In this document: piece by piece, positions 1 through 11,819 of the stretch
How positions within the stretch are numbered: the stretch's first letter is position 1
How the letters are laid out: each line of letters opens with the position of its first letter
Assembly: GCA_964490015.1 (NCBI GenBank)
Contig: CAZBBA010000102.1
Coordinates: 1 to 11,819, forward strand
Length of the DNA: 11,819 nucleotides
Direction: 5' to 3'
DNA from: an uncultured Rikenellaceae bacterium
GTDB taxonomy: Bacteria; Bacteroidota; Bacteroidia; Bacteroidales; Tenuifilaceae
Translations under genes and position numbers: made by a program
The notes under the pieces: generated by a model
What the model was told of the DNA's origin: nothing
Database searches by the model: none
What the model saw: only the letters and a program-made list of their open reading frames with translations

Positions 1-506
1 ATTTGGGCAATTTGAACATCTAACACATCATTTTCGGTGAGCAATCCCCTATCCGTTTTATCCAGGGTCGATTTGGTAGCCTCAATCTGTTTCTCGAGAT
101 TTTGAATTTGGGCATTCAAATCATCGAGCTGCTTTGCTGTGGCAGCATTTTCGGCAACCAATTTTTCGATTCGGGCTCGCTCATACTTGGCAGTTGCCAG
201 CTGTTGATAAAGAGGAGCCAGCTGTTTTGCTGTATCGGGCCGCCGCGAAAGCAGAGCACGTTTAGATGCAAGCAGCTGTTCCCGCTTTAGAAAAAGTTGC
301 GTGCTATCGATAAAACCAACCACCTCTTTTGCATCGAGCAGTTGCCCCTCCTCCACGTTAAGCATCAAAATTTTTCCTACCCCTTCAGCCGAAACGATCA
401 CCTCAGTTGTTTCGAATGTCCCTGTTGCATCATAATCGCCATTACCATCACTGCAGGCTGAAAAAAATGCAGCCATAGAAACAATTAGTAAGTATTTAGT
501 TTTCAT
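1..506 (-). CDS. HlyD-family efflux periplasmic adaptor (membrane-fusion protein), lipoprotein form; partial, C-terminus lies beyond the window start
   Basis: Minus-strand ATG at 506..504 gives MKTKYLLIVSMAAFFSACSDGNG..., a signal peptide plus lipobox (FSAC). It is followed by VIVSAEGVGKILMLNVEEGQLLDAKEVVGFIDS (a biotin-lipoyl-like hairpin) and long coiled-coil text (LASKRALLSRR...AKQLDDLNAQIQNLEKQIEATK) typical of MFP/HlyD adaptors. The frame is open to position 1 and is absent from the ORF track only because it has no stop within the window. It lies immediately downstream of tolC on the same strand. Confidence 0.8.
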   Translation of the reverse strand, partial: MKTKYLLIVSMAAFFSACSDGNGDYDATGTFETTEVIVSAEGVGKILMLNVEEGQLLDAKEVVGFIDSTQLFLKREQLLASKRALLSRRPDTAKQLAPLYQQLATAKYERARIEKLVAENAATAKQLDDLNAQIQNLEKQIEATKSTLDKTDRGLLTENDVLDVQIAQ

Positions 507-611
507 ATATTAAGGTTTTTACATAGAGTTTAATTCGAAATACTGGGCTATCAACTATTACTATTAAAATCAAAAATTTAGTGCCAAAGAATTCTCGTAA
601 CGCAAAAGCCC

Positions 612-1904
612 CTACAGGTTGCCTCCAAGCAAGTAGATCCGTTTTACCTTCTCTTTAATTATCAGTATTTCACGGTACTCCATATCGAGACGTGCCCTGG
701 CAGCGGCATTAAAATCACCTAAGAACTCTGATGATGTGATGGTTCCATTGGTCAGCTGTGCTTCACTCCTTTGCTTAACTTCGTCCAATAGGGTTGTTAC
801 CTGCTTATCGATCAATAGCTGCTGCTCAAGCATTTCAATCTGATTCTCGGTGGCTATCAAAGCGCTCTCCTGCCCGTCCTCAAAGGCTCTCTGCCTAAGG
901 TCAATAATACTCTTCTGAACCAGAAATTGTTCCCGTTCGCGGTGCGAAAAATTCCAATCCCAAATATTCCACGATAGCCTTGCACCCACCACCACAAAGG
1001 GGTTCCACTCGTTGCTGAGCATGTTGAGCCCCGGTTTTCCGTAGCCCGTCGAAATAAATCCGGCAATTGTTGGCATCCGCATTCGCGAATTAAGAGCAGT
1101 ACGGGCATCAAAAACCTCGCGCCGATGGGTAAAGTTGCTAATCTCAGGCCTTGAAAACGATACCGATTGGGTGTTGGGAAATTCAGGTAGAACAAATTTA
1201 TCGGTTATTTCCAGCTTAACTCCGGTTAACTTTTCCAATGATTTTAAAAGCGAAGCTTTTTGGGCAGCCAACTCAAGGAGTTTCTGCTCAAGCCTTAAAA
1301 CCTCGGCCTGCAACGACTTAACAACCGATGAAAGCACTACCCCCTCACGCACACCACCTTCCATAGATTCCCTTCGGCTAGTAAGCTCCTCGCCCATCAG
1401 CTTAAGCCTTTTTTGACTTATGTCGAGTAGCAGAATTGTAAAGAATGCCTCATTTACCCTTTCCCTAAGGTTATACACCTCGCTTGTAATTGAACCCTGA
1501 TCGACCTTAAGTTGCGCATAAGCCAAATCCTTACGGGCCAATGTTTTTCCACCATCCCAAATTAGTTGCGAGATATCAATATTGATTTTATACTGATCAC
1601 GATCGGGGCTGGGGACATCGATGCTAAAAGGAATATTCTGGGTATTGAAATCGATACTTGTAACATCCGATTGCCAAGTTGCTGTGGCATTCAATTCGAG
1701 TTTTGGGTAGTATGACGTGTTGAGATTTTTTACCTGTAGAGCATTTGCCGAATCGAGTGCCATACTTATGGCCGAAACCGGATTATGCTCGTCCAACGCA
1801 CGGTAAAACATGGGTAAAGTTACAATCCTTTGCTCCTGTGCATTTAAAGAGTTTTTACTAATAGCAAGGAGCAGTACAATAAACGATATTACAACAGATC
1901 TCAT
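612..1904 (-). CDS. TolC-family outer membrane efflux protein (OEP)
   Basis: The ORF-track frame 612..2042 contains an internal ATG at 1904..1902 that starts MRSVVISFIVLLLAISKNSLNAQ, a classical signal peptide. Using it removes the 98-nt overlap with tetR. The protein is about 431 aa with two repeated helical/beta modules and an abundance of L/Q/E coiled-coil text, consistent with the PF02321 outer-membrane factor architecture. Confidence 0.85.
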   Translation of the reverse strand: MRSVVISFIVLLLAISKNSLNAQEQRIVTLPMFYRALDEHNPVSAISMALDSANALQVKNLNTSYYPKLELNATATWQSDVTSIDFNTQNIPFSIDVPSPDRDQYKINIDISQLIWDGGKTLARKDLAYAQLKVDQGSITSEVYNLRERVNEAFFTILLLDISQKRLKLMGEELTSRRESMEGGVREGVVLSSVVKSLQAEVLRLEQKLLELAAQKASLLKSLEKLTGVKLEITDKFVLPEFPNTQSVSFSRPEISNFTHRREVFDARTALNSRMRMPTIAGFISTGYGKPGLNMLSNEWNPFVVVGARLSWNIWDWNFSHREREQFLVQKSIIDLRQRAFEDGQESALIATENQIEMLEQQLLIDKQVTTLLDEVKQRSEAQLTNGTITSSEFLGDFNAAARARLDMEYREILIIKEKVKRIYLLGGNL

Positions 1905-1944
1905 AGATTTACATTTAAATAAGTATCTCACTCCCATAATTATA

Positions 1945-2577
1945 CTAACATTTCCCGGCTTGCTTAAACTTGATGGCGCAAATAACAAAATCGGTAACCT
2001 GCGCCTTGCGTTCCTCAAGAAACTTAACAAACTCCTGCTCATCGTCGTTAAAAAGCACCTTCTCCAGTAAAGGCTTTGCGGCGAATGGAAAAATACACAA
2101 GCTAAGCAGGTTGACTATAAAGTGGCGAGCACCATCGGTATCAACATTAAGCATTTCGGCTAGTTTAACAAAAGCAATTTGATGTATAAAACCAAAGTCT
2201 ACGCCCGATTTCTCAAATATTCCCTTAATATTAGCCGGATCGCGGTTTATCTCCCTTAAAATAAAAAGAGGTAAGAAAGGGTGCTTAAGGAATAAGTTAA
2301 TGTACCCATCCACAATTAGCCGAATCTTACTCTCAAAGGGTATATCCTCCGATAGAATTGCACCCGAAATGGTGGGGAACAGAAGGCCAATCTCCTTGCT
2401 AAAAATAATCTCGAAGAGTTTCTCCTTACTTCTAAAGTAGTAGTGCAGCAAAGCCTTATTAATGCCTGCCTCATCGGCAATCTCCTGCATTCGTGCGCCA
2501 TCAAGCCCTTTACGAATAAAGACCTTACGTGCAGCCTCAAGGATTATTTTCTCGGTATCCTGCTTATCATCAACCAT
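1945..2577 (-). CDS. TetR/AcrR-family transcriptional repressor
   Basis: The N-terminal HTH region reads TEKIILEAARKVFIRKGLDGARMQEIADEAGINKALLHYYFRSKEKLF, the canonical TetR signature. The track start at 2595 is TTG. The first ATG is at 2577..2575 (MVDDKQD...) and is preferred. The gene sits 40 nt upstream of tolC on the same strand. Confidence 0.85.
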   Translation of the reverse strand: MVDDKQDTEKIILEAARKVFIRKGLDGARMQEIADEAGINKALLHYYFRSKEKLFEIIFSKEIGLLFPTISGAILSEDIPFESKIRLIVDGYINLFLKHPFLPLFILREINRDPANIKGIFEKSGVDFGFIHQIAFVKLAEMLNVDTDGARHFIVNLLSLCIFPFAAKPLLEKVLFNDDEQEFVKFLEERKAQVTDFVICAIKFKQAGKC

Positions 2578-2596
2578 ATTGATTCTACTTTTCAAT

Positions 2597-2612
2597 TTAA
2601 CCGAATGGTTAA
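2597..2612. promoter_or_regulatory. Perfect palindrome TTAACCgaatGGTTAA between the tetR -7 element and the tetR start codon; putative TetR operator
   Basis: Directly read: ttaacc-gaat-ggttaa is a 6-bp inverted repeat with a 4-bp spacer, 20-35 nt upstream of the tetR ATG. Further GGTTAA/TTAACC half-sites occur at 2659-2664 and 2682-2687, and a near-palindrome aattggtaa...ttaaccaatt at 2638-2668. Confidence 0.4.
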
Positions 2613-2622
2613 ATTAGTTGGT

Positions 2623-2630
2623 CAAATATA
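2623..2630 (-). promoter_or_regulatory. Bacteroidetes-type -7 promoter element (TATATTTG on the minus strand) for tetR, with a TTTG -33-like element about 21 nt upstream
   Basis: Plus-strand caaatata is TATATTTG on the minus strand and matches the Bacteroidetes sigma-A -7 consensus TAnnTTTG. A TTTG lies 21 nt further upstream on the same strand (plus-strand caaa at about 2652-2655). The element sits just upstream of the palindromic operator and the tetR start. Confidence 0.4.
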
Positions 2631-2953
2631 CAATAATTGAATTGGTAATTCCAAATTTTTAACCAATTATTTTAACTGTATGGTTAAACTTTCAAAAATG
2701 TTAAACAACATAATCCAATAAAAATATTTTTTGTACATTGCTTAATATTTAATTAAATTTATAAATCTAATTAAATGAAGAAATCTGAGCACAAAGTTCA
2801 TACTTATAAGTAATATTGTGTGTAATGATTGAACACCACTAACAATAACTAGCATTAATAAAATAATATTTCTTTCATTTAAGCATAATACAAAAAAGGG
2901 AAAGCCGAAAACCTTATAATTAAATAGAGTAGGCAACTAAATCTTTAATTATT

Positions 2954-3634
2954 ATGGCAGTATTAATTATTTTACTAATTGTGGCAGCATTTATATATTT
3001 TAAGTGGATCAGAGATCCCAAAGAAGTAAGAGATCGCTGCAAAAACAGAAGCGAAGAGCAAAAAAAAGTTATAAGGTACTTTATGAGAGACGGTTGTCTA
3101 GCGCTCGGGCTTTTAAAAGATGAGGAATACGAAGCTTTGGTTGCTAAAAAAATCAAAAGTATGGATTTTAAACAAAAAGCTCTTAACAAAATCGGCCTAG
3201 ATGAGTCAGAACTTCAGGAAATTGAGCCAGTGAGCTTTGAGGGTTATTGGTTTGATGAGAAAAAAACGTTCTCAAAATATGGTAAAGATAAAAAATGGAG
3301 AAGTTCTGCATACCAGATTTCTTGGTTATTCTTTAGTTCCACACAAGTGTATTTATATCAATACACCTTTAATTTGGATGAAGATGGTAAAATGGAAAAA
3401 ACAGAAGAGTATTTCTATAAAGACATTACCAATTTCCAAACTATTTCCGACACCATCGAAACCCCCATTTGGGATCCAAAAAAAGATAAAAGTATTCTTG
3501 TAAATATTGACAAAAACCGCTTTGCAGTTACAGTTCCAGGAGACAAATTCCTCTGTTCCTTGGAACAAAATGATTATACTGAACGAGCTATTCAGGCAAT
3601 GAAAGCAAAATTACGTGAGAAGAAAAATGCCTAA
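2954..3634 (+). CDS. Hypothetical protein with an N-terminal transmembrane anchor; first gene of the low-GC cluster
   Basis: ATG at 2954, 226 aa. The N-terminus MAVLIILLIVAAFIYFKWI is a single hydrophobic helix, followed by a K/E-rich soluble domain with no motif I recognise. The stop at 3632-3634 is 3 nt before the next ATG, suggesting translational coupling. Confidence 0.6.
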   Translation: MAVLIILLIVAAFIYFKWIRDPKEVRDRCKNRSEEQKKVIRYFMRDGCLALGLLKDEEYEALVAKKIKSMDFKQKALNKIGLDESELQEIEPVSFEGYWFDEKKTFSKYGKDKKWRSSAYQISWLFFSSTQVYLYQYTFNLDEDGKMEKTEEYFYKDITNFQTISDTIETPIWDPKKDKSILVNIDKNRFAVTVPGDKFLCSLEQNDYTERAIQAMKAKLREKKNA

Positions 3635-3637
3635 AAA

Positions 3638-4081
3638 ATGAGCCTCGAAGTAATACCAAGCCAATGCGAACAGGTTATAGCGCGAGATTATTGTCAAAAT
3701 CACCCGTTGATTCGTCCCAAAACCAACATAATAACATTTGTACTATGGGTTTTGGCTATTGAAGTTATCTCAGTTGTAATAGCATACATTACTTTACGCC
3801 TGTTTCAATTTCTTGGTATTACTGCTTCTTTCAGCACAATGCATGCAATAACTTTTGCCATTGTTGTTATTTTTTTACTGAAAAAGATATGCGTATTGCT
3901 GATAGAGCTTTACCAACACTATGCGTTAGAAAAAACACGACGAAGATGCACAATGATGCCTTCTTGTTCTGAATATGCTTTGTTGGCTTTAAAAAAATAC
4001 AATGTTATCAGAGGATTGTACAAAACTTATATCCGATTGACAACGAAATGCAACGGAAGTTACATAACTGATTATCCATAA
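3638..4081 (+). CDS. YidD-family (PF01809, 'membrane protein insertion efficiency factor'-like) domain protein with an N-terminal membrane extension
   Basis: The C-terminal 80 aa read LIELYQHYALEKTRRRCTMMPSCSEYALLALKKYNVIRGLYKTYIRLTTKCNGSYITDYP. This matches the YidD hallmark ...YQ..IS....CRF.PTCS.YA.EA....G...G..L...RI.RCHP...G.DPVP (E. coli YidD recalled from memory). The N-terminal 67 aa add two hydrophobic helices. An alternative internal start ATG at 3839 (MHAITFAIVV...) would give a canonical ~80-aa YidD. Confidence 0.65.
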   Translation: MSLEVIPSQCEQVIARDYCQNHPLIRPKTNIITFVLWVLAIEVISVVIAYITLRLFQFLGITASFSTMHAITFAIVVIFLLKKICVLLIELYQHYALEKTRRRCTMMPSCSEYALLALKKYNVIRGLYKTYIRLTTKCNGSYITDYP

Positions 4082-4095
4082 AAAATACAATTAAC

Positions 4096-5316
4096 ATGGG
4101 AATATTTAATAAAAACCGCACTGACGGTGAAACATTTGATGGACAGGGTGAAGAAAGAAAAGGCCCTATTGATCGAATAAAATACAATGGAGAAAAAGAT
4201 GACCTTGTATGGAAATTTCCATACGATAATCTATCGACTGCTACTGAACTGACCGTAAACTTTAGTCAGGAAGCAGTTTTTGTAAAAGGTGGAGCTATTG
4301 CAGATATTTTTGGCCAGGGTCCACATACTTTAAGTACGAATAATATACCTGTTCTGCAAAAATTGATTAACTTACCTTTTGGTGGAAATACCCCTTTTAC
4401 TGCGGAGGTTTGGTTTGTTAATAAAACAATACGCCGTAACCTTAAATTTGGCACACCCGATCCATTTGATATTTACGACCCTCATTTTGATAACCCTATT
4501 CCTGTGCGTTCATATGGTGAATATGGCATTCAAATAACCGATTCCTCGGCATTCTTGCAGCAAATGGTGGGAACTTTGCACCTTTTTACAACGGAAGACA
4601 TTATTGATCAATTCAAATCATTAGTAGTACAAAAACTTAAAGACTCAATAAGTAAGTTTATTGTGAAAAAAGAGGTTACAGTTGTAAAAATCAATGCCTA
4701 TATTGATGAAGTAGCAAATTATGTTCGAGATGCAATAAATGAAGAATTTGCTCAATACGGTATTCGCATAGCAAGTTTTAATATTGCTTCAATAAGTTAT
4801 GACAAAGAAGATGAAAGGGTTAAGGAAATATTGGCTCAGGATGTTGAATTGAGAAGAGCTAAAACTAAAGCCCAAGAACGTAATGTGCAAGGTTTCACAT
4901 ATCATGACGAGCAAAAATTCGATGTATTGAAAACCGCCGCTGGCAATGAAGGGAGTGCAGGCCAAATGATGGGAGCAGGTATGGGACTTGGAATGGGCTT
5001 TGGTGTAGGAGGCGCATTTGGACAACAAATGGGAAATGTTGCAGGTGCCATGCAGCAACAGCCACAACAACAACAGCAACAACAGCAACAAACCCCACCA
5101 CCACCACCAACAGCAACTGTTTGGTTTGTATTAATAAACAATCAGCAGTATCAATACGACACTAATGCCCTTAGTCAATACATTCAAAGTGGTCAGGTAA
5201 CTCGCGACACATTAGTTTGGAAAGCGGGTATGGCACAATGGCTAAAAGCTAGCGAATGTCCTGAATTACAAGGATTGTTTGGCGCAACTCCGCCACCCCC
5301 ACCACCGAATTTATAA
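4096..5316 (+). CDS. SPFH/Band-7 'virion core protein-like' family protein (YdjI/COG4260-like) with Gly/Met-rich, polyQ and polyP linkers and a C-terminal DUF4339 (GYF-like) domain
   Basis: The N-terminus MGIF...DDLVWKFPYD...SQEAVFVKGGAIADIFGQGPHTLSTNNIPVLQKL...NTPFTAEVWFVN...KFGTPDP follows the pattern of the Bacillus YdjI SPFH family as I recall it (MGIF..TLVWRFP..SQVAVFVNEGQ..DVFGPG...PFKAEVYFVN). The middle contains GAGMGLGMGFGVGGAFGQQMGNVAGAM, then QQQPQQQQQQQQQ, then TPPPPPT. The C-terminus WFVLINNQQYQYDTNALSQYIQSGQVTRDTLVWKAGMAQWLKASECPELQGLF fits the DUF4339/GYF-like consensus (W.....G..GP.....L...G.I...TLVW..GM..W). Confidence 0.8.
   Translation: MGIFNKNRTDGETFDGQGEERKGPIDRIKYNGEKDDLVWKFPYDNLSTATELTVNFSQEAVFVKGGAIADIFGQGPHTLSTNNIPVLQKLINLPFGGNTPFTAEVWFVNKTIRRNLKFGTPDPFDIYDPHFDNPIPVRSYGEYGIQITDSSAFLQQMVGTLHLFTTEDIIDQFKSLVVQKLKDSISKFIVKKEVTVVKINAYIDEVANYVRDAINEEFAQYGIRIASFNIASISYDKEDERVKEILAQDVELRRAKTKAQERNVQGFTYHDEQKFDVLKTAAGNEGSAGQMMGAGMGLGMGFGVGGAFGQQMGNVAGAMQQQPQQQQQQQQQTPPPPPTATVWFVLINNQQYQYDTNALSQYIQSGQVTRDTLVWKAGMAQWLKASECPELQGLFGATPPPPPPNL
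5051..5110 (+). repeat. In-frame trinucleotide microsatellite: (CAA/CAG) x about 13 followed by (CCA) x 5
   Basis: Directly read: cagcaacagccacaacaacaacagcaacaacagcaacaa then accccaccaccaccaccaaca. It encodes the polyQ/polyP linker of the SPFH protein. A second proline tract, ccgccacccccaccaccg, occurs at about 5291-5308. Confidence 0.8.
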
Positions 5317-5335
5317 ACTTAAATTCCAGAATAAT

Positions 5336-6088
5336 ATGTCAAAAGTCAAACTCATAGCTAACATCATTTTGCCAATAGTGGTAATTGCAATTACTATTGT
5401 GTTGTTTTTTATGTTTAAACCAGTAGATGCAACGATACTGTTCTATCTTAACCTCGGATATCTCATATTTCTTGAGATAATTTTCTTTGGGTATCTAAAT
5501 GTTTTATACTCCAAAGTAAAAGATTTTTCAACCCCTTTTCTTGCTGTTTTTGGTATTTATGCGTTTTACTATATTGTAATAGGGGTTATTTTCATGTTAG
5601 TGTATTCACTTGCACTTTCTAACTTATTACCGTTAAAGCATTATATTGCCGCACTTATGGTGCTTACCGTACTTTGGATAATAATTTCGGTATTGACAGC
5701 TCAAGTGGACAGCAACTATAAAGGTACAGTAGATAAGCTTAAAGATGACGTGCATACTTTGAACTTCTACACACAAAAAATCAACCTACTCGCTAATCGT
5801 TATGAGAAGCTTTGTGCAGAAAGAGGCTTAAAATATGAGACAGACTCCAATAATAGAACAGTACTTGACCGCTTGAAAGGAAAATTAAGTTTTCTCACAC
5901 CTAATATCTTACATAGCGATACTGCAATTTCTCAATTAACTTCCTTGTTCAACAAATGCGAAGATATAATTGAAGAAACCGAATCTGCAACAGAAGATAA
6001 TCTTCCAGAAGTTCAGAAGAAAATGCAACGCTTTGTAGATAATGCCATAGCAGAGATTGATATGTTAAAAAATTTAACCAGAAGATAA
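5336..6088 (+). CDS. Integral membrane protein with 4 predicted TM helices and a C-terminal cytoplasmic coiled-coil domain
   Basis: The track ORF starts at 5279, but the N-terminus MAQLRHPHHRIYKLKFQNN overlaps the upstream gene. ATG at 5336 (MSKVKLIANIILPIVVIAITIVLFF...) is the more plausible start. Four hydrophobic stretches are followed by about 110 aa of K/E/L-rich heptad-like sequence. The stop at 6086-6088 is 3 nt before the next ATG. Confidence 0.65.
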   Translation: MSKVKLIANIILPIVVIAITIVLFFMFKPVDATILFYLNLGYLIFLEIIFFGYLNVLYSKVKDFSTPFLAVFGIYAFYYIVIGVIFMLVYSLALSNLLPLKHYIAALMVLTVLWIIISVLTAQVDSNYKGTVDKLKDDVHTLNFYTQKINLLANRYEKLCAERGLKYETDSNNRTVLDRLKGKLSFLTPNILHSDTAISQLTSLFNKCEDIIEETESATEDNLPEVQKKMQRFVDNAIAEIDMLKNLTRR

Positions 6089-6091
6089 ACA

Positions 6092-6709
6092 ATGGAAAAG
6101 GTTATTAAATTGAATTGCCCCGGTTGCGGAGCACCTGTTTCAACCGAACATAAAACTTGCATTTTTTGTAGTCGCCCAATCATTATCAGTACAATAACGG
6201 ACATTGTCTCAATGCCAACCCCCGAAGTGAATAAATATGCTAACGCATACCGTAAAGAGTTGGTGACTAATCCCGATAATAAAGACCTGAATATGTCTCT
6301 TGCAATGTGCTATTTCAAACTAAAAATGTATGATAAAGCTTCAGAAGTATTTGAAAAAGCCGTTGAAGATAACTTCGAGGATGCAGATAGATTCTTCTAT
6401 GCAGCAGTTAACTTGCTTAAAGGACAAAAGGCGTTTGTTACACCGCGGGCTAACATTGATAAAGCCTTGGAGTACCTAAATGCTGCTAATATGATTGAAA
6501 GCAAGGCTATTTATCATTACTTTCTGGCTTACATCAAAAAAGACTATTTTGACAGAAAATATCTTAACATTAAACCAAACTGGGAGGAGGAGTTAAATAA
6601 TGCTATCGATTTAGGTTTGACAAATGAAGAGGCCTATCAATTGTTCGAATTATTGGGAGTTGAACAACCTGAATGTTTACAATCAGCAGAGGAGGAGGAA
6701 ATAGGTTAA
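6092..6709 (+). CDS. Zinc-ribbon (CPxCG...CxxC) plus TPR-like helical-repeat protein with an acidic C-terminus
   Basis: The N-terminus MEKVIKLNCPGCGAPVSTEHKTCIFCSRP has four Cys in zinc-ribbon geometry (C-x2-C-x12-C-x2-C). The remainder (NMSLAMCYFKLKMYDKASEVFEKAVEDN...ALEYLNAANMIESKAIYHYFLAYIKK) reads as TPR-like helical hairpins. It ends ...SAEEEEIG. Confidence 0.7.
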   Translation: MEKVIKLNCPGCGAPVSTEHKTCIFCSRPIIISTITDIVSMPTPEVNKYANAYRKELVTNPDNKDLNMSLAMCYFKLKMYDKASEVFEKAVEDNFEDADRFFYAAVNLLKGQKAFVTPRANIDKALEYLNAANMIESKAIYHYFLAYIKKDYFDRKYLNIKPNWEEELNNAIDLGLTNEEAYQLFELLGVEQPECLQSAEEEEIG

Positions 6710-6741
6710 AATAGATAGTATATTAGTTGCAAAACTAAAAA

Positions 6742-6785
6742 AGCCTATTGTTGGTTGAAATTTTGAACAACCAAAAGTAGGCTTT
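6742..6785. terminator. Candidate bidirectional intrinsic terminator between convergent genes
   Basis: A 17-bp imperfect inverted repeat, aagcctattgttggttg / caaccaaaagtaggctt (15 Watson-Crick pairs, 1 G-U, 1 mismatch), with loop aaattttgaa. It is preceded by aaaaa and followed by ttaaaatt, so it is T-rich on both strands. It lies between the plus-strand stop at 6709 and the minus-strand stop at 6931. The stem is AT-rich, so confidence is moderate. Confidence 0.45.
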
Positions 6786-6930
6786 AAAATTGATGTAAAT
6801 TGGATAATACTTTTAAAGTAATAGTTTTATTTAAACTACTGTTGTTTACCCTATTGAATAAACAACGCTAGGTTTAAATATCAATTTTATGGTTTATTTC
6901 GATCATTGTAATATTACTTTTTTAGAATAG

Positions 6931-7908
6931 TCATTTAAAAACATTAACCCCTCTATCACCACCAGCAGTGGCAAATGCCCTAAACATGCCAGAGGTGTTA
7001 AACGATAGATTAACATTTCCGTACTTATCAACAGCAATAATTCCACCTCGTCCATCCACCACCTCGAGTTTTCGGTGAATCACCTCTTCGGCTGCCTTCG
7101 CTAACGATAATCCTTTGTACTCCATTAAGGCCGAGATATCGTGCGCTACGGTATAGCGAATAAAGTACTCGCCATGCCCTGTGGCCGATACGGCGCAAGT
7201 TTTATTGTTAGCATAGGTTCCTGCACCAATTATGGGCACATCGCCAACCCTGCCATAGCGTTTATTGGTCATTCCGCCGGTTGATGTGGCTGCAGCCAGA
7301 TTCCCCTGCTTATCGAGGGCTACGCAACCTACCGTTCCCATTTTCTTATCGCGCTCAAGGGCGCGCTGCAAAGCCTTCCAGCTGCGCTCTGTATAGAAAT
7401 ATGAGCTATCCACCACCTCGGCGCCATTTTGCGAAGCAAAAAGTGATGCTCCTTTTCCTACCATCAACACATGTTCCGATTTTTCCATTACCATTCGCGC
7501 TGCCGAAATGGGGTTTTTGATATCGCCAATTCCTGCAACAGCACCAGCACGTAAATCGGAGCCCACCATTATGGCAGCATCGAGTTCATTTTTTCCATCG
7601 TTGGTGAAAACTGCACCGCGACCGGCGTTGAACAAAGGGCAATCCTCGAGGTAACGGACAACCTGCTCAACGGCATCGAGGCTTGAGCCTCCATTCTTTA
7701 AAATCTCCTCACCAATTAGCAGTGCTGCAGAGAGTTCGGTTTCGTATTGATTAATCTGTTCCTCGGTGTAGTTTTCGCGACTCATTGCTCCGGCTCCACC
7801 ATGGAGGGCAATTGCCCACTCGTTAACCTTATCATTACTGATATTTTGGCACGATGCTAGAAAAAAGAGAGCAACTGTCAGAACGGAATACCATAGTTTT
7901 GTCTTCAT
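6931..7908 (-). CDS. iaaA: Isoaspartyl peptidase / L-asparaginase (Ntn-hydrolase, plant-type asparaginase family), lipoprotein precursor
   Basis: Hallmarks seen: ALHGGAGAMSRENYT, the autoproteolytic nucleophile context KKMGTVGCVALDKQGNLAAATSTGGMTNKRYGRVGDVPIIGAGTYANN, and ATGHGEYFIRYTVAHDI. The track start at 7944 is replaced by ATG at 7908 (MKTKLWYSVLTVALFFLASCQ), a signal peptide plus lipobox (LASC). Confidence 0.85.
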   Translation of the reverse strand: MKTKLWYSVLTVALFFLASCQNISNDKVNEWAIALHGGAGAMSRENYTEEQINQYETELSAALLIGEEILKNGGSSLDAVEQVVRYLEDCPLFNAGRGAVFTNDGKNELDAAIMVGSDLRAGAVAGIGDIKNPISAARMVMEKSEHVLMVGKGASLFASQNGAEVVDSSYFYTERSWKALQRALERDKKMGTVGCVALDKQGNLAAATSTGGMTNKRYGRVGDVPIIGAGTYANNKTCAVSATGHGEYFIRYTVAHDISALMEYKGLSLAKAAEEVIHRKLEVVDGRGGIIAVDKYGNVNLSFNTSGMFRAFATAGGDRGVNVFK

Positions 7909-7991
7909 AATTAGGTTTTGTTTTGGGAATATCTGCATTATCAATACTTGCTGTGGAATTCAAAAAAAACCAACCATTAAAACTTTGTAAT

Positions 7992-9614
7992 CTAAAAAGG
8001 AAAATCATCTGCATCCCATTTTCGTGGTGCATCGTCCATCATCTCGGGTAGATCGGCCACCTGATGCTCAATATTCCCATTCACGTAAATCGCTTTGTAG
8101 GGCTCAGTGGGGCAAGCATACTCGCAGGCGCCACAACCTATGCAGATATCCTCGTTCACTTCGGGAAGTAGCAGTCCCTGCCAAGGTACCATATGTACAG
8201 CTTTTGTAGGACAATGCTCGGAACATGCGCCACAATCGGTTCTATCGACCCGCACTATGCAATTGCCCAGATGGAATTTTACTCGTCCTATCTGGGTTCG
8301 TTTTTTAGTTTCAAGATCAAGAAATCGAATGGCTCCTGTTGGACAAACCTCTCCGCAGATTGTGCACTCAAAATTGCAGAAACCCGAGTGGAAATCCATA
8401 TGAGGCTGCAAAATTCCAAAAAAACCATACTCCTTTATAGCAGGTTGAATAACTTGGGTTGGGCAGGCGGTAACGCACAGATGACAAGCTGTACAAGCAT
8501 TTAAAAAATCCTTTTGATTGTACGATCCTGGCGGGGTTACTGGTGCTAATCGGCTATTTGGCCGATCGCCTGCTGTTGATTTTGGGTTAGATTGATCTGA
8601 ACCATGATTCTGTTTTCTTCTTCTACTCTGTCCAAACCCGCGTCCCTGCGCAATGGATTTCAACGATTGTCCCAATAGCGATGCACCAACCACGATACCC
8701 GTAAAAGTTGTTATAAAACCACGGCGCGAGGTATCGGTCTCAACGGTCGATTTTGGTTTTGCTTTAGAGTAGGCAAACCGGTAACCGATTCCACCCTCCT
8801 TACAGCTACCGATACAGTTATAGCAAGCAACGCAACGAGAAAAATCGATATGACGATTTTTAACATCAATGCAACTTGCCTTGCAATCGCGCGAGCATCT
8901 ATTACAGGCAGTACATGCGCTCTCGTCAATTACCAGCTTAAATATTGAAAATCGTGATATAATGCTAAGCAAGGCTCCAACCGGACAGAATGAGTTGCAA
9001 AAAATTCGACCCCAACGCCAAGCGACAACACTAAGAGTAACCGTTAACCCTCCGGTTATGACAATACCCTGCCAGGGCATACCTTTAAAATCAACATGAT
9101 GAAGGGCATAACTATTAAAGAGACCCAGAATTTTAACCAAAAAATTGTTGGCCTCGTAGTAAACTGGTCGTACTAAATCGGAAAAAATGCGCCCAGCAAA
9201 GCTGTAGGGATCGAGCATATACAGTAGGAACAAGGAGCCCGCTAGAGCTGCTACAACTACCACAACCAAGGTTGAGTATCGAATAATATTCCAGGGCTTA
9301 AAATACTTATATCGAACTCTTTTGGTGCGGAAACGGGCTACGATATCCTGAAAAATCCCCAGCGGACAAATCATGGAACAGTAAACCCTTCCGAAAAGTA
9401 ATGTTAGAAGAGATATGGCGATAAAACCAGTTGCCAGAGTTCCTCCTACCTTAATAAACTTTAAAACCGAAGGCGTAAACTGCAAGTATAACAGGCCATT
9501 CAGAAACCCACTCGAGAAAGTGTTTGAAAAATCGATAAATGCAAAGGCAAAAAGGGAGAAATAGATAATGGCTACAACTGTTCGCAACCAGCGAAGAGAT
9601 AAGATCTTTGACAT
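7992..9614 (-). CDS. Membrane-bound polyferredoxin: NapH/MauN/NosR-like N-terminal module (TM helices + CxxxCP motifs) plus about 6 [4Fe-4S] ferredoxin-type Cys clusters
   Basis: 540 aa. N-terminal hydrophobic helices carry VYCSMICPLG and FCNSFCPVG (CxxxCP). Cys clusters: CTACNRCSRDCKASC, CVACYNCIGSC, CTACHLCVTACP, CNFECTICGEVCP, CIVRVDRTDCGACSEHCP and CIGCGACEYACP. There is a low-complexity R/G/S/Q-rich linker, and an internal RRGFITTFTGIVVGASLLG hydrophobic segment. Confidence 0.8.
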   Translation of the reverse strand: MSKILSLRWLRTVVAIIYFSLFAFAFIDFSNTFSSGFLNGLLYLQFTPSVLKFIKVGGTLATGFIAISLLTLLFGRVYCSMICPLGIFQDIVARFRTKRVRYKYFKPWNIIRYSTLVVVVVAALAGSLFLLYMLDPYSFAGRIFSDLVRPVYYEANNFLVKILGLFNSYALHHVDFKGMPWQGIVITGGLTVTLSVVAWRWGRIFCNSFCPVGALLSIISRFSIFKLVIDESACTACNRCSRDCKASCIDVKNRHIDFSRCVACYNCIGSCKEGGIGYRFAYSKAKPKSTVETDTSRRGFITTFTGIVVGASLLGQSLKSIAQGRGFGQSRRRKQNHGSDQSNPKSTAGDRPNSRLAPVTPPGSYNQKDFLNACTACHLCVTACPTQVIQPAIKEYGFFGILQPHMDFHSGFCNFECTICGEVCPTGAIRFLDLETKKRTQIGRVKFHLGNCIVRVDRTDCGACSEHCPTKAVHMVPWQGLLLPEVNEDICIGCGACEYACPTEPYKAIYVNGNIEHQVADLPEMMDDAPRKWDADDFPF

Positions 9615-9624
9615 GCTATTATGG

Positions 9625-10548
9625 TTATACTCTGATACGTTCTATATTCAACTCGTCCAAATTCATGTTGCCCACACCCATCTCGTGAGCAATTTTTATA
9701 TGGCCAATTTCGGCTGGTTCTACTCCAAAAATCTTTGCAGCAGCAGCATCAGCAGCAACCATATCGGTAGAGATTATAAGCGATTTTTTCATTACCAAAT
9801 CAGCTTGACTCACTCCCCGCGGGCCATTACGAGTCATAACCCTATAGGCATCAACCACATTTAAATCGGGTTTGCGCCAGGTGGCAAAATCGGCAATGCA
9901 CTGGTGTAGATCGTTCCTATGCCAGAAACGTCTATCCCAAACAATGCCCATAAGATTCTTTAAACATATGGTAACCTTAGCAGAGCTATGATGCTTTAGC
10001 ACGGGAACATTGATAAATACATCGGAATTGAGAATAAGCTCGTGAACCTTAGCCTCGGTTAGTCTTTTCCCGTTTGCTATCGTAACTCCCTTATAGTAGT
10101 TCTCGGTGTTGCCGGGGACAATTTTGCCTCCCGCCTTTTTCACAGCCTCCTCAATTCCACTATTGGCATAGCACCTATTCCAGGTATCGCAGGTATTATC
10201 GAATACAAAAACATCTTTTGCTCCAGCCTGTAAGCATTGCTCAACAATTCGTGCCACAAGATGTGGATTTGTATTAGCACCCAGCTCTTCGGGCGTATCC
10301 CAACCAATGTTAGGCTTTACCACCACAGTTTGCCCTCTCTTCACAAACTTTCCCATTCCACCCAAGGCAGCAATTGCCTTATCGAACATTTGGGCTGGCT
10401 CACCTCCCATCACGGCAACCAAATCGAATGGTTTACTGGGGTTTGGCTTACTAGAACTAGCCAGGCCATTTGCGCCACTTACATTTAAAAAGGCACCTGC
10501 CATCAATCCGGCACCTAACCCTTTTTTCAAAAAATCTCTTCGCTTCAT
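9625..10548 (-). CDS. Twin-arginine (Tat) signal-bearing DUF362-like protein, tightly coupled (10 nt) to the downstream polyferredoxin
   Basis: The track start at 10644 is TTG. ATG at 10548 gives MKRRDFLKKGLGAGLMAGAFLNVSGANG, a textbook Tat signal (RRxFLK). The body (VVVKPNIGWDTPEELGANTNPHLVARIVEQCLQAGAKDVFVFDNTCD...) resembles the DUF362 (PF04015) proteins that pair with ferredoxins in Bacteroidetes. This is from memory and not verified. Confidence 0.55.
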   Translation of the reverse strand: MKRRDFLKKGLGAGLMAGAFLNVSGANGLASSSKPNPSKPFDLVAVMGGEPAQMFDKAIAALGGMGKFVKRGQTVVVKPNIGWDTPEELGANTNPHLVARIVEQCLQAGAKDVFVFDNTCDTWNRCYANSGIEEAVKKAGGKIVPGNTENYYKGVTIANGKRLTEAKVHELILNSDVFINVPVLKHHSSAKVTICLKNLMGIVWDRRFWHRNDLHQCIADFATWRKPDLNVVDAYRVMTRNGPRGVSQADLVMKKSLIISTDMVAADAAAAKIFGVEPAEIGHIKIAHEMGVGNMNLDELNIERIRV

Positions 10549-10650
10549 ACGCCTCAGGTCTTTTGTTGATATACATGCATTTGATGAAGATTTTGAATCG
10601 TAGTTTAACCGATATTTGGCATTAAAGATACGAAAAACGCGCAAATAGCA

Positions 10651-10658
10651 TATATTTG
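10651..10658 (+). promoter_or_regulatory. TATATTTG -7-type promoter element upstream of the 10717 gene
   Basis: It exactly matches the Bacteroidetes -7 consensus TAnnTTTG and lies 58 nt upstream of the ATG at 10717. There is no well-spaced TTTG -33 element, so this is a weak call. Confidence 0.3.
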
Positions 10659-10716
10659 TACCCTATTGCTTTACTGCGTATCAAAAAGGAAAAGTAACCC
10701 TCAAAATTCTAAAAAG

Positions 10717-11220
10717 ATGGCATCTATAGCGTTAACTTCCAAGAAAACAATAGGCTACGTAATATTCGACATTCTGGCGTTGGCCTTTATATACTTAGTG
10801 CCTACAATTTCGCATATGCTCAGTTTTCCACTCTATTTGATAGAACCCATGCGCATTGCGCTAATCCTTGCGCTGGTGCATACCACCAAGAGAAATGCGT
10901 ACATAATTGCATTATCCCTTCCATTATTCAGCTACTTGGTGTCGGCGCACCCTGTTTTTTACAAGATGTTACTGATTTCGGGCGAGCTGGTGCTGAATGT
11001 ATGGATTTTCTACTTTTTGCTCGGCAAGACTAAAAACGCATTTTTGTCGATTATAGGCTCAATTATTGCCTGCAAAGCCATCTACTATATGGCTAAGTTT
11101 GTAGCTGTTGCCCTAATTTTTAATTCGGGCGAGGGAATTATTTCCACACCGCTTTACATTCAACTTGCAACAACTATTGTGTTTAGCGTGTATCTTGGGT
11201 TGATGTTTAGGAGAAGGTAG
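10717..11220 (+). CDS. Small polytopic membrane protein (about 5 TM helices); possibly an ECF-type substrate-capture (S) component or similar small transporter subunit
   Basis: The track ORF begins at TTG 10666. The first ATG is at 10717 (MASIALTSKKTIGYVIFDILALAFIYLVPTISHM...), giving 167 aa. The protein is almost entirely hydrophobic helices. The family assignment is a guess based on size and topology only. Confidence 0.55.
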   Translation: MASIALTSKKTIGYVIFDILALAFIYLVPTISHMLSFPLYLIEPMRIALILALVHTTKRNAYIIALSLPLFSYLVSAHPVFYKMLLISGELVLNVWIFYFLLGKTKNAFLSIIGSIIACKAIYYMAKFVAVALIFNSGEGIISTPLYIQLATTIVFSVYLGLMFRRR

Positions 11221-11396
11221 AAGACCGAAGACGGAAGTTGGAAGACAGAAGACACCTGCCTCAGCTTGTCTCAGCTTGTCTCGGAAACCGCTGTCCTTTG
11301 CGGTTAACGAGAGGAACCGCTGTCTTTTGGAGGTTAACGAGAGGATGCGGAGCATAAAGAGAGAAGAGAGAAGACAGAAGTTGGAAGTATACTACT
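11221..11396. repeat. Repeat-rich non-coding segment: GAAGAC purine repeats at both ends, a 10-bp tandem duplication (tcagcttgtc x2), and a ~30-bp tandem direct repeat x2
   Basis: Directly read: aagaccgaagacggaagttggaagacagaagaca at 11221-11254; tcagcttgtctcagcttgtc at 11261-11280; gaaaccgctgtcctttgcggttaacgagag at 11284-11313 and gaaccgctgtcttttggaggttaacgagagg at 11314-11344 (about 87% identical, and the first contains the hairpin aaccgc-N8-gcggtt); gagaagagagaagacagaagttggaag at 11361-11387, which repeats gaagacagaag and gaagttggaag from the left end in permuted order. Confidence 0.7.
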
Positions 11397-11442
11397 CACG
11401 GGGTGACTATTTGCTGAGCAGATAGTCACCCCGTGAGTTTTT
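11394..11442 (+). terminator. Strong rho-independent terminator
   Basis: A perfect 14-bp stem, cacggggtgactat / atagtcaccccgtg (extendable to 17 bp: actcacgggg...ccccgtgagt), with an 11-nt loop ttgctgagcag, followed by ttttt at 11438-11442. It is GC-rich (GGGG/CCCC core). It lies 170 nt downstream of the stop at 11220. The reverse-strand downstream context is not T-rich, so it is unidirectional. Confidence 0.8.
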
Positions 11443-11445
11443 ATA

Positions 11446-11600
11446 TGATTTGAAGATTGCCTGCAGTTGTCCGTAGTACCCTGCCAAAGGTCAGGTAAAA
11501 TGGAAGCGTAAATAATTGGATTGATTGGTTGACCTGCCTGCAGGCTGGTTGATTGCCTACCTGCCGGATAGGTAGGGTTGATTGAGCGATTCAAGAATAA
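11446..11600. repeat. Structured intergenic segment with reiterated GGTTGAT(T/C) motifs and short palindromes
   Basis: ggattgattggttgacctgcctgcaggctggttgattgcctacctgccggataggtagggttgattgagcgattc contains ggttgacctgcctgcagg, ggttgattgcctacctgccgg and ggttgattgagcg as direct repeats. It also contains the self-complementary gcctgcaggc and a 7-bp stem hairpin cctacct-gccggat-aggtagg at 11557-11577. Confidence 0.5.
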
Positions 11601-11637
11601 CTTTAAACCCTAAAACCTTAAACGTCAAACTACTCTC

Positions 11638-11819
11638 CTACCCTCCGTTCTCGTCAATCTCCATTAGTTCGAGCCAGCGCTCGCCCTTGGTATCGAGCAG
11701 GTGAATTAATTCTGCAATACGGTTCGATTTGCCTATCAACTCATCGTGGGGTAGGGTTCCGCTGTTGATTACCGATTCTATCTCGGCCTTTTCGTTCTCA
11801 AGGTTTTCAATCTCTTCCG
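11638..11819 (-). CDS. C-terminal end of a convergent gene (5' part beyond the window); coiled-coil tail resembling an ABC-F family ATPase C-terminus
   Basis: The minus-strand frame reads ...EEIENLENEKAEIESVINSGTLPHDELIGKSNRIAELIHLLDTKGERWLELMEIDENGG* with stop TAG at 11640..11638. The ...ERWLEL... coiled-coil ending is typical of ABC-F proteins (from memory). Confidence 0.5.
   Translation of the reverse strand, partial: EEIENLENEKAEIESVINSGTLPHDELIGKSNRIAELIHLLDTKGERWLELMEIDENGG

Follow-up and report, generated by a model that had tools for sequence, protein, structure and literature searches.

The window analyzed here, an 11,819-nt stretch of DNA, carries a tightly packed operon that may well encode a non-enzymatic, YdjGHI-like membrane receptor/SPFH scaffold at the cytoplasmic side of the inner membrane. 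Membrane organizers of the SPFH family are universal, but work on its YdjI branch, which lacks transmembrane (TM) helices, has to our knowledge been confined to Bacillus subtilis, always in conjunction with PspA. The operon spans positions 2954–6709, and its five genes, all on the + strand, are lettered A to E in order. The features are as follows:

2895..2935, + strand: 5′ leader RNA element matching the cis-regulatory Rfam family DUF805b (RF02914)
2954..3634, + strand: gene A, 226 aa; TM helix, helical linker, and PH-like domain
3638..4081, + strand: gene B, 147 aa; two TM helices and YidD domain
4096..5316, + strand: gene C, 406 aa; soluble YdjI-like SPFH protein
5336..6088, + strand: gene D, 250 aa counted from the ATG; four TM helices and helical bundle
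6092..6709, + strand: gene E, 205 aa; soluble Zn ribbon and TPR-like repeats
6740..6785, + strand: terminator-like hairpin at the 3′ end of the operon; MFE −20.7 kcal/mol

An ORF check of the window finds all five genes co-directional with spacers of 3, 14, 19, and 3 nt, and independent gene calling on the source contig returns the same start and extent for gene D. The five-gene block has a GC fraction of 0.359 compared to 0.438 in the remainder of the window. The hairpin that follows it has a z-score of −6.9, and none of 200 shuffled sequences (0/200) folds as stably. Hydropathy analysis counts one TM helix in A, two in B, four in D, and none in C or E. No enzyme domain is found in any of the five products, all of which are membrane anchors or protein-binding modules. 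The original prediction, that these genes form a single, compositionally distinct operon without an obvious enzymatic partner, is thus borne out: the spacers are exact, the linkage is conserved across loci, and domain searches return only anchors and binding modules. Its domain calls (SPFH with GYF_2, YidD, and Zn-ribbon/TPR) likewise agree with the Pfam and NCBIfam matches given below.

We compared the window with 87 loci, 80 from GTDB species genomes and seven from metagenomes. When the 1308 ORFs of these loci and the window are clustered, the five largest clusters correspond to the five genes of the operon, namely C (83), E (58), D (52), A (50), and B (33), while each gene flanking the operon in the window is a singleton that recurs in no other locus. 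Gene order is retained down to 45–57% identity for C, and in 13 loci E and A are fused. The linkage of the five genes is therefore far beyond chance. A fortuitous juxtaposition of unrelated genes without joint function, a possibility raised with the original prediction, is almost certainly not the explanation, given the match between the five largest clusters and the operon, the singleton flanks, the retained gene order, and the fusion.

The order A-B-C-D-E is found in about 35 loci. Prolixibacteraceae, Lentimicrobiaceae, and Flavobacteriaceae carry C-D-E-A, Fibrobacter has a C-x243-E-A variant, and the 13 loci with the fusion read C-D-Elong. Of 20 loci outside the Bacteroidota, 19 encode a Zn-ribbon protein after C and 13 encode a D-like 4-TM protein there. 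Firmicutes and Burkholderiales pair C with a Zn-ribbon partner and usually with a D-like 4-TM protein as well, and the Burkholderiales partner c18 again combines a Zn ribbon with TPRs. Across these arrangements, the core of the module emerges as the SPFH protein, a 4-TM partner, a Zn-ribbon adaptor, and a PH-like anchor. In many phyla, the TM-less YdjI branch is accompanied by a conserved set of partners of its own. Gut and termite-gut Bacteroidales, among them the cultivable Bacteroides finegoldii and Segatella copri, commonly carry a version of four to five proteins, and the operon provides testable handles on membrane homeostasis in important commensals. The literature on Band_7_1/COG4260/DUF4339, on SPFH proteins and phage defense, and on SPFH proteins with Bacteroides and YidD yielded no description of it.

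Protein C matches Pfam Band_7_1 (PF13421) at 1.9e-46, with 158.8 bits against a cut-off of 24 and coverage of profile positions 1–201 of 211, and Pfam GYF_2 at 1.6e-14. On these matches, C is assigned to the SPFH/Band_7_1 family (YdjI-like, COG4260); both domains are present in 120 of the 120 top homologs among 2173. From its N-terminus, the protein consists of a peptide specific to Bacteroidota (residues 1–24), the Band_7_1 domain (38–241), a conserved hydrophobic segment rich in Gly and Met (~286–312), polyglutamine, polyproline, the GYF_2 domain (343–391), and a second polyproline run; the polyproline runs on either side of the GYF domain are invariant. No TM helix is predicted, and no 19-mer reaches a Kyte–Doolittle value of 1.6. 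A PDB search with C returned only the GYF part, which matches a Myxococcus gliding-motility protein (PDB 7z3c) at 3e-4. Since the helix after the SPFH domain is short, cage-type oligomers of the HflK/C or flotillin kind cannot be assumed.

The membrane partner encoded next, D, has predicted TM helices at residues 2–26, 33–59, 66–94, and 100–~122, the last of which extends into a cytoplasmic helical bundle reaching residue 249. An AF2 model is likewise all-helical, with four TM helices and the bundle. An intramembrane glutamate, E47, is shared by 39 of 59 relatives. Profile comparison places D and the Firmicutes protein c7 in one family; hhalign of D with the Burkholderiales partner c17 gave 51.8%.

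In protein E, a Zn ribbon at the N-terminus (C9, C12, C23, C26) precedes TPR-like repeats (~47–150). The CxxC...CxxC ribbon gives a weak Zn_Ribbon_1 match under the Pfam cut-off, yet it is conserved in the family, whose consensus reads Cp.CGA.v....k.CeyC. The Pfam models TPR_19, TPR_1, and TPR_2 barely exceed their cut-offs, and a PDB search with E returned only the TPR part, which matches consensus TPR proteins at 7.6e-11. Protein A comprises a TM helix (residues 2–19), a helical linker (23–80), and a cytoplasmic domain (~93–225) that a fold test shows to be PH-like, with a seven-stranded β-sandwich capped by a C-terminal helix. The family of A, with more than 1000 'hypothetical' members, thereby gains a fold assignment; hhalign comparisons of A with c5 and with c16 were negative. 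In the 13 Elong proteins, E is joined via TM segments to an A-like domain, and hhalign recovers the E part at 100% probability and the A-like part at 91.7% (E = 7.6e-7). Gene fusions of this sort predict that the two proteins are linked physically or functionally. The original prediction had set apart the YidD-like and TM-anchored proteins as two extra genes. That description suits B, which is a lineage-specific addition, but not A, a core component that has a PH-like domain and is fused to E in 13 loci.

Canonical YidD proteins are about 70–100 aa long, lack TM helices, and are encoded beside yidC. Protein B shares with them the YidD domain and three conserved cysteines but differs in its 80-residue N-terminal extension, its two TM helices (about residues 31–55 and 66–92), and its location inside an SPFH operon. 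At 147 aa and with two added TM helices, it is not the short stand-alone protein of the rnpA-yidD-yidC context. The cytoplasmic YidD domain (82–140) exceeds the curated thresholds of both Pfam YidD (PF01809; 5.7e-13, 48.9 bits versus a cut-off of 27) and NCBIfam TIGR00278 (47.6 bits versus 40). Its cysteines C104, C110, and C138 are each kept in at least 90% of 30 family members, whose consensus is lYQrYApE..Rr.C...PtCSEYA...Rl..tC.g.y.iDyP. A PDB sequence search with B gave no match. B appears to be a YidD paralog, tethered to the membrane by its predicted TM helices.

YidD is documented as an insertion factor associated with Sec/YidC (Yu et al. 2011, cited in PMC8082313), which lends some weight to a second reading of the operon. 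Here the tethered YidD paralog would be the central component of an insertion or quality-control hub, and the SPFH protein would corral the insertion and folding of particular inner-membrane proteins. HflK/C with FtsH and YidC offers a precedent, B is tightly spaced from both A (3 nt) and C (14 nt), and it is kept in about 30 loci from Prevotellaceae, Bacteroidaceae, Muribaculaceae, Barnesiella, and others. We nevertheless regard this reading as rather unlikely. B is restricted to the A-B-C-D-E arrangement, where it sits between A and C whenever present; neither the C-D-E-A nor the C-D-(E~A) arrangement includes it, and it is also missing in several A-C-D-E loci (L001, L017, L026, L053, and L059) and in all non-Bacteroidota systems examined. 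It therefore cannot define the function of the core. An insertase, Sec component, or protease is linked to the module in none of the loci. B is a Bacteroidales add-on to the core module.

Upstream of gene A, the leader forms a hairpin, AAGG-GAAAGCCGAAAA-CCUU, followed by AAAUAGAGUAGGCA, and ends 18 nt 5′ of the ATG. The DUF805b match in cmscan reaches 43.6 bits, above the gathering score of 35.6 (E = 7.9e-10 over the whole window), and the leader matches all 35 of the model's 35 positions. Folding indicates that the hairpin itself is thermodynamically weak. Related leaders precede gene A in other loci, with compensatory stem changes discernible by eye. In an Rfam scan of 15 other loci at the gathering threshold, where the leaders are variants, DUF805b was not called, and RNAalifold returned no structure for six short-hairpin leaders whose MAFFT alignment was misaligned. 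The family is named after DUF805 membrane-protein genes, whereas genes A–E have no DUF805 match in Pfam; the gene set downstream of this leader therefore differs from the family's namesake. An orphan Rfam leader motif is now tied to one concrete operon.

The genomic surroundings bear on a third reading, anti-phage defense or abortive infection, in which an SPFH scaffold would hold membrane-active partners inactive until infection, at which point these would depolarize or permeabilize the membrane. The candidate effectors would be the 4-TM and helical-bundle protein D and the YidD ('haemolytic') domain of B. The GC content of the module lies below that of its flanks not only in the window but also in 39 of 54 loci, with the strongest drop in six (L038, L043, L053, L055, L059, and L068), and from genus to genus the flanking genes are unrelated. 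Five independent loci (L001/L008, L037, L050, L060, and L042) have an Abi_2/AbiF gene or abiF RNA motif near the module, immediately beside it in L001/L008 and L060, and in L001 a PIN gene follows Abi_2. In L003/L004 the module is followed by an integrase gene and mobile-element genes, an IS element marks its left boundary in the closest relative, and an Xre-type HTH gene lies 5′ of it in Bacteroides loci. The low GC content and the proximity of Abi genes are as compatible with an accessory function that moves horizontally as with housekeeping membrane maintenance.

More direct searches speak against defense. The best PADLOC-DB v2 matches of the five proteins have E-values of only 0.002–0.017, with no matched stretch in C, and a PHROGs scan of the five gave nothing meaningful. 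By tblastn against 50,697 phage records, full-length C occurs in none, and the partial matches have 23–28% identity. Plasmid matches to C are mostly chromids; the one full-length match, a Bacteroides finegoldii 'plasmid', looks chromosomal because obgE, adk, and hpt lie on it. In the first of two batches of flanking proteins (125 and 124), the one covered by the PADLOC flank scan, about six match defense models, several of them generic (SNF2 helicase, methyltransferases), which is too few for a defense island. Recurrent neighbors such as Abi_2, which cluster de-duplication undercounts, were tallied by hand. The neighbors are mostly housekeeping genes (gltX, gap, obgE, adk, hpt, dnaA), and the effector domains usual in defense, such as a nuclease, NADase, or protease, are absent. 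The defense or phage function suggested in the original prediction thus finds no direct support in the PADLOC, PHROGs, phage-record, or flank scans, and we consider it improbable.

We return to the YdjGHI-like scaffold as the preferred reading. In this model, D, A, and B would sit in the membrane with every globular part in the cytoplasm. C would be brought to the membrane by D with the help of the Zn-ribbon/TPR adaptor E, much as SamG/SamH (YdjG/YdjH) recruit SamI (YdjI) in Bacillus subtilis, and E could also bridge C and D to A. Once there, C may oligomerize in the manner of SPFH proteins, while its GYF domain might cross-link subunits or capture proline-rich clients. The result would be a sub-membrane scaffold or microdomain that stabilizes or monitors the membrane, perhaps under stress, and that in Bacteroidales also keeps a YidD-type insertion helper on site. 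Expression would be controlled by the structured 5′ leader in some lineages and by the adjacent Xre-type regulator in others. A bolder extension, which we offer as a long shot, is that a TM-less YdjI-type SPFH protein with a Zn-ribbon partner, and usually a 4-TM/helical-bundle protein, constitutes an unrecognized, PspA-independent system for membrane-damage sensing, repair, or immunity across phyla. The Bacteroidota would then have gained a PH-like anchor and a tethered YidD paralog, switched by a DUF805b-class leader RNA that answers a membrane-related signal.

The closest known system is the pspA-ydjGHI (pspA-samGHI) operon, with which we compared the module through published domain architectures rather than YdjG, YdjH, and YdjI sequences. 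YdjI is a Band-7 protein (10.1101/2021.02.15.431232, the preprint version of PMC9239133) that reaches the membrane only with YdjG/H (PMC8581546; bioRxiv 10.64898/2026.02.06.704340); YdjH is a TPM-domain protein, and YdjG combines two Zn ribbons with an NTF2-like domain and a TM helix (PMC11237479). C resembles YdjI/SamI in being an SPFH protein without TM helices that contains a low-complexity segment and, at its C-terminus, a small binding module, and both are encoded alongside a Zn-ribbon protein and one or more membrane proteins. The component-by-component match proposed in the original prediction, however, holds for C alone. D pairs four TM helices with a helical bundle in place of a TPM domain (no TPM_phosphatase match in Pfam at E ≤ 0.1), and E, which is soluble and has one Zn ribbon and TPRs, shares only the ribbon with YdjG. 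The differences it had listed are found as described: the SPFH gene comes first in the core module here but last in pspA-ydjGHI, and C ends in GYF_2 where YdjI ends in Zn ribbons. PspA is missing, as had been claimed, from the window and the source contig stretch, and phmmer at E ≤ 1 finds no PspA-like ORF in the 87 loci with an approximate E. coli PspA query of limited sensitivity; nor is the module linked to an effector of another kind. A (TM and PH-like) and B (TM and YidD) are additions relative to pspA-ydjGHI. The general logic of ydjGHI nonetheless applies, because TM-less Band_7_1 proteins almost always precede a Zn-ribbon protein and usually a membrane partner. A more distant likeness is to the SPFH/NfeD operon pairs stomatin-NfeD, QmcA-YbbJ, YqiK-YqiJ, and FloA-NfeD2; what they have in common with this operon is presumably the co-transcription of an SPFH gene with a membrane-anchored partner bearing a small cytoplasmic β-domain, a part that we take to be played here by A.

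The operon at 2954-6709 encodes an SPFH membrane module that is conserved, non-enzymatic and so far uncharacterised, and the original observation of five tightly packed genes is confirmed. All five ORFs (A-E) run in the same direction, with the spacers first reported (3, 14, 19 and 3 nt by ORF coordinates). No earlier description of the operon was found in the searchable literature.

Features of the operon in the window.
2895-2935, + strand: DUF805b cis-regulatory motif (RF02914; Rfam 43.6 bits, gathering score 35.6, E = 7.9e-10)
2954-3634, + strand: gene A, ORF of 226 aa (TM and PH-like domain)
3638-4081, + strand: gene B, ORF of 147 aa (YidD)
4096-5316, + strand: gene C, ORF of 406 aa (YdjI-like SPFH protein)
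5336-6088, + strand: gene D, ORF of 250 aa counted from ATG (4-TM)
5474-5476, + strand: TM2 Glu of D (E47), conserved among D-like proteins
6092-6709, + strand: gene E, ORF of 205 aa (Zn ribbon/TPR)
6740-6785, + strand: closing hairpin (-20.7 kcal/mol, z = -6.9), with U-rich sequence after it

In the mechanical ORF list D begins at a TTG (5279); gene calls made independently on the source contig give the ATG. As first noted, the block is compositionally distinct (GC 0.359, against 0.438 in the rest of the window), and an AT-rich stretch of 358 nt lies 5' of A. The operon is flanked on the 5' side by a TetR gene and an upstream gene on the minus strand, and on the 3' side by minus-strand genes for an asparaginase, a 4Fe-4S protein and a DUF362 protein.

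HMM searches place C in the SPFH family, with a Band_7_1 domain (1.9e-46) and a C-terminal GYF_2 domain (1.6e-14; both Pfam). Between the two come a hydrophobic stretch rich in Gly and Met, almost invariant across phyla, then a polyQ run and polyproline; a second polyproline stretch lies beyond GYF_2, and the prolines on either side of this domain are invariant in a 15-sequence alignment. Hydropathy prediction found no TM segment in C. The polyQ (5047-5085) varies in glutamine count among close relatives, and C is 406 aa long in the window and 409 aa in comparison loci L088-L090; encoded by a simple repeat, the run may be prone to length change by slippage. Residues 1-24 of C (4096-4167; invariant G11, T13, D15, G16, Q17, G18, R21 and G23) form a peptide found in C of every Bacteroidota locus that also has E and A, and missing from C proteins of Firmicutes, Proteobacteria and Fibrobacter. 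This peptide is a candidate docking motif for the TPR of E or the PH-like domain of A.

The assignment of B to YidD also holds: residues 82-140 pass both curated thresholds and keep the three conserved cysteines, preceded by an 80-residue N-terminal extension with two predicted TM helices. The zinc-ribbon/TPR assignment of E is borne out by a conserved CxxC...CxxC ribbon and by true TPR repeats. D is the fastest-evolving component (28% identical where C is 57%), and a profile search against 1.84 billion representatives yields only 156 family members; the Glu within its TM2 is retained in 39/59 D-like proteins, Firmicutes members included. In a subgroup of D proteins from Prevotella (189-207 aa), both TM1 and this Glu are missing. 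None of the five proteins has an enzymatic domain, as anticipated, and by the positive-inside rule we read the globular parts of A-E as probably all cytoplasmic.

Homologues of C number more than 2000, chiefly in Bacteroidales (including the termite-gut Azobacteroides and Symbiothrix), and the top 120 all have its domain architecture. We sampled 7 metagenome loci and 80 loci from GTDB species genomes, the latter with the Gly/Met-rich stretch of C as search pattern, and clustered all 1308 ORFs called across them. Ranked by size, the top five clusters correspond precisely to the operon: C (83), E (58), D (52), A (50) and B (33). The genes that flank it in the window all came out as singletons. 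The genes are thus co-localised in related genomes, and their juxtaposition by chance is excluded. In tblastn searches, A-E keep identical order down to ~45-57% identity for C, in Prevotellaceae, Bacteroidaceae, Muribaculaceae, Barnesiella, Alistipes and a Psychroflexus bin. Three loci titled Acutalibacteraceae, Erysipelotrichaceae and Ottowia (L014, L019 and L062) carry a Bacteroidota-type C (59-63% identity, but 48% in L062), and the L014 architecture matches Segatella copri locus L015; this C probably reflects genome-bin contamination.

Arrangements in the Bacteroidota and Fibrobacter set.
I: A-B-C-D-E, B missing in some
II: C-D-E-A
III: C-D-Elong
Elong loci: L003 8987-10744; L014 8107-10056; L020; L036; L041; L047; L056; L061; L072; L077; L078

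Elong (560-670 aa) is a natural E-A fusion, in which the Zn ribbon and TPR are followed by an acidic linker, then two TM segments, then a homologue of the PH-like domain of A (hhalign probability 100% for the E part; 91.7%, E = 7.6e-7, for the A-like domain against A). Because the fusion joins E to an A-like domain, A is tied to E and counted as a core part. A membrane-protein insertion function centred on B would accord with its genuine YidD domain, but B is confined to arrangement I; a component that arrangements II and III and other phyla do without cannot set the function of the core.

The DUF805b motif ends 18 nt 5' of the A ATG. None of the operon's five genes is a DUF805 gene, so the gene set tied to this orphan motif would widen. 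DNA homology to the closest relative spans 2858-6696; as it begins at 2858, the leader is common to both and the region 5' of it is not. On the left, an IS (DDE_3 and HTH) and different genes are present in the relative (L088 4626-5544). Given this and the identity of 83% across the homologous span against 74% for the shared downstream genes, the module is better conserved than the DNA around it and has a rearrangement point as its left boundary.

Regulatory elements 5' of A in other loci.
Variant leaders, ~100 nt 5' of A: L005 5810-5880; L023 211-281; L026-L029; L033; L035; L037; L040; L042; L044; L048; L051; L053
Small Xre-type HTH gene directly 5' of A: L011 4409-4726; L025; L054; L059; L074; L094 7423-7743

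Other arrangement-I loci have related leaders that receive no Rfam call at the gathering threshold; GCCGAA and an AGGCA box are their common elements. Some form a short hairpin with compensatory stem changes (AAGG/CCTT versus AGTCT/AGACT, by eye), others a long-range stem of 5 pairs, 4 with compensatory changes (RNAalifold, 15 sequences). In the variant leaders, a 5' strand (GGCUCUCAC or CUCCCAC) precedes CGYCUUUUU; next come a ~40-nt loop with GCCGAW at its end, the 3' strand complementary to the first, and an AUAGGCA box. The 5' strand is also able to pair further upstream, giving a terminator-like hairpin and U run (by eye), and the GCC/GGC elements (CCC/GGG in L013, L016 and L018) may pair. 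Bacteroides-type loci (Bacteroides, Barnesiella and others without the leader motif) have in its place an Xre-type HTH gene (Pfam HTH_3, 3.6e-6), which may be an alternative regulator.

Some signals remain for an anti-phage defence system, one of the functions first proposed.

Abi-related features near the module.
Abi_2/AbiD-F-type gene: L001 9677-10606 (PIN at 10618-11169); L037 3257-4180; L050 3329-4228; L060, 301-aa ORF 5' of A
abiF RNA motif (RF03085) without Abi gene: L042 6334-6370

By raw count, five independent loci have an Abi_2/AbiF gene or abiF RNA motif near the module. It is directly adjacent in two (L001/L008 and L060); in L037 and L050 it is ~0.6-0.7 kb upstream, and in L042 ~1.8 kb downstream. 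The module is lower in GC than its flanks in 39/54 loci, and some of its boundaries carry an integrase or IS element. Against this, the five proteins have no meaningful PADLOC or PHROG match, carriage by phage was not found, and the neighbours are largely housekeeping genes (~6 defence-like among 125 flanking proteins). In L094 (NZ_OY725907.1, B. finegoldii 'plasmid 5'), the 'plasmid' looks like a chromosome fragment, as obgE, adk, hpt, dinB and pgeF surround the module.

Of 20 loci from Firmicutes, Synergistota and Burkholderiales, 19 have a Zn-ribbon protein and 13 a D-like 4-TM, coiled-coil protein encoded after C. Hhalign shows homology between D and the Firmicutes partner c7 (96.2%, E = 2.7e-9, 190 columns) and aligns the Zn ribbon of E with that of Firmicutes c5 (96.7%); the Burkholderiales partner c18, like E, combines a Zn ribbon and TPR. 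The tail of C differs by lineage: GYF_2, multiple Zn ribbons or a weak sub-threshold SHOCT match.

In the Bacillus subtilis pspA-ydjGHI envelope-stress module, YdjI/SamI is a soluble SPFH protein that recruits PspA and requires the membrane proteins YdjG/H for its localisation (PMC8581546; 10.64898/2026.02.06.704340). YdjG comprises two Zn ribbons, an NTF2-like domain and a TM, YdjH is a membrane protein with a TPM domain, and YdjI combines band-7 with a Zn ribbon (PMC11237479). The original prediction, which matched the operon to this module, is partly right. Its conserved, non-enzymatic membrane operon stands, as does the homology of C, and no pspA was found in the window or, in a search of limited sensitivity, in the 87 loci. 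The partners do not correspond: D lacks the TPM domain of YdjH, and E has only the Zn ribbon in common with YdjG. With C the sole homologue of a component and no pspA found, the module is not a ydjGHI orthologue set. The two systems nevertheless share a logic of soluble SPFH protein, membrane receptor and Zn ribbon, and we infer that in function the operon is a further version of the YdjI-type theme of 'soluble SPFH + membrane receptor', to which it adds a PH-like anchor (A) and a tethered YidD (B), neither of them seen in the Bacillus system.

Follow-up and report, generated by a model that had tools for sequence, protein, structure and literature searches.

A YidD paralogue with a predicted membrane hairpin, encoded in a conserved operon across bacterial phyla

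The window analysed here, the whole 11,819-nucleotide stretch of contig CAZBBA010000102.1 from an uncultured Rikenellaceae bacterium, carries five closely packed genes on the + strand. They are arranged in the order g1, long YidD, SPFH, g4 and g5, separated by spacers of 3, 14, 19 and 3 nt, and no terminator-like sites were found between them on this strand. The GC content of this five-gene cassette is 35.9%, with flanks of 40.3% and 43.5%. The nearest named relative of the window is a Lentimicrobiaceae MAG. The second gene (3638..4081, + strand), which was delimited from its open reading frame, profile matches, homologues and alignments, encodes a protein of 147 aa plus stop, referred to below as long YidD. 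Its translationally coupled upstream partner, g1 (2954..3634, + strand; 226 aa), begins with a transmembrane (TM) helix (residues 1-19); a helical linker connects it to a PH-like beta-sandwich, on which a conserved basic helix at the C-terminus forms a cap. More than 1000 homologues make up the g1 family, which has this PH-like fold and is represented by a model in neither Pfam nor NCBIfam. Downstream, the SPFH neighbour reported by the first-pass annotation was recovered at 4096..5316 (+ strand) with a Band_7_1 match of 158.8 bits; this protein contains polyQ/polyP tracts and, at its C-terminus, a GYF_2 domain (Pfam), and shows no hydrophobic peak and no TM segment. The fourth gene, g4 (5336..6088, + strand), encodes 250 aa with about four TM helices and a helical cytoplasmic tail of about 110 aa; the gene callers use this 250-aa form starting at ATG 5336, and an upstream TTG at 5279 is a possible start. 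The last product, g5 (6092..6709, + strand; 205 aa), is soluble, has no TM segment, and combines a zinc ribbon at its N-terminus with TPR repeats (Pfam TPR_19, TPR_1 and Zn_Ribbon_1).

Two starts had been proposed for long YidD. The first, ATG 3638, lies 3 nt beyond the TAA of the upstream frame, while the second is an internal in-frame ATG at 3839..3841 (+ strand), corresponding to Met68, from which an 80-aa product would be made that still matches PF01809. Under the latter reading the gene would encode a YidD of standard length, the 201 nt upstream being untranslated or spurious, and it could appeal to that retained match and to the existence of an 80-aa database entry, P0064. Nevertheless, the homologues speak for the long form. 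Among 5.8 billion proteins, 69 were returned by a word-indexed search; nearly all have 140-170 aa, with alignments that cover more than 90% of the 147-aa query and a lowest identity of 34%. When 1.84 billion cluster representatives were searched exhaustively with a profile, 2753 matched at E<=1e-3, of which 532 reached E<=1e-10 and 104 reached E<=1e-30, and the best 150 of these were almost all full-length, at 130-190 aa. In fact, the N-terminal 81 residues are kept in about 70 close homologues and in at least 150 clusters at 50% identity. The N-terminal motif described below is conserved in two alignments, one of 27 and one of 68 members. Compared with the window protein, identity averages 54% over residues 8-30, 27-30% over the two helices and 71% over the YidD domain. 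The Met68 column, on the other hand, is occupied in the 68-sequence alignment by Leu in 66% of homologues and otherwise by Ile, Val, Phe, Ala, Thr or Cys. P0064, the sole 80-aa homologue, turned out to be a miscalled piece of a longer gene, its open upstream frame encoding the motif and both helices so as to give a 150-aa ORF. Moreover, the region upstream of ATG 3839 is conserved as protein across phyla, including an invariant Pro27, Met68 sits within TM2 of a confident model, and the 3-nt coupling to g1 is itself conserved. Judged by these alignments, the N-terminal 81 residues are genuine and the conservation of the elements described is far above chance; since the extension is genuine and conserved, the long start at 3638 is correct, and since the Met68 column is not conserved, ATG 3839 is an accident of the window sequence. 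The internal start was accordingly rejected, and translation from it is considered highly improbable. Gene calling may also fail altogether, as in three pig-gut contigs where long yidD was uncalled and a GTG-initiated homologue of 149 aa occupies the gap.

The protein falls into three regions, distinguished by alignment, hydrophobicity and an AlphaFold2 (AF2) model built from the 68-sequence alignment (pLDDT 91.4, pTM 0.80), whose helices span residues 9-21, a long 31-58, 65-79 and 81-95, followed by a small helical YidD core. Residues 1-30 (3638..3727, + strand) would form a cytoplasmic N-terminal motif, with a helix at 9-21 followed by L.RPKTN. The family motif here is EQ..AR.YC.N..L.RPKTNI, with Y18 kept in 97%, C19 in 87%, P27 in 99% and T29 in 90% of sequences, and pLDDT reaches 91-92 over this stretch. 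Residues 31-81 (3728..3880, + strand) are predicted, from hydrophobicity and charge per column and from the AF2 model, to make two TM helices joined by a short uncharged loop; in the window protein as well as in 68 homologues, the segments 31-59 and 61-81 are of hydrophobic character, and this property is conserved in the hairpin even though sequence identity is just 27-30%. Within TM1, Glu42 is conserved in 87%. Residues 82-147 (3881..4078, + strand) constitute the YidD domain, delimited by PF01809, TIGR00278 and the invariant columns. PF01809 matches residues 82-140 with 48.9 bits (gathering cut-off 27), and the NCBIfam equivalog TIGR00278 scores 47.6 bits for the 147-aa protein (cut-off 40). 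Invariant in the domain are Y92, Q93, Y95, R101, C104, P108, C110, S111, E112, Y113, C138, D145 and P147, so that the YQ pair, the first Cys, the P-x-C-S-x-Y motif, the third Cys and the C-terminal D/P are found in all 68 family members. C19 and H94 were considered as a fourth metal ligand and not adopted; both vary in some members. Thus the first-pass annotation, which had seen a YidD-type domain preceded by a two-hydrophobic-helix extension, is upheld on both counts, and with it the longer of its two starts: PF01809 did match, and the orthologues do carry a conserved N-terminal extension.

Positive charges lie before TM1 (R26 and K28) and after TM2 (K82/K83 and R101-R103). Because they flank the hairpin, the positive-inside rule leads to a predicted N-in/C-in topology, in which the YidD domain would face the cytoplasm and be pinned at the membrane surface. 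In the AF2 model, TM2 (helix 65-79) is continuous with helix 81-95, the YidD amphipathic helix. The term fusion protein, which had been suggested for the long form, is not the most apt: searched alone, the N-terminal module was found only together with PF01809, or as fragments on very short contigs. Since it was never found without the YidD domain, it represents a family-specific extension and not one half of a two-domain fusion.

In order to describe the distribution of the family, one genome per species was scanned with a sequence pattern. Among 185,579 species, 85 carry long YidD, a lower bound, as the pattern misses the motif of Bacteroides finegoldii. The hosts include Bacteroidales (among them Prevotella, Paludibacter and Barnesiella), Treponema and other Spirochaetes, Clostridia (Oscillospiraceae, Acutalibacteraceae and Christensenellaceae) and one Erysipelotrichaceae, and most carriers are gut, rumen or termite MAGs. 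In the homologue contexts inspected on long contigs, the same five genes recur between unrelated flanks, with g1 of about 226 aa, g4 of 180-250 aa, g5 of about 200 aa, and an SPFH protein whose C-terminal domain alternates between GYF_2 and SHOCT from locus to locus. The fetched loci were typed with iterated profiles. In Bacteroidota the order g1-YidD-SPFH-g4-g5 is almost invariable, with g5 last, while Treponema and some Clostridia show a permuted order, g5-g1-YidD-SPFH-g4, with g5 first; five loci consist of g5-g1-YidD without SPFH, and in about 16 Firmicutes species long YidD is accompanied by one upstream soluble gene only.

The tightest and most general linkage is that of long YidD with its translationally coupled upstream gene. 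A same-strand gene lies within 300 nt upstream in 63 of the 68 evaluable species loci, mostly with intergenic gaps of -20 to +14 nt, and it is g1 in 47 species loci, a protein called F2 in 8 and another, F4, also in 8. The reverse check gave the same picture, since all five independent g1 clusters that were followed (5/5) have long YidD directly downstream. F2 is a TPR-like protein of about 205 aa with a conserved LPKK.GCI.F motif at its end; F4 constitutes a second Firmicutes partner family, unrelated to it, and both have no TM segment and are soluble. That they might be divergent forms of g1 was rejected by hmmsearch and hhalign, and F2 resembles g5 at the level of TPR repeats only (probability 66%). 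The SPFH module is the commonest continuation after long YidD, with SPFH detected in 51 of 80 species loci. In the survey of immediate neighbours it lies directly downstream in 36 species loci and behind a HerA insertion in 3 more; g4 follows SPFH in 54 loci. This link is not obligatory, as about 29 of the 80 species loci show no SPFH gene, some of them ending with the contig. Further genes are attached less regularly: small XRE-type HTH genes precede the operon in B. finegoldii and in at least 19 loci, and at least four loci have an insertion between long YidD and SPFH that encodes an acidic protein and a DUF87 HerA/FtsK-type ATPase of about 890 aa. As judged from gene order, long YidD is a constant member of an operon that moves horizontally, and is dedicated to this cassette across phyla, in line with the earlier proposal of a cluster-dedicated protein.

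Its relation to the canonical gene could be settled in a cultured species. A tblastn search of a plasmid collection located the cassette in 'plasmid 5' of Bacteroides finegoldii TSDC17.2-1.1, as an HTH regulator, g1, a 'yidD' of 141 aa (UHF62_RS04005), SPFH, g4 and a zinc-ribbon g5 (UHF62_RS03995-04020). This replicon bears obgE, adk, hpt and dinB and is therefore a mislabelled chromosomal fragment; it was the sole 'plasmid' match, and a plasmid origin of the cassette was rejected. A second tblastn, for which an approximate canonical-type YidD consensus served as probe only, identified in 'plasmid 19' of the same strain a canonical yidD of 73 aa, right after rnpA and near tatD, tyrS and metK. 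PF01809 scores 109.2 bits with this copy and 59.7 bits with the long one. The two proteins show 49% identity over just 37 residues, and share the three Cys, the P.CS.YA motif and the terminal P. The coexistence of both forms in one genome, that of B. finegoldii and not the window's own, proves that long YidD is a specialised paralogue, as the first-pass annotation had supposed. RefSeq/PGAP labels both copies alike, as 'membrane protein insertion efficiency factor YidD', and this name could be read as meaning that the long form is the genome's only housekeeping yidD, relocated to a new site. Such a reading is extremely improbable: B. finegoldii has both genes, the family is rare (at least 85 of the 185,579 species genomes), and the long copy attains about half the bits of the canonical one. 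Since TIGR00278 is an equivalog model, the PGAP name is probably an over-annotation when given to the long form. The position outside the rnpA/yidC neighbourhood, noted at first for the window, proved general, as no rnpA, yidC or sec gene was found beside the long form in about 100 loci, nor was a second yidD found inside any of the 97 fetched loci.

The gene model, the domain identity, the predicted topology, the paralogy and the conserved synteny are shown by the results above; the function that we propose is inferred. With moderate confidence, long YidD is viewed as a 147-aa inner-membrane, hairpin-anchored YidD paralogue, translated from ATG 3638, which would serve its operon as a subunit with an adaptor or assembly role. 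The N-terminal motif would remain in the cytoplasm while the two-helix hairpin crosses the membrane and returns, and the YidD amphipathic helix, by prolonging the second TM helix, would keep the domain permanently fixed to the membrane on its cytoplasmic side. An anchored YidD module of this kind could act as a membrane-proximal adaptor or assembly factor, tethering or organising the product of the translationally coupled upstream gene and, where SPFH is present, helping to bring this soluble scaffold to the membrane, in parallel to the anchoring of soluble YdjI by YdjG/YdjH in Bacillus subtilis. Such an adaptor would be in physical contact with its partner proteins. In favour of this, neither SPFH nor g5 has a TM segment, and F2 and F4 are soluble; the weightiest support comes from the reduced Firmicutes modules, where the partner is soluble and long YidD is the sole membrane protein. 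Against it, g1 and g4 could already anchor SPFH, so that an extra anchor is not obviously needed, SPFH is missing from about 29 of the 80 species loci, and the three invariant cysteines together with Glu42 hint at a metal, redox or ion chemistry that an adaptor leaves unexplained.

The homology of the domain to YidD suggests a different function, the one raised by the first-pass annotation, namely that of a dedicated insertion-efficiency factor, working with YidC/Sec and specialised for the cassette's g1 and its 4-TM protein g4. A study listed in the review PMC8082313 (Yu et al. 2011, J Bacteriol 193:5242) reportedly found that YidD improves YidC-dependent protein insertion and contacts nascent chains; the full cassette does encode two further membrane proteins, and long YidD is translationally coupled to one of them, g1. 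Nevertheless, in about 16 Firmicutes species a soluble protein, F2 or F4, is all that is coupled to long YidD, and no further membrane protein is conserved in the vicinity. Furthermore, the canonical YidD present in the same genome, as in B. finegoldii, could do that job, and in the roughly 100 loci the long form has no yidC, rnpA or sec gene as a neighbour. We consider this function unlikely. Since the Firmicutes partner is soluble, a role restricted to the insertion of membrane proteins from its own cluster cannot be general; it may apply in the full cassette, and an insertion function is unlikely to be the whole story.

On another reading, the cassette could be a mobile, membrane-acting conflict module of the anti-phage or abortive-infection type, belonging to a defence or stress island, in which the anchored YidD would be a sensor or effector subunit. 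Its patchy occurrence in three phyla between unrelated flanks, a GC content below that of these flanks, and the attached XRE-type regulators are all consistent with such a role, as is the optional HerA-type ATPase of four to five loci, for which mad8 and defence-type HerA were the top PADLOC hits. In addition, AbiD (4), MADS components (3), DRT, DpdF and integrases (2) occur among 114 immediate flanking genes, and type III R-M, Trypco2, CHAT/caspase, AbiEi or an RT is found near other loci. Against this, PADLOC-DB 2.0 gave the cassette proteins weak matches only (E 0.002-0.017), none of them significant, and none at all for g1, g4, F2 and F4; PHROGs returned nothing meaningful for the cassette proteins, and tblastn with g1 returned no phage sequences. 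No phage copies and no true plasmid copies were found, many flanks hold ordinary housekeeping genes, and the SPFH/Band_7_1 operons that have been studied act in envelope stress and not in defence (PMC8581546). A defence module with YidD as sensor or effector is therefore held to be quite unlikely. A wider formulation, likewise unlikely, would regard the cassette, with its XRE regulator, optional HerA ATPase and acidic protein, as an unrecognised mobile membrane system that responds to envelope damage or acts against phages, into which the YidD fold was recruited as a core membrane subunit. If this were true, the YidD domain would serve as a module of general use at the membrane interface and would not depend on YidC for its function; its elementary activity would then be revealed by the two-gene form of Clostridia, a soluble partner plus an anchored YidD.

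Whichever function applies, the family has implications for YidD itself, a protein near-universal in bacteria whose understanding rests on one functional study, with no solved structure. A second lineage, predicted to be fixed in the membrane, separate from rnpA/yidC and linked either to a soluble SPFH scaffold or to one soluble partner, provides an independent handle on the role of the domain, and suggests that it is perhaps a reusable membrane-interface module and not solely a helper of YidC. It also exposes an annotation problem: one equivalog name covers two paralogues, and the long form is at times missed or truncated by gene callers. As the operon is present in a cultured human-gut species, Bacteroides finegoldii, these hypotheses are directly testable, and a family that is rare yet experimentally tractable may offer a new angle on a near-universal protein.

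Among known systems, the arrangement first recalls the SPFH-NfeD pairs, such as stomatin/NfeD, QmcA-YbbJ and FloT-YuaF. There, likewise, an SPFH gene is immediately preceded by a coupled gene for a small TM-hairpin protein with a small soluble domain. The soluble domain of NfeD, however, is an OB fold, in whose place the long form has a YidD domain; the Pfam scan gave no NfeD match, and the long-YidD model is all-helical. Moreover, the cassette SPFH has no membrane anchor of its own, and some loci have long YidD but no SPFH. Of the systems studied so far, the B. subtilis pspA-ydjGHI operon comes closest; in it a soluble SPFH protein, YdjI, a member of Pfam Band_7_1, is likewise co-encoded with small membrane proteins. 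YdjI requires YdjG/YdjH for its membrane localisation, and YdjG starts with a CxxC zinc-ribbon-type motif, as read from the primer sequence (PMC8581546). That operon has pspA and lacks a YidD or a PH-like protein, whereas the cassette has both of the latter, and no member of the PspA/IM30 family was found among the called cassette genes. Lacking pspA, the cassette does not qualify as a Psp operon. The SPFH+GYF and Band_7_1+SHOCT architectures seen in the cassette SPFH proteins were catalogued earlier (Balaji & Aravind 2007, PMC2034487; Eberhardt et al. 2013, PMC3581485), neither catalogue mentioning a YidD partner or this operon. No paper treating YidD together with SPFH was found in the literature searched, and the membrane-anchored YidD subfamily and its conserved operon are undescribed in the literature and libraries that were searched.

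With canonical YidD (E. coli YidD; PF01809/TIGR00278) the long form shares the YQ pair, the C-x3-P-x-C-S-x-Y-A motif, the third Cys and the terminal D/P, as well as the predicted position on the inner membrane, facing the cytoplasm. The differences concern size, attachment, signature and context. Canonical YidD is a single-domain protein of about 70-90 aa, peripheral by means of its N-terminal amphipathic helix, while the long form has 147 aa and is predicted to be anchored; the signature of the latter is YQHYA..E..RRRC.[LM].PSCSEY....KC.G.Y.IDYP, against ..SP....CRF.PTCS.Y...RCHP.GG.DPVP in the canonical protein; and the canonical gene sits in the rpmH-rnpA-yidD-yidC neighbourhood, the long one in its cassette instead. 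Since it has neither the size, nor the architecture, nor the rnpA/yidC context of the equivalog, the long form should be regarded as a distinct subfamily, placed by profile and motif within the YidD superfamily.

Within the first transmembrane helix of long YidD, the 147-aa product of the open reading frame at window 3638-4081 (+), lies a glutamate, Glu42 (window 3761-3763, +), which is kept in 87% of the members of the long YidD family. Conservation of this kind would be atypical of a helix that serves merely as an anchor. The gene directly upstream, g1 (window 2954-3634, +), belongs to a large and well-conserved protein family with more than 1185 homologues, many of them at 60-70% identity, for which there is no Pfam or NCBIfam model. 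For the g1 product, the prediction is a single membrane-spanning segment, a PH-like domain on the cytoplasmic side and an invariant, basic helix at the C-terminus (..MKAKLREKK). In Clostridia, the coupled upstream partner of long YidD is soluble, TPR-like and about 205 aa long; it is encoded directly upstream in loci L038, L050, L054, L058, L061, L064, L065, L074, L076, L080 and L085, and its conserved C-terminal motif, LPKK-x-GC-I-x-F, consists of a basic patch followed by a cysteine. Furthermore, a second soluble partner family, F4, unrelated to the TPR-like one, is present in 7-8 further loci.

Regarding the SPFH protein of the window (4096-5316, +), the sequence contains one polyQ run and two polyP runs around its GYF_2 domain. 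Since proline-rich peptides are ligands of GYF domains, it is conceivable that this protein self-associates. In the SPFH proteins of other loci, a SHOCT domain takes the place of GYF_2.

At 35.9%, the GC content of the cassette (window 2954-6709) lies below that of both the left flank (40.3%) and the right one (43.5%), as would fit horizontal acquisition. The genes on either side are of ordinary kinds: those on the left (window 612-2595, -) encode a TolC-like protein of the outer membrane and a TetR regulator, those on the right (window 6931-10644, -) an isoaspartyl peptidase (Asparaginase_2), a membrane protein with multiple 4Fe-4S motifs and a DUF362 protein; none of them was found again beside the cassette in other loci.

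The family counts taken from protein databases are underestimates, because long YidD is in some loci wholly missed by gene callers, or cut to 80 aa (L091-L093, 6617-7066; L099, 2291-2743); the overlooked genes have a GTG start and overlap the 3' end of g1. Moreover, RefSeq gives the canonical and the long paralogue of B. finegoldii TSDC17.2-1.1 the same name, 'yidD'. The records 'plasmid 5' (L097, NZ_OY725907.1) and 'plasmid 19' (L098, NZ_OY725921.1) of this strain are evidently chromosomal fragments, since they bear genes of the housekeeping core (obgE, adk, hpt, rnpA, tyrS, metK). The taxonomic label or the binning of SACF01000001.1 (L005/L017), a MAG assigned to Alphaproteobacteria with a full Bacteroidales-typical cassette, also looks doubtful.

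In some loci, an optional two-gene module is inserted between long YidD and SPFH (L012, 10478-14236; L031, 10422-14098; L094, 3197-8281; L099, 2747-end; L053). It encodes a DUF87 ATPase of the HerA/FtsK type, about 890 aa long, whose top PADLOC matches are mad8/HerA, together with an acidic protein of 330-790 aa without known domain.

Follow-up and report, generated by a model that had tools for sequence, protein, structure and literature searches.

A Band_7_1 SPFH-family protein with a C-terminal GYF domain flanked by proline tracts

Results

Domain architecture of the SPFH-GYF protein

The gene at 4096..5316 of the window (the whole 11,819-nucleotide stretch of DNA that was analysed) encodes an SPFH-family scaffold of the Band_7_1, YdjI(SamI)-like type, with a C-terminal GYF domain between two proline tracts. 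Three public contigs carry a called gene for the identical 406-aa protein. Because the layout is common in Bacteroidota and was published in 2007, we regard the protein as an ordinary representative of a family that has received little study. Our overall reading, in which we have about even confidence, is that it is a cytoplasmic SPFH scaffold kept at the membrane by partner proteins and self-tethered through contacts between GYF domains and polyproline. The gene and its parts are as follows.

4096..5316, forward strand: complete SPFH(Band_7_1)-GYF_2 gene, 406 aa, ATG start (open reading frame and gene call on public contigs)
4096..4167, forward strand: hydrophilic N-terminal peptide of 24 residues, MGIFNKNRTDGETFDGQGEERKG (alignments A1 and A2)
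4174..4944, forward strand: SPFH domain and the two helices after it, aa 27-283 (confident core of the AF2 model, Foldseek)
4945..5022, forward strand: Gly/Met hallmark motif, N-E-G-x2-G-x2-M-G-A-G-M-G-L-G-M-G-F-G-V-G-G-A-F-G, aa 284-309
5023..5094, forward strand: variable linker, aa 310-333, holding the polyQ tract QQQPQ9 at aa 320-332
5095..5109, forward strand: upstream proline tract PPPPP, aa 334-338, directly before the GYF domain; candidate polyproline-II ligand or stalk
5116..5280, forward strand: GYF_2 domain, ordered over aa 341-395 in the AF2 model; beta-beta-alpha-beta plus short helices, with invariant W375, G378, W382 and F395
5290..5313, forward strand: C-terminal proline tail PPPPPP-NL, aa 399-406, with two residues between the tract and the C-terminus

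Both domains named in the first-pass annotation of this DNA, an SPFH domain and a DUF4339/GYF-like domain, hold by sequence (Pfam) and by fold. Band_7_1 (PF13421) matches aa 38-241 with 158.8 bits (cutoff 24; E=1.9e-46) over profile positions 1-201 of 211, and GYF_2 (PF14237, formerly DUF4339) matches aa 343-391 with 53.8 bits (cutoff 25.8; E=1.6e-14), with the GYF fold found as well. Neither a missing SPFH or DUF4339 match nor a disordered C-terminal segment was observed: the Pfam matches are clear and the GYF domain is ordered in the AF2 model. The Gly/Met-rich stretch (aa ~287-312), the P5 run (aa 334-338) and the terminal PPPPPPNL (aa 399-406) are present as claimed. The Q-rich tract is also there, but not as the exact Q13 that had been reported; it reads QQQPQQQQQQQQQ, 12 Q broken by one P, at aa 320-332. 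The label 'virion-core-like' is a legacy COG name only, and because matches in the viral fold library were to generic Band-7 proteins only, it carries no information.

The SPFH core of the AF2 model is confident (pLDDT 80-94), and Foldseek matched the model to prohibitin, stomatin, HflK/C, flotillin and QmcA at E=1e-8 to 1e-4 with probability 1.0. Two helices follow the domain, at aa 240-264 and 269-283, and match by position the 'wall' and 'cap' helices of SPFH cages (domain order per PMC12344292). The predicted fold is that of the ring- or cage-forming SPFH proteins, without a membrane anchor of its own. A transmembrane (TM) scan found no 19-residue window at a Kyte-Doolittle value of 1.6; the highest value, 1.12, falls in the Gly/Met segment. 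With neither a TM segment nor a signal peptide found, the protein is predicted to be cytoplasmic, and the zinc ribbons that relatives carry at the adaptor position suggest the same location.

The N-terminal peptide is kept within Bacteroidota, where F4, R8, D10, G11, T13, D15-G18, R21 and G23 are retained (alignments A1 and A2). Matches from other phyla in tblastn and phmmer searches start at query residues ~17-28, with the peptide unaligned. It has low confidence in the AF2 model (pLDDT 41), matched no meaningful Pfam family when scanned alone at E<=10, and is possibly a short linear interaction motif.

A conserved Gly/Met motif and interchangeable adaptors

The segment after the SPFH helices had been described as a low-complexity linker, a description that the alignments overturn. 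Judged by sequence conservation, it is the best-conserved motif of the whole Band_7_1 family across phyla: in a cross-phylum alignment of 81 sequences G297 and G301 are invariant (1.00), and values are 0.99 at N284 and G305, 0.96 at G295, 0.95 at G299, 0.94 at M292 and 0.93 at G309. Glycine and hydrophobic residues alternate strictly along the motif. The pattern MGAGMG[LIM]G[ML] finds relatives in Firmicutes, Proteobacteria and Synergistota, and the post-SPFH motif is common to the GYF-type protein and the Zn-ribbon-type members. Its use as a family feature is defined in the present analysis, there being no published criterion, and the isolated motif gave no meaningful family match in Pfam at E<=10. 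The monomer AF2 model leaves it disordered (pLDDT <50). The motif sits where stomatin-type cages build their apical beta-barrel, and from this position and the residue pattern we infer that it may form an apical strand.

The architecture had been called unusual. It is standard in Bacteroidota, being found in 120 of 120 relatives among the matches listed, and was catalogued in 2007. SPFH and GYF occur together in ~35 of the 150 representative clusters examined (about a quarter of Band_7_1 representatives), and also in Verrucomicrobia, Myxococcota and Fibrobacterota. Cultivable organisms with such a gene include Segatella copri (L006), Mariniphaga anaerophila DSM 26910 (L024) and a Bacteroides (L035). 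After the variable linker, the adaptor is polyP-GYF_2-polyP here, 2-5 zinc ribbons in Firmicutes and a SHOCT-like tail in other lineages; comparison of these proteins indicates that Zn-ribbon, GYF and SHOCT tails replace one another as C-terminal adaptors on a conserved core. The tail of the 4096..5316 protein has no CxxC, with GYF_2 in place of the zinc ribbon(s) of the COG4260 description, and such a tail is a sub-architecture still within the SPFH family.

The statement that COG4260 relatives carry a C-terminal zinc ribbon instead of a GYF domain was borne out, as many such proteins were recovered and YdjI is described in this way (PMC8581546). It had also been suggested that the ribbon appears here on a separate protein, at 6092-6709. 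That protein does carry a CxxC-x10-CxxC ribbon, but 'instead' goes too far: Firmicutes relatives have zinc ribbons of their own as well as a separate Zn-ribbon third gene, so there has been no simple relocation.

The proline tracts and the GYF domain

The linker columns (aa 310-333) contain 32-95% gaps across the family in the 81-sequence alignment. The polyQ, encoded by an imperfect CAA/CAG run at 5053-5091, is the only lineage-specific part of the tail, Q runs being limited to the closest relatives. P335-P338 are at least 90% conserved in alignment A2, and P399-P403 are conserved in alignments A1 and A2. When 155 GYF units were surveyed, a run of at least three prolines was present upstream in 147 (95%), always 35-40 residues ahead of the anchor Trp, and downstream in 136 (88%), and 80 proteins finish exactly 2 residues after the downstream run. 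Within the first 280 residues, a run of this length occurs in only 1 of 198 sequences. By these counts, the proline tracts are conserved in position beyond chance. Both GYF copies of a tandem-GYF variant (L015) retain their proline flanks, as do GYF-type loci that lack the operon protein E described below (L033, L042, L047, L077 and L081), the tail included. No run of at least three prolines was found in the neighbouring proteins A, B, D and E or in their ~90 homologs.

AF2 docks neither proline tract on the GYF domain confidently (pLDDT <50 for the upstream tract, ~54-71 for the tail). The eukaryotic GYF signature is W-x-Y-x(6-11)-GPF-x4-M-x2-W-x3-GYF. The canonical eukaryotic family (PF02213) gave no match at E<=0.01, and the protein has QQYQY against the QQGPY of relatives and VWK against the GYF of eukaryotes. 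This agrees with the report that bacterial GYF domains are without the eukaryotic triad (PMC11135422). W375 and W382 are invariant in 100 sequences and align with the Trp residues of GltJ, at the beta-sheet face that binds its ligand.

That a GYF domain with proline tracts of its own may serve self-association or tethering, as the first-pass annotation suggested, is reasonable and restates a proposal of 2007, when an interaction of GYF domains with their flanking prolines was put forward (Balaji and Aravind 2007; PMC2034487). The idea of GYF-polyproline self-tethering is supported by the conserved flanks, by the partner proteins without proline runs and by the GYF domain of GltJ, which binds a proline-rich sequence of AglZ with micromolar affinity via the conserved beta-sheet face (PMC11135422).

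Operon and conserved gene module

The SPFH-GYF gene stands third in a compact operon of five genes (A, B, SPFH-GYF, D and E, with gaps of 3, 14, 19 and 3 nt). The other four genes are as follows.

2954..3634, forward strand: protein A, 226 aa, first operon gene; one N-terminal TM helix (hydropathy) and a ~200-aa domain
3638..4081, forward strand: protein B, 147 aa, YidD-family paralogue; YidD domain C-terminal, at aa 82-140
5336..6088, forward strand: partner D, 250-aa membrane protein; four TM helices at aa ~6-122 (hydropathy)
6092..6709, forward strand: partner E, 205-aa soluble protein; N-terminal zinc ribbon, then TPR repeats

Protein A has no significant match in Pfam or PDB; it is present in 21 of the 21 loci with the short form of E and in 0 of the 9 loci with the long, TM-containing form. 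Protein B matches Pfam YidD (E=5.7e-13) and TIGR00278 (E=1.1e-12), has two extra N-terminal TM helices by hydropathy (aa 31-49 and 63-81) and lies upstream of the SPFH gene in 13 loci.

Partner D starts at ATG 5336, not TTG 5279. It has a nearly invariant, membrane-embedded Glu47 (alignment A4) and a ~105-aa helical cytoplasmic tail. It is annotated 'hypothetical' and has no relative in Pfam or PDB; sequence searches of the PDB with D (profile) and A returned only coiled-coil noise and a weak GerD match. In 64 of 81 loci, from several phyla, the gene immediately after the SPFH gene encodes a D protein. We considered whether the cross-phylum matches were artefacts of TM composition, which was ruled out because the alignments cover the soluble tail (profile matches span model positions ~13-248) and the gene position is always the same.

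The zinc ribbon of partner E is C9-x2-C12...C23-x2-C26 (CxxC-x10-CxxC, nt 6116-6169), its TPR repeats have matches in Pfam and PDB, and the CxxC pair is position-conserved in 29 of 30 homologs. E follows D in 31 Bacteroidota loci, and a protein with 2 TM helices and a zinc ribbon is the third gene in 34 Firmicutes loci. Compared across these loci by sequence and gene order, the conserved module is an SPFH protein, then the 4-TM protein D, then a predicted Zn-ribbon protein, with the Zn-ribbon third gene in both the Bacteroidota and Firmicutes lineages.

Neither the window nor the 14.7-kb locus contains a pspA gene, and PspA was not recurrent in the 81 loci, where no recurrent family of any kind, PspA and YdjG/H-like genes included, lies upstream of Zn-ribbon-type relatives. 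NfeD and FtsH were not found in the operon (Pfam, gene calls). A scan of 2400-7100 for sigma-70 promoters and terminators was not usefully above shuffled expectation, the sigma-70 model being ill-suited to Bacteroidota.

Discussion

Comparison with known systems

YdjI (SamI), from the pspA-ydjGHI (samGHI) operon of B. subtilis, is like the SPFH-GYF protein a soluble SPFH protein without a TM anchor. The two share a plan of SPFH domain, low-complexity (Gly-rich) region and small C-terminal adaptor, and the operon of each also has genes for a multi-pass membrane protein and a Zn-ribbon protein. However, the adaptor is polyP-GYF_2-polyP here and a Zn finger in YdjI, no pspA is linked, the SPFH gene precedes D and E, and there are two extra genes, A and the YidD-like B. 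Partner D has no detectable relation to YdjH, which we take to be a TPM-domain protein, and E is a soluble Zn-ribbon and TPR protein whereas that of the YdjI system is a TM Zn-ribbon protein. Because PspA is not linked and D has no detectable relation to YdjH, the analogy with YdjI is one of architecture and module composition, not of whole-system orthology. YdjI self-interacts and is predicted to form a higher-order oligomer (PMC8581546; bioRxiv 10.64898/2026.02.06.704340). The YdjI/SamI system is further characterised by partner proteins that recruit the SPFH protein to the membrane and by a restraint on the signalling of these partners. A search of the retrieved proteins for YdjI by its primer-deduced termini (MSFFRNQL... 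and ...GQKLV) gave no match, YdjI is likened here by description, and the Psp phylogenomics papers do not explicitly assign it to PF13421. Zn-ribbon-type relatives are 40-48% identical to the SPFH-GYF protein, with the SPFH core and the Gly/Met hallmark in common.

The same architecture, SPFH/Band 7 with GYF, appears in the RAGNYA fold paper (gi 32472385; Balaji and Aravind 2007; PMC2034487), which also describes bacterial GYF domains flanked by proline-rich stretches and neighbour genes for TM proteins and ZnR/TPR partners. That paper gives the architecture in a figure, without a family analysis, and as far as its text shows the Gly/Met motif, the D family and the interchange of adaptors are not described. 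GltJ of Myxococcus xanthus (PDB 7z3c) is a TM gliding-machinery protein with an N-terminal ZnR-linker-GYF arrangement, whereas here the GYF domain is C-terminal on an SPFH scaffold. The ligand of GltJ is a proline-rich sequence of a separate protein, AglZ, whereas the only proline tracts in the SPFH-GYF system are its own.

In stomatin the SPFH domain is followed by a wall helix, a cap helix and a beta-strand in the apical barrel, and flotillin and HflK/C are similar (PMC12344292). The SPFH-GYF protein has the SPFH fold and helices in common with stomatin, prohibitin, flotillin, HflK/C and QmcA, and a short conserved post-cap segment at the position of their apical beta-barrel (PMC12344292). 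Unlike these cage-forming proteins, it lacks an N-terminal TM helix or hairpin and an NfeD or FtsH partner in its operon, its helices are much shorter (~45 residues, aa 240-283), and it has an extra C-terminal adaptor domain.

Proposed mechanism and alternatives

We propose that the SPFH-GYF protein would oligomerise as other SPFH proteins do, with the Gly/Met motif as the apical closure strand of the oligomer, by analogy with the C-terminal beta-strand of stomatin. D (and A/E) would keep it at the inner face of the cytoplasmic membrane, as YdjG/YdjH keep YdjI. Many GYF copies, each with two proline tracts, would be shown at the cytoplasmic apex on flexible Q-rich tethers, and the beta-sheet face that carries W375 and W382 may bind polyproline-II tracts, as does the homologous GYF domain of GltJ. 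Because its own flanks are the only polyproline tracts in the system, the likeliest role of the GYF domain would be multivalent, low-affinity self-tethering, either as an autoinhibitory latch in cis or in trans between protomers or neighbouring assemblies. Such self-tethering could adjust how a complex with D and E, for membrane integrity or stress signalling, is assembled.

The tracts could instead be inert, rigid polyproline-II spacers, with the GYF domain binding the TPR and Zn-ribbon protein E, the cytoplasmic tail of D or an unlinked proline-rich protein, a form of partner tethering that we find rather doubtful. A Caballeronia SPFH-SHOCT relative has a P7 run in its linker and no GYF domain, so proline runs can be mere spacers, and AF2 leaves both tracts undocked. 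However, the C-terminal tract joins nothing, most members ending 2 residues past it, and a spacer role therefore leaves its 88% conservation unexplained. TPR domains commonly bind C-terminal peptides, which favours E as a receptor of the proline tail, but this candidate is weakened because the tail is kept in the GYF-type loci without E. Other bacteria have single proteins in which Zn ribbon, GYF and TPR are joined, and in ~44% of bacterial GYF proteins a Zn ribbon is adjacent (PMC2034487; PMC11135422), which hints at a functional coupling of the GYF domain with the ZnR-TPR protein E. The ligand of GltJ also acts in trans, but no partner protein here has a proline run and nothing points to an unlinked ligand.

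Two further alternatives bear on the membrane and on the operon as a whole. The Gly/Met motif might be a glycine-zipper re-entrant or amphipathic anchor (GxxxGxxxG: G293-G297-G301-G305) that binds the membrane autonomously and places the GYF domain on its surface, which we consider quite unlikely. Glycine zippers are typical of membrane helices, Gly at i and i+4 is invariant, no other segment of the protein is as hydrophobic (Kyte-Doolittle maximum 1.12 at aa 291-309), and the motif is unstructured in the soluble monomer model. Its hydropathy is nevertheless well under the TM threshold, and the strict period-2 alternation of Gly and hydrophobic residues suits a beta-strand at least equally. 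Moreover, the post-cap segment of solved SPFH cages faces away from the membrane and builds the apical barrel (PMC12344292), and YdjI, which is described with a low-complexity region in the corresponding place, needs YdjG/H to be bound to the membrane (PMC8581546). A reading of the operon as a mobile anti-phage or conflict module, with D as a membrane effector under the control of the SPFH protein, is highly improbable. The operon GC (0.25-0.40) is below that of its flanks (0.42-0.49), D has its conserved membrane-embedded Glu, and SPFH and GYF domains occur in some conflict systems (PMC7159879). Against this, no integrase, transposase or tRNA is adjacent, the module is found at high identity and in the same gene order across Bacteroidota families among housekeeping genes, and the closest studied relative works in envelope-stress signalling. 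A PADLOC scan of all five operon proteins gave best values of only E=0.002-0.007, far below family level, and we rejected the defence-system reading because nothing matched at that level.

The reading as a self-tethering cytoplasmic scaffold could be extended across lineages, though we think the extension as a whole unlikely. The SPFH(Band_7_1) protein, the 4-TM protein D with its conserved membrane-embedded Glu and the Zn-ribbon protein would then form a widespread, PspA-independent and undescribed module for sensing membrane state in Bacteroidota and Firmicutes. The Gly/hydrophobic motif would close the SPFH cage, the apex would show interchangeable adaptors (Zn ribbons, GYF, SHOCT), and multivalent GYF-polyproline contacts would drive a switchable, lattice- or condensate-like membrane assembly.

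As a finding in this window, the architecture is ordinary, was correctly recognised and is already catalogued; its wider value is as a pointer to the family, of which only B. subtilis YdjI/SamI has been studied so far. The SPFH-GYF protein offers a simple system for asking whether bacterial GYF domains recognise plain polyproline. For the family, testable handles are the invariant Gly/Met motif, located where cages have their closing strand, the conserved unannotated membrane partner D, the conserved Zn-ribbon third gene and the natural swap of adaptors (Zn ribbon, GYF or SHOCT), which could reveal the purpose of the C-terminal module. Band_7_1 SPFH proteins run to thousands, with 4915 representatives (50% identity, E<=1e-3), and gut Bacteroidota, Segatella copri among them, have them in abundance.

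Domain composition and fold of the SPFH-GYF protein

The SPFH-GYF protein is encoded by a 406-aa ORF with an ATG start at window positions 4096-5316 (+), and identical copies are annotated as a gene on three contigs, one of 72 kb from an ENA metagenome and two from Logan. The order of parts described in the first-pass annotation is present in this ORF:

Start of the protein's part order: SPFH, before the Gly/Met-rich stretch (read from sequence)
aa ~287-312: Gly/Met-rich stretch (read from sequence)
aa 320-332, nt 5053-5091 (+): Q run, QQQPQQQQQQQQQ, noted earlier as Q13 but made up of 12 Q with one P interrupting
aa 334-338: PPPPP, N-terminal of the GYF-like domain
aa 399-406: PPPPPPNL, the protein's end, C-terminal of the GYF-like domain

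Pfam recovered both original domain calls far over the gathering cutoffs: SPFH as Band_7_1 (PF13421; E=1.9e-46, aa 38-241) and DUF4339 under its current name GYF_2 (PF14237; E=1.6e-14, aa 343-391). An AlphaFold2 model, for which the input alignment held 100 sequences, was confident at aa 27-283, comprising the SPFH domain and two helices, and at aa 341-395 (pLDDT ~90), where a beta-beta-alpha-beta arrangement with short helices was predicted; confidence was low at aa 1-20 and 281-338. A Foldseek search of the PDB matched the model to prohibitin, stomatin, HflK/C, flotillin and QmcA (E=1e-8 to 1e-4) and, separately, to 7z3c, the GltJ GYF domain as solved by NMR (probability 1.0, TM 0.59 on target). 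In sequence comparison the latter was also the sole significant PDB match to the family profile (E=1.2e-9 with the full-length profile, 1.7e-10 with the domain profile). The C-terminal part is therefore predicted to be ordered with a GYF fold, as first proposed. By all sequence and fold criteria tested the protein belongs to Band_7_1/COG4260 and also to bacterial GYF_2, and we regard this domain and family assignment as close to certain. The protein has neither a PF02213 match nor the G-Y-F triad; its GYF domain is of the bacterial type and differs from the canonical eukaryotic domain; the GP[YF] of relatives is YQY in the window lineage. The protein lacks a membrane anchor and is not of the anchored kind seen in flotillin, HflK/C or stomatin.

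The first 24 residues (MGIFNKNRTDGETFDGQGEERKG, window 4096-4167) are conserved in Bacteroidota, unaligned in relatives from other phyla and disordered in the model; they are possibly a short linear motif. At its very start the sequence bears a loose likeness to MSFFRNQL, the N-terminus, deduced from a published primer, of YdjI (SamI), the SPFH protein of the B. subtilis pspA-ydjGHI (samGHI) operon.

Distribution of the architecture

The architecture was initially described as unusual, a view that did not hold. A word-indexed search with the protein returned 2173 relatives (E<=1e-5), and PF13421 and PF14237 occur together in 120 of the 120 best listed, at identities down to 50%, from sources including Candidatus Azobacteroides, Symbiothrix, Prevotellaceae, Tannerella and Odoribacteraceae. 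A scan with one genome per species gave more than 535 relatives; among the best-scoring 80 loci, whose frequencies are indicative rather than a census, the GYF form is found across Bacteroidota (including Segatella copri and Mariniphaga anaerophila) and in Verrucomicrobia, Myxococcota, Fibrobacterota and Polaribacter. 'SPFH/Band 7+GYF' is a prominent bacterial GYF architecture in Balaji & Aravind 2007 (PMC2034487), where proline-rich flanks, transmembrane (TM) protein neighbours, and ZnR and TPR associations of bacterial GYF domains are also described. The architecture is already published and annotated in Pfam.

An exhaustive search of 50%-identity representatives identified 4915 family members at E<=1e-3 (511 at E<=1e-30). 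The C-termini of the best 150 of these carry zinc ribbons (~65), GYF_2 (~35) or a SHOCT-like helix pair (~25), with examples confirmed by Pfam. The SHOCT-like pair (representatives such as P0214, P0216 and P0257) is sometimes doubled, and one locus (L015:1893-3347) has a tandem double polyP-GYF-polyP on the same scaffold.

A conserved motif and a variable linker

Conservation was measured within Bacteroidota and in an 81-sequence cross-phylum alignment, and in both the best-conserved segment outside the SPFH core is the Gly/Met-rich stretch. In the 81 sequences, conservation is high just before this stretch (G266 0.99, Y269 0.99, R273 0.98, D276 0.96, A281/A282 0.95-0.96, N284 0.99) and within it (M292 0.94, G295 0.96, G297 1.00, G299 0.95, G301 1.00, G305 0.99, G309 0.93). 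Residues 293-305 alternate strictly between Gly and hydrophobic residues, and the pattern MGAGMG[LIM]G[ML] by itself recovers relatives in Firmicutes, Proteobacteria and Synergistota. A Pfam scan matched no family to the motif. The earlier description of low-complexity linkers therefore fits the polyQ part but not the Gly/Met part, where G297 and G301 are invariant: linker behaviour is limited to aa 310-333, with 32-95% gaps in the Q-run columns of the 81 sequences. PolyQ is confined to the closest relatives, at lengths of 0 to ~20 Q (e.g. P0006), and is encoded at 5053-5091 by an imperfect CAA/CAG repeat. It is an in-frame, expansion-prone tract within the sole truly variable linker of the protein.

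The SPFH-GYF operon

The SPFH-GYF gene is the third of five same-strand genes separated by gaps of 3, 14, 19 and 3 nt. The other four encode proteins A, B, D and E:

2954-3634 (+): A, one TM helix and a ~200-aa domain of no assigned family
3638-4081 (+): B, YidD paralogue (E=5.7e-13) extended at its N-terminus by two TM helices
5336-6088 (+): D, four TM helices and a ~105-aa helical cytoplasmic tail
6092-6709 (+): E, N-terminal CxxC-x10-CxxC Zn ribbon, then TPR repeats

Homolog lengths and public gene calls place the start of D at ATG 5336; the TTG 5279 start comes from a mechanical ORF list, which makes some genes too long, and overlaps the SPFH gene.

We clustered the flanking ORFs of 81 loci. 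D lies directly 3' of the SPFH gene in 64, in all phyla sampled, among them Bacteroidota, Firmicutes, Synergistota and Myxococcota. E is downstream in 31 Bacteroidota loci, and 34 Firmicutes loci (L076:8035-8628 and 33 others) have a different third gene, whose product combines two TM helices, a region weakly resembling PCI/winged-helix domains and, at the C-terminus, a Zn ribbon (CKNCGA...CEYCG). A Zn-ribbon protein is encoded downstream in the divergent GYF-type loci L042 and L077 as well. Because D and Zn-ribbon third genes recur across the clustered loci, the conserved module is SPFH protein, D and Zn-ribbon protein; A is found in 21 of the 81 loci, B in 13. The Zn ribbon indeed sits on a separate protein here, as first noted, but a simple move is too simple an account because Firmicutes carry their own Zn ribbon plus a separate one.

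Matches to D across phyla cover the soluble tail plus the TM part, with a membrane-embedded Glu47 and Thr T20 nearly invariant. We found no Pfam family, solved relative or informative name ('hypothetical') for D. Homologs include L065:7419-8117, L076:7332-8033 and L047:7210-7893.

A is present in 21/21 loci with a short soluble E (ZnR-TPR, 192-205 aa) and absent from 9/9 with a long E (560-670 aa, two TM helices; L006, L007, L011, L018, L019, L028, L037, L038, L063). This complementary presence suggests that A may supply in trans what long E has in cis. B belongs to the YidD family (membrane protein insertion efficiency factor) as a second-copy-type member, and its place ahead of the SPFH gene is conserved in 13 Bacteroidota loci.

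The closest system in working is that of YdjI, by its description, in architecture and module composition. YdjI self-interacts, restrains SamGH signalling and reaches the membrane only with YdjH and the Zn-ribbon protein YdjG, both membrane proteins (PMC8581546; bioRxiv 10.64898/2026.02.06.704340). The Firmicutes third-gene protein resembles YdjG in composition; such partner likeness is one of composition and no claim of orthology. Unlike ydjI, the SPFH-GYF gene lies outside any Psp operon, and neither PspA nor any other recurrent upstream family was found around the SPFH genes of the 81 loci.

Proline tracts and a proposed mechanism

Both proline tracts are conserved in the SPFH-GYF family. 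A P>=3 run precedes the anchor Trp by 35-40 residues in 95% of 155 GYF units and another follows the domain in 88%, with both present in 83%; the commonest protein end is exactly two residues past the second tract. Only 1/198 sequences has a P>=3 run within the first 280 residues, and the tandem-GYF variant keeps tracts around either GYF copy. No proline runs were found in any of the partner proteins or in their ~90 homologs. The homologous GltJ GYF domain binds a proline-rich sequence of AglZ with micromolar affinity; binding is through its beta-sheet face, where the best-conserved residues of bacterial GYF domains lie (PMC11135422). In stomatin, an SPFH domain, wall helix, cap helix and beta-strand follow one another in that order, the beta-strands of all subunits making up an apical barrel, and flotillin and HflK/C resemble it (PMC12344292).

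We propose that an SPFH oligomer would be held on the cytoplasmic membrane face by D (and A/E). The Gly/hydrophobic motif, right after helices 240-264 and 269-283, may supply apical closure, and the Q-rich tether would project many polyP-GYF-polyP copies into the cytoplasm. There, GYF would recognise its own proline flanks, either in cis, as a latch, or in trans, cross-linking protomers or assemblies, and could so fill the same role, whatever it is, as the tandem Zn ribbons or SHOCT helices of sister lineages. Self-recognition is the simplest reading because the system's sole proline tracts are the GYF domain's own flanks. We give the mechanism as a whole, in which we infer the binding and assembly steps, about an even chance of being correct.

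It is also conceivable, if rather doubtful, that the proline tracts are rigid spacers and that GYF has E, D or some unlinked partner as its ligand. A SHOCT-type Caballeronia relative (L039:5959-7068) has a P7 linker without GYF, and AlphaFold2 does not dock the tracts on the GYF domain; however, the terminal tract links nothing and is kept in loci without E. The Gly/Met motif is the most hydrophobic stretch of the protein and might form a glycine-zipper membrane anchor, which we consider unlikely since it falls well under TM hydropathy and YdjI is not membrane-bound autonomously. That the operon is a defence module is very improbable, as PADLOC gives no support, mobility genes are absent and synteny is conserved.

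Four aspects may be new: the invariant Gly/Met motif, together with the structural role suggested for it; the family of D; the three-way adaptor interchange (Zn ribbon/GYF/SHOCT); and the complementarity of A and long E. All four are computational results that arose in the follow-up and not in the first-pass finding.

Nucleotide composition and upstream region

The ~98-nt overlap between the TolC-like ORF (612-2042) and the TetR ORF (1945-2595) is only apparent and comes from upstream alternative starts. A sigma-70 consensus scan of the operon region gave no informative signal. GC content is 0.25-0.40 in the operon (window 2500-7000) vs 0.42-0.49 in flanking genes. The TetR gene (1945-2595, minus strand) and gene A are divergent, and the 358-nt intergenic stretch 2596-2953 that separates them, with ~0.25 GC, is likely the promoter region.

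Follow-up and report, generated by a model that had tools for sequence, protein, structure and literature searches.

Small dispersed repeat (SDR) elements of heterocyst-forming cyanobacteria are reportedly hairpin-forming sequences of tens of nucleotides, often embedded in tandem heptamer arrays and nested in their own copies. They are said to be confined to a coherent lineage, with a structure supported by compensatory changes, and no enzyme is known to be responsible for them. The DNA analysed here, a stretch of 11,819 nucleotides from a Tenuifilaceae (Bacteroidales) metagenome genome (hereafter the window), carries members of a hairpin family that is alike in kind: both are tiny dispersed hairpins, array-embedded, nested and lineage-restricted. 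However, the window family occurs in another phylum (Bacteroidota, Tenuifilaceae), and a sequence relationship is not expected. Its members are somewhat longer (30-43 nt), with an invariant outer stem TCTCG/CGAGA and an unpaired 5' CCTG tag, and the case for their mobility rests on comparison of sites between species and not on within-genome polymorphism. The window elements are thus a new hairpin family of an already known kind, namely mini-elements nested in heptamer arrays.

Heptamer arrays are reported to outnumber every other class of long simple repeat in prokaryotes, and polymerase slippage has been named as their cause (Mrazek 2007, as quoted in PMC4679880). Named arrays include the long simple sequence repeats, the cyanobacterial STRR, TAACTGA, and GGGAATC / GGGGAYT (Rehm 2015, PMC4692102). 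In the work on TAACTGA repeats, assemblages of several heptamers were found in long Bacteroidetes spacers and were lacking in close relatives (MacGregor 2015, PMC4679880). The window shares with such arrays the period of 7, the intergenic location, the mixture of heptamers in one long spacer, the short array-less spacers of close relatives and the unit-step indels. It differs in that its unit GAAGACR was not found named, and hairpin elements inside arrays are not described, in the heptamer-array literature examined. The position of the arrays has precedents: heptamer arrays beside stop codons are already known from Xanthomonas, Nostoc and some Bacteroidetes, and heptamer repeats lying 0-50 bp from stop codons, or overlapping them, on the coding strand have been reported (PMC4692102). 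The stop-codon adjacency of purine arrays is therefore not new, having been reported for other heptamers.

REP, BIME and REPIN elements, which are associated with RAYT (Y1) transposases, also invite comparison, since they and the window family are imperfect palindromes of 20-40 nt, extragenic and often clustered. Both are in addition frequent between convergent genes, carry a short conserved unpaired tag at one stem end and show many copies on one strand locally. Nevertheless, a REP assignment was rejected: REP tags are GTAG or CGTC (PMC3733652), whereas all members of the window family carry the tag (G/A)CCTG. REPs are also not typically found in heptamer arrays, nor nested in the order 5'-5'-loop-3'-loop-3', as the window elements are. 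No RAYT gene linked to the elements was detected in the examined loci, where the only Y1_Tnp gene (L013, 8084-8545; comparison loci are designated by L numbers) belongs to a relative without a covariance-model match. Assignment to MITEs was rejected as well, the units being 30-43 nt long instead of approximately 100-400 bp and the array phase running on without target duplication; a parent insertion sequence did not come to light either. Readings as CRISPR, integron attC or retron were set aside on period and architecture.

The earlier note on this DNA had treated the segment as the transcribed tail of one gene. It in fact opens a 417-nt spacer that separates two convergent genes; the features of this region are collected in Table 1. 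The upstream gene encodes a membrane protein ending in ...GLMFRRR (stop codon TAG, 11218-11220), with 439 homologues, the closest named ones from Tenuifilaceae or Bacteroidales, and it is preceded by a Bacteroidetes-type -7 box, TATATTTG, at 10651. The length and basic C-terminus of this protein are conserved, also in relatives without arrays, so the array has not remodelled its coding sequence; the possibility that the array reshapes the C-terminus was rejected on these grounds. The facing gene (stop codon 11638-11640, minus strand) encodes an ABC-F ATPase of 628 aa in the full contig, the complete gene being present in L001. The repeat structure was recovered in two independent assemblies, an ENA contig with 100% identity and a Logan contig with 99.6%, and their agreement speaks strongly against an assembly artefact. 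The comparisons rest throughout on metagenome assemblies, where repeats may be collapsed or chimeric.

Table 1. Features of the convergent spacer and its flanking genes (positions in the window).
Feature	Position	Strand	Basis
Upstream gene, 167-aa multi-pass membrane protein	10717-11220	+	ORF and start codon; without Pfam family
Left heptamer array, 5 units GAAGACC GAAGACG GAAGTTG GAAGACA GAAGACA	11220-11254	+	TRF period 7, 4.9 copies (11220-11253)
Three stacked 10-nt 5' half-stems CCTGCCTCAG / CTTGTCTCAG / CTTGTCTCGG	11255-11284	+	TRF period 10, x2.3
Unit 1: inner hairpin AACCGC/GCGGTT and 3' half-stem ACGAGAGG	11285-11314	+	Fold -18.3 kcal/mol, z = -4.0
Unit 2: AACCGCTGTCTTTTGGAGGTTAACGAGAGG, closest match to dispersed consensus AACCGACGCTTTTTGGAGGTTGACGAGA	11315-11344	+	TRF period 30, 90% matches
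Unit 3: ATGCGGAGCAT mini-hairpin and degenerate 3' half-stem AAAGAGAG	11345-11364	+	Comparison with L015, L155-L159
Right heptamer array AAAGAGA GAAGAGA GAAGACA GAAGTTG GAAG	11356-11387	+	TRF period 7, 3.4 copies (11357-11380)
Putative intrinsic (Rho-independent) terminator, 21-bp stem, 3-nt loop, T5	11394-11443	+	-38.7 kcal/mol, z = -11.8
Second array zone, GATTGRT-type units enclosing two small hairpins	11518-11592	+	Repeats D8, D10, I9; fold z = -3.1
Third array, AACYYTA-type units, ending at ABC-F stop codon	11597-11637	+	TRF period 8, x2.8; composition
ABC-F ATPase gene, 3' end	11638-11819	-	Translation; PF16326 ABC_tran_CTD, E = 2e-9

The segment is markedly repetitive. Between 11221 and 11393, 29 repeated 8-mers were counted, against 0.76 ± 1.15 (maximum 8) in 1000 dinucleotide-preserving shuffles, whereas the adjacent coding sequence used as control had 4 against 3.4 in shuffles. 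The purine repeats that had been seen to bracket the core were borne out; both read in register as period-7 heptamers and constitute one heptamer array, (GAAGACR)n, which starts at the stop codon. Its first base is the G of the membrane-protein stop codon TAG, and the right array is the resumption of the left one, its first unit overlapping the 3' half-stem of unit 3. A direct repeat (D1) links the two, with 84% identity over 31 nt between 11214-11244 and 11357-11387, and a further one (D2) was also found. Both arrays consist of head-to-tail 7-nt units, as heptamer simple-sequence arrays do, and lie between the two stop codons. Downstream of the terminator, the second array zone encloses the hairpins CCTGCCTGCAGGCTGG (11533-11548) and CCTACCTGCCGGATAGGTAGG (11556-11576) and is homologous to the (GATTGGTT)n plus CCTGCCTGCC...GGCAGAGG module of the relatives L007 and L014. 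The third array has 1 G in 41 nt and is therefore C-poor on the ABC-F sense strand; indeed, scarcity of C on the sense strand of the adjoining gene is a general trait of the arrays.

Arrays of the GAAGACR type are widespread. The array scan found them in many phyla (n = 104), and a sense-strand ORF ended within 60 nt upstream in 54 cases, against 23 for the mirror arrangement. Within 7 nt, the arrays adjoined a sense-strand stop codon in 28 cases against 6, so that this adjacency is approximately 2-5 times commoner than its mirror image.

Inside the array, the core is three nested copies of a hairpin element, 5'-CCTGTCTCG...loop...ACGAGAG-3'. The copies follow the order of three 5' halves and then three units of loop plus 3' half, and for this reason they had appeared as a 10-bp duplication followed by 30-bp units. 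The duplication is real (CTCAGCTTGT x2.3 at 11260-11282, with 100% matches in TRF), and so are the two 30-bp tandem units (11286-11345, x2.0, 90% matches, score 99), but only the first of these folds well alone, and not each of them as had been proposed. The 3' half-stem of unit 1 pairs with the third 5' half-stem, TCTCG at 11279-11283, and a covariance model scores 11274-11313 at 49.4 bits (E = 3e-8), a score that is partly circular because unit 1 of the window is among the 14 members of the model. A single-base change in a 99.6%-identical strain disrupts the inner stem of unit 1. Unit 2 alone folds no better than shuffles (z = +0.66), and a 28-mer of it was found in 9 distinct contexts in a metagenome scan. 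Comparison with L015 and L155-L159 identifies unit 3 as the loop plus 3' half of the element that appears to be outermost and ancestral. A MAFFT alignment between the window and L015 missed the module structure, and the modules were therefore parsed manually. GNRA tetraloops and GNA triloops, both unusually stable motifs, form the inner loops.

The suggestion that the segment might be a miniature repeat element found support, since the core belongs to a dispersed family of approximately 40-nt hairpins. Besides the window locus, the element recurs at at least 12 intergenic sites of Tenuifilaceae-type contigs, detected by covariance model or pattern scan, so that at family level it is not the unconserved single copy that the earlier note had named as the alternative. 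Overall, regex and covariance-model searches located the element in L003 (five copies in three separate spacers), L004, L015/L155, L136, L140 (two), L142, L143, L145, L146, L148, L151 (two) and L042 (three copies; Tenuifilaceae bacterium BF4_52). In the genome of the window itself, a BLASTN search with word size 7 over a 20.5 kb contig segment and the Logan contig yielded self-matches only. Three parts make up each element: the 5' tag with its half-stem, (G/A)CCTGTCTCG; an inner mini-hairpin, which varies; and the 3' half-stem ACGAGAG. Over the 14 sequences compared, pairing in the outer stem amounts to 94%, and this stem hardly varies. In the inner stem, three pairs have changed at both partners, and the observed score was matched by none of 500 shuffles; the sample is small (n = 14), however, and a control slid by -3 also scores high.

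The elements are flanked mostly by arrays of 7-9-nt units, often with identical units to left and right that keep a common phase; the exception is L143, with only short low-complexity flanks. The flanking arrays vary from site to site (GAAGACR, GTTATCR, GTAATCR, GTGAGTT, GGCTDTT and GTGACWAGA, with GTTATCR being the reverse complement of TAACTGA), and the element is hence more than a component of a single array. Conversely, it was absent from 119 other array-scan loci with GAAGACR arrays, most of them from other taxa. Thus, the hairpin is lineage-specific, whereas the arrays are widespread. The nested order is also recurrent: two 5' halves followed by two units of loop plus 3' half are found in L148, L151 and L143, against three of each in the window. 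The junction CCTGTCTC|AGCTTGTCTCG of the window recurs at the unrelated L148 and L151, L143 has CTCTGCTTGTCTCG, and CTC|AGCTTGTCTCG is common to the nested copies of all three. By comparison, L003 10536-10617 shows two complete 5'-loop-3' copies in succession, as a plain tandem duplication would give. The nested order probably arose by insertion. In co-directional spacers, 5 elements are antisense and 1 sense, and there is no consistent orientation relative to transcription; a sense-strand RNA element as a general property was rejected by this survey.

Comparison of orthologous spacers revealed a rapid turnover of the whole assemblage. The closest relatives (approximately 91% flanking-protein identity) are represented by L015 and the five assemblies L155-L159, which carry only a simple, un-nested GCCTGTCTCG-GGATGCGGAGCATAA-CGAGAG at the site and also differ elsewhere in the spacer; the window keeps the loop and 3' half of this simple element at 11345-11364. 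The number of heptamer units at the orthologous site is five in the window, 8 in L015 and 11 in L155, and L155 has (AACTCTA)x6.4 at the place of the third array. L011, L012 and L013 (63-78% flanking-protein identity) have a spacer of 50-73 nt containing one terminator hairpin; the spacer of L155 measures 270 nt, and those of the window, L003, L007 and L014 range over 417-559 nt. On this distribution, the expansion of the spacer appears to be derived. Where the flanking proteins share 84-91% identity, the orthologous spacers consist of differing arrays and modules. Among near-identical strains, the copy number of (GATTGGTT) is x20.6 in one and x25.6 in another, plus degenerate versions. L003 and L004 agree over 384 nt but for two differences, an exchanged inner loop and an array insertion of 53 nt. 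Among the compared loci, no clean empty site facing an insertion in otherwise identical strains was seen. A GAAGAC-type array with a family hairpin directly after the stop codon is nevertheless kept in three species (window, L155 and L003), a retention that could reflect function rather than inertia.

The segment closes with a very strong hairpin followed by T5, as the earlier note had recognised, although its stem has 21-22 pairs instead of the 14-17 bp given there. The arms span 11394-11415 and 11417-11438, with 11 G-C among 21 base pairs; on the minus strand the fold (-35.4 kcal/mol) is followed by GUAGUA, without a U-tract. The structure is predicted to end the membrane-protein transcript. 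It has in common with Rho-independent terminators the long GC-containing stem, the short loop, the U-tract and the place downstream of a stop codon, but these usually lie a few tens of nucleotides from the stop codon, whereas this one is 173 nt away because the repeat assemblage sits between. The hairpin is absent from the spacer of the closest relative. Taken as a whole, the 225-nt tail has a much more stable fold than its shuffles (z = -6.3), mostly due to the terminator, and the core without it folds no better than shuffles (z = -1.6).

We consider it probable that the segment is non-coding repeat DNA inflating a convergent-gene spacer and composed of an array, three nested hairpins and a conventional terminator. 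The heptamer array (GAAGACR)n, running from the membrane-protein stop codon, would grow and shrink most likely by replication slippage, and three nested copies of the lineage-specific element would have been inserted in it. Since the terminator is predicted to end the transcript, array and elements would most likely be carried passively in the 3' UTR of the membrane protein. The elements may spread, or be copied from site to site, through a process that works on hairpins in single-stranded form and targets both the arrays and the elements' own 5' stem; in the examined loci, no transposase or reverse transcriptase associated with them was identified. The assemblage would be selfish or neutral rather than a gene. 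Against this, the stable inner loops and C-poor sense strands could indicate selection at the RNA level. A bolder proposal, which we regard as rather unlikely, is that the 5'-CCTGTCTCG...ACGAGAG-3' hairpins are the Bacteroidota counterpart of the SDRs: mobile elements of approximately 40 nt with a single-stranded DNA or RNA intermediate, inserting site-specifically into heptamer arrays and their own 5' stem, the arrays being part of the process as target or by-product and not independent products of slippage. If true, an unrecognised enzymatic activity would be common to, or convergent between, two distant phyla, and two long-unexplained features of bacterial spacers would be mechanistically linked.

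A functional structured 3' UTR, modelled on proposals for REP/BIME elements and hairpin clusters, would protect against 3'-5' exonucleases, add termination or insulate the convergent units. Its place fits, directly after the stop codon, before the terminator and between convergent genes, and hairpin clusters have been proposed to induce termination (PMC8355165). The strong fold of the 225-nt tail, to which the terminator contributes most, is consistent with it, as are the retention of array and hairpin in three species, the C-poor sense strands of the arrays and the excess of GAAGACR arrays at sense-strand stop codons at both distances. Yet the assemblage is missing from relatives that get by with one hairpin in a spacer of 50-73 nt, module content is wholly different between species with 84-91% identical flanking proteins, and family members in co-directional spacers are mostly antisense (5 to 1). 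The same-species single-base change that disrupts the inner stem of unit 1, and the fold of the core without the terminator, also argue against such a function, which we hold to be doubtful. A role of the heptamers as protein-binding sites or as a slippage-driven contingency switch for a neighbouring gene, which has been put forward for TAACTGA repeats located ahead of start codons, would account for the hypervariable copy number between strains and has a parallel in L003, where (TAACTGA)n immediately precedes a start codon, as it does in Beggiatoaceae. In the window, however, the arrays are downstream of both genes, with a stop codon at either end, so that unit number cannot alter reading frame, promoter spacing or 5' UTR, and no candidate binding protein was identified; this role is improbable here.

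The notion of a candidate small RNA fared poorly. An independent gene of approximately 170-220 nt, with a promoter of its own inside the stop codon or immediately past it, would explain a strong terminator 173 nt past that codon with structured sequence before it. Nonetheless, an Rfam scan of the whole window (E <= 1) left the spacer without match except for two sub-threshold chance ones on the terminator hairpin, a plastid 3' UTR family and mir-399. The Bacteroidetes -7 motif TAnnTTTG does not occur on either strand between 11100 and 11700, yet one is found at 10651, and a sigma-70-type scan gave no plus-strand site inside the spacer. The spacer sequence is unconserved, the closest relative lacks the terminator hairpin and two nested units, and the family has no consistent orientation. 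A small RNA gene is accordingly very improbable. Still less credible is that the segment represents minus-strand coding sequence or an assembly artefact: ORFs of 80 and 86 aa do exist (11113-11355 and 11334-11594), and similar ones are called in the arrays of relatives, but neither matches Pfam, in keeping with their earlier dismissal as probably non-coding. Moreover, the first overlaps the conserved end of the membrane-protein gene, the module-sized indels of relatives preserve no reading frame, and the two assemblies agree.

On the preferred reading of repeat DNA in a convergent spacer, Tenuifilaceae would be a second lineage, far from cyanobacteria, with tiny hairpins nested in heptamer arrays, which suggests that the association of hairpins and arrays is general and not a cyanobacterial oddity. 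The covariance model allows the responsible enzyme to be searched for by phylogenetic profiling. The comparison of spacers also indicates that a compact bidirectional terminator region of 50-73 nt can grow approximately eight-fold within a family while gene order stays fixed. In practical terms, repeat-laden spacers of this kind break metagenome assemblies, can pass for small RNAs or CRISPR-like features and attract false ORF calls; gene callers place unsupported ORFs of 121-140 aa, similar to those of the window, through the arrays of its relatives.

The 220 nt that the earlier note had singled out as a repeat-laden tail are the first part of a 417-nt spacer separating two stop codons, since the membrane-protein gene upstream is faced by a convergent minus-strand gene for an ABC-F ATPase, which the note had missed. 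The window matches ENA metagenome contig ERZ17914141 NODE_296 (72 kb), and the ABC-F gene is complete (628 aa) in L001, the 20.5 kb surrounding the gene. The spacer is 99.6% identical in a second, independent Logan assembly, and the nearest named homologues of the membrane protein are from Tenuifilaceae, Perlabentimonas, and other Bacteroidales MAGs. The best-supported reading is that a heptamer slippage array starts at the stop codon of the membrane-protein gene, that a mini hairpin element specific to Tenuifilaceae lies nested within it in three copies, that a conventional intrinsic terminator follows the array, and that the second and third array/hairpin zones belong to the ABC-F side.

Features of the spacer and its flanking genes, in window coordinates
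Feature	Position	Strand	Details
167-aa membrane protein gene	10717-11220	+	no Pfam family
Left array	11220-11254	+	GAAGACC GAAGACG GAAGTTG GAAGACA GAAGACA; starts at G of TAG stop
Three 10-nt 5' half-stems	11255-11284	+	CCTGCCTCAG / CTTGTCTCAG / CTTGTCTCGG (parse of insert)
Loop + 3' half-stem, unit 1	11285-11314	+	AAACCGCTGTCCTTTGCGGTTAACGAGAGG (parse of insert)
Loop + 3' half-stem, unit 2	11315-11344	+	AACCGCTGTCTTTTGGAGGTTAACGAGAGG (parse of insert)
Loop + 3' half-stem, unit 3	11345-11364	+	ATGCGGAGCATAAAGAGAGA (parse of insert)
Right array, resuming left	11356-11387	+	AAAGAGA GAAGAGA GAAGACA GAAGTTG GAAG (in-register reading)
Predicted intrinsic terminator hairpin	11394-11443	+	21 bp, -38.7 kcal/mol, z = -11.8, then U5
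Second array zone	11518-11592		GATTGRT units enclosing two small hairpins starting CCTGCC or CCTACC
Third array	11597-11637		AACYYTA, 1 G in 41 nt, ends at ABC-F stop codon
ABC-F ATPase, 3' end	stop 11638-11640	-	last 59 codons; PF16326, E = 2e-9

All repeats previously listed were recovered by repeat search and TRF. Segment 11221-11393 contains 29 repeated 8-mers, compared with 0.76 ± 1.15 (maximum 8) in 1000 dinucleotide-preserving shuffles, and the adjoining coding sequence is unremarkable (4 versus 3.4 in shuffles). The terminal hairpin proved as strong as proposed and is followed by T5, but its stem is longer than the 14-17 bp first given; on the minus strand it folds without a U-tract. 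Each 30-bp unit had been said to fold by itself, which holds for the first (z = -4.0) but not for the second (z = +0.66), and in the 99.6% identical strain a one-base change (GCGGTT to GAGGTT) disrupts the fold of the first.

Read in register, the purine repeats described as bracketing the core form a single heptamer array. The order within the insert, three 5' half-stems followed by three loops with 3' half-stems, is that expected if a single hairpin element were nested in copies of itself, and not if whole elements had been duplicated in tandem. The rest of the spacer (11518-11637) is likewise modular and, in the species with a complete spacer that were compared, each array is poor in C on the sense strand of the convergent gene next to it.

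The hairpin element belongs to a dispersed family. A 13-kb stretch of L003, a comparison locus from a relative, has it in three separate spacers, and L042 (Tenuifilaceae bacterium BF4_52) has three copies within GTGACWAGA arrays. A metagenome-wide scan with a window-type 28-mer, AACCGNNGNNNTTTN{2,3}GGTTRACGAGA, returned 19 stretches, among which 9 distinct loci carry GCCTGTCTCG(T/G)-(A/G)AACCGACGCTTTTTGGAGGTT(G/A)ACGAGA. Approximately 5 of the stretches match by chance in unrelated coding or other DNA, close to the number estimated from the information content of the pattern. Eight of these nine lie inside arrays, and the ninth, L143, has short low-complexity flanks only. Array units differ between scan loci: GAAGACR (L136), GTTATCR (L137/L144), GTGAGTT (L140), GTAATCR (L142, L145, L148, L151), and GGCTDTT (L146). 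Nesting as in the window, with an identical CCTGTCTC|AGCTTGTCTCG junction, was found in L148, L151, and L143. A covariance model trained on 14 simple members, the window's first unit among them, gave a score of 49.4 bits (E = 3e-8) for the window element. Among the loci searched, hits were confined to those of Tenuifilaceae type, with none in 119 other GAAGACR-array loci from an array scan, most of them from other taxa.

Family members share an almost invariant outer stem, TCTCG(T)/(A)CGAGA, and have an inner stem whose variants appear compensated (GTGGC/GCCAC, CAGCC/GGCTG, TTGGT/GCCGA, AACCGC/GCGGTT). Three pairs of the inner stem are changed on both sides, and none of 500 shuffles attained the score obtained, in a small sample where one slid control was also high. 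In members with a short loop, the loop is a GNRA tetraloop (CGAAAG and CGCAAG in L003, CGTAAG in L151) or a GNA triloop (GCGGAGC both in the window and in L155, GCGAAGC in L148); as single-strand hairpin motifs, both types are exceptionally stable in RNA and DNA alike.

The same gene pair was fetched from relatives and grouped by flanking-protein identity. At 63-78% identity (L011, L012, L013) the spacer measures 50-73 nt and consists of one long hairpin plus a T-run; it reaches 449-559 nt at 82-84% (L007-L010, L014), 494 nt at 84% (L003), and 270 nt at approximately 91% (L015, L155-L159). The L155-type spacer consists of (GAAGACG/GAAGTTT)x11, a simple hairpin GCCTGTCTCG-GGATGCGGAGCATAA-CGAGAG, (GAAGTCG/GAGACAG)x7.6, a second hairpin type GCCTGCCCGAC...GGCGGGG, and (AACTCTA)x6.4 reaching the ABC-F stop codon. 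In L003, GGAAGAC/GGAAGTA units precede two tandem copies of CCTGTCTCGT-CTACCGAAAGGTTG-ACGAGAG, GTCAGTT/GGTGATCGGT arrays flank a third copy, whose loop differs, and GACTTTT units follow, while L007-L010 and L014 show (GATTGGTT)x20-26, CCTGCCTGCC-GCAAA-GGCAGAGG, and (TGAGTGAT)x4-6. Spacer sizes and module content thus mark the long spacer as a derived expansion in one subclade, rebuilt from different modules in each species. Of the simple element of L155 type, the window retains the loop and the 3' half (GATGCGGAGCATAAAGAGAG); the two AACCG-type units, together with a 5' half-stem for each, may therefore be read as later additions nested inside that element.

The segment had also been proposed as a small RNA. 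No Rfam family matched in the spacer and no Bacteroidetes -7 box was found in 11100-11700, one being present at 10651, upstream of the membrane-protein gene. Of six family members in co-directional spacers, five are antisense to transcription, which argues against a sense-RNA function of the family; speculatively, and on numbers this small, the bias would be consistent with orientation following replication. Membership among REP/BIME elements was rejected on the tag, which is CCTG versus GTAG or CGTC (PMC3733652). The more distant relative L013 has a 153-aa Y1 transposase gene (PF01797; 8084-8545, minus strand) between Fer4 and DUF362 genes, and no element of the family was detected at that locus. 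The overlapping minus-strand ORFs, doubted from the outset, found no coding support in Pfam. Gene callers also placed 121-140-aa minus-strand ORFs across arrays in L009 (10433-10855), L014 (10512-10907), and L005 (7083-7448); they have no Pfam hits and are probably false calls, probably because the array sequence lacks stop codons.

Heptamer arrays themselves are a general phenomenon. A scan for GAAGACRGAAGACRGAAGAC, with one genome per species, gave at least 120 matches, those listed including many Bacteroidales families, Planctomycetota, Acidobacteriota, Gallionella, Ignavibacteria, Omnitrophota, Nitrospirota, cyanobacteria, and Streptomyces. Of 104 listed GAAGACR arrays whose flanks were long enough, 54 have a sense ORF (100 codons or more) that ends at most 60 nt upstream (mirror configuration, 23), and in 28 it ends at most 7 nt upstream (mirror, 6). 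In 11, the stop codon is where the purine run starts, which is also the arrangement in the window. Such stop-codon adjacency is already known from Xanthomonas and Nostoc, where the heptamers are GGGAATC and GGGGAYT (PMC4692102). Long Bacteroidetes spacers holding "assemblages" of mixed heptamers, absent from close relatives and with indels in 7-nt steps, have also been described, in a paper that summarises Mrazek's explanation by slippage as well (MacGregor, 2015; PMC4679880). L003 (2340-2398) contains (GTTATCA)x8.4, the reverse complement of (TAACTGA)n. For a minus-strand ABC ATPase gene, the sense strand carries (TAACTGA)x8.4 directly upstream of the start codon, and the hairpin element follows, after which the array resumes; the TAACTGA array is exactly the pattern reported for Beggiatoaceae and a few Bacteroidetes (MacGregor, 2015; PMC4679880). 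Many Bacteroidales spacers (L016-L135) mix GAAGACR with other 7-13-nt arrays, such as GTTGAAAA/GTTGAAGA, GGTAGAA, and CCTGAGCCCTTTG.

The closest described analogue of nested hairpins in heptamer arrays is provided by the cyanobacterial SDR elements, which Elhai reportedly described in 2008 as embedded and nested in such arrays. The hairpin element is read as a new family of an already known kind of repeat, with which the association of mini-elements with arrays extends to a second phylum.

Array copy number varies between near-identical strains. L003 (12886-13269) and L004 (7194-7630), which encode an identical membrane protein, have a neighbouring spacer identical over 384 nt, except for a cassette-like 18-nt inner-loop swap (AGTGGCGTTTTTTGCCAC versus TCAACCGTTATTTGGCTG) and a 53-nt array insertion, which looks like copy-to-copy recombination, though chimerism in the metagenome assemblies may also account for it. 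Elsewhere in L003, approximately 150 nt of array plus hairpin (GGTGATCGGTAGTT units, GACTTTT x3.4, CTTCGGCAAGCA x1.9) are duplicated in the spacers either side of the ABC-F gene (10790-10940 and 13046-13200), forming direct repeats that flank a housekeeping gene. An intergenic motif, approximately GACCCTTCGGCAAGC(A/T)C...CTCAGGGCA, recurs in L003 (10905-10950, 13165-13215, 2455-2490) and L007 (13110-13150), and a related one, TTCGCTAAAGCTACGG, is common to L030 and L091; both look like further dispersed repeat families. In L012 (Perlabentimonas), the ABC-F gene was not called because of a 100-nt N run (10741-10840) flanked by a duplicated 40-nt sequence. Within the window, a 226-aa ORF (2954-3634, no Pfam family), which a YidD-domain gene follows, is preceded at a distance of 19 nt by a DUF805b RNA motif (RF02914; 2895-2935, plus strand; 43.6 bits, E = 8e-10, gathering score 35.6). 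Finally, a CAA/CAG-rich run at 5056-5117 (plus strand; TRF period 3 x12, also periods 9 and 15) in an SPFH/GYF-domain gene (4096-5316) probably encodes a Gln-rich linker.
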